The notes under the pieces are model-generated. The model saw only the letters and a list, made by a program, of their open reading frames with translations, did not search any database and was not told the DNA's origin. A program made the translations under genes and the position numbers. A stretch of 64,000 bases of DNA. Origin: a virus. The stretch spans positions 32,001 through 96,000 of the IMG/VR virus record IMGVR_UViG_3300047496_000172; one strand, 5' to 3'. Below, in pieces: positions 1 through 64,000 of the stretch. The first letter of the stretch is position 1; every line of letters begins with the position of its first letter.

Positions 1-8980: not shown

Positions 8981-10176
8981 TATCGATTAAGCTCTGCTTT
9001 AACAATGGCTAAATATTTTTTTGGATTATCAAAGGAATTATTTCCAAATTTGTTCTGAATATACATACCTTTTTCAAAAAGCTTTCCGTATTTTCCTACC
9101 CAAGATAAAAGGGTTTTTTTGGCGTCATCAGACGGATAAAGCCAGTTTAATGACATATAATTAGCCCAAGTTGATACCTGAATCCATCCATTATCAACGG
9201 CGGCTTCTAGTGCCATATTTTTTACTTCCCATCCATCATCCTCATGTTCTTCGCCATCGTCTAAATCAAAATGTTTCAATGCTATATCGGCATGATGTAA
9301 ATTTTGTTCATGATCGCACTCTAATATTTCTCCATTTTCTGTAATCCAAAATCCTCCTTTGGTATCGTTCAATCCTTCTGTGAGACCTTCAGACATCAAT
9401 TGACCGGTATCCATAATATTTGGATATTTTTCTTTCAACCATTCCCAAAGTTTGTAGAGACGTTTGTCGAAACGTTTTTTGGTTTCGGCTGTCATATGGT
9501 TCCGAAAATCTTCTCTGAAATCTATTAGAAAGTTTTTCTTGAAATCCTCGAACGTTCTTAACTTTCGTTTAGCCCCAATGCTTTTATCTATTATCAATTC
9601 TTTCATTACCGAATGCATTCCTTGTTGAAAAAATGCATTGAATTCTTTTGGACTGTTAAAATATTCTGTATTATTTTTTAGTTTTGGGCTTGAAAAGCCA
9701 TACGGAGCATTGCGATCAGATGTTTTTTGTCGTTTAGCATCAAAATAATGAATAAGCTCATGAACAATAGACGATCTATGACTGTCCGAAGTTTTCCATA
9801 TTAATTCTGTCTCATCGGCGATATCTTCCAATTTTATAGATGGTTTTGGCACAAATACTACTGTATATTCTATTCCATCGGTGTAGATCGCGGTAGTTAT
9901 ATATGCTTTGATGTTTCGAGAAGAATCATAAGACGGTCCTAAACCGATAAACAAATCCTTGTATTCTTGTGGTAACCCCAACTCTAATGCGCTAACAGCA
10001 TACACTTTGAAGTCATGATTTTTAGCATGTAGTGTTTTTCTACCCATTATCATTTTTATGGGTTTCTCTTCATTATTATCATGCATCCATTTGAAAAATT
10101 TGTAACATATCATCTCTGCTTTACGCAAAGATAAAATATCACTTTCGGCACTTTCAAAAATGTCATAGAGATTCAT
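8980..10176 (-). CDS. Late protein with HEXXH zincin-like domain and a second phage domain
   Basis: IVHELIHYFD...E.NAF; MNLYDIFE leader; ATAAATA 4 nt upstream. Confidence 0.65.
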   Translation of the reverse strand: MNLYDIFESAESDILSLRKAEMICYKFFKWMHDNNEEKPIKMIMGRKTLHAKNHDFKVYAVSALELGLPQEYKDLFIGLGPSYDSSRNIKAYITTAIYTDGIEYTVVFVPKPSIKLEDIADETELIWKTSDSHRSSIVHELIHYFDAKRQKTSDRNAPYGFSSPKLKNNTEYFNSPKEFNAFFQQGMHSVMKELIIDKSIGAKRKLRTFEDFKKNFLIDFREDFRNHMTAETKKRFDKRLYKLWEWLKEKYPNIMDTGQLMSEGLTEGLNDTKGGFWITENGEILECDHEQNLHHADIALKHFDLDDGEEHEDDGWEVKNMALEAAVDNGWIQVSTWANYMSLNWLYPSDDAKKTLLSWVGKYGKLFEKGMYIQNKFGNNSFDNPKKYLAIVKAELNR

Positions 10177-10243
10177 CGGTTATTTATTCGATTGACAACA
10201 AATGAAAAACTGATATGATGAAATCTTCCGGTAGAAAGGCTTT

Positions 10244-12214
10244 ATGATGATTAATACTATTCAACTTGCTCGTATGATGATTTCTGGTGATATGGAGCCA
10301 GATGAAAATATTATTGTTGGCGTTCTTTCTGACGCATCAAGCCTTTATCATAATGGTGAACAAAGTTTCTTTAGCGACGCGGAATATGATGTTCTCGAAC
10401 GGTTTCTGAAAACCATTAATCCCAATAATCCATTTTTGGCTCAAACGGGTTCGGACGTTCGTGGAGGAAAGGTTAAGCTTCCCCATGTAATGGCAGGTCT
10501 GGATCAAGTGCATGAAGGCGACACCGAGAAGTGGATTATCGCTAATGGTTGGCAAAATCAAGAATTCGTCGTGTCCGATAAGGAAGATGGCACTTCCGGT
10601 CTTCTGATTTATGGTAAGGGTCCGAGGGCGGCTCCTTTTACGGCTGCTTATTCTCGCGGTAATGGAACTGAAGGCGCCGACATTTCACGCCACGTTCGAC
10701 GCATGGGAAATGTTCCCCGGACTATGCCTTACCCTTGTGTCGTTCGAGTTGAATTCATTCTTCAAGAAACAATCTTCATTGAGTTGATGAAAACCGCCGA
10801 AAAACATTATGAAAACTCTCGCGGTTATCTTGCTGGACGAATGAACAAAGAAGATGCTGGCCAAGATTTCTATGATGTCGTTGATGTTGTTGCTACCTCT
10901 CTGGTAGAACCGGGATTGAACAAAATTGACCAGCTACATTTTTTAGAGGATAATGGGTTTCAAATTACGCCGTTTATTACGGCGAAAGGCTATGAACTAA
11001 CTGAAAAAATGCTTAGCGATTATCTGAAAGTGCGCCGAACAGCATCTATTTCTCGCGGAGATACAGTATATCTAAATCACGAAGGTCATGCTATTGATGG
11101 CATAGTTATTACGCTAAATGACTATGCACTTGGCCAAAGTCTAACTCGTAAGAGTAGTTCTCTATGCCCCATGTATGCTAAGAAATACAAGGAAGGTGCG
11201 GAAGAAAATCAAGCGATCACTACCGTTGTAAAGGTTCACTGGAAAGCTTCCAAAACAAGCTATCTTAAGCCTCGGGTTGAAGTTGTTCCAGTTCGGGTAG
11301 GTGGCGTAACGATTACTTTTGCTACCGGATTTAACGCAAAGTATATCATTGATAATGGAATTGGTCCTGGAGCCAAAATTCGTCTGGTTCGCAGCGGTGA
11401 CGTTATCCCGTTCATTACTGATGTTCTTGAAAGTGTCGAACCGTCCCTTCCGGACGAATCAGAATATGGAGAAACGGCTTGGAATGAAACAAACGTCGAT
11501 CTCTATGTTGTGAATTCGGAAAACAATGAAGAAATCATTATCAATAGATTGATTAGTGTCTTCACCTCTCTTGATGCACCGAACCTTAAGGAAGGTAGTA
11601 TCAAGGCTTTGTATGAAGCTGGCTATACAACGGCGGCTTCGATTATCAAGGCCACGGAACGCCAACTGGTATCGGTTATCGGCCAAAATGGCAGCAAGAT
11701 TTATGAAGGGCTGAAGGCCAAGCTGAATCCAATCCATTTGGGTAAGCTGGCTGGCGCCTCGCAGATTTTTGGTCGTGGTATTGGCCGAAGGACCATGATC
11801 AAACTGGTCGATACGGTTGCTTTAGAAACAACCGATGATTGGCTAAATCTAGTTCCTTCTACTATTGTATGTATTGAAGGTTTTGAAGATATAACCGCAC
11901 AAAAAATCTACGATAAAATTCCAGCTTTTATAGATTTTCTAAAAGAAATCGACGGATATTACACCTTGGAAACGTCAAAGACAGCTTCAAGTGCTGATCT
12001 AGCCGGGCATGTCGTGGTTTTCACTGGCGTTCGTGATGCGGCTCTTGAAGCTATTATCATTGACAAGGGTGGCACAATTGGGAGTAGTGTCAGTAAGAAG
12101 ACTACCCATTTGGTTTGCCTGGACCCTGCCAGCAATTCAGGCAAGATTCAGAAGGCAAAGGATTTTGGCATCAATGTATTGACATTAGAAACAGCCCGAA
12201 CACAGTGGGGATAA
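10244..12214 (+). CDS. ligA: NAD-dependent DNA ligase
   Basis: Y..G....SDAEYD, KEDG adenylation motif, SRGNGTEG, DGIV, RSGDVIP, C-terminal BRCT (SSVSKKTTHLV). Confidence 0.93.
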   Translation: MMINTIQLARMMISGDMEPDENIIVGVLSDASSLYHNGEQSFFSDAEYDVLERFLKTINPNNPFLAQTGSDVRGGKVKLPHVMAGLDQVHEGDTEKWIIANGWQNQEFVVSDKEDGTSGLLIYGKGPRAAPFTAAYSRGNGTEGADISRHVRRMGNVPRTMPYPCVVRVEFILQETIFIELMKTAEKHYENSRGYLAGRMNKEDAGQDFYDVVDVVATSLVEPGLNKIDQLHFLEDNGFQITPFITAKGYELTEKMLSDYLKVRRTASISRGDTVYLNHEGHAIDGIVITLNDYALGQSLTRKSSSLCPMYAKKYKEGAEENQAITTVVKVHWKASKTSYLKPRVEVVPVRVGGVTITFATGFNAKYIIDNGIGPGAKIRLVRSGDVIPFITDVLESVEPSLPDESEYGETAWNETNVDLYVVNSENNEEIIINRLISVFTSLDAPNLKEGSIKALYEAGYTTAASIIKATERQLVSVIGQNGSKIYEGLKAKLNPIHLGKLAGASQIFGRGIGRRTMIKLVDTVALETTDDWLNLVPSTIVCIEGFEDITAQKIYDKIPAFIDFLKEIDGYYTLETSKTASSADLAGHVVVFTGVRDAALEAIIIDKGGTIGSSVSKKTTHLVCLDPASNSGKIQKAKDFGINVLTLETARTQWG

Positions 12215-12215
12215 T

Positions 12216-12479
12216 TCATCCCCACCATAATTTGAATAAAGTCGCGCTATTTTTGTCGGTGAAATACATTTTTGGTGCAAGTTTTTCAATTTTTGCATCC
12301 CAATAAGATATAAATGTGCATAGCCATTCTTCATTTAATAAATTGTTTTCGCACCATTCTATAGCATCTAGAACATAATCTTGGTATGTAACGGAATATA
12401 TAAACTGCGCTGGAATATCAGCTTCTATGAACTCAGTTGATTCAAAGTCTTTATATCCAGGTATGTCATAATATCGCAT
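12216..12479 (-). CDS. Small protein, 'ATLFK' family
   Basis: EWCENNLLNEEW...FTDKNSATLFKLWWG. Confidence 0.7.
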   Translation of the reverse strand: MRYYDIPGYKDFESTEFIEADIPAQFIYSVTYQDYVLDAIEWCENNLLNEEWLCTFISYWDAKIEKLAPKMYFTDKNSATLFKLWWG

Positions 12480-12480
12480 A

Positions 12481-12699
12481 TTATCTCCAAAACATTTTGA
12501 ATAAAGTCGCCGATTTTTTATTCGTAAAATTCATAATAAGTAAATTTAATTCGGGCCAATCATAATTTTGTTCCGTATAATAACCCCATTCATCGTTGTT
12601 TAAATTATCAACACACCATTCGTATGCTCTAATGTAATCAGTTGCATTGAATTTGACTTCTATTGGATGTGTCGGCGGCGGCGGCGTGTCGTAGTTCAT
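12481..12699 (-). CDS. Small protein, 'ATLFK' family
   Basis: EWCVDNLNNDEW...FTNKKSATLFKMFWR. Confidence 0.7.
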   Translation of the reverse strand: MNYDTPPPPTHPIEVKFNATDYIRAYEWCVDNLNNDEWGYYTEQNYDWPELNLLIMNFTNKKSATLFKMFWR

Positions 12700-12835
12700 A
12701 CGATGTTATCCTTCTAGCGGCTTCTCTTAAAATATGTTCGCGAGGATGACAACCTTCTTTTGCACAGGCGTTAGCATGCTGGACGACCATATCTAAAAAA
12801 TCTTTTGTAGATAAACTGCTCATAAATTCGTTCAT
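12638..12835 (-). CDS. Hypothetical protein
   Basis: ORF with AAGGA upstream; overlaps the next gene. Confidence 0.4.
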   Translation of the reverse strand: MNEFMSSLSTKDFLDMVVQHANACAKEGCHPREHILREAARRITSYELRHAAAADTSNRSQIQCN

Positions 12836-12989
12836 TATATTTTCCTTAGATATATGAAATTATTAGATAAAATGGAAAAAATAGTCAATATTTATCACCA
12901 TAACAAAGAGGTTAAATCATCTTGACAATATTGAAATTTTGATATAAATATACTTTTCAGTTTTGAAACGGTGTTAAAAAGGATTTATC

Positions 12990-13640
12990 ATGAAGTTTGG
13001 TTTTCTCGCGGGCATTCTTGCTCTTACAATCGCAAGCTCTGCCAGAGCGGTAGTTATTACGGATGTTGAATTTGCTGGTCCAGGACCGATTTACATCATT
13101 TCGGATAACGTTCCCGGTTATGGTGCTGATACTTTTTATGATGATGCCTTGGTTTTGACGGCATTGGATGGCACCAAGTATTATGTGAACTGTGATGATT
13201 TGGTTCACAACATTACTATTGGTTCAGGTCAACATATTGACTACACTGTTGGAAAGGTCGATTCCAACTTTCGTGGCGGTGTTTACACGGTTGCTCAAAT
13301 TGGCGAAATGGCATACCTGGACAAGGTACTGAACCAAATCATCATTAAGGGTGGTCCAAACGAAGCGGTTGATTTGGCTGCTGAACAGGCTGCAAGTTGG
13401 ATTGTAAGTAATCCGGATGTAACATTTTCTGTCGATCCGGTGATTCAATCTCGCACGGATTATTATATTAAGTCCGCAGAAGGCAAGACTGGCACAATTG
13501 CCCAATTTACTGATCTTGGTAACGGTGCGCAGGGACAAACGCTAGGCGCCGTTCCTGAAATTTCAACTTGGGTTATGATACTGGTTGGCTTTGGGGGTGT
13601 TGGTGTAGCCCTTCGCAAGCGTCGGGCGACTCTGATTTAA
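12990..13640 (+). CDS. PEP-CTERM (PEPxxWA-type) exosortase-target surface protein
   Basis: N-terminal signal peptide; C-terminal AVPEISTW + TM helix + LRKRR. Confidence 0.88.
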   Translation: MKFGFLAGILALTIASSARAVVITDVEFAGPGPIYIISDNVPGYGADTFYDDALVLTALDGTKYYVNCDDLVHNITIGSGQHIDYTVGKVDSNFRGGVYTVAQIGEMAYLDKVLNQIIIKGGPNEAVDLAAEQAASWIVSNPDVTFSVDPVIQSRTDYYIKSAEGKTGTIAQFTDLGNGAQGQTLGAVPEISTWVMILVGFGGVGVALRKRRATLI

Positions 13641-13649
13641 ATCAGAGTC
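13628..13649. terminator. Perfect 22-bp palindrome at a convergent gene junction
   Basis: GACTCTGATTTAAATCAGAGTC. Confidence 0.5.
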
Positions 13650-13675
13650 TCCGATTGCGGAAATAAAGAGGTTCG

Positions 13676-14236
13676 TCATCTATGATGATCTTGAGAAACA
13701 AAATCAGGCAAAGTTTTCATTTTTTCTCTAATTTCCCGTAAGGTTATAGGAGAATAATTCCAGCAATCTACGCCAACATCAATCTGTTGTTTGTTTTGGG
13801 AAGCCCCACCATGTGAATGTCCAAATAATTGAACGGCACCTTTGTGGCATTTATTAAATATAGCAAATTTAAAATGGCACAAGACAATTTTTTGATTTTG
13901 GTCGATAATCTCCAAATAAGGTTGAACCGATGCCCAGCGATAAGATTCGATTGTCGTTGGACCATCGTGATTTCCGGTAATCAAATGTAATTCTTTTCCT
14001 TGAAGACGAGAAAGAATGGCGTTTGGATTTGCTTTGTGTCTCCCCAACAAAACATCTCCAAGGACATAAACGCGATCATCATCACTGACAACATTATTCC
14101 AATTTTTGATTAATGCTTCGTCATGTTCTTCAATGGTCTGGAAGGGCCTGTTGCAAAATTTTAAAATATTTCGCTCTGAACTTGTGTAATGTCCGTAATG
14201 AGGATCGCTTGTATAAAATGTTTTCATCATATCCAT
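13676..14236 (-). CDS. Calcineurin-like metallophosphoesterase
   Basis: SDPHYGH, LGD, GNHD, GHSH, DVGVD. Confidence 0.88.
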   Translation of the reverse strand: MDMMKTFYTSDPHYGHYTSSERNILKFCNRPFQTIEEHDEALIKNWNNVVSDDDRVYVLGDVLLGRHKANPNAILSRLQGKELHLITGNHDGPTTIESYRWASVQPYLEIIDQNQKIVLCHFKFAIFNKCHKGAVQLFGHSHGGASQNKQQIDVGVDCWNYSPITLREIREKMKTLPDFVSQDHHR

Positions 14237-14299
14237 TTACACAAAATTATTTTTCTTGTCAACTATTGATTATTTAAAAAATTATGATATTGTACAGAA

Positions 14300-14620
14300 A
14301 TGTATTACCGAGAACCCATATTTCCGCAAACGGTAAAACCAGTATATCTGGTTAAAAATATATTTAGACCTATTGGTGGTGTTGATCTCAATAAAAAACA
14401 ACCTAATCATGTAAGTCGTTCTAAAATAAGCCGTCGTCATAAATTTCCAGAGTTGGTTATCCTTGAAAGTAGAGCGACGCTTGATCCACCTATCAATAAA
14501 AATAGAGCGTCTTGTCGCTATTACTCGGTCAAAGGTAGTGGACGAGACTGGGACTACGATGAACTTATCCATTCAAAAGAATACGCTTATGCTTGGCTGA
14601 ATTATTATAGGTCTTGGTAA
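14300..14620 (+). CDS. Hypothetical protein, paralog of 14788..15117
   Basis: Shared IFPQ..PVY and LD.PIN.NRA..RYYSVKG.G.DW.YD.LI. Confidence 0.6.
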   Translation: MYYREPIFPQTVKPVYLVKNIFRPIGGVDLNKKQPNHVSRSKISRRHKFPELVILESRATLDPPINKNRASCRYYSVKGSGRDWDYDELIHSKEYAYAWLNYYRSW

Positions 14621-14787
14621 CGTGATCGATTTAATTTTTTATTTGCTTCTATATCTGCTTTATTTCATTAGCCTTCGATTGGCTAAACTGCGAAATAGTG
14701 CCACATGCAAAATAATCACGGAAGCTATTTTATTTATAGGCTTAATTACTTTTCTTTTCACGCCAATGAAAATTTAAGAGAGATAAA

Positions 14788-15117
14788 ATGCGTAAAAGAT
14801 ATCATAAAAGACGGAGATATCAAATTTTCCCGCAGAGGATTAGCCCTGTATATATAATTAAGTTTGGAAAATATGGTAGATACATACCGCATATCGAAAA
14901 ATCTTACGCAAAATTGGATGAACCGATCAATGGTAATCGCGCCAATTACAGATACTATTCTGTAAAAGGGGATGGCGGCGATTGGGCTTATGACGATTTG
15001 ATTCTAACAAAATCCCAATCCATATTAGCGTTGGCCCATTACCGGTTGCATAATATTCATGCTAGGTTTATAGATTACGAGAAGAACAGCTTGAAAATTG
15101 GAGATCATTCAGCATAG
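14788..15117 (+). CDS. Hypothetical protein, paralog of 14300..14620
   Basis: Same motifs. Confidence 0.6.
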   Translation: MRKRYHKRRRYQIFPQRISPVYIIKFGKYGRYIPHIEKSYAKLDEPINGNRANYRYYSVKGDGGDWAYDDLILTKSQSILALAHYRLHNIHARFIDYEKNSLKIGDHSA

Positions 15118-15710
15118 TTTTCCCAGCTATCAGCATATATTCCTTTAAGTTTTTCCAAATATGCGCGCGTTTTTATTTTAACCATAAAGTCTTCGCCCTT
15201 GCAAACGACGCCTTCTTCAACCGGATATTTTCCAGCCCGAACATCTTCTATGAATTCGGAAGTTAGCTCGCCTTCATAAATTATTTCCGGACACCACTTA
15301 AAATCGCAGAATATATTCATAAATTTTTTAACAGGGATGAAACCTTTCTTGAACACGAATATGTCCAATAGTTTCAACTGTTTTTCTTCTCCGTCAATAT
15401 GAGAGCCAGCAAAACTACCTTCTCCAAAGAATTCGGTGAATGCCGTTATACGCTGGCACTTCTTATCCATAGATAAAATCATATCTTTAATGGTTTCTGC
15501 TGGACCATTGAGAAATAATGGAATGGCTTCATTGTAAATCAGCGTCGTATGATCAAAAAGTTGATGCCGCGTGCCAAACTTATGCCAACCTTTTTTAGGA
15601 GACCACTCCCAGCGAAGTGAACTCCCATCATATTTATATTGAGCAATAATCGGTTTTCCTAAATACTGAAAAGCTATTTTAGAACCCGGTATAGATGGAT
15701 ATTGTTGCAT
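15105..15710 (-). CDS. RNA ligase-like nucleotidyltransferase (Rnl2-like core)
   Basis: KYDGS, EFFG, LDI, EGVV, VKIK nucleotidyltransferase motifs. Confidence 0.75.
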   Translation of the reverse strand: MQQYPSIPGSKIAFQYLGKPIIAQYKYDGSSLRWEWSPKKGWHKFGTRHQLFDHTTLIYNEAIPLFLNGPAETIKDMILSMDKKCQRITAFTEFFGEGSFAGSHIDGEEKQLKLLDIFVFKKGFIPVKKFMNIFCDFKWCPEIIYEGELTSEFIEDVRAGKYPVEEGVVCKGEDFMVKIKTRAYLEKLKGIYADSWENYAE

Positions 15711-15899
15711 AACCGCCTCAAACTTTAGATAAATACTATTAACAAACTAATTGAAAAATATAATCTGTAATCATTGACACGAACAAATGCCTATCTAAAT
15801 AGATTAATAAGTCTATATAAGGGAAAGATTATGACAAAATATAGATGCGATATTTGAAAAACAAATAGGTGATGAAGTTTGTAATCGTTTAGATTAATT

Positions 15900-15973
15900 T
15901 GGTGCCGATAGTAAGAATCGAACTTACATCTCCATATTACGAGTATGGCCGTCTACCACTGACATATACCGGC
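15900..15973 (-). tRNA. tRNA-Thr(CGT), CCA encoded
   Basis: Cloverleaf GCCGGTA/TATCGGC; D arm TGTC/GACG; anticodon arm CCATA-CTCGTAA-TATGG; T arm GTAAG-TTCGATT-CTTAC; ACCA end. Confidence 0.93.
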
Positions 15974-16051
15974 TTCTTGTTCGCCTAGCTCAAACCGTCA
16001 GGCGATGCTGGTCGTTCGCGTCAATGTTAGGACGTTGATCATAAAAACTAT

Positions 16052-16294
16052 TTAGCTGACTTTTTTCTTATTGCCAAACCATTTTAGACGAATATACCAA
16101 AAATAATAAAATAGAGTGGCGATAGGTCGAGTGAAAGGTCTTCCATAGAAAGTCCATTCTGGTGTTTTCATGTAGGCATCCATTCGAAGTTTTCCTTCTT
16201 CAATAGGAATGATTTTACCCAGACCTTCTCCTTGTAGAATAGTTATCTTCTTACCATTTTCGTAACGAATTATTTCCTTAACCATAGTTGACAT
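16052..16294 (-). CDS. Hypothetical protein
   Basis: ORF upstream of the tRNA on the same strand. Confidence 0.45.
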   Translation of the reverse strand: MSTMVKEIIRYENGKKITILQGEGLGKIIPIEEGKLRMDAYMKTPEWTFYGRPFTRPIATLFYYFWYIRLKWFGNKKKVS

Positions 16295-16370
16295 TCCGCA
16301 ATTTTGTGTTAATGTTAGTTTACCATAGCAAAAAAGGTTTTACAATGCCATTTCGACGGAGAGAAATATA

Positions 16371-17159
16371 ATGTCTAAAGTGACCTGGATTCTTGAACGC
16401 GATGTTTTCGCGGAAGTTTGCTTCAATGAAATGATCGATCATTTCAAGGCGAACGATATTCCTTATCGTGTCGTCAGGATCATTCCATTTATTCATGAAA
16501 TTGAAGGAAAGGTTCCGCAGGTTTCCGATCCGGTTGTCGTCTATGGCAGCATCGGTGTGCAAACCCTGGCTCAACGCCATGGATGGGTTCCTGGCGTATG
16601 GACTAATGACAATTTCGCATCTGGTGGTTCGACCGAGATTTCTGATCTTCTGGTAAACGGTTCTTTTGAAATTATGAAGTTGAGCGAAGTCGCCGACAAG
16701 GTAATGCTCGATGAATTTTTCATCAAACCCAATAGCGACAACAAAGAATTCGCTGGAATGGTTATTACTCGCGAAGAATTTGGTGTTTGGCATGCTAAGA
16801 TGCTCGACATCAACTATTTGGAAACCGATGACTTTGATGTTATCGTGGCGCCATATCGAAAGCTTGGTTGCGAATGGCGAGTGGTCGTAGTGAATGGAAA
16901 GATCAGTTCAGCATCGATCTATCGGCAATACGGTATCGTCAAGCCAGAACGTCATATTATTCCAGAAGTGGAAAGCATTGTAATGGAAGCGCATAGCCGA
17001 TTTGTGCCCGCACCAGTATATGTAGTAGACGTAGCACAGGTCGGAGATGAATACAAAATCATCGAATATAACACCTTCAATTCAGCCGGTCTGTATGCTT
17101 GTGATGTTGGAAAGATCATCGATGACATTAACGCTTTCCTTTTAGATCAAGCTCAATGA
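16371..17159 (+). CDS. ATP-grasp domain protein (DUF4343/R2K-like)
   Basis: FIKP...K.FAG, EWRVVVVNG, YVVDVA, KIIEYN.FNSAGLY. Confidence 0.8.
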   Translation: MSKVTWILERDVFAEVCFNEMIDHFKANDIPYRVVRIIPFIHEIEGKVPQVSDPVVVYGSIGVQTLAQRHGWVPGVWTNDNFASGGSTEISDLLVNGSFEIMKLSEVADKVMLDEFFIKPNSDNKEFAGMVITREEFGVWHAKMLDINYLETDDFDVIVAPYRKLGCEWRVVVVNGKISSASIYRQYGIVKPERHIIPEVESIVMEAHSRFVPAPVYVVDVAQVGDEYKIIEYNTFNSAGLYACDVGKIIDDINAFLLDQAQ

Positions 17160-17166
17160 TCTAAAT

Positions 17167-17382
17167 ATGCTCATGATAAAGTGGTCACCATTGCTGGTTT
17201 TTGGACCTATCACCGCTTTGCTGGTGGCGATGGTGATCATTCATTGGAGCAAGAAAAATTATGGTCAAGCCATGATTTATGCCACTATACTTTCTTTTTG
17301 GGTAATTTTTGAATTGCCCTTAGTTGGATGGATGGCAATACATCTTCATCAACAATTAGCTGGTCTTTTTCATTGGAGCTAA
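17167..17382 (+). CDS. Small membrane protein
   Basis: Two hydrophobic segments. Confidence 0.5.
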   Translation: MLMIKWSPLLVFGPITALLVAMVIIHWSKKNYGQAMIYATILSFWVIFELPLVGWMAIHLHQQLAGLFHWS

Positions 17383-17383
17383 A

Positions 17384-18079
17384 TTACCAAACTTGATCCA
17401 TATACCCTTTCATGAATTTTTTAGCTGACATAGACTTTCCTTTTTCGTGATTTACAACGGTATCATCTTGAAATCTTAGCGTAAAATTTTTATCAGATCG
17501 CATTCCACTACCGACTTGGTTTTTTCTATCTTTTGCGATAGCGGAATATTTTTCTGAATTACTTCTTTCGTCGAGTGTTTTTATGATCGCTTCTTTTGCG
17601 TCTCGTAGATTAGATATTCTTTCTCTTCCTTGTCTTGCTTCTATAATACCAGTTGGTATATGAATTAATCGACAAGAGTTGGGGTGACGATTTCGATGTT
17701 GGCCGCCATTTCCGGTTCCAGAGAACCATTCCACGCGAAAATCGTCATCAGATCGTTTTGAATAAATGTCTGAAGTTGTTGTTTCAGGATTTATGACAGC
17801 ACAAGTTATAGTTGAGGAATGAACGCGTCCTCGTTTTTCAGTAGGAGAAACACGCTGGGTTCTTATTCCACCAGAACCATTATGTAAAATTTCGAGATCG
17901 GCGCCAATAATTTCGATTGCAACTTCGGCATACCCTGCATCAGATGGGCGTTCTCTGACGATGCGGGACTTTCAACCTTTACGAGTCGCCAGCTTTAAAT
18001 AAGCCTTCATCAAATCAGCACAAAACATACTCGCGTCGAGTCCGCCTTCACCTGATCGTAATTCCACAATGCGAATCAT
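17384..18079 (-). CDS. Class-1 peptide chain release factor (RF1-like, lacking domain 1) with in-frame UGA at codon 36
   Basis: Manual translation from ATG 18079 (GAAGGAG SD): MIRIVELRSGEGGLDASMF...YLKLATRKG*KSRIV...QRVSPTEKRGRVHSST...GTGNGGQHRN...GSGMRSDK; TGA at 17972-17974; same frame as track ORF 17384..17734. Confidence 0.85.
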
Positions 18080-18185
18080 AATAAAATCTCCTTCGTATTT
18101 TTATTTAGCATTATAGGTTGACTTTTGTCAAGAAATTAGTTAAAAAATAATATGACAACCTTCCGGCAAACCATGGATTTTTTAA

Positions 18186-18623
18186 ATGGACAGTAATATT
18201 ACATACGAAGAGTTTGAAGAACTCTGCCGTGAAGCTATTCGCGATAAAGAAAAAGCGTATTGGTTAGCTGAAGAAGGTAATTTGAATCGATACAATCCTA
18301 CTGTCGATCTTCAATATTATACTGAAGGTAGATGGTCTACTGGCGGCCAGGGTGGCGGTAGTTGCTGGGATGAAGGTGAATCTCATTACTACGCGTTAGA
18401 AGGTGAGCAAGAGCCAAAGGACGAATATCTATCCTTGTTTTTGTTAAAAATCGTTCCAGAATTGACTTACGCGCAATTTGTAAATCTTGAAAAATCTGAA
18501 TTTTTTGAGTATTCTACGGAATATCAAAACGAATATTACGGAAATTATACGACATATGGTATTCGTAAGTTCAACTTACGAACTCTCTATGATGTTTTAA
18601 AACAGATGTCTGTAAATGGATAG
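18186..18623 (+). CDS. Hypothetical phage protein, paralog of next gene
   Basis: MDSN.TYEEFE, W..GG..GG.CW, EYYGNYT. Confidence 0.7.
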   Translation: MDSNITYEEFEELCREAIRDKEKAYWLAEEGNLNRYNPTVDLQYYTEGRWSTGGQGGGSCWDEGESHYYALEGEQEPKDEYLSLFLLKIVPELTYAQFVNLEKSEFFEYSTEYQNEYYGNYTTYGIRKFNLRTLYDVLKQMSVNG

Positions 18624-19050
18624 CAATACGACATACGAAGAATTCGAGAACAAAGTCAGAGATGTTATTATCTCTGTCCATAAGCCGCAAATCTGCGTCA
18701 GAGATAATAAGGCCAAGGTTGGATACAAATACATTCCAGATACGAAATTTGATATTAACACTTATCTAACGCTTAAATGGGAAATTGGTGGAGCCAGGGG
18801 CGGAAATTGTTGGGGTGATGATGCTTGCCAATATACCAGCTATACAGAAGAACCCGATTTTACTTTATTGGATAGCATCTTAGAAGCAATTGTTCCTGAT
18901 ATTTCTTTTTTGAAATACAAATCAATCGTTTCGCAAGTTATCATAAGAAAAAGTGGGACTGATATGGAGTATTATGGAAATTATACTGATTATAAGACCA
19001 AAACTCTTGATCTTCAAAAACTTTATTATTTGTTGTTTGGTGACCAATGA
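18616..19050 (+). CDS. Hypothetical phage protein, tandem paralog
   Basis: Same motifs. Confidence 0.7.
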   Translation: MDSNTTYEEFENKVRDVIISVHKPQICVRDNKAKVGYKYIPDTKFDINTYLTLKWEIGGARGGNCWGDDACQYTSYTEEPDFTLLDSILEAIVPDISFLKYKSIVSQVIIRKSGTDMEYYGNYTDYKTKTLDLQKLYYLLFGDQ

Positions 19051-19442
19051 TCGAAGTAAAAGTTCTGGTAGGATTGCCTGGATCGGGTAAATCTTACTAT
19101 GCCAACACGATTGTTGATGCTGAGACAACCATCATTGATGATTTGAATAGAAATCTGACGGCATTAGAAGAATTCAAAAATAATCCTACGTCAAAATTGA
19201 TCATTACTGATCCCTCAGCTTCACTATCATCTCCTGATAAAATAAAAGAAAAGGTTATTCAATGGCTCGGTGAAGATGCGACAGTTGATATCTTCGCATT
19301 TGAAAATGATTTAGAAGCTTGCTGGGCTAATGTCGTTCGGCGAAATGATGGTCGGATCATATCTAAACCCTACATGAAATCGTTGAGTAAGTTTTACGAT
19401 CCAGCCATATTTGATAAAATTTTACCTGTTTATCGACCTTAA
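19047..19442 (+). CDS. P-loop kinase (AAA_33/PNK-like)
   Basis: VGLPGSGKS Walker A; C...V.RR lid. Confidence 0.7.
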   Translation: MIEVKVLVGLPGSGKSYYANTIVDAETTIIDDLNRNLTALEEFKNNPTSKLIITDPSASLSSPDKIKEKVIQWLGEDATVDIFAFENDLEACWANVVRRNDGRIISKPYMKSLSKFYDPAIFDKILPVYRP

Positions 19443-20200
19443 AGTTTGATCAATCCATTTAATGTTACTATATTAGTAGCCGAAGCGGGGTCTGTCCCAA
19501 ATACTATTTGGTTATAACCACCAAACCCAAGAAATCCACTAGATTTAGCGACGCTATAATATGGTAAAAAATTAATACCATCTCCTGGCCATCCTATGTA
19601 TATATTTGTTCCATTATCATGAAGTTGATACCAAGTTGGAACATACATAAAATCGCCACCTGTTGCCAAATCATATGAATTTAGACTTGTAGGATTATCG
19701 TATTTTTTATGAACTACTCGATTGTTAGTTTGTGGGGCGATACCTTCTATTTTACCGGAAACACTGTCACACCATCCAATCATCATTAGCGGACCACCAT
19801 CACCACTGGTGCTAATAAAATTCACAAGAAAATTGACTGTATAAGGTGGAGTTGGTGCTGTCATAGCTAATAAATGTAATCCATCATTAGAATTTCCTAT
19901 TATGCTTACACCAGGAAGACCCGCAGTAGCATTTGCGGTAGATTGGTTTATCCAGCCTATATCAAAAGTAGCAAGATTAGGAACAGGAATGCCAGCAGCA
20001 ACGTTTGCTATTGCGGCATTGGTATAACTTTCAGAAGTAGCAATAGCATAAGTCACTTGAGTATTAGTATAGTTGGTTGCTGCCAAATTTATTTGATCAG
20101 GCGTGATTTTCACATTCACGCCGCCTTGGACACCAGCCAAGTATTCACCACCGCCTAGAGTTGATGCATTCGCAAATGCTGAAATTTTTGTGTTAGCCAT
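19439..20200 (-). CDS. Fibre-like virion protein with lectin-like C-domain
   Basis: MANTKISAF N-terminus; shares NYTNTQVTYAI.TSE.YTN and YSVAKSSG with 56934..58727. Confidence 0.65.
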   Translation of the reverse strand: MANTKISAFANASTLGGGEYLAGVQGGVNVKITPDQINLAATNYTNTQVTYAIATSESYTNAAIANVAAGIPVPNLATFDIGWINQSTANATAGLPGVSIIGNSNDGLHLLAMTAPTPPYTVNFLVNFISTSGDGGPLMMIGWCDSVSGKIEGIAPQTNNRVVHKKYDNPTSLNSYDLATGGDFMYVPTWYQLHDNGTNIYIGWPGDGINFLPYYSVAKSSGFLGFGGYNQIVFGTDPASATNIVTLNGLIKL

Positions 20201-20964
20201 TATGTTACCTCTAATTCAATATATCCAGAACCATCTTCAAGTTCATATTCGCCACTACCATCCTCCAATTCCATTCCAAATGATTCTAAGCTTGGAGCAA
20301 TAGGAGTCCCATACAATCCTATATTTACCTTCCTCAAAAATAAATTAACATCTGAAACGGTATTGTTGGTGACACCCAACATGTAATACGGTCCATCTTT
20401 GTCTTGACTCAATGCACTAATTGAAAAAGTTAAACTATCGACATCGATGATGGTATTCTGAGTATCTTGAATAACGGTTGAATTTCCTGCGGCCATTACT
20501 TGAACAACACCGGATTTTGTTGGTGAACTACCATCTATGTAAAAACCATGATATTCAAATTTTGCAGAAATTATATTTCCATCTAAACGAGTTGGAATGG
20601 CAAGAGTGTTACTATAATCTGAAAAAAGAATAGGACCACTATACAAACCCGGAATAACCGTAGGGACGAAGAAATCGTTTCTATTTTGATCCATATAAAA
20701 TTGATTAAATAGTTGCTGATTTACTGGACTTGCTTCGGTCAAAACTTCAATATTTTGATACGGAAAAGTCGTTCTCTGATAGTTTATATCTCCAACATTT
20801 GGAGTATGGCCTATAAACATTCTACCAGTGTCGGTCGAAAATGCAGGCTCTCCGACCGCCAAGGGTTTATTAAAAACGGGTGGAGAGGTTGAAATGGGTG
20901 AGCCAGGAAGTAAACTCTCTTTACCTCTTCTGAATTTTATTTTTCCAACCAAAATTATAGACAT
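20200..20964 (-). CDS. Virion structural protein (fibre-anchor-like family)
   Basis: KFRRG...LAVGEPAFSTDTGRMFIGH; late box 4 nt upstream. Confidence 0.7.
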   Translation of the reverse strand: MSIILVGKIKFRRGKESLLPGSPISTSPPVFNKPLAVGEPAFSTDTGRMFIGHTPNVGDINYQRTTFPYQNIEVLTEASPVNQQLFNQFYMDQNRNDFFVPTVIPGLYSGPILFSDYSNTLAIPTRLDGNIISAKFEYHGFYIDGSSPTKSGVVQVMAAGNSTVIQDTQNTIIDVDSLTFSISALSQDKDGPYYMLGVTNNTVSDVNLFLRKVNIGLYGTPIAPSLESFGMELEDGSGEYELEDGSGYIELEVT

Positions 20965-21011
20965 AGTGTATTTATGATTGTTTAAATTTTATCATTAAAT
21001 ATAGAGGTAGT

Positions 21012-22040
21012 TCACGATATTACTATTCGTCTCATATATAGACTTATGTTGTTTAAAGTTAAATTTAAGATGTTCAACATATAATATGTGCCGCCTCCAT
21101 CAGATTGAGCAGAACCTACTGAAAATTGTAAACTCGTGCTTCCATTCAATAAATTAAAGTCAGATACAGAACTTTGATCGTATTGATTGGCTAAAATTCG
21201 TAAAGTGCCATTTTCCAATGGTGAATATGTCGAGCCTATAACTTTGAAAGCATGGTATTCGAATGCGGCAGAAACATTCGCTCCATAAATTTTGGAAGGA
21301 ATAACTGGAATATCTGTTACATCGGAATATGTTATTGGGCCATTATAGTTTCCAGTTATTACAGTTGGAGGGAAAAAGGCATCTTGATTTTGATTTCTTA
21401 CGAAATGATCGAATAATTCCTTCATTCTTGGAGAAGTCTCGGTCAAAACTTCTATATTTTGATATGGAAAAACAAGACGATGATAATCTACATCGCCGGG
21501 TTTAGGGGTATGACCTATAAGGACTCGACTGGTATCCGTGGTGAAAGCCAATTCCCCGACATCCAAACTTTTTGGGAAAACTATTGGAGGAAATCCCTTT
21601 GGAACTCCTGGTAATTCTGCCTCGGTTCCTCTGCGAAATTGAGTTGATTTTACCGTAATTTGATTGGCGACGATGTTGTTTACGACTTGTGATATACCTG
21701 AACCAAAAACCGTAGAAACTCCGTGAGATGATCCTACTCCGGAATCATGAATAACAGTAGCATTAGCATCTCCTGATGCTACAGCAACACCATTACTTGT
21801 TCCATTAGCAAATTGATAGGTATTTAAAATTACATAAGCAACAACTTTTGAAATTCTTGTGAAGTCAGGTTGAAATCCGGTTGCAACATAGCCAACAGAT
21901 TTATAAACGTGAATTTGTTCGTTATTACCATCAGGCGTAGTTACGGTATACCCTACAACTTTAGGGACTGTTAAAGTATTTGATTGCGCTCCTTGGGCAG
22001 CATAACTTACTATTTTTGATGTTGAAATATAATCTACCAC
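21012..22040 (-). CDS. Virion structural protein, paralog of 20200..20964 with N-terminal extension
   Basis: QFRRG...LDVGELAFTTDTSRVLIGH...FPYQNIEVLTE. Confidence 0.7.
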   Translation of the reverse strand: MVDYISTSKIVSYAAQGAQSNTLTVPKVVGYTVTTPDGNNEQIHVYKSVGYVATGFQPDFTRISKVVAYVILNTYQFANGTSNGVAVASGDANATVIHDSGVGSSHGVSTVFGSGISQVVNNIVANQITVKSTQFRRGTEAELPGVPKGFPPIVFPKSLDVGELAFTTDTSRVLIGHTPKPGDVDYHRLVFPYQNIEVLTETSPRMKELFDHFVRNQNQDAFFPPTVITGNYNGPITYSDVTDIPVIPSKIYGANVSAAFEYHAFKVIGSTYSPLENGTLRILANQYDQSSVSDFNLLNGSTSLQFSVGSAQSDGGGTYYMLNILNLTLNNISLYMRRIVIS

Positions 22041-22049
22041 AATAATCCT

Positions 22050-22268
22050 TTAAGCTATGCTTTTTACTCCATATAATCCAGCAAGATCATCAGCTTGCCA
22101 AGCTACATTGGTATTTGGATTAATATTCCATACATTTTCTGTTGCTCTATAATCAGAACCTAAAGGAACAGAATTAGAAGTATATTCTGTTCCACCTTCG
22201 TAAATAGTATTATCAGATGGAACAAATGCTCCCATTTCACCGCCAGCAAAAATTATTGTATTAGGCAT
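22050..22268 (-). pseudogene. Internally deleted copy of 22287..23267 (possible mini-gene)
   Basis: MPNTIIFAG.EMG.FVPSD fused in-frame to GGTEYTSNSV...NVWNINPNTNVAWQA.DLAGLY. Confidence 0.7.
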
Positions 22269-22286
22269 ATATTCCTTTCTTTCCTT

Positions 22287-23267
22287 TTAGGCGACACTTA
22301 CTACGCCATAATATAATCCAGCAAGATCAGAAGCTTGCCAAGCTACATTAGTATTTGGATTAATATTCCAAACATTTCCATTAGCTCTAAAATCAGTTCC
22401 TAAATCTACAGAATTTGAAGTATATTCTGTTCCTCCAACATTTAATTCTAATTGAAGATGCTGTGGACCATCTACACCACAACTTGCTCTTGCCGTGACA
22501 GCCACGGCGATTATCTCACCATTCACTGACCCAGGTTGAGAAAAATTAGAAGTCAATCCTGCGGTATTTGCGGAAATATAATTAGTATCATTGTAACTAA
22601 TTTCATTTACATCAGTATAAGTTCCATTCCATTGATCTGTTAAGCCATTAGCTGTAATAGGAATAGTGGATAATTTATAGCCAATCGTAGATTGTGTTGC
22701 TATTATAAGTTGGCTCCATTCTATCCACTGCCAATAACCGTCCTGAGGAACACCGTAAAGAAATATTTTAGATATGTTTGTTCCCGTAATATTAGCGGTA
22801 TCGGTAGTCAGCAATGTTCCTTGAGAATAGAAAGAAGCCGCGCCGCTTGAACCCAGAGTTATATGGAAATCAAAATTTCCGCGACCAATTCCACGTTTAT
22901 ATGCTACATAACAAGAAGAACCAATTTGCACCCAAGATGATCCATTCCACCAAAACATCGCGATATAACTAAAAGAATCTGTATTAATAGCAAATACTGG
23001 ATTGTCAGAATCATCAACAAAAACTAGAGAATTTACGTTACTGCCGCCGCCCTGGACTGATACGGATAATTCACAATGAAACCAAAAATCTGTTAAATTT
23101 TCAAATTTATATGAACGTAAAAATGATGATGTGGCACCTTGTAGCCGCAATGCACATCTTGCATACGCGCTATCATAGCTAGCATCTGAAACCGCTTCAT
23201 ATGAACTGCTATCAGATGGAACGAAATTTCCCATTTCAGCACCGGCAAATATTATTGTATTAGGCAT
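22287..23267 (-). CDS. Virion beta-rich (lectin-like) protein
   Basis: Ser/Gly/Asn-rich beta protein; ATAAATA and GGAG upstream. Confidence 0.7.
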   Translation of the reverse strand: MPNTIIFAGAEMGNFVPSDSSSYEAVSDASYDSAYARCALRLQGATSSFLRSYKFENLTDFWFHCELSVSVQGGGSNVNSLVFVDDSDNPVFAINTDSFSYIAMFWWNGSSWVQIGSSCYVAYKRGIGRGNFDFHITLGSSGAASFYSQGTLLTTDTANITGTNISKIFLYGVPQDGYWQWIEWSQLIIATQSTIGYKLSTIPITANGLTDQWNGTYTDVNEISYNDTNYISANTAGLTSNFSQPGSVNGEIIAVAVTARASCGVDGPQHLQLELNVGGTEYTSNSVDLGTDFRANGNVWNINPNTNVAWQASDLAGLYYGVVSVA

Positions 23268-23320
23268 ATCACAACTCCATTAATAGTGTGTTATGTATTT
23301 ATGTGTATCTCTACAATTTA

Positions 23321-23440
23321 TTAGGATACTGTTGGCGTGGTAATTATAGTTTTACGCATAAAAATAATTACAGTATTTCCATTATTTGAAACGTTTATGT
23401 TGAAATATTGATCATATATTCCTTCTATATATGAAGGTTT
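23321..23440 (-). pseudogene. Orphan C-terminal remnant homologous to 5171..5293
   Basis: Translates KPSYIEGIYDQYFNINVSNNGNTVIIFMRKTIITTPTVS*; no start codon. Confidence 0.7.
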
Positions 23441-23543
23441 ACTACATCAATCCAATTTGCCAGAAGCCCATAATATAGACGTCAAAACCATCCATCATAA
23501 CTATAGCCATAATAATACTCCAAAAATATAAGGTATTTATCCG

Positions 23544-24644
23544 TTATAATGGAGGCGCGGAATCAGCGTTTGGTATAGATGCGTTAGAATAATAGGTTGG
23601 GTTTGTATTACCATCAACATAGGGATATATTGCTAATAGTTGATAATATGATCCTTCTAAATTATTACCGGCTGTCGTATTAAAATCTGGCGTTTGTTCA
23701 GGTAGAATTTGAAATTGAAACAAAGATGAAATAGGATCGCTTGGTCCCCAATTTACGGGGGTTGCACCGTTTACGGAAAAAAATGTGTCTCCTGTAGTAG
23801 AATTATATCCTAAAACAGTTCTAAAAACGGTTGTATTGGCTACTGATTGTGGATTGAAACCATTTCTAGTTAATCGAAAGGATGCAAGACAATTACCTTG
23901 AGACGATCTTCCTTGAGAGGTTATGACTAGATTATTACCGCCTCCCATAAATAAATCCCATTCAGCCGTGTTAGAATAATCAGGTCCACCAAACCATTGA
24001 TTATTGGTTATTTGGCAAACAAGCGTAAAACTACAATTTAACATGTATTCGGTTATAAAATCTTGTAAAAGAGTAGTTCCTAATATACCATTACCTTCGA
24101 AATTAACATCTGCTAATGTTCCTGATGGATTTAATACTGCGGCACCAATAGCAAAACCATTTGCGGTTTCTGAAAGATTCCATGTTGTCTGATTTCCACC
24201 ATAAAATCCAGAATTAGCGACAGGTGGTATAAAGAAATCGCTCATTGCATAAGTAGAACCATTAGCGGTATATACTCTGGATACTGAATTACAATAAAGT
24301 TCAGGCTCTATGGTTGGCGGCCCTGGTGGAGAAGGGGATGCCCCATCTATGAAAATTGGATTATAAAAAGCCGTGCGATCTTGATTTCTTACTTGCTGAC
24401 TAAAAATTTCTCTATTTCTTGGAGAAACTTCGGTAAGAATTTCGATTGCGGTTTGTGGAAATCGATCTCTATCAAAGTTTATATTGCCTGAGGAAGGATC
24501 GTGACCAATAACCAATCTTGCGGTATCGGTGGAAAACGCCATTTCACTTGAATTCAAAGAAGTAGTGACGACATTTGCTTGAACATCACTTTTCAATTTT
24601 ATTCTATTTGTTGAAATAATCATCGAGCCATTCCCTTGTTTCAT
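23544..24644 (-). CDS. Virion protein with family N-domain and a replaced C-domain
   Basis: EMAFSTDTARLVIGH...IEILTEVSPR, Pro-rich linker, unrelated C-terminus. Confidence 0.7.
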   Translation of the reverse strand: MKQGNGSMIISTNRIKLKSDVQANVVTTSLNSSEMAFSTDTARLVIGHDPSSGNINFDRDRFPQTAIEILTEVSPRNREIFSQQVRNQDRTAFYNPIFIDGASPSPPGPPTIEPELYCNSVSRVYTANGSTYAMSDFFIPPVANSGFYGGNQTTWNLSETANGFAIGAAVLNPSGTLADVNFEGNGILGTTLLQDFITEYMLNCSFTLVCQITNNQWFGGPDYSNTAEWDLFMGGGNNLVITSQGRSSQGNCLASFRLTRNGFNPQSVANTTVFRTVLGYNSTTGDTFFSVNGATPVNWGPSDPISSLFQFQILPEQTPDFNTTAGNNLEGSYYQLLAIYPYVDGNTNPTYYSNASIPNADSAPPL

Positions 24645-24719
24645 ATATTTATGAAATAGCTTGACGAATGAAATTTTTGTTGTATAAATTAAAACTTGAT
24701 AAGAAGGAGACTCATATTA

Positions 24720-24977
24720 ATGTCTGAAAAGGTTGAATGGTTCGATTTGAATGACGCTCCTAAGGACGGAACATATGTTCGTCTTCGCATTTCGGCGATG
24801 ACCACGATTTTGGATGATCATCCTGGAAGATTTCATTTCAAGACAGTCAAGGCTCGGTGGAGTCCTGGCAAAAGTGTTGATCCAAATGCTCAATGGTGGT
24901 CGCCACATTGGACCAGTGTAGATGGGAGTTGCTTCTACGATCTTCCAGAAAATTGGCGACCGATGACTTCGGCTTGA
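24720..24977 (+). CDS. Hypothetical protein (W....APKDGT-type)
   Basis: AAGGAG SD; EWFDLNDAPKDGT...PENWRPM. Confidence 0.6.
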   Translation: MSEKVEWFDLNDAPKDGTYVRLRISAMTTILDDHPGRFHFKTVKARWSPGKSVDPNAQWWSPHWTSVDGSCFYDLPENWRPMTSA

Positions 24978-25034
24978 CAGCCTTTATATTTGTGATAAAG
25001 TAGTTTCATAAATTAGAGCATAAGGAGTTAAACT

Positions 25035-25604
25035 ATGAAGGCGAAGATCGAACGAACCGTTTCTCCCGAATATAGCCATCGCCAGACCGAATATCGCGGT
25101 TTTGGGATCGTTCCTAAGAATGATTTCGGCCAAAGTGGATATCTTGTTCATGGTCATATGGTCACCGAAGGCTATATCGTGACGGAAAATGGTTGTAATG
25201 CCCTTCCAGGCGCCATGTGGGTGCTGACGGTCCAACAAGCCAAGGATGCGATTGATGATTTGCTCAAGGCTCGCGAAGATGGCAATAGCGGAAGTGAACA
25301 TCCTTTCCATAAGCGAAATCGCCTTCGCCGTTCGCTGAACAGTCGTTCGCTCGAACTGTTTGAAGCGGTCATCCATCATCTGGAAGAAACCTATGATGCG
25401 ACTGGTGGCCCTTCTCCGGAACTGGCCAAGGTTCTTCTTGGAATCATCGATGATTGCGATACGCGCACCACGATTACTCGGCGGATTGGGGAGTATGATC
25501 CGCAAATGATTGATATTTTCGCTCAGTATGGTCTCACTGGTTATCCGAGTTTGGGCGAAGGTCTTCGTTTTCTTAAAATTGATAACAATGGCGATGGAGA
25601 ATAA
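25035..25604 (+). CDS. Hypothetical protein
   Basis: TTGACA promoter and AAGGAG SD upstream. Confidence 0.65.
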   Translation: MKAKIERTVSPEYSHRQTEYRGFGIVPKNDFGQSGYLVHGHMVTEGYIVTENGCNALPGAMWVLTVQQAKDAIDDLLKAREDGNSGSEHPFHKRNRLRRSLNSRSLELFEAVIHHLEETYDATGGPSPELAKVLLGIIDDCDTRTTITRRIGEYDPQMIDIFAQYGLTGYPSLGEGLRFLKIDNNGDGE

Positions 25605-25606
25605 AT

Positions 25607-25891
25607 ATGGCCACTCCTAAGGGTATTCTCGTCATTCTTATTGATCCTGAAGGTAAAGTTTGGGGTAAAGGCGCGGACTTTGACACCTTTAAGGGTGGAG
25701 ATTCGAACCTTAAGACGGCTCAAGAAAGACGTGCCAATATAGCGTTGGCTAAGGATTTTTTCCACAACACTTGTTCGCCTGTTGTCGGGGATATTCTTGC
25801 GAACGATTTTCAAGGATCGCAAATCATTCGGAGAATTCTGGAAAAGGGTTGGCGACTGGACACTACGGAGATTGGTTATGAGGAGAATTAA
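25607..25891 (+). CDS. Hypothetical protein
   Basis: GGAG SD; in operon. Confidence 0.6.
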   Translation: MATPKGILVILIDPEGKVWGKGADFDTFKGGDSNLKTAQERRANIALAKDFFHNTCSPVVGDILANDFQGSQIIRRILEKGWRLDTTEIGYEEN

Positions 25892-26185
25892 AAATGATGT
25901 ATGATGATTTGCCGGATGTACCGGATTTATTTTTTGTAAGTTTTGAAAATGATGATCCAGACATTGGATTTTTCCTTCAATTTTTTGGTGAAACGGCTGA
26001 TGCAACGTTGGATGGTATTTCGTTCATGGTTGATGCTGAAAAATTGATGGCATCATTTTAGTAAACGAAGATAATTGACACAAAAATATTTTAAATTTAT
26101 GATCTGAATCTAACGAAAGGGATTTTATGAAAACGTTCGGATATTTTATGGTAGTCACTCTTATTATTGCGGCAATTCCACAATA

Positions 26186-26515
26186 ATGGACGCTTTGCGT
26201 AAAGCGGCACTTCTGACCCTAGAAGGGTTGGATGTGCCGAATACAAAGCAATATACTAATATTGCTGGTTATGATATTCAAATTAGAACTGAATGGGCCT
26301 TCACTAATCTTGTTTGGATGAAACAAACATGTATAGATAATATTGAAACTTTTCCAATTGATAAAATAAATCGTTGGATTGGTTTCATACAAGGTGCCCT
26401 TGCTGCTCAAGGTATGCTTAATGTGTCCCAAGAGCGAGATCGCACTCGACCATTTTTTCATGCAGCGTATAAAGAATTGGAAATAAATATTCCAGATACC
26501 TTGACTAAACCTTAG
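26186..26515 (+). CDS. Conserved phage hypothetical protein
   Basis: DKINRWIGFIQG...ERDRTRPFFH motif. Confidence 0.6.
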   Translation: MDALRKAALLTLEGLDVPNTKQYTNIAGYDIQIRTEWAFTNLVWMKQTCIDNIETFPIDKINRWIGFIQGALAAQGMLNVSQERDRTRPFFHAAYKELEINIPDTLTKP

Positions 26516-26882
26516 CTTATGTTAATATAAGTTTCCTATCCATTTGAGAGGAAATAATATGTTAAAATTTGGTAAGCGATAATGGAACAGTCAGATATGC
26601 TCGCGAAATATAAACGCGAAAAAGAATCGGCTTATCGCAATTTTCGTCTTAATAAACGGTTCATGGCATTTGATATGATAAAAATGAAAGGCGAACGATA
26701 ATTCGTCAGTGGTTCAGAGATCGATTGAAAAATCTAAAAACTGCTTGACTTAACCTGATTTTTTTCGTAGATAAAAGAGGCCGGTCTTATGACTTAACAG
26801 AGACCTAAAATAAGTTAGTCCGGTTTTCCAAGGGTTCCGAGAAACCCGATGCTGTTGTTAGAAATAGTAACCATTCTTAAAA

Positions 26883-26913
26883 AAGCCCTCGACGTTGCCA
26901 ACGTCGAGGGCTT
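26883..26913. terminator. Strong inverted repeat / terminator
   Basis: AAGCCCTCGACGTTG-c-CAACGTCGAGGGCTT, with an A run on the left. Confidence 0.65.
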
Positions 26914-26962
26914 GACTATAATTAAATGTCAATTATAATGATCATAATAAAGGAGATTTATT

Positions 26963-27580
26963 ATGAAATTTGAAAAACAACTTCTTGTTCTGCGCTCACA
27001 CCTTATCGGAGCCAAATATTATAATGCTTTGTCCGCAATGGAATTCGCGGCGAAATATCACACTGGTATGCGTAAAGATGGTGTGACTCATGAATTTTCA
27101 CACCAAACGAGCATCGCCCTTCATGCGCTGACCCTTCCCGATCTCATGTTCCGCGAAGAAGTCATCGCGACGATTTTCCTGCATGATGTGCGTGAAGATT
27201 ACGGGATCACAGACACCGAAGTTCGAAACCTCTTCAATGATGAAAAGTTCGCAGAGCGTGTTGCTCAAGCTGTTGAACGGATGACTAAAGAATTCCGTGG
27301 TGTGAAATGTGATGAAGAAGAACTCTTCGCCATCATGGCTACCGATCCTATTGCCAGTATCGCCAAAGGTTGCGACAGAGTCCACAACTTCCAATCAATG
27401 GTTGGTGTGTTCACGAAGACCAAGCAACAGTCTTATATTGCGGAATGTAAGGCTCTTTTCTTCCCGATGCTTAAGACTGCTCGTAGAAACTTTCCACACC
27501 AAGTCATGGCTTATGAAAATATCAAGCATACTCTTCGAAGCCAAATCGAACTGATTGAAGCTATGCATGAGCATATGTAA
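26963..27580 (+). CDS. HD-domain RelA/SpoT-type hydrolase (small alarmone hydrolase-like)
   Basis: FAAKYH.G.RKDG....H, LHDVREDY, K..DRVHN. Confidence 0.8.
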   Translation: MKFEKQLLVLRSHLIGAKYYNALSAMEFAAKYHTGMRKDGVTHEFSHQTSIALHALTLPDLMFREEVIATIFLHDVREDYGITDTEVRNLFNDEKFAERVAQAVERMTKEFRGVKCDEEELFAIMATDPIASIAKGCDRVHNFQSMVGVFTKTKQQSYIAECKALFFPMLKTARRNFPHQVMAYENIKHTLRSQIELIEAMHEHM

Positions 27581-27867
27581 TGAAAATAATGTTAGAACTC
27601 AGAATGAATAGAATCAATGTTGCGTTCGGTAACGGCAAATATTTACCTAATGGGTTGCCATTTGTTTTTAGTATAGAAGCTGATATTTTGGAAGTATTGC
27701 CTTGGCTTGTGGAACATGCTGGCCAAGAATTTCATACCCACGCTGCTTTTGAAGAGCGCGGATGGAGAATGCATTGGGTCGATTATGGAAAGGATCATGG
27801 TTATAATGCGCTATATTTTACACATGATGTTGATCTAATTCATTTTAAGATGCGATGGGTAGGTTAA
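27580..27867 (+). CDS. Small protein, 'FKMRW' family
   Basis: PWLVEHAG...W...YFTHDVDLIHFKMRW. Confidence 0.65.
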   Translation: MKIMLELRMNRINVAFGNGKYLPNGLPFVFSIEADILEVLPWLVEHAGQEFHTHAAFEERGWRMHWVDYGKDHGYNALYFTHDVDLIHFKMRWVG

Positions 27868-27936
27868 AAAATAATAGATTGACAAACTAAAAAAATTTGT
27901 TATACCAATTTTATCATTAGAACTTAACCAAAGGAT

Positions 27937-28710
27937 ATGAATATGGGTTTTTTCAGTGCGCTTCTGGGTGCAGAAGCGAAGCATGCTGTGCGAGCCGTAA
28001 GTGATCAGATCGTAGCGATGGACCCTTCGACAGCTTCGGCGGCCCAATTGCAAACGATGGAACAAGACCTTGATCGGGTCGGCAGGGAACTGGCCAAGTT
28101 CCAAGCGGAAGCTCTCCGCGAAAATGGCGAAGTCATTAAGATTCAAACTCAATATGATCGTCTTGTAGCCGCCGCCGCAAAGATGACTGCGGATTATGAC
28201 GCGGAAACAGATGAAACTCGCAAGACAGGTTTGGGCATGAGCCTTTCGGGCCTCATGGAAACCTGCGAAAAGCTAAAGTCCGATCTTGCTACGGAAGCCC
28301 AACACAAGGCGGATGCTGACGCTCTGGTTGCTGAAACTGAATCGATCTACAAGGCCAAGGGCGCCGATGTTCTCACCGCCAGAAAGAACCTTGAAAGTGC
28401 GGCACGCGATATGGCCCGCGCTCAAGTTGAGAAGGAACATACCGGTATGATGGCGGAAAATGCCGCGCGTGTTGCCGGTCTTCGAAATAACGAAATCGAC
28501 GGTCTGCATGGTGCGCTCGATGCCATGGCCCGCAAGACGGCGGACGCTAAGGCGGTGGCGGAAGCCAATCGTCTCAAGGTCCAAGTATTGTCACATGTTG
28601 ACGCTGGTAGCGTTGACGACCCCAACGTGAAAGCGGCCTTGGCTGCTGTCTCGGGTGCTCCCAGCACGCAATCCTTTGCGGATCGTCTGGCTGCGCTGAA
28701 GTCCAAGTAA
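27937..28710 (+). CDS. PspA/IM30-like coiled-coil protein
   Basis: MGFFSALL amphipathic start, DP motif, long coiled coil, DRLAALK end; context with DUF1190 and GspS genes. Confidence 0.6.
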   Translation: MNMGFFSALLGAEAKHAVRAVSDQIVAMDPSTASAAQLQTMEQDLDRVGRELAKFQAEALRENGEVIKIQTQYDRLVAAAAKMTADYDAETDETRKTGLGMSLSGLMETCEKLKSDLATEAQHKADADALVAETESIYKAKGADVLTARKNLESAARDMARAQVEKEHTGMMAENAARVAGLRNNEIDGLHGALDAMARKTADAKAVAEANRLKVQVLSHVDAGSVDDPNVKAALAAVSGAPSTQSFADRLAALKSK

Positions 28711-28746
28711 ACCATCATCACTTAACAGAAAAGGAATTACATTAAA

Positions 28747-29514
28747 ATGATTAAGCGTAGTTTTATCGGTATTCTAGCAGTGGTGGGCATGCTTGCCTCC
28801 GCTTGTAGCCCGCAACCTCAACAGGTTTATCAGCAACCCGTCGCCGTTTCACAAGTCCAGCAAGTTCAGGCTCCACAGCCAAAGCTCTACAATTCGGTTC
28901 AAGACTGTCAGTCTGACCAGACGAACGTCAACCCTCAACTGTGCGCTACGGCTTTTGCTCAATCTCAAGCCCAACTGACACATTATAATTCATATGCTTC
29001 TTGTTCGGCATATGGCTACAACGACTGCGTTGATCATGGTGGCTGGTTTGGTCCTATGATGACGGGCTTCATGCTCGGCGCCATGACCAACGGTTATTAC
29101 GGTTCGCCGGTCTATGTTCTCCATGGTGGCTACTATGGCGGCGGTTATTACGGACATGCTCTGAATTATGGAGCCCCAATTCGTGTCGGCGGCCATTATG
29201 TTCTCTCCCATGATGTTGTGGTTCATCAACACGTCTATGTGTCTCAACATGCGGCGCCAGCGGCTGTCGTAACTCGCGCCGGGTTCGGCGGTTCTCAGGT
29301 TGCCTCGGTTTCTGCGCCCCGTCCCTCTGTCGCGGCTCCTTCGGCGGCGGCGACTGTTCAACGCGGCGGGTTCGGCGGCGGCTTTGGTGGGGCGACGACG
29401 GTTAACAGCGGCTATCATGCTTCTCCTGCCTATGCGTCTTCTTATCGATCTTCGTCTTCGGGTTCATCCTATCACTCCTCGTTTTCTTCTAGCGGAAGCA
29501 GCCGTCGTCGTTAA
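28747..29514 (+). CDS. DUF1190 (YgiB/YjfM-like) lipoprotein
   Basis: Lipobox LASAC; LYNSVQDC...C..AF, Y.SY.SC..YG...C, WFGPMMTGFM, RGGFG, Ser-rich tail. Confidence 0.8.
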   Translation: MIKRSFIGILAVVGMLASACSPQPQQVYQQPVAVSQVQQVQAPQPKLYNSVQDCQSDQTNVNPQLCATAFAQSQAQLTHYNSYASCSAYGYNDCVDHGGWFGPMMTGFMLGAMTNGYYGSPVYVLHGGYYGGGYYGHALNYGAPIRVGGHYVLSHDVVVHQHVYVSQHAAPAAVVTRAGFGGSQVASVSAPRPSVAAPSAAATVQRGGFGGGFGGATTVNSGYHASPAYASSYRSSSSGSSYHSSFSSSGSSRRR

Positions 29515-29520
29515 GAATCT

Positions 29521-29551
29521 AGGCGGGCAAGTCCCGCCTTCTTTCTTTTTT
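29521..29551 (+). terminator. Intra-operon hairpin
   Basis: AGGCGGG/CCCGCCT with a T-rich tail. Confidence 0.55.
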
Positions 29552-29568
29552 ACTGAAGGAAAAAACAA

Positions 29569-30786
29569 ATGAAGCGAATTACACTCACTCCCCGTCCTAC
29601 TTGGCAGAACAATGTTCAAGCTGTTGGATTTAATTGGCATACGCCAAATTTCAATCCATATTGGAATGAAGCCGCTGCCTACCAATTTACCGCCGCCGAA
29701 ATTGAGTCTATTAGACAAGCAACGGTAGATGTTAATGGTATGATGCTCGATACTATCGATGCCATTATTACCAGCCGGTCCCTTCCCATTTTTGGTTATT
29801 CCGATGATCTCATTGCAGTAATTGAAAAGAGTTGGGCAGAAACTGAAGAACCTACCATGTTCGGTCGTTTCGACTTTGCTGTAAATGGAAACGATATCAA
29901 GCTTCTCGACTATAACGGTGATTATCCCAGCACTTTTGTTGAAGCTGGCGCCGTCCAAGCGGCTTGGAAGGATGAAGTTTTTCCAGAATTGTCACAATTC
30001 AATGATATTCATGCAGCGACAGTCGATGTTTTTCGTGATATCGCCAATACTCTTCGCGGTCAGCTTCGAACGGATGGTGCTCCTGATTTCCGAAATGTTT
30101 ATATCGGCGGCATGTCTCCAGATGTAGAAATCGACGGTGTTGCGGCATATCTCCAACGTGTCGCTCAAGAAGGCGGTCTCGCGACTCGATTCATTTCCTT
30201 TTCGGATATTGGCCGCGCCGTAGAAAATTTCTATGATGAAGATGATGATCTTTATGAGGTTGTTACTTTTGTCGATCTCCAAAATCAGCCGATTACCAAT
30301 CTGATTCATCTTGCGCCTCTTAACTGGATGTTGGCTGGTACTTTCGGGCCTGACTTGATCAACCAAGTTGTGCAAGGTCGGATTCGTCTGATCGAACCGG
30401 CATGGAAGATTTTGGCTTCAAATAAGCGTCTCATGGTCGAAATGTGGAATCGAAATGCCTTTCATCCAAATCTTCTGAAGACTTCAACCATTGTCGAACC
30501 GGAATTTCCACTTCTTGGATATGTGTCAAAGCCCGTCACCGGTCAAGGTGGACAGAACGTAACGATCTTTGGCCCCAATAACCAAATCGTAGATCAAACC
30601 CAAGGTGATTTAGCCAGCGAACAAATGATCTATCAAGAGCGCGCCAATTTGTCCGAAACCGATGGCAACTTTGCCGTCGTTAATTCTTGGTGGATCGGTG
30701 GTCAAAGCGTTGGTTTGGGTATTCATGAGGCATCCGTGCCTATTATTGATGCATCCGGAACATTTGTTCCACATGTTATTGTCTAA
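29569..30786 (+). CDS. Glutathionylspermidine synthase-family ATP-grasp protein (YgiC/YjfC-like)
   Basis: PRPTW...GF, YWNE, GRFDF, EPAWK....NK, KP..G..G.NV, FVPH. Confidence 0.85.
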   Translation: MKRITLTPRPTWQNNVQAVGFNWHTPNFNPYWNEAAAYQFTAAEIESIRQATVDVNGMMLDTIDAIITSRSLPIFGYSDDLIAVIEKSWAETEEPTMFGRFDFAVNGNDIKLLDYNGDYPSTFVEAGAVQAAWKDEVFPELSQFNDIHAATVDVFRDIANTLRGQLRTDGAPDFRNVYIGGMSPDVEIDGVAAYLQRVAQEGGLATRFISFSDIGRAVENFYDEDDDLYEVVTFVDLQNQPITNLIHLAPLNWMLAGTFGPDLINQVVQGRIRLIEPAWKILASNKRLMVEMWNRNAFHPNLLKTSTIVEPEFPLLGYVSKPVTGQGGQNVTIFGPNNQIVDQTQGDLASEQMIYQERANLSETDGNFAVVNSWWIGGQSVGLGIHEASVPIIDASGTFVPHVIV

Positions 30787-30919
30787 AGGAGGGAAATATG
30801 TATGTAAATGATTTGGCCAATACAAAGGACCAAGTGATTTAAGTTCCTACCGAAGGCGGTCTGCTGATTTTGGAGGCTGGACATAAACCCAAGTATCCAA
30901 TTTATGGATGTTCGAAATT

Positions 30920-30944
30920 AGGGAGCCTTTTGGCTCCCTTTTTT
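30920..30944 (+). terminator. Intrinsic terminator
   Basis: AGGGAGCC-tttt-GGCTCCCT followed by a T run. Confidence 0.75.
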
Positions 30945-31057
30945 GTATTTTTAGAAATAGACTTTTTGATCTCCATTGCGGTAATATTAAAAATTACCAC
31001 AATAAGCATTATGTTAATTATTAACTAAATACTTTTTGAACATATGGAGACAAATGT

Positions 31058-32995
31058 ATGACTACTAATTTGTTTGATTTCTTTAAAGAAAACTTTGCTA
31101 AGACCAAAGTAGAATATCTCGGGTTAGAAGAGTATCTTACCATTTGTAAGAATGATCATTTAGCTTATGCCACTGCTGCCGAGAGAATGGTACATGCTAT
31201 TGGAAAACCGGTTAGCATAGATACATCTAACGATCCAAGATTATCTCGTATTTTTATGAATCGAACAATAAAAATTTATCCATCTTTCAAAGATTTTTAT
31301 GGGATGGAAGATACGATTGAGCGCGTCGTATCATTTTTCAAACATTCAGCCCAAGGTTTGGAAGAACGTAAACAAATCCTTTATTTGCTTGGTCCAGTAG
31401 GGGGCGGAAAGTCTTCCTTGGCGGAACGTTTGAAGGCTCTTATGGAAGCGTATCCTATATACGTTTTGTGTGCTGGTGAAGAACTAAGTCCAGTGTTTGA
31501 GACTCCTTTGGGTCTTTTTCCTGGTGAACGTTACGCCGAGATCATTAAGGATCAATATGGTATTGATTCTCGTTATCTGAACAATATTTTGAGTCCATGG
31601 GCGGTAAAACGTTTAAAAGAATTTGATGGTGATATCTCTAAATTTCGTGTTGCCAAAATCATTCCTTCTCGGTTGGAACAAATCGCTATTTGTAAAACTG
31701 AACCCGGCGATGAAAATAATCAGGATATATCCTGTTTAGTTGGGAAGACTGATATTCGCAAACTTGAATATTTCAGCCAAAATGATCCGGATGCCTATTC
31801 TTTTTCTGGTGCGCTCTGCCGCGCTAACCAAGGGCTAATGGAATTTGTAGAAATGTTCAAGGCTCCGATCAAAGTTCTTCACCCATTATTGACCGCCACC
31901 CAGGAAGGCAATTACGTAGGAACTGAAGCCATTAGCGCAATTCCTTTTAACGGGATTATCCTGGCACACAGTAATATGAGCGAATGGTTAACTTTCAAAA
32001 ACAATGCCAATAATGAAGCTTTTCTTGATCGTATTTGCGTTATCAAAGTTCCATATTGCTTGCGAAAGACAGAAGAAGAAGAAATTTATACAAAGATGTT
32101 AAATTCTTCTGATCTATCTAAAGCACCGTTGGCTCCGCAAACACTTAGTATGTTGGCAAAGTTTACAGTTTTAAGCAGAATAAAGGATCATACAAATTCC
32201 ACCTTGTGGTCAAAAATGCGTGTATATGATGGAGAAAATCTTAAGGAAATAGACCCAAAAGCAAAATCTATGCAAGAATATAGAGATGAGGCAGGAGTGG
32301 ATGAAGGTATGACTGGTATTTCTACTCGATTTGCTTTTAAGATTTTATCGTCAACCTTTAATTTTGATGGTGAAGAAGTTGCGGCTGATCCAGTACATCT
32401 TATGATGGTTTTGGAAAATGCTATTCGACGCGAACAGTTTGGTATTGACGTTGAAAAGAAATATCTGAGCTTTATCAAAGAAAAACTTGTTCCTGAATAT
32501 GCTGAGTTCATTGGAAATGAAATTCAGATGGCTTATTTGGAAGCCTATGATGAATATGGTCAAGCTACATTTGATCGGTATATTGAATATGCTGATTGTT
32601 GGATGTCTGAAATTGACTATAAAGATGCTGATACTGGAGCATTATACGATAGAGATATTTTGAATAATGAATTAGAAAAGATTGAAAAAGCTGGTGGTCT
32701 TTCTAATAATCCAAAAGATTTTCGCTCTGAGGTTGTAAATTTTGTCTTAAGACAACGTGCCAAACAAACTCAAGTTAAATGGACAAGTTATGAAAAATTG
32801 AAGAAAGTTATCGAAAAGAAAATTTTCGCTTCTTCTGAAGAACTTCTCCCTATTATATCGTTTGGCGCCAAACAAGACAAAGAATCAGAAAAGAAACATA
32901 ACGATTTCGTAGAAAGAATGAAAAATCGTGGTCTTACGGAACGTCAAATTCGCCGTGCGGTAGAATGGTTTTTACGTATTAGAAAGAGTAATTAA
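31058..32995 (+). CDS. prkA: PrkA/YeaG AAA+ ATPase-Ser kinase
   Basis: LEERKQILYLLGPVGGGKSSLAE, EPGDENNQDI, ANQGLMEFVEMFKAPIKVLHPLLTATQE. Confidence 0.95.
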   Translation: MTTNLFDFFKENFAKTKVEYLGLEEYLTICKNDHLAYATAAERMVHAIGKPVSIDTSNDPRLSRIFMNRTIKIYPSFKDFYGMEDTIERVVSFFKHSAQGLEERKQILYLLGPVGGGKSSLAERLKALMEAYPIYVLCAGEELSPVFETPLGLFPGERYAEIIKDQYGIDSRYLNNILSPWAVKRLKEFDGDISKFRVAKIIPSRLEQIAICKTEPGDENNQDISCLVGKTDIRKLEYFSQNDPDAYSFSGALCRANQGLMEFVEMFKAPIKVLHPLLTATQEGNYVGTEAISAIPFNGIILAHSNMSEWLTFKNNANNEAFLDRICVIKVPYCLRKTEEEEIYTKMLNSSDLSKAPLAPQTLSMLAKFTVLSRIKDHTNSTLWSKMRVYDGENLKEIDPKAKSMQEYRDEAGVDEGMTGISTRFAFKILSSTFNFDGEEVAADPVHLMMVLENAIRREQFGIDVEKKYLSFIKEKLVPEYAEFIGNEIQMAYLEAYDEYGQATFDRYIEYADCWMSEIDYKDADTGALYDRDILNNELEKIEKAGGLSNNPKDFRSEVVNFVLRQRAKQTQVKWTSYEKLKKVIEKKIFASSEELLPIISFGAKQDKESEKKHNDFVERMKNRGLTERQIRRAVEWFLRIRKSN

Positions 32996-33007
32996 TTGGA
33001 GTTAAGT

Positions 33008-33214
33008 ATGAATACGGTTGAATATATTCGTTTACTGACAAAATTAACTGAACAGTTGCGATTAACTTCTTCTGTTATGAAAGAATTAAACGAACTCATG
33101 ACTGATGGTAGTATAATTCCTTATTCCCCGCTTCATTTGTTACTCGAAGAATTGACTAATAATATAATAGACACCAAGAAACTTATACAAGAGAGTAAAA
33201 AATATCGTGCGTAA
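33008..33214 (+). CDS. Small hypothetical protein inserted between prkA and yeaH
   Basis: GGAG SD; overlaps the yeaH start. Confidence 0.5.
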   Translation: MNTVEYIRLLTKLTEQLRLTSSVMKELNELMTDGSIIPYSPLHLLLEELTNNIIDTKKLIQESKKYRA

Positions 33215-34496
33215 TTTTACGATCATAGATAGGCGCGAAAATCCTAAAGGAAAGTCTTTATCAAATCGTCAACGATTTTTGGAAAGAGCGAAACATAGTA
33301 TCAAAAAGGCGGCTCATAAAGCATTTGATACAAAATCGATTGGAAACCAAGAAGACACCGTAATTAATATAGAAAACGACGGTACGGATGAGCCAAGATT
33401 TAGAACTGATCCTTCTACTGGAGACTATGATTATGTTTTGCCAGGAAATGAAGAATTTATAGTTGGCGATATTATTAGAAAACCTAAGAAAAAAGCTGGC
33501 GGTGGCTCCGGTGGTGATGGATCAGGAAATGGAAAAGGAGAAGATGACTTTGATTTTGTTCTCTCATATGAAGAATTTTTAGATGTTATTTTTGATGATC
33601 TTGAACTTCCAGATTTGATTAAAAAATCTGAAAAAAATGCTGTTTCGTTTTCTAATAGACGAGCAGGACATACCACTACAGGGATGCCATCCAATCTTAA
33701 TGTCGAAAAAACCGCTATGGCAGGTATGGCTCGCAGAATTGCTTTAAAATCTCCAAAGTTTAAAAAAATTCACGAATTAGAAGAAGAGTTGAAAAATTGC
33801 CAAGATGAAAATCGTATGGCTGCTATAAAAGAAGAAATAGCATCATTAAGAAAAAGAGCTAATGCGATAGGATATCTCGATGATGTCGATCTAAGATATA
33901 ACAATTTCGTAAAAACGCCTAAACCAATCACTCAAGCCGTAATGATTTTGCTAATGGATGTTTCGGGGTCAATGGGTGTTCATGAAAAAACAATCGCAAA
34001 GAAATTTTTTGTTTTACTTCATCTATTCTTGAAAAGACGATATGAAAATATTGATGTGGTATTTGTTAGACACCACGATGAGGCAATGGAATGTGATGAG
34101 GTAGAATTCTTTAATTCTCGTGAAACAGGAGGCACAATAGTCTCCAAAGGCTATCAAAAAATAAAAGAAATCATTGCGGAAAGATATCATAGTGATGATT
34201 GGAACATTTATATAGCTCAAGCCTCTGATGGTGATAATTCGAGTGATGATAACCAAAATGTTGTAAAATATCTTGTCAAAGATTTATTGCCTATTGCTCA
34301 ATATTTTACATACTTAGAAATAGATGATGGCCTCTCGTCTCCTTCTATATGGGGATTTGCTATACCAAAAACTTTGTGGCACGTAATTTCTCCTTTGACT
34401 AAAGAAAATGATAATCTAACTTGTGCTACTATAAATGATGAAAATAAAGTTATTTCTGTATTCAGAAATCTGTTTAATAAGGCATTAAAAAAATGA
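33207..34496 (+). CDS. yeaH: YeaH/YhbH (DUF444) vWA-like protein
   Basis: IIDRR.NPKGKSLSNRQRF, MDVSGSM, ETGGT, AQASDGDN. Confidence 0.93.
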   Translation: MRNFTIIDRRENPKGKSLSNRQRFLERAKHSIKKAAHKAFDTKSIGNQEDTVINIENDGTDEPRFRTDPSTGDYDYVLPGNEEFIVGDIIRKPKKKAGGGSGGDGSGNGKGEDDFDFVLSYEEFLDVIFDDLELPDLIKKSEKNAVSFSNRRAGHTTTGMPSNLNVEKTAMAGMARRIALKSPKFKKIHELEEELKNCQDENRMAAIKEEIASLRKRANAIGYLDDVDLRYNNFVKTPKPITQAVMILLMDVSGSMGVHEKTIAKKFFVLLHLFLKRRYENIDVVFVRHHDEAMECDEVEFFNSRETGGTIVSKGYQKIKEIIAERYHSDDWNIYIAQASDGDNSSDDNQNVVKYLVKDLLPIAQYFTYLEIDDGLSSPSIWGFAIPKTLWHVISPLTKENDNLTCATINDENKVISVFRNLFNKALKK

Positions 34497-36913
34497 CAGA
34501 ACCATTATGGACTGATAGTGATTGGACTTTTCCTTTATTGTCAAAAACTTATGAGGAAATAGAAAAAATTGGCGTCGGAGAATTAGGGTTAAATTTGTAT
34601 CCTAATCAATTTGAAATAATTAATTCTGAACAAATGTTGGAACTTTATACTAATATAGCTATGCCGACATACTATAGTCATTGGTCATTTGGTAAAAGAC
34701 ATGCTCAAGATGAACAAAACTATAAATCCGGAGCTTCAGGATTGGCCTACGAAATCGTAAATAATCTTTCTCCAACGATCAATTATCTTATGGAAGATAA
34801 TTCCATGACAACACAAGCCTTGGTTATGGCTCATGCTGCGTGTGTTTCTGGTGATACAGAATATTTGTCTACCACTGGATGGAAAAAAATCGCGGATTAT
34901 AAAATAGGCGATTTAGTAGCTCAATACAATGAAGATGGTACGGCGAATTTTATTAATCCTACACACTTTATTAAAAAACCTGTTTCTGATCCATTTATTC
35001 ATGTTGAAGGAATAGGCGTAGATCAACTTATAACACCGGATCATACAGTAGTTTTTGAAAATCATCTCGGAAGTCTTATTAAAATAACAGGAGAAGAGTT
35101 AAATAGACGTAATACTTTAAAAACCCGAGGATTTAACGGAAAATTTATTACGGGGTTTCAATTAAAAACTCATACCTCGTTGCCTCTTACTAATGATGAA
35201 ATTATGTTGCATATAGCCATCAAAGCTGATGGCAGCTATCCCAAAAAGATCATCTCCGATCATTTCAATTGTGTTTCTCATCATAGAGTTAGATTTCATC
35301 TTAAGAAGCAAAGAAAAATCGAGAGATTAGAGGAAATACTTACACGGCTAAATATTTCGTTCGATAAAAATCCTTCATACGATGGTAGGGTTTTTATATC
35401 TTTTAATATTAAAGAGAAAATAGAAAAGCGTTTTGATGTAGAATGGTATTCTGCTTCCAGTGATCAGTTAAAATTGATTGGTAACGAAGTATTGTTGTGG
35501 GATGGGTCAGTTTCATCTAATAAATTTTCATCAAAATTTTTAGAAGACATCAATTATATCCAATATGTTTGGGCATCTACTGGTAAGCATACTCATGTAT
35601 CCCAAGGCGTCCGCTGTTTTGAAGTGAATTTTTCAATAAAACCAAGAAAATCTATTAGTAAACATGGAGAAGATAATGCTAAAAAATCTCCCAAAATATT
35701 TGATATGATTCCATCAGATGACGGATATGCTTATTGTTTTACTGTGCCATCAGGAATGTTTATTTCTAGACGAAATAATAAAATAACGGTAACTGGTAAT
35801 TGCGGCCACAATTTTTTCTTCAAAAATAACTATTTGTTCAAAACTTGGACAGATGCCGAGGCGATATTAGATTATTTGGTATTTGCTAAAGATTATATTA
35901 CTAAGGTTGAAGAAATCGAAGGACGAGAAACCGTTGAAACTTTCCTAGATAGTTGTCATGCTTTAATGGATTACGGAGTAAACCGATACAAGAGACCTTC
36001 AAAACTATCAATGGAAAATGAAAAGAAAAAACAAAGAGATCGTGAAGAATATTTACAATCTCAAGTTGATGAAATGTATAGAATCTTACCGACATCAAAA
36101 ACTATTTCTAAAAAATTAGAACAATTTCCAAAACAACCCGAAGAAAATATACTGTATTTTTGTGAAAAATATGCCCCAAGTCTAAAAACTTGGGAAAGAG
36201 AACTTATTAGAATTGTGCGTAAAATATCACAATACTTTTATCCTCAAGCACAAACGAAAATTGCTAATGAAGGTTGTGCTACATATACTCATTATACAAT
36301 TATGAATAGATTACACCAAAAAGGTCTAACTTCACATGGAGCCCATATGGAATTTCTGGCTCTACACTCAAATGTGTTAACCCAGCCAACCTGGGACAAA
36401 CCTTACTACAATGGTATGAATCCATACAAACTGGGTTTTGAAATATTCAAAGATATTGATCGAATTTGTACGCACCCAACTGATGAAGATAAAAAATGGT
36501 TCCCAGACCTTATCGGTGAAAATTCTTGGGATATCATCAAAGACGCAGTAGTCAATTATCGAGATGAAAGTTTTATTCGTCAATTTCTTTCACCTAAATT
36601 GATTAGAGACCTTAGATTATTTCAGGTTAAAGATGTAAGAGAGCACGATGCTTATATTGTAGAAGCTATACATGATGAACGCGGCTATGATCAAATTAGA
36701 ACATTACTAGCTGATCAAAATGAGCGAGAAATTTATGTTCCTCGCATAGAAGTGGTGAAAGCTGATCCTGAAGATAGATCATTGACCTTGTTATATACTC
36801 CATTAAGAAATAGAAAACTTGCCGATCCAACTCGAATGCTTCAACATGTCAAAAGATTATGGGGATATAAAGTTCGTTTGATGGATAAAAATGGTACTAT
36901 CAAAACTATTTAA
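34493..36913 (+). CDS. spoVR: SpoVR/YcgB family protein, intein-containing
   Basis: HWSFGK, GLAYE, QALVMAHA|intein|CGHNFFFKNN, YFYPQAQTK..NEG.A, NPY.LGF. Confidence 0.92.
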   Translation: MTEPLWTDSDWTFPLLSKTYEEIEKIGVGELGLNLYPNQFEIINSEQMLELYTNIAMPTYYSHWSFGKRHAQDEQNYKSGASGLAYEIVNNLSPTINYLMEDNSMTTQALVMAHAACVSGDTEYLSTTGWKKIADYKIGDLVAQYNEDGTANFINPTHFIKKPVSDPFIHVEGIGVDQLITPDHTVVFENHLGSLIKITGEELNRRNTLKTRGFNGKFITGFQLKTHTSLPLTNDEIMLHIAIKADGSYPKKIISDHFNCVSHHRVRFHLKKQRKIERLEEILTRLNISFDKNPSYDGRVFISFNIKEKIEKRFDVEWYSASSDQLKLIGNEVLLWDGSVSSNKFSSKFLEDINYIQYVWASTGKHTHVSQGVRCFEVNFSIKPRKSISKHGEDNAKKSPKIFDMIPSDDGYAYCFTVPSGMFISRRNNKITVTGNCGHNFFFKNNYLFKTWTDAEAILDYLVFAKDYITKVEEIEGRETVETFLDSCHALMDYGVNRYKRPSKLSMENEKKKQRDREEYLQSQVDEMYRILPTSKTISKKLEQFPKQPEENILYFCEKYAPSLKTWERELIRIVRKISQYFYPQAQTKIANEGCATYTHYTIMNRLHQKGLTSHGAHMEFLALHSNVLTQPTWDKPYYNGMNPYKLGFEIFKDIDRICTHPTDEDKKWFPDLIGENSWDIIKDAVVNYRDESFIRQFLSPKLIRDLRLFQVKDVREHDAYIVEAIHDERGYDQIRTLLADQNEREIYVPRIEVVKADPEDRSLTLLYTPLRNRKLADPTRMLQHVKRLWGYKVRLMDKNGTIKTI
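34841..35800 (+). mobile_element. Intein (320 aa) with LAGLIDADG-like endonuclease
   Basis: Starts CVSGDTE; block B ITPDH; AIKADGS and LLWDGS motifs; block F YCFTVPSG; ends TGN followed by Cys. Confidence 0.9.
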
Positions 36914-36962
36914 GCATAGTTTGCAGGCGAATATCCATGGTCTATTATTTATAAATAGTCGG

Positions 36963-37478
36963 ATGCGCGACTGGATCAACATTATAAACGAAGCTATGTT
37001 AAATGAAGGGCGCGATGCTCCTTTGTATCATGGCACACATTTTGGCGCCGCGTTACAAATAATATCTGAAAATAGAATTGATGCCACTGTTATTCATGAT
37101 ATTCCATTAGCAGTTCCATTGGCCACAAAAGGTGTTTATAAGAACATTTATAGTGAAAATGGTGTAAGTCTATCTAGATTATCAATATTATTGGCTGGTC
37201 CGGTATTATTTGTCATAGATCAACAGAAATTATCACAGACTAAAAAATTATATCCTATTGATTATTGGGTTTCAAGTGGCGGCTCAAGACGTCCAAAAAG
37301 TAATAACAAATATGAAGCCGAAGAATTTTTAGTTGGCCCACTTTATCCATTAGATAAGTATTTGCTTGCTATAGAAACAACTAAAGAAGCAATTGAAAAC
37401 TTTAAACGTAATTACAAAAATACAGATTTAACTCCTTTATTAGAGCATCCAAAATTTAAAATAGTTAATTCTTACTAA
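36963..37478 (+). CDS. Putative capsid-internal ART-fold protein
   Basis: Start reassigned to ATG 36963 (ATAAATA 5 nt upstream); LYHGT, GVSLSR, EAEE. Confidence 0.6.
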   Translation: MRDWINIINEAMLNEGRDAPLYHGTHFGAALQIISENRIDATVIHDIPLAVPLATKGVYKNIYSENGVSLSRLSILLAGPVLFVIDQQKLSQTKKLYPIDYWVSSGGSRRPKSNNKYEAEEFLVGPLYPLDKYLLAIETTKEAIENFKRNYKNTDLTPLLEHPKFKIVNSY

Positions 37479-37545
37479 GGAATAGTTTTACAAAAATTAG
37501 CTTGCCATTCTATTTTTTGGTGCTACAGTTCGATTCGTTATCAAT

Positions 37546-37887
37546 TTGGAGTATAAGAAAATGGTTATAAATCCTGTAGACCTTGCTTTTTCCGATGTTA
37601 TGAGCGTAATTAATATCATGCGAGTTTCTGCTACCGGCAGAGCCGATATGATTAATCACAATAGAGTGTTAAGCAATATTGCTGAAGCTCGTTTGAAGTT
37701 AGATGCGCTGGAAACGGCCACTCTAGCAGATCAAAAGCAAAAAATCAAAGAAACTGCGGACAAACAATCGGCTAGGGTTGCTGAAGAAAAAAGACTTTCA
37801 CTTTATCTTTTAGCGCACCCAGAAGAAGCTGACCGCGCCGCCCGACTTTCTAAAGTAAACCTCAACCGTGTTGAAATTACTTTCTAA
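37546..37887 (+). CDS. Hypothetical protein
   Basis: ORF after a TTGCCA promoter-like site. Confidence 0.55.
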   Translation: MEYKKMVINPVDLAFSDVMSVINIMRVSATGRADMINHNRVLSNIAEARLKLDALETATLADQKQKIKETADKQSARVAEEKRLSLYLLAHPEEADRAARLSKVNLNRVEITF

Positions 37888-37912
37888 AGTAAACCTCAAC
37901 GGTGTTGAAATT
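37845..37912. repeat. 34-bp tandem duplication
   Basis: ACTTTCTAAAGTAAACCTCAAC(C/G)GTGTTGAAATT x2. Confidence 0.9.
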
Positions 37913-37938
37913 ATCACCAAATAAGGGGAGATCGGTAA

Positions 37939-38622
37939 ATGCCTGTATTTAAAAGTGAGATTGAAAAATCTCTTGGATGCGCGATAAATAGCCCTATTTT
38001 TCCGGTCGCCGCCCAAATTAAGGCTCTCTATCTTGCGGGAACATCTATTCCAGATTTAATTGTCAAGTTTAAAGAGCATGGTCTTTCAAAAACCATTATT
38101 ACTAATTATATTACACGTAATAATTTCTTTCAACCTGAACAAGAAATTGAACCACCTAGTTGTGTGATGTCATCGTCTACACACGTAGTGTGGACGCGGG
38201 AGGGGGACGCGCCCGGTTGTGACGCTATTTCTGGACCCGGCGCGTCAATCGATATCGGTCTCGGCGCCCATGAAGAGACGGTCGGCGGTCATATTAATTT
38301 TCAAGGTTCTGATCATTCGGTAGCAGAAAAAATACTAGCTAAACATCGGGAAACATTGGCGGAAGCGGCTGCGCTGACCCTCAAGGTATTCGACAAAATA
38401 GTTTTGGCCGACGCCTCTGCCTCAAAAACGCTCTCTGAAAAAGAGGACTTGATTTACGCTGGTGCAAAGACTATACTTGAACAATCAGGTGGGTGTTGGT
38501 TCCATGTTGGACCCGAGCCCGATAGTATGGCTGACCAACTTTTTTGTGCTCTTCCAGTGGAAGAAGGACAAAAATTCTGTGAAATTCACAGGGAGGTAGC
38601 TGTTAGAAAAAGGCAAGGTTAG
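37939..38622 (+). CDS. GcrA-like protein (divergent)
   Basis: LYLAGTS...LSK..I..YITRN HTH; C-terminal CWFHVG...FC...FCEIH. Confidence 0.65.
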   Translation: MPVFKSEIEKSLGCAINSPIFPVAAQIKALYLAGTSIPDLIVKFKEHGLSKTIITNYITRNNFFQPEQEIEPPSCVMSSSTHVVWTREGDAPGCDAISGPGASIDIGLGAHEETVGGHINFQGSDHSVAEKILAKHRETLAEAAALTLKVFDKIVLADASASKTLSEKEDLIYAGAKTILEQSGGCWFHVGPEPDSMADQLFCALPVEEGQKFCEIHREVAVRKRQG

Positions 38623-39359
38623 TGTTTGATTCCGAGTACGAAGAACCCGTTGTAGTACCGCCAGTTAACGAAATTGTAAAACCTAATACGGGCGGTCATA
38701 AAAAAACTCAAGAAGAAATTAATAGAGGATGTATCGAAAAAAGTAAAATATATCCAATAGCGTATGAAGTGCGCCGAATGTATCTTGATGGCGCAAGTAT
38801 TGATGAAATTGCATACAGTTTTCAGGGGTTAACCCGAAATCATATAGCTGGTTATGTAAGCCGCAATAATCTTAAGAGACCTTCCGTAGCTCAAACAGGA
38901 AAACCAAGATTTGTGCGCCCGGTTGTACCACTTGAAATAAAGCCTGAAGAAATAGTAAACGTGCCATCTACCCCCCAATTCATTGAACCGTCAAAGCCAA
39001 AAACTATTGCAGATATTTGTGAAAATATCCGTGAAGAAGTAGTCAAAGCCAAGGAACTGAAGACTAAAAGAGTAGATTTAGCGGCGGAACAACGGCGAAT
39101 TATAGCCAGCAAAATCCTTAGAATTCGAGCCCAAGAACGTATCTTGGCTAAGAAAGAAGATATCGTTGTCGTGGTCAAAAACTTCATAAATGAAGGCAAA
39201 ACGATTTCGCAGTCAAGCGATGGATGCTGGTATCCAATAGGAGAAAAACCCAGTAGACCTGCCGAACAAAAATTCTGTGCTCGACCACAAGCCGCCGGAA
39301 GTCGATTTTGTGCGGAGCATCAAGAAGTTGCTTGTAGACCAGCAACAAGGGTAAGATAA
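38622..39359 (+). CDS. gcrA: GcrA cell-cycle regulator homolog
   Basis: MYLDGASIDEIA..F.GLTRNHIAGYV.R; CWYPIGE...FC...FCAEH. Confidence 0.75.
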   Translation: MFDSEYEEPVVVPPVNEIVKPNTGGHKKTQEEINRGCIEKSKIYPIAYEVRRMYLDGASIDEIAYSFQGLTRNHIAGYVSRNNLKRPSVAQTGKPRFVRPVVPLEIKPEEIVNVPSTPQFIEPSKPKTIADICENIREEVVKAKELKTKRVDLAAEQRRIIASKILRIRAQERILAKKEDIVVVVKNFINEGKTISQSSDGCWYPIGEKPSRPAEQKFCARPQAAGSRFCAEHQEVACRPATRVR

Positions 39360-39728
39360 TGACTGAAGTGAAGCCACGGAAACAACCTTCAAAGTTGGAT
39401 GTGAAAGTTGCGATATTTGGTTTACGATAGGATATCAATTACCTTCTCCACAAGAACGTTGGAATAAACGTGGATATATCCGGATAATGTTGGACCAGTT
39501 GCTAAAAATAATCACTACGAAGGTCCAGACTAATGAAGATTCTATTGGCGTAATATTAGTCAGTATTTCAGTTATTTTTGCCCTATACTTGATGTTTTTT
39601 TGCATATAGCTATGCTACATAATGTTTTTGAAATTTTATTTATTGCGGGTTTTTGTATTTTATTTGTATGTATTTTTATAGAAAAATTTTCTTCTTGACT
39701 TATATTTAAAGTCAAGTATCATGTATGA

Positions 39729-41117
39729 ATGATTTATTTCCAGGATTCATTATCGCGAAATAAAGTCCCGTTTGTTCCACAAGATCAAACGAACGTCACT
39801 TTGTATGCTTGCGGTATAACGCCCTATTCCACTCCACATATCGGCAACGCTCGCCCTGCTATTATTTTCGACGTGCTGTTTCGACTGCTTCGGCATACAT
39901 ACGGCGACGATTCCGTGGTTTATACGCGAAATATAACAGACGTTGACGACAAGATCATAGCTCGCGCCAAGGAAAATGGTGAGAGTATTTCTGATTTAAC
40001 TAATCGAACTATTGAAGAATATCACGAGGCTATGTGGCAACTTAATGTTAAGCCGCCAACTGAAGAGCCTAGAGTCACCCAATATATTGATCGTATTATA
40101 GATCAAATTATTGAAATTATTGGAAATGGACACGCTTACTATACGAATGGACATATTCTTTTCGATATCGCTTCTTTTCCTGATCACGGAAAACTATCAG
40201 GACACCAACAGGAAAACCTACAATCAGGACATAGAATTCTTGCCCATGAAGATATAAATGGGAAGAAATCTCTTGGGGATTTTGTTCTCTGGAAACCCGT
40301 CCCAAATAACCAACCCGGTTGGATGAGCCCTTGGGGCTATGGTCGTATGGGATGGCATATCGAATGCTCGTCCATGATCGCAAAAATTTATGGAAAGAAA
40401 ACTATCGATATTCACGGCGGCGGCGCCGATCTGCGTTTTCCTCATCATGATTGCGAGATCAGCCAATTTTCTGCTGCTAATAAAAAGCCATTGGCTAACT
40501 ATTGGCTGCACAACGCCATGATTACCGTTGACGGGCAGAAAATGTCCAAGTCCCTCGGAAACATTATCACTGTTGAACAAATGCTTGATAAATATAATGG
40601 ACAAGTCATTCGTCTGGCTTTGTTAAGCACACATTATCAATCGCCTCTAGATTGGACCAATAGTCTGTTGGAAAATGCCAAACAAACCCTCACAGGTTGG
40701 CACAGAGCGTTGTTAGACATCGAAGGTCTTGCGATCCCGGTGAGGGAAGAAACTCACTCAGTGGCCATCCTAGAGCCGTTAAATAGTGATTTAAATGTCC
40801 CTCTGGCCATTGCAAAGCTGCATGAGAAAATTGGCGATATGCGAGCGACTTCTGACATAACTGTTAAGAAAGAAATTGCTGCGGGCATTCGTTATGCTGC
40901 TTCAATCCTTGGTATAAATCTTAGCGATAACTATGGATATTTGAAGGGTGGTATACTTGGACCGCAAATATATAAGATTCATCAGCTGATGGCTGATCGT
41001 AAAGCGGCCAGAGAGAACAAGAATTGGAAGCAGGCCGATTCTATCAGAAAAGAATTGATTGATCTTGGTATATCAGTAGAAGATACTTCTTCTGGTTCGG
41101 TATGGTGGAAGTCATGA
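39729..41117 (+). CDS. cysS: Cysteinyl-tRNA synthetase
   Basis: YACG.TPY..PHIGNAR, NITDVDDKII, DFVLWK, GWHIECS, HGGGADL.FPHH, KMSKSLGN. Confidence 0.96.
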   Translation: MIYFQDSLSRNKVPFVPQDQTNVTLYACGITPYSTPHIGNARPAIIFDVLFRLLRHTYGDDSVVYTRNITDVDDKIIARAKENGESISDLTNRTIEEYHEAMWQLNVKPPTEEPRVTQYIDRIIDQIIEIIGNGHAYYTNGHILFDIASFPDHGKLSGHQQENLQSGHRILAHEDINGKKSLGDFVLWKPVPNNQPGWMSPWGYGRMGWHIECSSMIAKIYGKKTIDIHGGGADLRFPHHDCEISQFSAANKKPLANYWLHNAMITVDGQKMSKSLGNIITVEQMLDKYNGQVIRLALLSTHYQSPLDWTNSLLENAKQTLTGWHRALLDIEGLAIPVREETHSVAILEPLNSDLNVPLAIAKLHEKIGDMRATSDITVKKEIAAGIRYAASILGINLSDNYGYLKGGILGPQIYKIHQLMADRKAARENKNWKQADSIRKELIDLGISVEDTSSGSVWWKS

Positions 41118-41383
41118 ATAAAGAAGAAAAAATAGCAAATTTTCTTTTGAGAGAAGTCAATAGTATTGATTATGCTCAATGTGAAAAATTAGCTTCAAAA
41201 ATAATGAATATTATTGAACCAACTCCAAAAATAAGTAAATACGTTTCAGAAGAAAATGCATATGATAAAGGATATACTTCAGGTTTAGCAGATGTTGATG
41301 AATGTCCGTATAGTCTTGAAGACCAAACTTCCTTGTATAATCAATGGTGGGAAGGTTATAATAATGGTTGGCACAGAAGATGA
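41102..41383 (+). CDS. Protein with C-terminal ribosome modulation factor (RMF)-like motif
   Basis: AYDKGYTSG...CPY......QWWEGY. Confidence 0.55.
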   Translation: MVEVMNKEEKIANFLLREVNSIDYAQCEKLASKIMNIIEPTPKISKYVSEENAYDKGYTSGLADVDECPYSLEDQTSLYNQWWEGYNNGWHRR

Positions 41384-42054
41384 GAATTATATCACCATTT
41401 AAGGATTATTACGATCACATTGCTTACATTTATGGAGGCGGTGATCCTAAGATTGTCTACGAACGTCGTAAGAGAATCGCCGACGAAGACTTGCAGTTTT
41501 CATCGGAACGTGTTCTTTGTAACGCTAATAATGATAAATATTTGAATTCAGTTAGCCCGGTTAAATCTAAAGGAACACTGTGTGTTGCTGGTAGAATTTT
41601 CATCCTTCTACATGATACCGAAACAAACGAAGTGTTTGTGCATAATCCAAAGAAACGAGATGATTATGTTCGATATGGATATTCTATTTTCGCCAAAAAG
41701 AAGAGAGAAAAAGAGTATGATCTTACGGAAGTAAACTATGGTGCTACGGTTTTGTCTAAATTAGCTAAGGCTCCTGTATTTCTTCTCAAAGAAACGATTT
41801 ATAATCATAGTGCGCGTGAGTGGACTCATGTCATTGATAAAAATACGCCGATTCTTGCAACAATTGGATTGGCTCCTATATATCCGCCAGAGCAAATATA
41901 TCAGGATTTAGCTTATTTCATTACCAATTTGATGAATGACTCTCCGGATATGATGCCGACGACTAATCAGCCGGATAAGCAAAAAATTGAAGCACATGGC
42001 TTCGACTTGAAGAAGTCTTTTAGACATAGGAAGGACGATAATGGCCAAGGGTAA
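41380..42054 (+). CDS. Conserved phage hypothetical protein
   Basis: MRIISPFKDYYD...KIEAHGFDLKKSFR. Confidence 0.7.
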   Translation: MRIISPFKDYYDHIAYIYGGGDPKIVYERRKRIADEDLQFSSERVLCNANNDKYLNSVSPVKSKGTLCVAGRIFILLHDTETNEVFVHNPKKRDDYVRYGYSIFAKKKREKEYDLTEVNYGATVLSKLAKAPVFLLKETIYNHSAREWTHVIDKNTPILATIGLAPIYPPEQIYQDLAYFITNLMNDSPDMMPTTNQPDKQKIEAHGFDLKKSFRHRKDDNGQG

Positions 42055-42176
42055 GAAACGAAATGATGAAAAGAATTTTATCAATGATCAGAAGAAATCC
42101 GTTCTCGAAAGAGATCGTTTGAAGACTTTGGCGGCTGGATTTGACTTGAAGGTCTCCTTTCGAAAAAGAAAAGACG

Positions 42177-42380
42177 ATGGTAAAGGTGAAAGATAACCTG
42201 AACGATCCTTTGCTTGAACGTTTTCGGGCTGGACGGGATGCAGCCAACGAAGGAAAATTTGGGCCTCGCCTTGATGATCTCAATGATCAAGAATTGCGAG
42301 CACTTTTGTTTGGGCAACGTTCTCGAAAACTTTCAGATAAACTTAGTGCCTTTTTTTGTAATTTATGGAAGAAGAAATGA
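42177..42380 (+). CDS. Hypothetical protein
   Basis: Short ORF in operon. Confidence 0.4.
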   Translation: MVKVKDNLNDPLLERFRAGRDAANEGKFGPRLDDLNDQELRALLFGQRSRKLSDKLSAFFCNLWKKK

Positions 42381-43012
42381 TTATAGATTACGTTTCAGAT
42401 TTGCATATCGATGAATGTTCTATGGGCGGGCCATTTGGTTGGATGGGCAATTATGATTTTTCTAAACGCAAGTCTAATAACGCTACGACCCTAGTTGTGG
42501 CTGGAGATACTTCGGAATGCATGGATGATACTATTGATTTTTATAATGCTGCTACTCAGCATTATGAGCATATTATTGGTATTTTTGGTAATCATGAAAA
42601 GCCACCTTTGAGAAAATCTCTACTTCCAAACGTTCATTTGTTGGAAAATCTTCCTCTGAATACTAAAAAAATTGATAACATTGTTTTTATTGGTTCCAAT
42701 GCCAATAGAGATAATGTAGCGAATTCAATTAACTTTCATCAAAATGAAAATGTTGACCATATAGTTGCTGTAGTCCATGAAGTACCATTAGTTGATTTGA
42801 AACTGTTAGGTATTGAAAGCAATAATAAATGTAATAATTTGTTGGCTTTGCTTGTCGAGCCTATAAAGCCAACAACTATTATTTTTGGACATTTGCATCT
42901 TGAAGTTGATATTTTTCATGCAGGTTTTCATTTGTTGAGTAATCCTCGTGGTTATCGAGGGATGAGACGAGATAAGACTGCTTTTCATGCCTTCAAAACT
43001 TTAAAGTTGTAG
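42365..43012 (+). CDS. Metallophosphoesterase
   Basis: SDLHID, AGD, GNHE, GHLH, NPRGY. Confidence 0.85.
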   Translation: MEEEMIIDYVSDLHIDECSMGGPFGWMGNYDFSKRKSNNATTLVVAGDTSECMDDTIDFYNAATQHYEHIIGIFGNHEKPPLRKSLLPNVHLLENLPLNTKKIDNIVFIGSNANRDNVANSINFHQNENVDHIVAVVHEVPLVDLKLLGIESNNKCNNLLALLVEPIKPTTIIFGHLHLEVDIFHAGFHLLSNPRGYRGMRRDKTAFHAFKTLKL

Positions 43013-43534
43013 TTCTCCGAAGTTAGGATCACCATTAAATTTATCAATATCAATTTCATTAGGTAATACACCAGTAGTAATATATTTTCTTATGTCATTT
43101 TTATCTTCAAATTTAGTTTCTATTTTATCGATCTTTATGGCCATTTTGTGTAATTCACCATGAAGTTCAGTAAAGAACAATTTTACAAGTCTTCTAATTG
43201 CTTTTCCACTATATTTACCGCCTTCAAAAATCATATATTTTCCTGGATTTTGACGATCTTGGCCCGCTATTCTTATCCATCCGTGTTTCATAGCTAAAAA
43301 TTTATAAAGTTCTGTTGCAGAATAAGAACTTAAAGATTGAAATTCTGCTGAGTTTTTCAAATCAGCAATTTCTTCTGAAGTGACGCCATAAAGTTCAGGT
43401 TTTTCCTTTACGGCGCCACCATGTGAGGTAAACACAGGAATAAATTCACGAAGCTCTGGATTATACCAGCTTCTATAGCCAAATCTATACGCTATTGATG
43501 GTGCTTCAACAATATACTGAAAAATAGAAACCAT
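43001..43534 (-). CDS. Putative late/capsid-internal protein
   Basis: ATAAATA 4 nt upstream; SIFQYIVE leader; W..P...H...GWIRI domain. Confidence 0.6.
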   Translation of the reverse strand: MVSIFQYIVEAPSIAYRFGYRSWYNPELREFIPVFTSHGGAVKEKPELYGVTSEEIADLKNSAEFQSLSSYSATELYKFLAMKHGWIRIAGQDRQNPGKYMIFEGGKYSGKAIRRLVKLFFTELHGELHKMAIKIDKIETKFEDKNDIRKYITTGVLPNEIDIDKFNGDPNFGELQL

Positions 43535-43614
43535 ATTTTATTTATCCGCGATCTTGATATAAATGAACCTCGGAAAATATTGAAATAAAATAATGGACAT
43601 GCTATCTATGATTT

Positions 43615-44457
43615 ATGAGCGATTTGATTTTGGCTGCCGCTGGCGGATATTCTTGGAACAATATAGATGTTTGGGCCATTAGCTTAAGAGCTTCTGGTTA
43701 TGAAGGAGATGTTGGAGTCGTTTTATATGATAATCCAAATAATCCTCGTCAAGAAACAAAAATCAATATCGAAAATCTATCAATTTTAGGTATACAAGTT
43801 TTTCTTAAACCTCTTTCCGAATCTATATATAACCAACGTTTCGATGATTTTTATCAGATAATCAGAAGTGTTCAAGATGATCTTAGATATGTCATAGTCA
43901 CAGATATTCGTGATGTGTTATTTCAAACCAATCCTGTAACTTGGTTGGAAGAAAACCTGTCTAAAAAATTATATGCGGTATCAGAGGGTATTCTTTATCA
44001 GAATGAACCATGGGGCCGCGATAATGTCATACAAGGTTTTCCTACTCACGCTCCACGGCTTTTAGAAAATTGCATTTATAATGTTGGAGTATTGGCAGGC
44101 GAAGCTCGTATGGTGGCGGATATCTGTCTTGCGACATCTATGATGGCTAAAGCATCAGGTTTCCCTATAGCAGATCAGAGCGGATATAATTTTCTACTCG
44201 ACATGGAGGCATATAAAGACGCCGTTCAATATGGAAAAAGTGAGGATGGTTTTACTTGTATGGCCGGAACATTTTCTGATCCAACCAAAATCGACGCCTT
44301 TCGTCCGAATTTACTTGAACCTGAACCATACCTTGATGTAGAAGGCGTTAAAACGAATTCTGGAAAGCTTTTTTCTATAGTTCATCAATATGACCGAGTT
44401 CCAGCCTGGAATCTTCAGCTTCGCCAAGATTTAAATAACAAAATTCACACAACGTAA
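43615..44457 (+). CDS. Putative glycosyltransferase
   Basis: TDIRDVLFQ.NP, NVGVLAG, DQ..YN, VHQYDR. Confidence 0.65.
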   Translation: MSDLILAAAGGYSWNNIDVWAISLRASGYEGDVGVVLYDNPNNPRQETKINIENLSILGIQVFLKPLSESIYNQRFDDFYQIIRSVQDDLRYVIVTDIRDVLFQTNPVTWLEENLSKKLYAVSEGILYQNEPWGRDNVIQGFPTHAPRLLENCIYNVGVLAGEARMVADICLATSMMAKASGFPIADQSGYNFLLDMEAYKDAVQYGKSEDGFTCMAGTFSDPTKIDAFRPNLLEPEPYLDVEGVKTNSGKLFSIVHQYDRVPAWNLQLRQDLNNKIHTT

Positions 44458-44464
44458 GGCAACT

Positions 44465-44968
44465 TTGATGAATGTTCTAAAGATTTTTGGGTTTCAAAAA
44501 GAAGAACGTAAAGCTATTTACGAACAACAAATAGCTAATGATTTTGAAATAGTTAAAAGGGCTAGTTTAGCTATAGATAAAGCTATTGAAGATTATAAAA
44601 TTAATGAACCTCGATATAGAATAAAATTATATGATGATGGTTTTTATTGTGAATATCTAGCAGCAAATCATCCACATCATTATAAAAATTATTCCTACGA
44701 ATATTATAATTTTAGATTTTATGATGAAAATGGTAAAGTGATACCAGAATATTTCAGTGATATAGGTCTCCGAAGACAAATTGCTACTTATCCTCAATTA
44801 TTTTATTTTAATTTTCTATCTAAACCCATTGAAATAATAGAAAAATGGGAAGCCATTACACTGTCACGGTTTAAGAAATATGAAGACGCTGAAAAATTTC
44901 TAGATCGTCGTTTGCGTCCGGAAGCGTATACTACCTATTTCACCAGCGAAGGATTTAAGGTAGGTTGA
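44465..44968 (+). CDS. Hypothetical protein
   Basis: ORF in operon. Confidence 0.55.
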   Translation: MMNVLKIFGFQKEERKAIYEQQIANDFEIVKRASLAIDKAIEDYKINEPRYRIKLYDDGFYCEYLAANHPHHYKNYSYEYYNFRFYDENGKVIPEYFSDIGLRRQIATYPQLFYFNFLSKPIEIIEKWEAITLSRFKKYEDAEKFLDRRLRPEAYTTYFTSEGFKVG

Positions 44969-45141
44969 ACCAAGAGAACTAGGCAGACAATCTAGTGGAT
45001 TATGACGGACAAAAGAATGGAAGAAAATAAAATGACGTTAATCGAAAATTTATTAGCAGAACGTGATATCCATACGGCAAGAATGAAAAAGCTCGATAAG
45101 GCGATTAACGCTATTAGAGAAGTATGCGAACACGGTCATAA

Positions 45142-45612
45142 ATGACAAGCTGGGATGATCATTGGATGGGCCTTGCCCGATATGTTGCTAAATCCAAGAG
45201 CAAGGATCGTAGCCGTAAAGTAGCCGCAGTCATTGTCAATAATGACAATGTAGATGTCGCTACCGGATGGAATGGGTTTCCACGAGGCATCAACGATGAT
45301 GTAGAAGAACGTCACCAGCGGCCAGCGAAATATCGCTATTCGGTTCACGCAGAATTGAACGCGATCACAAATAGTGCCAGGACCGGTCGGGCGACTTATG
45401 GATGTAAGATGTATCAAACCTTGTATTGTTGTTCGTCTTGTAGTTTAGCCATAATTCAAGCAGGTATTAAAGAAATAATTACTATCGAACCAGATTGGAA
45501 TGATGCCACTTATTCTGAAGATTACAAGTATAGCAAGGAATTATTAGCTGAAGCTGGAGTGAATGTTCGTTTTATGGAAGGCGAACATGCCCAAAGAATT
45601 GAGATTATATGA
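45142..45612 (+). CDS. dCMP deaminase family
   Basis: SKDRS.KVAAV, GWNG.PRG, VHAELNAI, CSSC...IIQAGI. Confidence 0.88.
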   Translation: MTSWDDHWMGLARYVAKSKSKDRSRKVAAVIVNNDNVDVATGWNGFPRGINDDVEERHQRPAKYRYSVHAELNAITNSARTGRATYGCKMYQTLYCCSSCSLAIIQAGIKEIITIEPDWNDATYSEDYKYSKELLAEAGVNVRFMEGEHAQRIEII

Positions 45613-46025
45613 AAGAATTAGAAACTTATATTGTAGATTTTCATAAACCTAATATATTTGGAGGAAACGCATCTGAATTTTTATTTGAATGGTTATCCTC
45701 CGTTATTGGAAATTGCTGGGGATATTTAGGAGAAAAAGATGAAGTTTATAGTTTCATATTTTTCTCCGAATACACTAAAGAGTTATTTCAAAATTATTTA
45801 ATTACGAATTATAGTTGGTCAGCAATCGATTATAAACCAAATCCAGTACAGTTTCCAAGATTATATTGGGAAATGGTACTTGACCCTGAAATTATTGACT
45901 GGCTTGTCGAAAATATGGGAGAACGGCATAAATCATGGGATTACGAACCGCGCGATTACAATCTCTTTACGTTATATTTTAAAAACATTAATGATGCTTT
46001 ATTTTTCAAAATGCGGTGGTATTGA
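45609..46025 (+). CDS. 'FKMRW' family protein with a duplicated domain
   Basis: Two WL...G..W...F units; ends DALFFKMRWY. Confidence 0.7.
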   Translation: MKELETYIVDFHKPNIFGGNASEFLFEWLSSVIGNCWGYLGEKDEVYSFIFFSEYTKELFQNYLITNYSWSAIDYKPNPVQFPRLYWEMVLDPEIIDWLVENMGERHKSWDYEPRDYNLFTLYFKNINDALFFKMRWY

Positions 46026-46432
46026 TGAAGGAACTTGATACTTACATCGTTTCATTTTATCAAGGTAATATCGAAGATTTATTCGAATGGCTTTTTGAAA
46101 ACTTCGGTAATAGTTGGGGTTTTATGGGACAGAAAACTGAATGGTCTTATGATTTCATATTGTTTAACGAACATCACAAAAACTTTTTCTATGACTATTT
46201 GAAGAAACAATATGGTTGGTTTTCTGTCAACTATACGCAAAATAGAATTTTAATATCAGATAAAAATATGAGAAATCATAAAGAAATATACATGTGGCTT
46301 CTTGATAATATTGGAGAGCAAAGACTTAACTGGGATTTTGAAATGAGTATAACTATGCAGAAATTATTTGTATTTTTTGAAAATGTAGTAGATGCCATCC
46401 ATTTCAAGATGAGATGGGAAGAAGGCTCTTAA
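46025..46432 (+). CDS. 'FKMRW' family protein, tandem paralog
   Basis: MKELDTYIV, ends DAIHFKMRW. Confidence 0.7.
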   Translation: MKELDTYIVSFYQGNIEDLFEWLFENFGNSWGFMGQKTEWSYDFILFNEHHKNFFYDYLKKQYGWFSVNYTQNRILISDKNMRNHKEIYMWLLDNIGEQRLNWDFEMSITMQKLFVFFENVVDAIHFKMRWEEGS

Positions 46433-46884
46433 GTTTTTAATATATTCCACTTAATTTCTCGGTTAAGCATTTCAGCTATTTCCGTAACCATTGAAAAAAC
46501 ATAATACTGACTGTCTCTAGAAGTTGAAACTTCAAGATAATCTACCCCATTTTTAGAATAGGTTCCGATTCTAGCCCATCTATTTTTATAGATTTCTGAA
46601 TACAGTTCTTTGATTTTATCGCTCTGTTCGTTAGATTTCCATATTTCGAAGTTATGCCATTCAGGATGTTCTCCATCAGGAATCGAGTCACTATAAATAT
46701 GCATTTCTTGGTTTAAATAATCTTCAAAATCATTCCATTTTTTAGTAATACTTGGAATAAAATCTGGATGATCTTCAGTGAAGAATTCAATATGTCTATA
46801 AAAATCGACATAGTAAAGCGAAGTTTGGTTTACCCAACCAACCGCATTATTTTTCTTGAATTTCAAAATTTCAAACATATCCAT
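46429..46884 (-). CDS. Hypothetical protein
   Basis: GW....H...W.RI pattern shared with 43001..43534. Confidence 0.55.
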   Translation of the reverse strand: MDMFEILKFKKNNAVGWVNQTSLYYVDFYRHIEFFTEDHPDFIPSITKKWNDFEDYLNQEMHIYSDSIPDGEHPEWHNFEIWKSNEQSDKIKELYSEIYKNRWARIGTYSKNGVDYLEVSTSRDSQYYVFSMVTEIAEMLNREIKWNILKT

Positions 46885-46921
46885 ACAGATATATTATATA
46901 AAAGAATTATTTTGTCAATTC

Positions 46922-47377
46922 TTAAAGTTGAGCGATAGTGCCCTCACCATCCTGATTAGCAGGATCATGGCCGCCACTAAGTTTCCATGCGTATTGATGG
47001 CCTTCAATAGTATAACAAGAAAATTGCTCTAGTCGGTGAATATGTTCAGGCTGTTCAACTGTTTTTCCATTTACAAATGGATATATTTTAATAGTGGCAT
47101 ATCCTGGAAGTAAAGGCTCAAGAGCCTGCATAGTAGTAACAAGATTGACTGTATACGTTGCGTTCCCGTCGCTAACGGTATAACGACGGGAACCAACTTG
47201 TTTAACAATAGAGCCTTTGACGATTCCGCTGCCATTATTAAAATGGATAGCGATCTTACCCGGATCGCTTCCAATAAAATCTGACGGAATGACTGGCATT
47301 GTTAGTTCGTTTCGATGACAGCATGTAATAGAACATCTGTTCCTGGGCTGTAAGCCGGTGGAACAAACGTGTGCCAA
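46922..47377 (-). CDS. Putative structural protein (true start probably MPVIPS at ~47299)
   Basis: Paralog of 47302..47691 (H.N.G.G...G.I..Q....Y.V). Confidence 0.6.
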   Translation of the reverse strand: MAHVCSTGLQPRNRCSITCCHRNELTMPVIPSDFIGSDPGKIAIHFNNGSGIVKGSIVKQVGSRRYTVSDGNATYTVNLVTTMQALEPLLPGYATIKIYPFVNGKTVEQPEHIHRLEQFSCYTIEGHQYAWKLSGGHDPANQDGEGTIAQL

Positions 47378-47691
47378 ATATAATTTGGGCCTTCAGCGGT
47401 AGTCATTCTATGATAATCAATACTGGTGGCATGAACCGCTGTTTGAGAAACAACCCCAGCAGTTACCGGATAAGCTAAAATAGTCATACCACCAACAGGA
47501 ACTAAAGCGGTGTTGGTGACATTAGACAATTTAACATTACCGGCAATAATGCCATTGGAAGTAACGTCATAATATTTTGTATCAGTTTGATGTAAAATAT
47601 AACCAGAAGTAACTCCATTGCCAATATTGTAGTGAACCTTGATAGTTGTATTAGCTGTATTACCGAAATATTTTTTGTTTAGTGGATGCAT
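47302..47691 (-). CDS. Putative structural protein
   Basis: PLNKKYFG N-terminus; TATAAATA and GGGAG upstream. Confidence 0.65.
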   Translation of the reverse strand: MHPLNKKYFGNTANTTIKVHYNIGNGVTSGYILHQTDTKYYDVTSNGIIAGNVKLSNVTNTALVPVGGMTILAYPVTAGVVSQTAVHATSIDYHRMTTAEGPNYIWHTFVPPAYSPGTDVLLHAVIETN

Positions 47692-47794
47692 TTAGAAATC
47701 TCCCTTTCGAGACGCTTTATCTTATTTATACTAATCGAAAAATAATCTGGTTAACCAAAAAGAAATAAGGTATTATGACAAAAAGGAGATAACC

Positions 47795-48340
47795 ATGAAT
47801 ATAATTATTTTTGGGCCGCCCGCTGCCGGTAAAGGGGTTCAATCAAAAATTTTAACAGAGCAAGGGTTTATTCAACTTTCGACCGGAGAAATGTTGCGAG
47901 AAGAAATTAGAAATAAATCTCCTCTTGGTCTGTCTATTGCTGCCTCTATAGCAGAAGGTAAGTATGTATCCGATGAAACGGTATGTAAATTAATCGAAAA
48001 ACATCTCAATATATTGAATCAAACGAAAATTATCTTTGACGGTTTCCCTCGAACGGTCAACCAAGCCCGACTTCTTGATGATATGGTGACCGTAAATTTC
48101 GTAATCGAATTAAAGGTTGATCCAGAAGCTATGGCGGGACGGATCGCAGTTCGATATTTGGAGCAAAAACGTCCTGAAGATCATCCGGATGCTTTCCAAA
48201 CTCGTCTACAAGAATTTTACGAAAAAACCCTTCCAGTCCTTGATTATTATAAGGATCAAGGCAAAGTAAGAACCGTTGATGGTATGGCCGATATTGAAAC
48301 GGTTAGTTCAGCTATTTCCGCTCATGTAGGATGGGGATAA
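47795..48340 (+). CDS. adk: Adenylate kinase (short-LID type)
   Basis: GPPAAGKG, LSTGEMLR, DGFPRTV.QA. Confidence 0.9.
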   Translation: MNIIIFGPPAAGKGVQSKILTEQGFIQLSTGEMLREEIRNKSPLGLSIAASIAEGKYVSDETVCKLIEKHLNILNQTKIIFDGFPRTVNQARLLDDMVTVNFVIELKVDPEAMAGRIAVRYLEQKRPEDHPDAFQTRLQEFYEKTLPVLDYYKDQGKVRTVDGMADIETVSSAISAHVGWG

Positions 48341-48657
48341 TGAGTGTTGTAGAGAATGCTATACTTTCGATTTTAGCACTCATATTTTTTCTAAACCATT
48401 ATGTTGCTTTATGGGGCATAAGCAATATGATTGATAGAGAATCAAAAAATACAATGCTGGATGTAAAAGTTAGATACTATTGGAATAATTTACGAAAGCC
48501 AATGCTATGGTTTACTATCATAACTTCAGCATGGGGAGTGTTATCGTCCATATTTTTCCCTGTATCTTGTATTATTGGTTTAATCATTGCGGATGTTGCC
48601 GCAATATTTATTGCAATACGTTATGTCTCAAAACACTGCTATTTTTCAAATGAATAA
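48331..48657 (+). CDS. Membrane protein
   Basis: Three hydrophobic segments. Confidence 0.5.
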   Translation: MGIMSVVENAILSILALIFFLNHYVALWGISNMIDRESKNTMLDVKVRYYWNNLRKPMLWFTIITSAWGVLSSIFFPVSCIIGLIIADVAAIFIAIRYVSKHCYFSNE

Positions 48658-48801
48658 TCGCATAAAGTTTTGTAGAGAATATGGCGAGATGTCTATGGCT
48701 GAAGCAAAACGCGCAGTTTTAATACTATATTCAGTTCATATTTTTCTGGTCTTCTTATAACTTTAAATGATACACATCCTGAAAGTGTTGATAAAATTAT
48801 A

Positions 48802-49113
48802 CTAACCACGGAACGGTAAATATCCTTCCAACTTCGAAATAATATTCTCTTTTCCAACCGGGTTCTGACTATGAACGTAGAACTGAAAATTCTCTGGAAT
48901 AAACCGGCCGCCAGTGTCAAGATCGTGTTCGATCATCCAATTAACAATATCTGCGCCCGTAGGAACGCCATCTCCGAGATCATGATCTATACTGATGTAG
49001 GTTATCCGATGATTCGTCATCCAGGCTACAGCGTCTTTGTATGACCGTGCAATAAACCATTCATTTCCATCGTCGGGTGGAAATCGTTCATCATCGATGA
49101 AAAGTCTCATCAT
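48802..49113 (-). CDS. Cyclic-phosphate-processing receiver-like domain protein
   Basis: LFIDDER.P, ISIDHDLG, VHSQNPVG. Confidence 0.75.
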   Translation of the reverse strand: MMRLFIDDERFPPDDGNEWFIARSYKDAVAWMTNHRITYISIDHDLGDGVPTGADIVNWMIEHDLDTGGRFIPENFQFYVHSQNPVGKENIISKLEGYLPFRG

Positions 49114-49299
49114 CTAATATTTCCAATATTGAGAACGAAAGCGGGTTTCATTATGAGAACGAACACAATCCAAAGCTTCTTCCTCAGTCTTGAAATCTGT
49201 TACGAAATCATCATCTTCGTCAGCTACCCGCCATTCTCGTCCATTATTGCGGCCAACGATTTGTTCGTAATGCCATTCTCCGGTGTGCCTTAAACTCAT
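49114..49299 (-). CDS. Hypothetical protein
   Basis: Short ORF in operon. Confidence 0.5.
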   Translation of the reverse strand: MSLRHTGEWHYEQIVGRNNGREWRVADEDDDFVTDFKTEEEALDCVRSHNETRFRSQYWKY

Positions 49300-49412
49300 T
49301 TTGCTCTCATTGTCTGATATAGATAGGAACGTATTCGCCGGTTTCAGCTAATTCTCGTTGAGATTGTTCGACGGCTTCCAACGCTTCTTGCGCGGTATGT
49401 TCCCAATCGAAA

Positions 49413-49700
49413 CTACGGATTCATAGTCATAGGAATGTTCTGGCCGGGCCATGGTGAAACTTCTGGATAATGATGACCCCAATACTTATGCTCAACTTCG
49501 ACAATAAGTCTGTGATCGCTAAAAATAGGCATATGAACGCCATTTACATAGACGTGCATGATTCCATCAATTTCCTCGTATCCATAGACATATTTCGGTG
49601 TGCCATCTGGAAACTTGGCTGACGCATCGTATGTCAGGTCGTATTCTTTGTCGTCATCGTCCATTGATTTTGTCTCGTATATCTTGAAGAGCATCTTCAA
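49413..49700 (-). CDS. Hypothetical protein
   Basis: ORF in minus-strand operon. Confidence 0.45.
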   Translation of the reverse strand: MKMLFKIYETKSMDDDDKEYDLTYDASAKFPDGTPKYVYGYEEIDGIMHVYVNGVHMPIFSDHRLIVEVEHKYWGHHYPEVSPWPGQNIPMTMNP

Positions 49701-50076
49701 AAAATACTACCGTTCCACTTTCATTATCTTCAATGGTTACTCTACGTGTCTTCAAGATATTATCGAGCAATTCAATAACATTTTCTTTAGACCTAGACTT
49801 ATCATCATTCCAAGCGTTGATAATTGAAATCTTTTTGGGAGGTAGTTCGAAACCTGTCGCGATAATTGCGGCGGTTATTTCTCCTAGCGCGCGTTCTGCA
49901 CACCAACCATTGTTATCAACCGCTCTGACGGCGCCTTCAATACACCAGAACACAGACGTTTTAGAATTGAGAGAAATAACATTTCCATCAGCATCCTTCG
50001 CCAATTGGTTTTGACACCATCCAGATTTAATTCTGGATCGAGCGTGGATAAGAAGATCGGAAATAGGATCAATCAT
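49654..50076 (-). CDS. Hypothetical phage protein (GWCQ...WCIEGA...WND type)
   Basis: Motif pattern; coupled ORF. Confidence 0.6.
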   Translation of the reverse strand: MIDPISDLLIHARSRIKSGWCQNQLAKDADGNVISLNSKTSVFWCIEGAVRAVDNNGWCAERALGEITAAIIATGFELPPKKISIINAWNDDKSRSKENVIELLDNILKTRRVTIEDNESGTVVFFEDALQDIRDKINGR

Positions 50077-50488
50077 ATCTTAATTTTTTCTCACGACTAT
50101 AGGCGAGAGCCCGAGCCTGAATAGGATGGAATATTTCATCATTGTCTACAAACTTTAACCATCTTTCTCCTATATTATCAAAAGATGGCATTTTATGTGT
50201 ATCATAAGGCAATTTATACAAATATATACTGATTATGGTACAATAAATTCCTGTTTCCACAGAAAAATTATTAAGAATAAAAGAACAGAAATTATCAGCT
50301 TGCTTCAGCCAATCATCTCGTTCTGGAGAATTATGGTATGTATTTACTGGAAGAAGCAATGAAGAAGCAAACAATATTTCCATAATCTCAATAGCAAGTT
50401 TTTCTTGCTGATCTACATTAAGATCAGAATAAATCGTTACTGTACCATCCAGAATTTCTTGAGGATTCAACTGATCTTTCCTTCGCAA
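50069..50488 (-). CDS. Hypothetical protein
   Basis: ORF in operon. Confidence 0.5.
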   Translation of the reverse strand: MRRKDQLNPQEILDGTVTIYSDLNVDQQEKLAIEIMEILFASSLLLPVNTYHNSPERDDWLKQADNFCSFILNNFSVETGIYCTIISIYLYKLPYDTHKMPSFDNIGERWLKFVDNDEIFHPIQARALAYSREKKLRYD

Positions 50489-50682
50489 TTGTCGCCACGA
50501 GCAACGATTTGCTCTAAAGCTACGCGGTTATCCAAATAGGAACCAAGGGAAGAGTGTTTTTCACAACCCCATCCTTTTGCTCCCATGGTGATGTATCGGC
50601 AACATAACGCACCCTGGCCAATCTTGCAAATTTCTTTTACCCATTTTTCGTCTTGAAAATTCATGTCATCCTGGCCGATCAT
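50467..50682 (-). CDS. Small Cys-rich protein
   Basis: CKIGQG..CCRY...CEK...ARGDNC. Confidence 0.55.
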   Translation of the reverse strand: MIGQDDMNFQDEKWVKEICKIGQGALCCRYITMGAKGWGCEKHSSLGSYLDNRVALEQIVARGDNCEGKIS

Positions 50683-50692
50683 TTATTTTTTC

Positions 50693-50956
50693 TTAGTTTC
50701 TTGAACGAACCAATATATATTCAGCAAATTGCAGGAATTTCAACACTTCCTTTACCGCAAGATAGTTGATGAAAGTATCTTGAACTTTTGCAATTGCTCT
50801 GATAGCTTCAAAAGTATTTTTTGATTTATCATTCGCGATAGAATCGAAATATTCATCAAATCTCGTCGTCCACTCGGCATATTCCGCAGATTTATGGAAC
50901 GCACTGGCTCCATACTTTTCATGAATTACAATAATATCTTCCAGCAAATCATTCAT
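50693..50956 (-). CDS. Hypothetical protein
   Basis: ORF with AAGG upstream. Confidence 0.55.
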   Translation of the reverse strand: MNDLLEDIIVIHEKYGASAFHKSAEYAEWTTRFDEYFDSIANDKSKNTFEAIRAIAKVQDTFINYLAVKEVLKFLQFAEYILVRSRN

Positions 50957-51060
50957 AGTTTTTTACCTTTACCTTACAGATGGGCGCCAAGAAGTCGAGA
51001 AACACAAAATATAAACCATCCCAACGAAAACCAGCGCGCTTATGATAAACAACAAATTTA

Positions 51061-51444
51061 TCATGACCAGTAAAATATCCATGTGCGGAAGTTTGGCTGT
51101 TCCGCTGGTTCAAATGTGAGCGTCGGCAGATCGTTATCGTCTATGTCCGCTACCGGGCACATGGCAATAGCAAGGCCCTTGGCACAAAGGGCCTGATAGC
51201 CGCCCTCACCTTCAGCGTAAATCGGCTCACCGTATTCATTAATCCCGACGTGCTCGGGCTCGATCCATCTACGCTTGCCAATATTCCACCCCAATTCCTC
51301 GGTTGCGTTCTTGAGATCGTCGATATCGACGAGAACGCGACAAACGCCGTCGTTGAGCACGCAGAGATCGTTGATATCGACGATCACGCCGTCGTTGATG
51401 GCGACGAGATCGCGCTCGGCGAAAAGGGAGTTTGTCTTATCCAT
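51061..51444 (-). CDS. Hypothetical protein
   Basis: GGAG SD; higher GC content. Confidence 0.55.
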   Translation of the reverse strand: MDKTNSLFAERDLVAINDGVIVDINDLCVLNDGVCRVLVDIDDLKNATEELGWNIGKRRWIEPEHVGINEYGEPIYAEGEGGYQALCAKGLAIAMCPVADIDDNDLPTLTFEPAEQPNFRTWIFYWS

Positions 51445-51697
51445 TTGATGTCTCCTTCGAAGAAATATTAGTCATGGCAAACGATTCTGTGCAGTCTTCC
51501 AATAATATGATGGCGATAGCCATAGTCTTGAAAGCATTCTCGACATTATTCGAGATACGCATCAATCGGTTGGCTAAATCCTTGTTGCCAGTGATGTCAA
51601 AGGCATAGGACAGTTCCGCGAGTTCGGACGCCGACCACGCAAGAGAAGCCCTCGCACATTTGGATGCTTCTAAATTCTCGTCTACATGCTTACTCAT
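51437..51697 (-). CDS. Hypothetical protein
   Basis: AGGAG SD; TTGACA upstream. Confidence 0.55.
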   Translation of the reverse strand: MSKHVDENLEASKCARASLAWSASELAELSYAFDITGNKDLANRLMRISNNVENAFKTMAIAIILLEDCTESFAMTNISSKETSNG

Positions 51698-51764
51698 CTA
51701 AATCTCCTACAATATGTTATCACAATCATCTCACAATAAAAATGTTTGTCAAGCTAAATATCGT

Positions 51765-51863
51765 ATGCGTTTTTCGGAAATTATCACTGAAGTTTCAATC
51801 AAAGCAGCCAAGGATGCTGTAGACGTTGGTGTAAATATCTTCCTCAATCTGAAGAAGAATTAG
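51765..51863 (+). pseudogene. Truncated late gene retaining only a capsid-targeting-like leader
   Basis: CTAAATA 4 nt before ATG; MRFSEIITEVSIKAAKDAVDVGVNIFLNLKKN*. Confidence 0.5.
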
Positions 51864-51920
51864 AAGCATTTTACTGGTTAGCTAAAGGCAGAAATACTTA
51901 GTGCCAAATACTTGAAAATT

Positions 51921-52109
51921 TCATACTGCCTTGTGTTCCAATGGTACATAAGCATATATTTTTTTGAATTCTTCTATAACCAAACTCAAAGCATACTGAT
52001 GAATACCACCAATAGAATCAGCTTCATCTTTTCTTAAAAGTTCCTGGCAACGTTTAAGAACAGCGATCTTCTCTTCATACGTTACTGGATACATCAAAGT
52101 GTTTCTCAT
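51921..52109 (-). CDS. Hypothetical protein
   Basis: ATGA-coupled ORF. Confidence 0.5.
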   Translation of the reverse strand: MRNTLMYPVTYEEKIAVLKRCQELLRKDEADSIGGIHQYALSLVIEEFKKIYAYVPLEHKAV

Positions 52110-52441
52110 TTTTTAAGACCGTTCCCGAGAATAGATTTTAATAGATTGCTGTAAGAACGACAAATAATAGCTGATTCATGTAGTTCTCTAATTTTTTTAT
52201 TAATTATCTGCCTAGATGTCGCAACTGGTTTTTCTGCTTCTTTTTTGACATCATCTGAAGCAGCATCAAAATGATCGCGTATAATATTTTCAAAATTTTT
52301 GTTTGTCGTATTAATTAAATTATGCAATTGATCTAATTCGCTATAAATTTCCGGAAAAAACCCCAATTCATCATCGTCATATTCTTCGGCATCATATTCT
52401 TCGGCATCATCACGTCGAATTTTTTTATATTCGTCTCTCAT
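52106..52441 (-). CDS. Hypothetical acidic protein
   Basis: AGGA SD; DAEEY duplicated. Confidence 0.55.
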   Translation of the reverse strand: MRDEYKKIRRDDAEEYDAEEYDDDELGFFPEIYSELDQLHNLINTTNKNFENIIRDHFDAASDDVKKEAEKPVATSRQIINKKIRELHESAIICRSYSNLLKSILGNGLKK

Positions 52442-52448
52442 TTTTTCC

Positions 52449-52790
52449 TTAATAAAATTTCAATGTCTTAGTTTTTATACCTATTTTAGCAATTACTTCA
52501 TTTTCTTTGCTGAATAATTCGGCTCCATATGAATCATTTTTATATGTATCAACATATAAAATTAATCCATCAAATAAACCAATACCACGAATGCCCTCAT
52601 CTTTTTCTATTATAACATTCATATTTGTTATAATGTCCTCTCTAACAAATAACATACAACTGGGAAAACAGCCGCATTGAATTATGGTGAGACCTGTTGG
52701 AGATACCGTTAAATGATCCGGAGAATATTCTTTAATCCAAACTAAAATGCTTAAGTATATCACAACTAGATATAGCAGTATCATCAACAA
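52449..52790 (-). CDS. Hypothetical membrane-anchored protein
   Basis: N-terminal hydrophobic stretch. Confidence 0.45.
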   Translation of the reverse strand: MLMILLYLVVIYLSILVWIKEYSPDHLTVSPTGLTIIQCGCFPSCMLFVREDIITNMNVIIEKDEGIRGIGLFDGLILYVDTYKNDSYGAELFSKENEVIAKIGIKTKTLKFY

Positions 52791-52890
52791 CTAATGATTG
52801 ATCCCAAATTGCATTTATATTTACAAGCTCGTTTATTGGCTTCTGACCAATTAGAAGAATCAAGATCAATATTACAGCGATTACAAAACA

Positions 52891-53874
52891 TTATTTCGTC
52901 TTTTTCTTTTTTGGTTCCACTTTTAATACCGGAGCCGAAGAAACTGGCTCTGACGCAATAACTGGGGCAAGTGGTGCTACAGATGTAGGAGGAACTACCG
53001 CTTGTGGCAATGGACCATCTTGCCTTGTGTATCTGTAATTAAGCATTTTCTGGAAGTCTCCTTGGAATTGATGTGATCCTTGATGCGTAAGTTTAGATTC
53101 GGCATCTACAAATACTTTTCCACCTAAACGTTGATATAGACGCCCAAAGCTGTAGTCCTCAGAAAGGTAGCGACCTTCTTCATCAATCATCGTGTCAAAA
53201 AAGTTGTAATAACAGTCATCGATCTGGTCAGCTAACTTTTCGAGACCAATTTGGCGGTCAGGTTTATACTTAAGTTCTGGATACGCTGCAATCATCTTAG
53301 TAAATACTTCGCGCTTAATTAACATCAATCCAGTAGGAGCGTCCTTAACTTCTACGAAGCCATTTTCAACCTTGAAAGTATTACCAACCGGATTAAATGG
53401 ATAGGTTGTATAACGAAGGAACAATTCTTCTTTCGATTGTGCTGGAATCTCGTCTGGAAAAGTGAAAGCTTTCAGTGGATAAACACCAGCGGCAATATCA
53501 TGACCACTATAAAGCAGACGATAGATAGCTTCAGGCGAGAAGCCAATATCGGCATCGATCCACATCAAATGCGTGTAAGCAGGTTGTGACAAAAATTCAG
53601 CAACAATAGAATTACGAGAACGAGTGATCAAGCTATCACCACCACGAACAATGAAAGACAGGTCCATATCCTTACGGCGTTCAACTGTATATATGAAGTT
53701 AATCAGACTTAGTAGATAATTTTGAAATACTTGGCCGCCATAGCAAGGCGTGGCGATACATAAATGAACTGGACGAGGTGCGTGTGGTGCTTGCCCAACA
53801 GCGAGAGGTTGTTCAGAAGGTTGAGCTAATAGAGAACCGGTCAGGGCGCCGGGTAAATTCAATTTTACGTTCAT
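52891..53874 (-). CDS. Putative glycosyltransferase (GT-A fold)
   Basis: IATPCYGG, SLITRSRN, WIDADI, TGLMLIKR, LSEDY.F. Confidence 0.8.
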   Translation of the reverse strand: MNVKLNLPGALTGSLLAQPSEQPLAVGQAPHAPRPVHLCIATPCYGGQVFQNYLLSLINFIYTVERRKDMDLSFIVRGGDSLITRSRNSIVAEFLSQPAYTHLMWIDADIGFSPEAIYRLLYSGHDIAAGVYPLKAFTFPDEIPAQSKEELFLRYTTYPFNPVGNTFKVENGFVEVKDAPTGLMLIKREVFTKMIAAYPELKYKPDRQIGLEKLADQIDDCYYNFFDTMIDEEGRYLSEDYSFGRLYQRLGGKVFVDAESKLTHQGSHQFQGDFQKMLNYRYTRQDGPLPQAVVPPTSVAPLAPVIASEPVSSAPVLKVEPKKKKTK

Positions 53875-53967
53875 ATTATCCTAATGAGAAAATTATAGAC
53901 TATGATTACTATAATTTTTTCAATTAAACAATATTTATTTTTCAATTCTAGCTTCGCCCCTTAATCA

Positions 53968-54282
53968 TTAATCAAATCGGCCTTGGGTCCAAATTCGTCT
54001 CATGACACCTTGAGAAATCAGCCATTCAATATTACTCCAAATTGTAATTTCACCATTCTTTCCACGAATGCGTAGATTGCCTTCCGTAGTAATTCTCTGA
54101 TAAGGCATCTCATTCGTTCTTCCTACAACTTCAAGGATATCGCCTCCTTCATATTGTTCATTACCTAAAGTGCTGAATGATTGTAGAACAATAATCTTAT
54201 CACCAGCATCCAGTTGAGGGGATGGAGCCGGGAAAATCTCTGAAAAACTAGTTACATTATTTCCAATATGAAAAACTCGCAT
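53968..54282 (-). CDS. Hypothetical protein
   Basis: AGGAG SD; TTGAC upstream. Confidence 0.55.
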   Translation of the reverse strand: MRVFHIGNNVTSFSEIFPAPSPQLDAGDKIIVLQSFSTLGNEQYEGGDILEVVGRTNEMPYQRITTEGNLRIRGKNGEITIWSNIEWLISQGVMRRIWTQGRFD

Positions 54283-54352
54283 GATAATATCTCCTATGTT
54301 TCATTATATACTAATTGATTTTTGCAATAAGTCAATAGGGATAAATAATAAA

Positions 54353-54892
54353 ATGCGTAATTGGATTAATATTGTTGAAACTTTTGGGACAACTAATTTT
54401 CTATATCACGGAACGTCTATTGACAATCTCTGGAAGATAATAAATGATAATGCATTAAAAGGTGATAGCGAAGCATTGGGTAGATCAGATGGTAATGGTA
54501 TTGGACCAAGCTTAACGCGATCATATAAAGTTGCTAAATTATTCGCGTATAATCAAGAAGATGATTTTAAGGATTATTTTACAGTAAATTATAATTTACA
54601 TGGTGCTGTATTAATATTTGATAGAAAATTATTAGATAAAAATTTCAACGTTATTTCAATAGACAATGAAGATGAGGAAGATGAGGAAGAAGAGAGAATT
54701 ATTGGAAGCATCACTCCATTGAAACCTTATCTAGTATCAATCAATTTGAACGTGTCTGATATTAAAAAATATACTAGAACAATATACAAATATAGAAAAT
54801 CAGGTATGGCAGAGACATACGAATATCCACCAGAATGGGATAAAGCTATGTTGAATTTATCTAAAAACAACCTAATAAATCGAATAAAGTAA
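54353..54892 (+). CDS. Putative capsid-internal ART-fold protein, paralog of 36963..37478
   Basis: Start reassigned to ATG 54353 (ATAAATA 5 nt upstream); MRNWINIVE; LYHGTS, GPSLTRS, EEER. Confidence 0.6.
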   Translation: MRNWINIVETFGTTNFLYHGTSIDNLWKIINDNALKGDSEALGRSDGNGIGPSLTRSYKVAKLFAYNQEDDFKDYFTVNYNLHGAVLIFDRKLLDKNFNVISIDNEDEEDEEEERIIGSITPLKPYLVSINLNVSDIKKYTRTIYKYRKSGMAETYEYPPEWDKAMLNLSKNNLINRIK

Positions 54893-55504
54893 ATGGAAGC
54901 ACAAACTTTAACTTTTAGACAGAATTCTTCTTTGGTAAAACAAAGATCAGAAAGTGATTGGTTTGTAAATTCGTATCGTCTTGACCTTTCGAGCGATCCA
55001 AACTTTCTTCATCTTCCAAATGGAAATACCGCTCAACGTGGGACCACCACCAGTGGAAGAATTCGCTTTAATATCGATCTCCAATGTTTCGAAGTTACCA
55101 AATCTGATCAATGGAATGAAATTATGGTCGCCGGTGTGTTAACATCATCCACCACTTATTTAAATTTACCATCCGGAAATGCGGTCGGAATAGCTAATTC
55201 GCCCGCTGGATCAATCCGCTATGACACCGCCAATGGCACAATAGAAGCTACAAACAACGGCACATGGTGGGCTCCAGTAACACGCCAATATGAACAAACA
55301 TTTTCCTATAATGATTTGTCAAACGGCACAATAATTCTTAGCCACAATCTAGGAAATCGGTTCTTGACAAGCGCAGTATTTGATGAAATGAATAATCATG
55401 TCATTCCTGACAATTTAAATAGCGTGGATGCAAATACCGCGCTGTTGAGTGTCATATCGTTCGGAACGTTAGTAGACAACTGGTCTATAATTCTATCCGG
55501 TTAA
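54893..55504 (+). CDS. Virion structural protein
   Basis: Duplicated LPxG.T..R...G.IR[FY][ND] repeats; SHNLG. Confidence 0.65.
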   Translation: MEAQTLTFRQNSSLVKQRSESDWFVNSYRLDLSSDPNFLHLPNGNTAQRGTTTSGRIRFNIDLQCFEVTKSDQWNEIMVAGVLTSSTTYLNLPSGNAVGIANSPAGSIRYDTANGTIEATNNGTWWAPVTRQYEQTFSYNDLSNGTIILSHNLGNRFLTSAVFDEMNNHVIPDNLNSVDANTALLSVISFGTLVDNWSIILSG

Positions 55505-55636
55505 TAACCGATCAGTTGTTCTTGAATTTTCTTCCGACGCTCTCTGTTGCTCATTCCATTTTTCCGAATTATTTAGACATAGTAATAAAAAATAAGAGAA
55601 AGTCAAGAGATTTTAAAACCATAGATAAATACGGAT

Positions 55637-56164
55637 ATGCATATAGAAATTTCCAGTCTAGACACCGCTGAATTCATAGCTCCAAGAAAAACTCATGTTG
55701 TTAGTTTACTTGATCCTGGTACAAAAATACCTAAAGTTTCTGTTAATCATCATGTCGAGTTTTTTCATGATATTGAAGGGCCAATGGCCAATTTTTATCG
55801 GCCACAAGCTACTCATATAGCAAATATTTTAGAATTTATAAAAACATTTTCTGACAATGACAATATTTTGGTACATTGTCATGCTGGAGTTAGCAGAAGC
55901 ACTGCTATATCAATTTTAATTTTTATTCAACATGGGATATCGATAGAAGATGCCTATGAGAAAGTATTTAGGGTTCGAAATTGCATGTGGCCAAATTCAC
56001 GTATCATACAGCTTGGAGATGAATTGTTGAATTGTGAAGGAAAATTACTTGTCTATCACAAAAAATGGCAAGAAGACAATAAGTTCGATTTGGGTAAATT
56101 TGCTCAAAAAACTAAAAAAGTTGAAGTAGACGCTATGAAAAATATTTTGGATTTGTTCCGTTAA
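55637..56164 (+). CDS. Cys-based protein tyrosine/dual-specificity phosphatase
   Basis: F.DI, VHCHAGVSRSTA, WPN. Confidence 0.85.
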   Translation: MHIEISSLDTAEFIAPRKTHVVSLLDPGTKIPKVSVNHHVEFFHDIEGPMANFYRPQATHIANILEFIKTFSDNDNILVHCHAGVSRSTAISILIFIQHGISIEDAYEKVFRVRNCMWPNSRIIQLGDELLNCEGKLLVYHKKWQEDNKFDLGKFAQKTKKVEVDAMKNILDLFR

Positions 56165-56406
56165 GAACGACACCCAAAACATCTTTCATTATCGTCAAGT
56201 TCTTCAATTTTACACCAATATTCGCAGTCAGAACACTTCCAAACATGATTATCAATCCAACGAAACATGGGCGTTGTTAGAATCTTTCCCATTTCGTCCG
56301 CTACTTCTTCCGGATCATTACAAGTAGCTTCCAAACGATTGCAAACTTCCATTGCAATCGTTGCTTCTTCGGGTGTTATTGGTAAAAGTTCAATTAATTG
56401 TTGCAT
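56161..56406 (-). CDS. Small Zn-ribbon protein
   Basis: CSDCEYWC...CFGC. Confidence 0.55.
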   Translation of the reverse strand: MQQLIELLPITPEEATIAMEVCNRLEATCNDPEEVADEMGKILTTPMFRWIDNHVWKCSDCEYWCKIEELDDNERCFGCRS

Positions 56407-56474
56407 AATTACACCTATCGTTTTCTGGGATCATATGTGGTTCCGGTCATCTTGTGCGACCGCGCTCGTTCGCG

Positions 56475-56526
56475 TTATGTTTCAGGATTATGTTTCAGGA
56501 TTATGTTTCAGAATTATGTTTCAGGA
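56475..56526. repeat. 13-bp tandem repeat x4
   Basis: TTATGTTTCAG(G/A)A x4. Confidence 0.9.
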
Positions 56527-56699
56527 TTAATTTTATCCTGTTCGTGGGCATCGATTATTTCTTGAACGATATCTCTGGCATAATCCATGTGATCAGCCGC
56601 CGTATCTGTTCCATAGGGACCACAGTTCCCGCAATCATCGTTCTCACGATTAGCGATTTCTTCTGCCATCTTGAGAATAATAGATTCTATTCTAGTCAT
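56514..56699 (-). CDS. Hypothetical protein
   Basis: Coupled ORF; its stop lies in the repeat. Confidence 0.5.
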   Translation of the reverse strand: MTRIESIILKMAEEIANRENDDCGNCGPYGTDTAADHMDYARDIVQEIIDAHEQDKINPET

Positions 56700-56851
56700 T
56701 ACTTGGATTCTTTGGACGATTCATCATCGAAGTCGCCACGGTTAACATGCTTGCGAACGCCACGATTGGCGGCAATGCGGCTGCTCTTCTTGGGGGCACC
56801 CCAAGTTCCACCAATACGGCGGCCGGTGAGCTTGATTTGACGGCTATTCAT
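56699..56851 (-). CDS. Small basic protein (50 aa)
   Basis: Manual translation MNSRQIKLTGRRIGGTWGAPKKSSRIAANRGVRKH...; AAGGAG SD; TTGACA upstream. Confidence 0.5.
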   Translation of the reverse strand: MNSRQIKLTGRRIGGTWGAPKKSSRIAANRGVRKHVNRGDFDDESSKESK

Positions 56852-56933
56852 TGAATTATCTCCTTAAATCTCTTATGAATTTATCCTACACTAAACCAAA
56901 AAATTGTCAATTCGTTTTTCCATAAATAGTTGA

Positions 56934-58727
56934 ATGAGACATGGAAGCATAGAACTCTACGGACCATTAATCCAACAAACACCAGAAGGTATTCAAGTTG
57001 GTAGCGGAAATACTGCTACTAGACCAGAAAATGCTAACAATGGTGTGATCCGTTTTAATAACGATCTCCAAAGTCTGGAAACCGTTGTCGATGGTGTATG
57101 GCTTAATGTCGGGGGAGGCGGCTCAAATGGTGGGGCTAATACCGAAATATTAGCCATTGCTATCGCTTACACCAACACTGCCGTCAATGCAGCAATAATC
57201 ACTTCTGAACATTATACCGATAATGCATTCGCAAATTCTATCACATATTCAAATACTATATTGCTATCTGCAAATAATTATACAAATACTCAGATAAGTA
57301 GTGGCTTGGCTATGTCTCAGGCTTACACTAATTCTCAGGTAACTTATGCGATTACGACTTCTGAAAATTATACGAATAGTGTTTTAGCTAATGTAACTGG
57401 TCATTTAACTGTTGCGAATAATGGTTCAAATGTAACGACTGCGACCACAACTTTGAATTTTACTGGTAATGGTGTAACGGTTTCAAATGTTGGTGGTGTG
57501 GCTACTGTTAATATTATTAGAGGTTCGTCTGGTGGTTCCGCTTTAACAGTAGCAAGTAATAGTAATGTTGTGAGTAATGCGGCAACCTATCTCAATTTTA
57601 GTGACAAATTCAATGTAAATCAATCCAATAGTATAATAAACATAGACTTGGCTAATTCTACGGGAGGTTCTTTCTACAATACATCCAAAAATGGTATACC
57701 ACCATTTTCTGATTTTACTTCATATAATCCCGGCGGCACTGCTACTATAACACATGTAGAAGGAAAAGCTGTTGAGCTTTATATGTCTGGAGCCTCACAA
57801 GATAATATATATTTTTACAAAAATGCACCAAGCACTCCATATAGAATAGTATCTAGACTTGATGTAAATTATTTACCTTTTAGAAGTGTTCAGTTCAATA
57901 CATTTGGTATTGGTTGGTATAATACTTCTAGTGGAGCAATTGGTTTTGTTGGTAAATGTGCGGCACAAGGTGGTGATAATCATACATCATTAGTTGTAAG
58001 AGATTCAACATACTGGAATTTTATTAACAATTCAGAATTTTCTTTTCAAGGACCAGTATATTTTGCTATTGAGGATGATGGAACTACCATATACTACCAA
58101 TATAGCATTAACAGTCTCACATGGATAACTTTATATAGTGTGGCAAAATCTTCGGGGGGTGTTGGTGATTATACTCATCCATTTATATATGTTTCTGCTT
58201 ACGAAGAAATGTCTCTTATTTTGTCTCTATGGGACGAAAATGGTCTCACAAGAGGTATTAATGATGTGATTGATACTGCTGGTGGTAGTGGCGGAAGTGG
58301 TTCTGTTACAAATGTTGCCTTAACATCAAATACTTTATCGATATCAGGTAGTCCAATTACCAGTTCTGGTGTAATTGATGTAGAATTACAAAATAGCGGA
58401 GTAACACCTGGATCATATAATCATTTTACAGTTAATAAATATGGATTGATAACCAATGCTTCAACAAGTAATTCTGCCGCCTCTCTGATTATCAAACATA
58501 ATAATACAGTGGTATCTAATGCCGCTGTGAGTCTAAATTTTACTGGAAATGGTGTTTCCGTTTCAGACGATGGTCTTGGAAATTCTACCATAACGATCAA
58601 TTCATCTACAAGTAATTCTACAAGTAATGCATCAGCAACATGGATTCCATTGGTAACCGGAGCCGATCCACCAGTATTGGTTTCAGATGGTGATGGACAT
58701 TTGATAATCATCGCATTTAATCCTTGA
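56934..58727 (+). CDS. Tail-fibre/whisker-like virion protein
   Basis: Late box; repeated LNFTGNGV.VS units; GVTPGSY...TVN.YG.IT fibre motif; lectin-like insert. Confidence 0.75.
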   Translation: MRHGSIELYGPLIQQTPEGIQVGSGNTATRPENANNGVIRFNNDLQSLETVVDGVWLNVGGGGSNGGANTEILAIAIAYTNTAVNAAIITSEHYTDNAFANSITYSNTILLSANNYTNTQISSGLAMSQAYTNSQVTYAITTSENYTNSVLANVTGHLTVANNGSNVTTATTTLNFTGNGVTVSNVGGVATVNIIRGSSGGSALTVASNSNVVSNAATYLNFSDKFNVNQSNSIINIDLANSTGGSFYNTSKNGIPPFSDFTSYNPGGTATITHVEGKAVELYMSGASQDNIYFYKNAPSTPYRIVSRLDVNYLPFRSVQFNTFGIGWYNTSSGAIGFVGKCAAQGGDNHTSLVVRDSTYWNFINNSEFSFQGPVYFAIEDDGTTIYYQYSINSLTWITLYSVAKSSGGVGDYTHPFIYVSAYEEMSLILSLWDENGLTRGINDVIDTAGGSGGSGSVTNVALTSNTLSISGSPITSSGVIDVELQNSGVTPGSYNHFTVNKYGLITNASTSNSAASLIIKHNNTVVSNAAVSLNFTGNGVSVSDDGLGNSTITINSSTSNSTSNASATWIPLVTGADPPVLVSDGDGHLIIIAFNP

Positions 58728-58739
58728 TAAATATAGTTT

Positions 58740-59462
58740 ATGAGTATAACGACGATAAACAATATTGTTTCGAGTGGATTACTAGCTGATAGACCAACTT
58801 CTCCTTCGCTGGTAGCTCCATCAACAGGTTCTAAACCATCTGTATTCTATTTGGCAACGGATGTTCCGGCTGCGTATGCTTGGGATTTTACGAACGCTGT
58901 TTGGATACTTATAGGAAGTAAAAAAGTGCCTTTACTATCCAATTTTACAATTGGTAATCAACCTGCTGGTAGCACTTTTTCTGATACTTCTACGGGAATT
59001 GTGATGCAAGGACCATCACAAAGTTTGGTATTGCAAGCTTTAGAATATAATACTGCGTTAACTTCTACATCTTTTACTATAATTGCCCATGTATTACCTG
59101 CATTTGGAACTGGTAATAGCGGAGCCGGTATATTTGTTCGGGATGCCTCAGGTAAAGTCGTTCAGTGGGGAACAAGTCCACCCGCTGCATCAGGGCAACT
59201 TGAAAATCTCAATTATTGGAATACATATACAAGTTTTAACAGCAATCCTGTAAATTTTACTGGTGCAGCACAATATTGGATAAAAATGACATCTGATGGC
59301 ACTACTTTTAGCTTCTATAATGGAACAGATATGAATGCTATGGCTTTACGAACAACCGCTTCCGCAACAGCTTTTATTGGAACACCCACGAAAGTTGGCA
59401 TATATCAATATCTTTATACTGAAGGTTTAACAACCGCATTTCCTTATTTTAGTTTGGCATAA
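58740..59462 (+). CDS. Virion protein with lectin-like domain
   Basis: GLLADRP...YLATD N-terminus; late box. Confidence 0.65.
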   Translation: MSITTINNIVSSGLLADRPTSPSLVAPSTGSKPSVFYLATDVPAAYAWDFTNAVWILIGSKKVPLLSNFTIGNQPAGSTFSDTSTGIVMQGPSQSLVLQALEYNTALTSTSFTIIAHVLPAFGTGNSGAGIFVRDASGKVVQWGTSPPAASGQLENLNYWNTYTSFNSNPVNFTGAAQYWIKMTSDGTTFSFYNGTDMNAMALRTTASATAFIGTPTKVGIYQYLYTEGLTTAFPYFSLA

Positions 59463-59464
59463 TT

Positions 59465-61285
59465 ATGGTAGATTCCACTCTCAATTCATTTATTAGTCGC
59501 GGCCCTTCTACTAATAGAATAGCCTATACACCTTCTCCACCTACCCCAGCGGTTGGTGCAGATTTAGGATATTTTTGGTTCGAAACTGATACCGGATATC
59601 TGTATTCCTGGAATGGAAGTTCTTGGATAAATCTCACTATAAGTTCAAGTAATGATCCTAATCTCAAAGGACTTATTCAACTTATTGATTTTACGACTGT
59701 ATCCGGGCCATCTGTTTTAGATAACATTAATGGTAATAATGTTTTCATCGTAAACTATTCTTCAGGTGCTGCTTCAGGTTTAGGCTATGAAACTAATGGC
59801 TCTAGTAGTTATATAAATGCTGGTCCCTGTGCTATGGGTAGATATGAATTTACTATAGCAATTCGTTTCAAAACAACTTCAAATACAACTGGTCCTCAAT
59901 ATTTTACAGACCCAAGTTTATATAATCTCGCTCTTAGTGGAATTGGATACGATAGTGGACTTACAGTTCATAATGGTTATGCAGCTACGTGGGGATCGTG
60001 GAACACCAGTGCTGATTATAATTATGTATCCTCGATTTTAGTAAATGATGGTAATTTTCATACAATAGTTTGGACTTCTGATGGTAAAACAGTAAAAGTT
60101 TATGTCGATGGGGTAAATGCCGGAATCGATTATACCGGAACATTTAATTTACCTTACGGCAATCGTCCCGGTAGTGTGGCATATGACTATCCTTATATGG
60201 GCGCAGTTAATGTAAGCGATTTTGAAGGTGGTTTCTATGGCGGCCTTGACGCAACTTTTTCTCAATTAAGAGTGTATTCATACGGAATGACTTCTGGTGA
60301 AGTTGCAGCCTTAGATTTAACACAAAATTTAGTTGATATCACAACAAGTATTAGTAGCCCATTATACTATCCATCTGAACCAAAAGGTCGTCTAACTCTT
60401 ACGTCTGGCACGCCAATAATGTCGGCAGATGTTGTAGGCGGAACTTCAATATATTTCACTCCATATAAAGGTAAAAGTTTAGATTTATATGACGGAACAA
60501 ATTGGAAGCCATATTCTTATTCAGAATTGACTTTAGCGTTGGACACATCGAACCATGTCTCTGGACATATTTACGATATTTTTGTTTTCAAGCAATCTGG
60601 CACGATAACGATTGGCGCCGGTCCTGCATGGTCATCTTCTTCAGCACGAGGAACGGGAACGGGAACAACTGAATTAGATTTTTCTCTTGGATTACCTACA
60701 AATAAAAACGTCATAACATTAACAAATGGTTCTGGTGGTGGTTATACTAATATTTCAGTGAATACCGCGTTATATGTTGGTTCATTTTATGCAACAGGCA
60801 ATGGTCAGACTTCCCAACAATTCAATCCAGCCCCGGCAAATGGCGGGGCAAATCCTTTTATGGCATTATATAATGGATATCATAGAGCATTGGCGACTTG
60901 CCAAAATTTTGATGACACACTTGGAAATTCATCTCAAAGCGGTGGTTGGCAACCATTACGAAACAGCACTTCTAATAGAATAACATTTTTAGATGGTCTC
61001 GGACAATCTCAAATCGAAGGATGGTGTTCAGTATATTCTAGTGGAAATGCTAATGGGGGTATGAATTTTGATAGTGTGTCGGCTGTTCCTAAAATATGGT
61101 TTCAAGCGGATGGGTCTGGCACTAAATTTGTGACGGATCAATGGGCAGCCCAACTTGGTCTTCATTATGTTCAACAAATGATGTCGGCGGTCGGCCTCGG
61201 CGTCGGAAGTATAAATTTTTACACCAACGCATCGGCTCCTTATGCCTATCAAATTCAAAATCTTAGAGTATCATTGGAACTATAA
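59465..61285 (+). CDS. Fibre-like protein with LamG/ConA-like middle domain
   Basis: VNDGNFHTIV...YVDGV...SQLRVYS; flanks shared with 61286..62887. Confidence 0.75.
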   Translation: MVDSTLNSFISRGPSTNRIAYTPSPPTPAVGADLGYFWFETDTGYLYSWNGSSWINLTISSSNDPNLKGLIQLIDFTTVSGPSVLDNINGNNVFIVNYSSGAASGLGYETNGSSSYINAGPCAMGRYEFTIAIRFKTTSNTTGPQYFTDPSLYNLALSGIGYDSGLTVHNGYAATWGSWNTSADYNYVSSILVNDGNFHTIVWTSDGKTVKVYVDGVNAGIDYTGTFNLPYGNRPGSVAYDYPYMGAVNVSDFEGGFYGGLDATFSQLRVYSYGMTSGEVAALDLTQNLVDITTSISSPLYYPSEPKGRLTLTSGTPIMSADVVGGTSIYFTPYKGKSLDLYDGTNWKPYSYSELTLALDTSNHVSGHIYDIFVFKQSGTITIGAGPAWSSSSARGTGTGTTELDFSLGLPTNKNVITLTNGSGGGYTNISVNTALYVGSFYATGNGQTSQQFNPAPANGGANPFMALYNGYHRALATCQNFDDTLGNSSQSGGWQPLRNSTSNRITFLDGLGQSQIEGWCSVYSSGNANGGMNFDSVSAVPKIWFQADGSGTKFVTDQWAAQLGLHYVQQMMSAVGLGVGSINFYTNASAPYAYQIQNLRVSLEL

Positions 61286-62887
61286 ATGGCTGATTCAACT
61301 CTTAATTCATTCTTAGCAAGTGGCACTTCTACTGAGAGATTAGCTTTTACACCTAATCCTCCAACGCCTCCGTCTGGACCTAATCCAGGGTATTTCTGGT
61401 TCGAAACGGATACAGGTATAACTTATAGTTGGAATGGCACACAGTGGGTTCCTCTTGGAATGGTGTCAAACATCCAATTAGTTTCTAAACAATCAGTCTC
61501 CAATGTTTCAGAAGTAGATTTTACTGGTTTAGTTGCTGGATTTGATTATTTTGTTACCGCAAGCGAAGTATCTTCAAATGGTTCTAGCACGCATCCTCGT
61601 GTCCAAGTCGGGTATGGATCACCAATTACATGGGATACTACTGATTCAAATTATAATTCTGGTGGAGCATCTTATGAAGGAACTGGATTTGGGGGAACTT
61701 CCGGATGGAAGCTCATGGGTGAGGATGATGTATTAGCATACGACGGAATGATTTTTGAATTATTTGGTGAAGTTGAAAATGTTTCTCAACATCATTTTAA
61801 ATCATTTTATAGTAGAGCGGTATCATTTACCGGTGGTAGTTATGGTGTTTCTACTCCGAGAGCAGTAAATGGTTTACGTTTTTATATGAATTCTGGAAAT
61901 ATCTCAGGAAATTTTTATCTTTATTCTCGTAGCAAATCTACAAGTGTAGTTAATGATCCAAGCCAAGTCCTATACTATCCATCTGAACCAAAAGGTCGTC
62001 TAACTCTTACTTCCAATACGCCGGTAATGATAGCAGATGTTGTCAATAGCTCTAATGTATATTTCACTCCATATAAAGGTAAAAGTCTTGATATATTCGA
62101 TGGAAACTCTTGGAAACCTTATACATTTTCAGAACTACATTTGATATTAGATGCTACTAATCATGTAATTGGAAATATTTATGACATTTATACCTTTAAA
62201 GATTCTGGTGTAATCAAAATAGGTGCGGGACCAGCATGGGCGAATTCTGTTGCCGGAAGTTCTTCAAGAGGAACCGGAGCAGGAACAACAGAAATAGACA
62301 AATCGCAGGGACTTTGGACAAATAGTAATCAAATAAATCTCATTAACAATAGCGTCGTATATTCAAACGTTGCTGTTAATACTGCATTATATGTTGGCTC
62401 ATTATATACAACATATAATGCAGCAGCCTCGATGCAATTTAATCCTGGTGCGGCAAGTGGCGGGAGTAATTCCTACTTGGCCTTATATAATCCATATAAT
62501 AAAGTTTCAATATCTTCATATTCTTCTGAATCGGCCGGTGGTTTTACGACAACTAATGCAACACCTGAACCTCTAAATGGAAGCACTCATAATCGTATCA
62601 ATGTGTTGGATGGGTTGGGAGATATTTTTGTTGAGTTAAATTGGAGTAGCTATGTCATTTGTCCAGGCGGCGGTGTTCAATCTGGGATTGATGTCATTCG
62701 AAATGCAATAAGCGGATTTGGTTCAAATCTAACACCAAGAACACAATTTAATGGCCTTATTATCCTGCCGGGCAATAACACATGGACACCATTACTTGGT
62801 TTTTCCTACTATCAACTTTTACAGTTTACCAGTGGTGGAACAGCCACTTACTACAATGGTTTGATAAATGTTAATTTAAACATGTGA
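61286..62887 (+). CDS. Fibre-like protein, paralog with a different middle domain
   Basis: DSTLNSF...GYFWFETDTG N-terminus; YYPSEPKGRLTLTS C-module. Confidence 0.75.
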   Translation: MADSTLNSFLASGTSTERLAFTPNPPTPPSGPNPGYFWFETDTGITYSWNGTQWVPLGMVSNIQLVSKQSVSNVSEVDFTGLVAGFDYFVTASEVSSNGSSTHPRVQVGYGSPITWDTTDSNYNSGGASYEGTGFGGTSGWKLMGEDDVLAYDGMIFELFGEVENVSQHHFKSFYSRAVSFTGGSYGVSTPRAVNGLRFYMNSGNISGNFYLYSRSKSTSVVNDPSQVLYYPSEPKGRLTLTSNTPVMIADVVNSSNVYFTPYKGKSLDIFDGNSWKPYTFSELHLILDATNHVIGNIYDIYTFKDSGVIKIGAGPAWANSVAGSSSRGTGAGTTEIDKSQGLWTNSNQINLINNSVVYSNVAVNTALYVGSLYTTYNAAASMQFNPGAASGGSNSYLALYNPYNKVSISSYSSESAGGFTTTNATPEPLNGSTHNRINVLDGLGDIFVELNWSSYVICPGGGVQSGIDVIRNAISGFGSNLTPRTQFNGLIILPGNNTWTPLLGFSYYQLLQFTSGGTATYYNGLINVNLNM

Positions 62888-64000
62888 CTTGCATCGGAAA
62901 GTAAAGCCCCTCTACAAAGCCGCTCCAAGCTTCTTTCCTTACCAATAGCAGCCAAACATGTTCCAAGGTCAGGAGCAACCGTAGCACCCGTCAGAGCCGA
63001 TCTAATAACCGGCCCAATAACCTTCATCGGAATGTTCTCAGCATCTGCCAAATCATGAATAAGTTTATTCAGATATGCCGCACCAAAATTGCTGCAAATA
63101 GCTAAACCTTTTGACACCATATTAAGAATGTCGCGAGAACCGTCCTTAGAGAGAACTGCCTTGGCTTTGTCATCGTAAGTAATATCGGTGATAGCAAAAG
63201 TCATGTTTTTCGCCAAAGCTTCCACAGTAGGGGAACCTTCTACAAAAAGCGAAACCAGTTCATCAAGACGCGTGTAAGCATCAAGATAAAGAGCCATTTC
63301 TTTTAGATATGGATCAACCAACTTTACCAAACGATGAGTATCGGCATTGATAAGGTAATGACTATTGATATGGTTCAGTTTCTTGAAGTCGAACCTTGCT
63401 GGCGAAGAAACTACATCCTTGATAGCAAACCAAGCAGCGGCTTCATCATCAGAAAAGATTTCTGAATCTCCATGACCCCAACCAAGTCTTGTCAGATAAT
63501 TACGCATAGCTTCAGGTAGATAACCCTTATCTGCAAAATCTGTAACAGATGCGGCGCCATGTCGTTTAGAAAGCTTCTTTCCATCTTCCCCATGAATTAG
63601 AGGAATATGAGCGAATTCTGGAACAGACCATCCCATAGCTTCATAGATAAGCTTTTGACGAGGCGTATTGTTAACATGATCATCCCCACGAATGATCACG
63701 TTCACTCCGCTGTCATGGTCGTCCACAACTACGGCAAGATTATAGGTCGGCGATCCATCAGAACGAAGCAATACAAGATCATCAAGATTTTCGTTGTCAA
63801 ATGAAACAGTGCCTTTGACCAAATCATTGATCACGGTTTTGCCAGTCGTCGGACCCTTGAACCGAACAACATACGATCCAGAAATAGTCGGAAGTGTTCT
63901 TTCTTTTGGAATGCCATCTCGCCAAGTTGAACGAAATGCCTTACCTCTATTGGCGGCTTTCCACGCAGCGGTCTCTTCGGTTGTCATATAACACAGGTAA
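62851..64000 (-). CDS. gltX: Glutamyl-tRNA synthetase (5'-truncated by the window)
   Basis: LLRSDG.PTYNLAVVVDD, IRGDDH..NTP.Q, KLSKRHG, GYLPEA..NYL.RLGW. Confidence 0.93.
   Translation of the reverse strand, partial: YLCYMTTEETAAWKAANRGKAFRSTWRDGIPKERTLPTISGSYVVRFKGPTTGKTVINDLVKGTVSFDNENLDDLVLLRSDGSPTYNLAVVVDDHDSGVNVIIRGDDHVNNTPRQKLIYEAMGWSVPEFAHIPLIHGEDGKKLSKRHGAASVTDFADKGYLPEAMRNYLTRLGWGHGDSEIFSDDEAAAWFAIKDVVSSPARFDFKKLNHINSHYLINADTHRLVKLVDPYLKEMALYLDAYTRLDELVSLFVEGSPTVEALAKNMTFAITDITYDDKAKAVLSKDGSRDILNMVSKGLAICSNFGAAYLNKLIHDLADAENIPMKVIGPVIRSALTGATVAPDLGTCLAAIGKERSLERLCRGALLSDASHMFKLTFIKPL

Follow-up and report, generated by a model that had tools for sequence, protein, structure and literature searches.

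How is a phage gene for a translation release factor expressed when its own reading frame is cut early by a stop codon? This question is raised by a locus in a viral genome from a moss metagenome, analysed here in a window of 64,000 nucleotides that comprises bases 32001–96000 of a 106,578-bp IMG/VR record (IMGVR_UViG_3300047496_000172; GC content 38%, estimated completeness 18%). To our knowledge, control of release factor synthesis by recoding is textbook matter for bacterial RF2, and in viruses has been described only for the eRF1-type factor of mimivirus. On the minus strand of the window, positions 17384–18079 form a single frame of 231 codons closed by a TAA (17384–17386), and its sole interruption is a TGA at codon 36 (17972–17974), in the context GGU UGA A. 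The ATG start codon (18077–18079) is preceded at a distance of 8 nt by a Shine-Dalgarno sequence, GAAGGAG (18088–18094, minus strand). The listing of open reading frames shows just the 116-residue tail of this gene (17384–17734); an initial annotation had extended the tail to the ATG, described both halves as intact and proposed that the full-length protein is made by reading through the UGA. A divergent gene begins 106 nt upstream of the release factor gene, a gene for an R2K-type ATP-grasp protein lies directly downstream on the opposite strand, and a tRNA-Thr(CGU) gene (15900–15973, minus strand) is found 1.4 kb downstream. The promoter scan reported no minus-strand promoter-like site upstream of the release factor gene. 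A TTGACA at 18126–18131 is followed by a TATAAT only 10 nt on or by a TAAATA 18 nt on, which is a weak arrangement.

The two halves indeed belong to one protein. In the read-through product, Pfam places the PCRF domain (PF03462) at residues 4–92 (E = 9e-21), spanning the TGA, and the RF-1/GGQ domain (PF00472) at residues 110–208 (E = 4e-13); even the 35 codons upstream of the TGA match PCRF when taken alone (E = 2.6e-6). The best NCBIfam match is the prfA model TIGR00019 with 161.4 bits, short of the cutoff of 423, and since it starts only at profile position 115 (positions 115–342 of 361), the protein begins at the first strand of domain 2 and lacks domain 1, leaving domains 2–4; before its start lie only the 106 intergenic nucleotides that separate it from the divergent gene. 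BLASTP against the RF1 of Thalassospira (L213) gives 38% identity from RF1 residue 120 onward and pairs the TGA with the Trp within NRGW|KFE, in agreement with the earlier claim that the UGA stands in place of a conserved Trp; against RF2 the identity is 29%, and the corresponding residue is a Tyr. An AlphaFold2 model of the 231-residue product (pLDDT 90.2) finds its best structural matches in ribosome-bound RF1 chains (TM 0.90, about 31% identity), with RF2 a slightly poorer match. The codons of the catalytic GGQ, G125-G126-Q127, lie at 17699–17707 on the minus strand, and their columns are invariant in alignment A1.

The missing domain 1 had also been noted in the initial annotation, where it was likened to PrfH (RF-H), a class-I release factor paralog that lacks this domain as well. 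The absence was borne out, and the resemblance ends there. PrfH differs in its recognition region and has RtcB as its partner in the RtcB2-PrfH ribosome-repair module. The match to the PrfH model TIGR03072 reaches 39.6 bits (cutoff 166.65) and covers the GGQ domain only, the fold fits PrfH with a TM of 0.68 as opposed to 0.90 for RF1, and no RtcB was detected among the 10 neighbouring genes scanned with Pfam. The gene is not a PrfH. That it codes for a shortened, domain-1-less RF1-type class-I release factor, predicted to be functional, is well supported by these comparisons.

Whether the internal stop is damage or design can be judged from the relatives, which comprise 581 proteins from a word-indexed protein search and, from DNA searches, 507 viral loci, at least 577 from metagenomes and 82 from species-representative genomes; a megablast of the sequence against the phage collection gave no match. 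In the viral set, which was built from the best 80 of the 507 viral loci together with five further loci, codon 36 is TGA in all 75 distinct genes and TGG, TAA or TAG in none. The metagenome set has TGA there in 72 of 73 distinct genes, and the exception (L268), in which codon 36 is TGG, has a new TGA-C in frame four codons further along, so that no phage-clade DNA locus was seen without an in-frame TGA. Pooled, the distinct genes with a stop at codon 36 all use TGA (142/142; TAA and TAG never) at protein identities of 44–62%, which chance could hardly produce; this count, like those of the +4 base and the terminal stop given below, is drawn from genes that are not phylogenetically independent. 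The remaining Trp codons of the family genes, about two per gene, are TGG. Purifying selection is equally strong before and after the stop, with pairwise dN/dS values of 0.124 for codons 1–35 and 0.122 for codon 37 to the end, and synonymous differences in the same comparisons are near saturation (pS ~0.77). Both outcomes are those expected if, as had been proposed, an intact release factor gene needs readthrough. The terminal stop of the family genes is also biased, being TAA in 122 of 139 (88%, again not phylogenetically independent) versus 52% in flanking ORFs, and terminal TGA is depleted, with 13 cases observed where 39.6 would be expected from neighbouring ORFs.

A lone in-frame stop usually indicates a pseudogene, and full-length database proteins with a Trp at position 36 do exist, which could suggest that the TGA is an assembly error, a recent nonsense mutation, a selenocysteine codon or a Trp codon in the genetic code of the phage or its host. 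However, a Logan assembly of a moss metagenome run (depth 8) is identical over 17300–18200, TGA included, which rules out an assembly error; the run is probably the source sample itself, so that the independence of this check is limited to the assembler. A recent nonsense mutation is ruled out by the 142 genes with TGA and by the dN/dS of about 0.12 on both sides, and no homolog was encountered that combines TGG with a decaying downstream part. The W-bearing proteins, for their part, all lie on contigs of at most 2.5 kb, and gene callers can switch to code 4 on short contigs. On long contigs (up to 1.1 Mb), by contrast, only C-terminal fragments of the release factor had been called; standard gene callers split or truncate the gene in every long contig examined, which amounts to a systematic misannotation.

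The phage likewise offers no sign of an altered code. With code 11, ORFs chosen greedily cover 90.5% of the sequence, versus 89.4% with TGA as a sense codon, and the 158 ORFs of the phage end in TAA 95 times, in TGA 47 times and in TAG 16 times (60% TAA, about 30% TGA). In two complete relatives with terminal repeats, G001 (578,292 bp) and G002 (335,552 bp), TGA ends 365 of 740 and 195 of 481 ORFs, respectively. A code with TGA as Trp (translation table 4) is thus ruled out, as TGA is a normal stop in all three genomes and reading it as sense brings no gain in coverage. As to the hosts, close copies of the gene with the same TGA occur in prophage-like settings on contigs whose assigned taxa are Alphaproteobacteria that use code 11 (Thalassospira, with T. 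xianhensis MCCC 1A02616 among them, Kiloniella, Jiella, Pararhizobium, Sphingomonas), and one viral relative is classed as a provirus. Selenocysteine is ruled out as well, since the position is a Trp in RF1 and a Tyr in RF2 and the only tRNA(UCA) found in the relatives measures 72 nt, tRNA-Sec being much longer. Altogether, we give next to no credence to an artefact, to decay or to a deviant code. The stop is kept in all 142 related genes and hence appears to be a built-in control point, not damage, and it is well supported that the gene is intact and needs its UGA decoded.

Ribosomes could in principle resume translation behind the stop, but a restart codon is not conserved across the family: in the window the reading frame runs for 80 codons past the UGA before an ATG, GTG or TTG is reached, and the median distance in the family is 43 codons. 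Reinitiation was rejected on this ground. UGA is the one stop codon that can be misread by Trp-tRNA(CCA) (PMC7918605), and together with the Trp that RF1 has at this position this leads us to expect Trp at codon 36.

The surroundings of the stop are compatible with inefficient termination. The codon before the UGA is always a Gly codon in the family, mostly GGC, and the base after it (+4) is A in 98 of 142 genes, which are not phylogenetically independent; C and G account for 22 genes each, and U never occurs. The missing U is no by-product of the amino acids encoded there: Leu directly after the stop is written CTN in 21 of 21 cases, versus 40% TTR elsewhere in the same genes, and Ser is written AGT in three of three, so that a +4 U appears to be avoided even at the synonymous level. 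A U in this position forms the strongest bacterial termination context and acts as a termination enhancer (PMC5289835). Besides the bias towards GGC before and the lack of U after the UGA, no freeze of synonymous sites was found around it.

A candidate hairpin (17934–17967, minus strand) starts 4 nt 3' of the UGA, with arms at 17960–17967 and 17934–17941. In an alignment of 19 sequences of the window's subclade (A2), 77% of the cells are paired versus 30–51% when the partner is slid, five pairs show double changes, and the covariation of 0.292 compares with 0.172 in shuffled alignments, none of 500 shuffles reaching as high. The window's own copy has one mismatch (7/8 pairs), and its folding energy is ordinary (z +0.59). 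Family-wide, folding is more favourable in the 75 nt that follow the UGA than in a control segment (mean z -1.84 versus -0.59). A consensus RNA structure common to the whole family was not found with alifold, and the hairpin is specific to the subclade.

A wider view of the family shows that the recoding device itself can change. A tree was built from the C-terminal 193 columns and rooted with the RF2 of Thalassospira, and the RF1 of the same genus was included as another canonical reference. It separates the short factors from both RF1 and RF2 as a single clade (97% support) that falls into three groups. The first is the phage clade (87 rows, support 100), which has TGA at codon 36 in every member. 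The second, mainly myxobacterial (47 rows; Nannocystis, Minicystis, Kofleriaceae and others), has the N-terminal 35 codons in another frame, and the junction consists of GGAGG or GGGGG, 3–6 nt and then CTT TGA C or CTT TAG C, a +1 frameshift cassette of the prfB type; four of its members are uninterrupted. The third is small and carries either an in-frame GGC TGA or a CTT TGA C cassette about 11 codons further downstream, and some of its members sit in dense tRNA arrays; in Thiobacillus denitrificans DSM 12475, for instance, 26 tRNA genes are packed into 6.6 kb. Among the 51 bacterial relatives of the latter two groups with frameshift cassettes, the stop is TGA in 39, TAG in 12 and TAA in none. 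Judged by the tree, there have been repeated switches of stop codon and of device, but the need for recoding at a stop persists. The analogy to prfB, drawn in the initial annotation from the window alone, is borne out by the true prfB-type cassette that occupies this site in bacterial relatives.

What might such a gate be for? The reading we favour, and hold to be reasonably probable, is that programmed UGA-to-Trp readthrough ties the synthesis of a backup RF1-type factor to the efficiency of termination at UGA, that is, to RF2 activity. Most ribosomes would stop at codon 36 through the action of host RF2 and release a 35-residue peptide, and a fraction would decode the UGA as Trp, most likely with near-cognate Trp-tRNA(CCA); the weak termination context without a +4 U and the downstream hairpin may help. 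Since termination competes with decoding at the UGA, the yield of full-length factor should rise when RF2-dependent termination is slow relative to decoding. In this way the UGA could act as a sensor of the termination capacity of the infected cell, much as the prfB frameshift site does, which according to the "communicating vessels" model senses the total demand for termination (PMC7530605). We infer Trp insertion, the sensing of RF2, and the activity and specificity of the factor; sensing is suggested by the fact that the stop is invariant, that it was swapped with a device responsive to release factors and that a new TGA is found in the gene with TGG.

Fixed low readthrough would also explain the conservation of the UGA. 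The UGA would then serve to hold a potentially toxic, RF3-independent factor down to a few percent of the amount that the strong Shine-Dalgarno sequence would yield, and nothing would be sensed. Such constant attenuation is in line with the strength of this ribosome binding site and with the toxicity of unregulated release factor overexpression (PMC12421855, PMC7530605), and the conservation data fit it equally well. However, a weak ribosome binding site or promoter could give a low output without freezing one codon in 142 genes, and the relatives have exchanged readthrough for a prfB-type cassette whose only known role is control in response to release factors. The new TGA close to the TGG at codon 36 of L268 also speaks for more than a fixed brake, and we regard simple attenuation as unlikely.

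The tRNA genes of these phages bring up a further explanation, in which the UGA would be read by a phage-encoded opal suppressor tRNA(UCA) or by a Hirsh-like tRNA-Trp with A24 in the D-arm and the gate would open once the tRNA array is expressed. In many of the phage relatives the release factor gene lies inside or beside tRNA arrays; tRNA genes occur in 65 of 165 flank sets of related loci, tRNA-Trp lies less than 2 kb away in eight, and 6 of 11 phage tRNA-Trp genes have U11-A24. Moreover, the 335-kb relative G002 encodes the 72-nt tRNA(UCA) 1.7 kb from its release factor gene, and a comparable idea was put forward for the release factor of Mimivirus (PMC3521657). The opal-suppressor-like tRNA points, for some relatives, to a gate controlled by the phage instead of a sensor of RF2. 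Yet this tRNA(UCA) was seen in only 1 of the 165 flank sets and is absent from G001, the closest complete relative (578 kb). The available 106 kb of the phage studied here, about 18% of its genome, contain genes for tRNA-Asp, tRNA-Gly and tRNA-Thr only and none for a UGA-reading tRNA(UCA), and a general opal suppressor would read through the 30–50% of phage genes that end in TGA. We consider phage-timed opening of the gate quite unlikely.

If the gate responds to RF2, the next question is whether the factor can act back on it. The codons for S78-P79-T80, at the position of the "tripeptide anticodon" (17840–17848, minus strand), align with P-V-T of RF1 and S-P-Y of RF2. The initial annotation had stressed this hybrid SPT motif; it is present in the window, where it departs from the PxT pattern of RF1, but the family consensus is PPT, which follows that pattern. 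PPT is found in 60 of the 77 database proteins whose loop could be read, in 73 of 75 viral genes and in 64 of 69 metagenome genes, and SPT or SxT occurs in about 10% of the family members, scattered over separate branches. SPT is thus a real variant but a minority one, and not the design of the family. The window further has Ser instead of Thr in the His-Thr-Ser element, and the tip of the decoding helix carries a family-specific, invariant Glu (xEGG) where RF1 has GTGG. All recognisable decoding determinants, for the second as for the third base, look RF1-like (Gln75, Thr80 and His-Thr/Ser-Ser). Ito et al. (2000) reportedly found that a Ser at the first position of the tripeptide relaxes the discrimination of the second base. 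The broadened stop specificity and the rescue of stalled ribosomes late in infection that the initial annotation raised would be speculative roles.

These features bear on a direct form of autoregulation, in which the factor would itself read the UGA and end its own synthesis as RF2 does, especially in the Ser-first SPT variant. SPT shares its first two residues with the SPF or SPY of RF2, the invariant Glu marks a departure from RF1 in the decoding helix, and the myxobacterial relatives use UGA or UAG in otherwise similar genes, which would fit a factor that reads both. About 80% of the members are PPT, however, with the RF1-type Gln and Thr at the base-reading positions, and PPT members keep the UGA as strictly as SPT members do; in addition, release factors able to recognise UAG as well as UGA are toxic and tend to cause termination at UGG (PMC7530605). 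Direct self-termination is thus very improbable in our view. Given its RF1-like decoding residues, the factor probably cannot read the UGA that gates it, and any feedback would have to be indirect. In the RF2-sensing reading that we prefer, the factor would supply termination at UAA, which makes up 60% of the stops of this phage, and at UAG, RF2 would thereby be freed for UGA, and the loop would be closed in this roundabout way.

More broadly, and as a tentative proposal that we think possible but would not yet call probable, the short RF1-type factors could constitute a third lineage among the bacterial class-I release factors, a mobile one that occurs in large phages by the hundreds, in elements with tRNA arrays and on the chromosomes of myxobacteria, with a synthesis that is almost always wired through recoding to termination efficiency. 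In phages they might provide a virus-run homeostat that senses failing host RF2 and takes over termination at UAA and UAG, and possibly at UGA in the Ser-first variants. Evolution has exchanged readthrough and +1 frameshifting at one spot. The family offers a natural system for the study of bacterial UGA readthrough signals, of a release factor without domain 1 on the ribosome and of termination in large tRNA-bearing phages. A literature search found no published description of recoding in the short RF1-type family, and the occurrence of RF-1 genes within tRNA arrays has been noted without mention of recoding (PMC5966550).

Among known systems, the closest parallel is the prfB gene. Its in-frame stop at codon 26, in domain 1, is bypassed by a programmed +1 frameshift at an SD-like element followed by CUU UGA C. 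In both cases a class-I release factor gene is cut early by an in-frame UGA and the synthesis of the full-length protein competes with termination, and the bacterial relatives of the short factors even carry the literal cassette of GGAGG, 3–6 nt and CTT TGA C. The window differs from prfB in that the frame does not change and both a CUU slippery codon and an SD-like stimulator are missing, the readthrough being placed at GGU UGA A, in domain 2 (near RF1 residue 140), and in that the factor is of the RF1 type and probably does not read its gating codon. A survey of 12,753 genomes from 2025 showed programmed frameshifting for prfB, not prfA, concluded that RF1 genes are not regulated by recoding and never found TAG in the prfB motif (PMC12421855). 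In contrast, an RF1-type factor can apparently be gated by a stop codon, with a gate that is invariant in more than 100 diverged phage genes, and 12 of the 51 cassettes of the short-factor family use TAG. Canonical RF1 itself shares with the short factor the PCRF and RF-1 domains, the GGQ, the Gln and Thr decoding residues, 38% sequence identity and the fold (TM 0.90), but possesses a domain 1 of about 115 residues that the short factor lacks, has P[AV]T in place of PPT or SPT, does not carry the invariant Glu of xEGG and lies outside the clade of the short factors.

Two viral systems also link a release factor gene to the reading of UGA. In phages that have recoded TGA (code 4), RF1 is encoded beside tRNA genes and written in the standard code, and TGA is recoded in many late genes (Borges et al., 10.1101/2021.08.26.457843). 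The phage studied here resembles them in encoding an RF1-type factor near tRNA genes, linked to a UGA probably read as Trp, but TGA is its normal stop and the in-frame TGA is confined to the release factor gene. The release factor gene of Mimivirus and Megavirus (R726/mg280) requires both readthrough of a UGA-C and a frameshift. For the readthrough, Jeudy et al. (2012; PMC3521657) proposed that Trp is inserted and that the virus's own Hirsh-like tRNA-Trp does the decoding. Both this gene and that of the window code for a virus-encoded release factor that depends on the reading of an internal UGA in a weak context. The Mimivirus protein, however, is of the eRF1 type with a eukaryotic/archaeal fold, belongs to a giant virus of amoebae and needs a frameshift in addition, whereas the factor described here is a bacterial RF1-type protein of a phage whose synthesis would call for just one recoding event, placed where a Trp codon is conserved.

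Within the phage clade, whose release factor genes share the interruption at codon 36, only one locus (L268) has TGG at this codon. The gene is otherwise intact, and an in-frame TGA-C lies in the same frame four codons past codon 36 (L268:786-815). In Myxococcota and other bacterial genomes (loci L105-L166), the short RF1-type genes require a +1 frameshift at a GGAGG-N3-6-CTT-TGA-C site, examples of which are found at L145 (2880-3000), L128 and L149. The stop of this cassette is not fixed, as 12 of the 51 cassettes in bacterial relatives carry CTT-TAG-C and none carries TAA, and about eight changes between TGA and TAG can be placed along the tree of the short release factor family. Two of the genes are located amid very dense tRNA arrays, with 26 tRNA genes in about 6.6 kb in Thiobacillus denitrificans DSM 12475 (L116) and 22 in about 6.6 kb in a Chloroflexota MAG (L152). 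In both, the frameshift cassette is shifted about 11 codons downstream.

Some of the related phages encode suppressor-like tRNAs. The complete 335-kb relative G002, a standard-code phage, carries an opal-suppressor-like tRNA(UCA) (contig 145422-145493) 1.7 kb from its release factor gene, an amber-suppressor-like tRNA(CUA) (254867-254942) and a tmRNA (126887-127266). G001, the relative of 578 kb, encodes tRNA(CUA) twice, yet 162 of its ORFs terminate in TAG. Genes for tRNA-Trp lie near the release factor gene in G002 and at the loci L002, L044, L073, L083 and L085. Among 11 phage tRNA-Trp(CCA) genes, six pair U11 with A24 in the D stem, as does E. coli tRNA-Trp bearing the Hirsh UGA-suppressor mutation. 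The pairing in the phage genes may be ordinary variation. The same Hirsh-like state has been pointed out for the tRNA-Trp of Mimivirus (PMC3521657).

In the window, the release factor gene adjoins an R2K-clade ATP-grasp gene on the plus strand (16371-17159; Pfam R2K_3 at 8.7e-16). Since the R2K clade is a group of RimK-like peptide ligases, this neighbour possibly also acts in translation. A 157-aa ORF overlapping it on the opposite, minus strand (16320-16793) is probably spurious. Two adjacent minus-strand ORFs (20200-22040) match the major tropism determinant N-terminal domain Mtd_N, both weakly and below the cutoff (E-values 2.5e-4 and 3.1e-5), and may be receptor-binding or tail-fibre proteins.

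At the tip of the decoding helix, the protein alignment of the short release factor family reveals an invariant glutamate within an xEGG motif (residue 11 of the window protein). The glutamate is a change specific to the family and adjoins the residues reading the first stop-codon base, whereas RF1 has GTGG and RF2 has GAGG or GSGG at the same tip.
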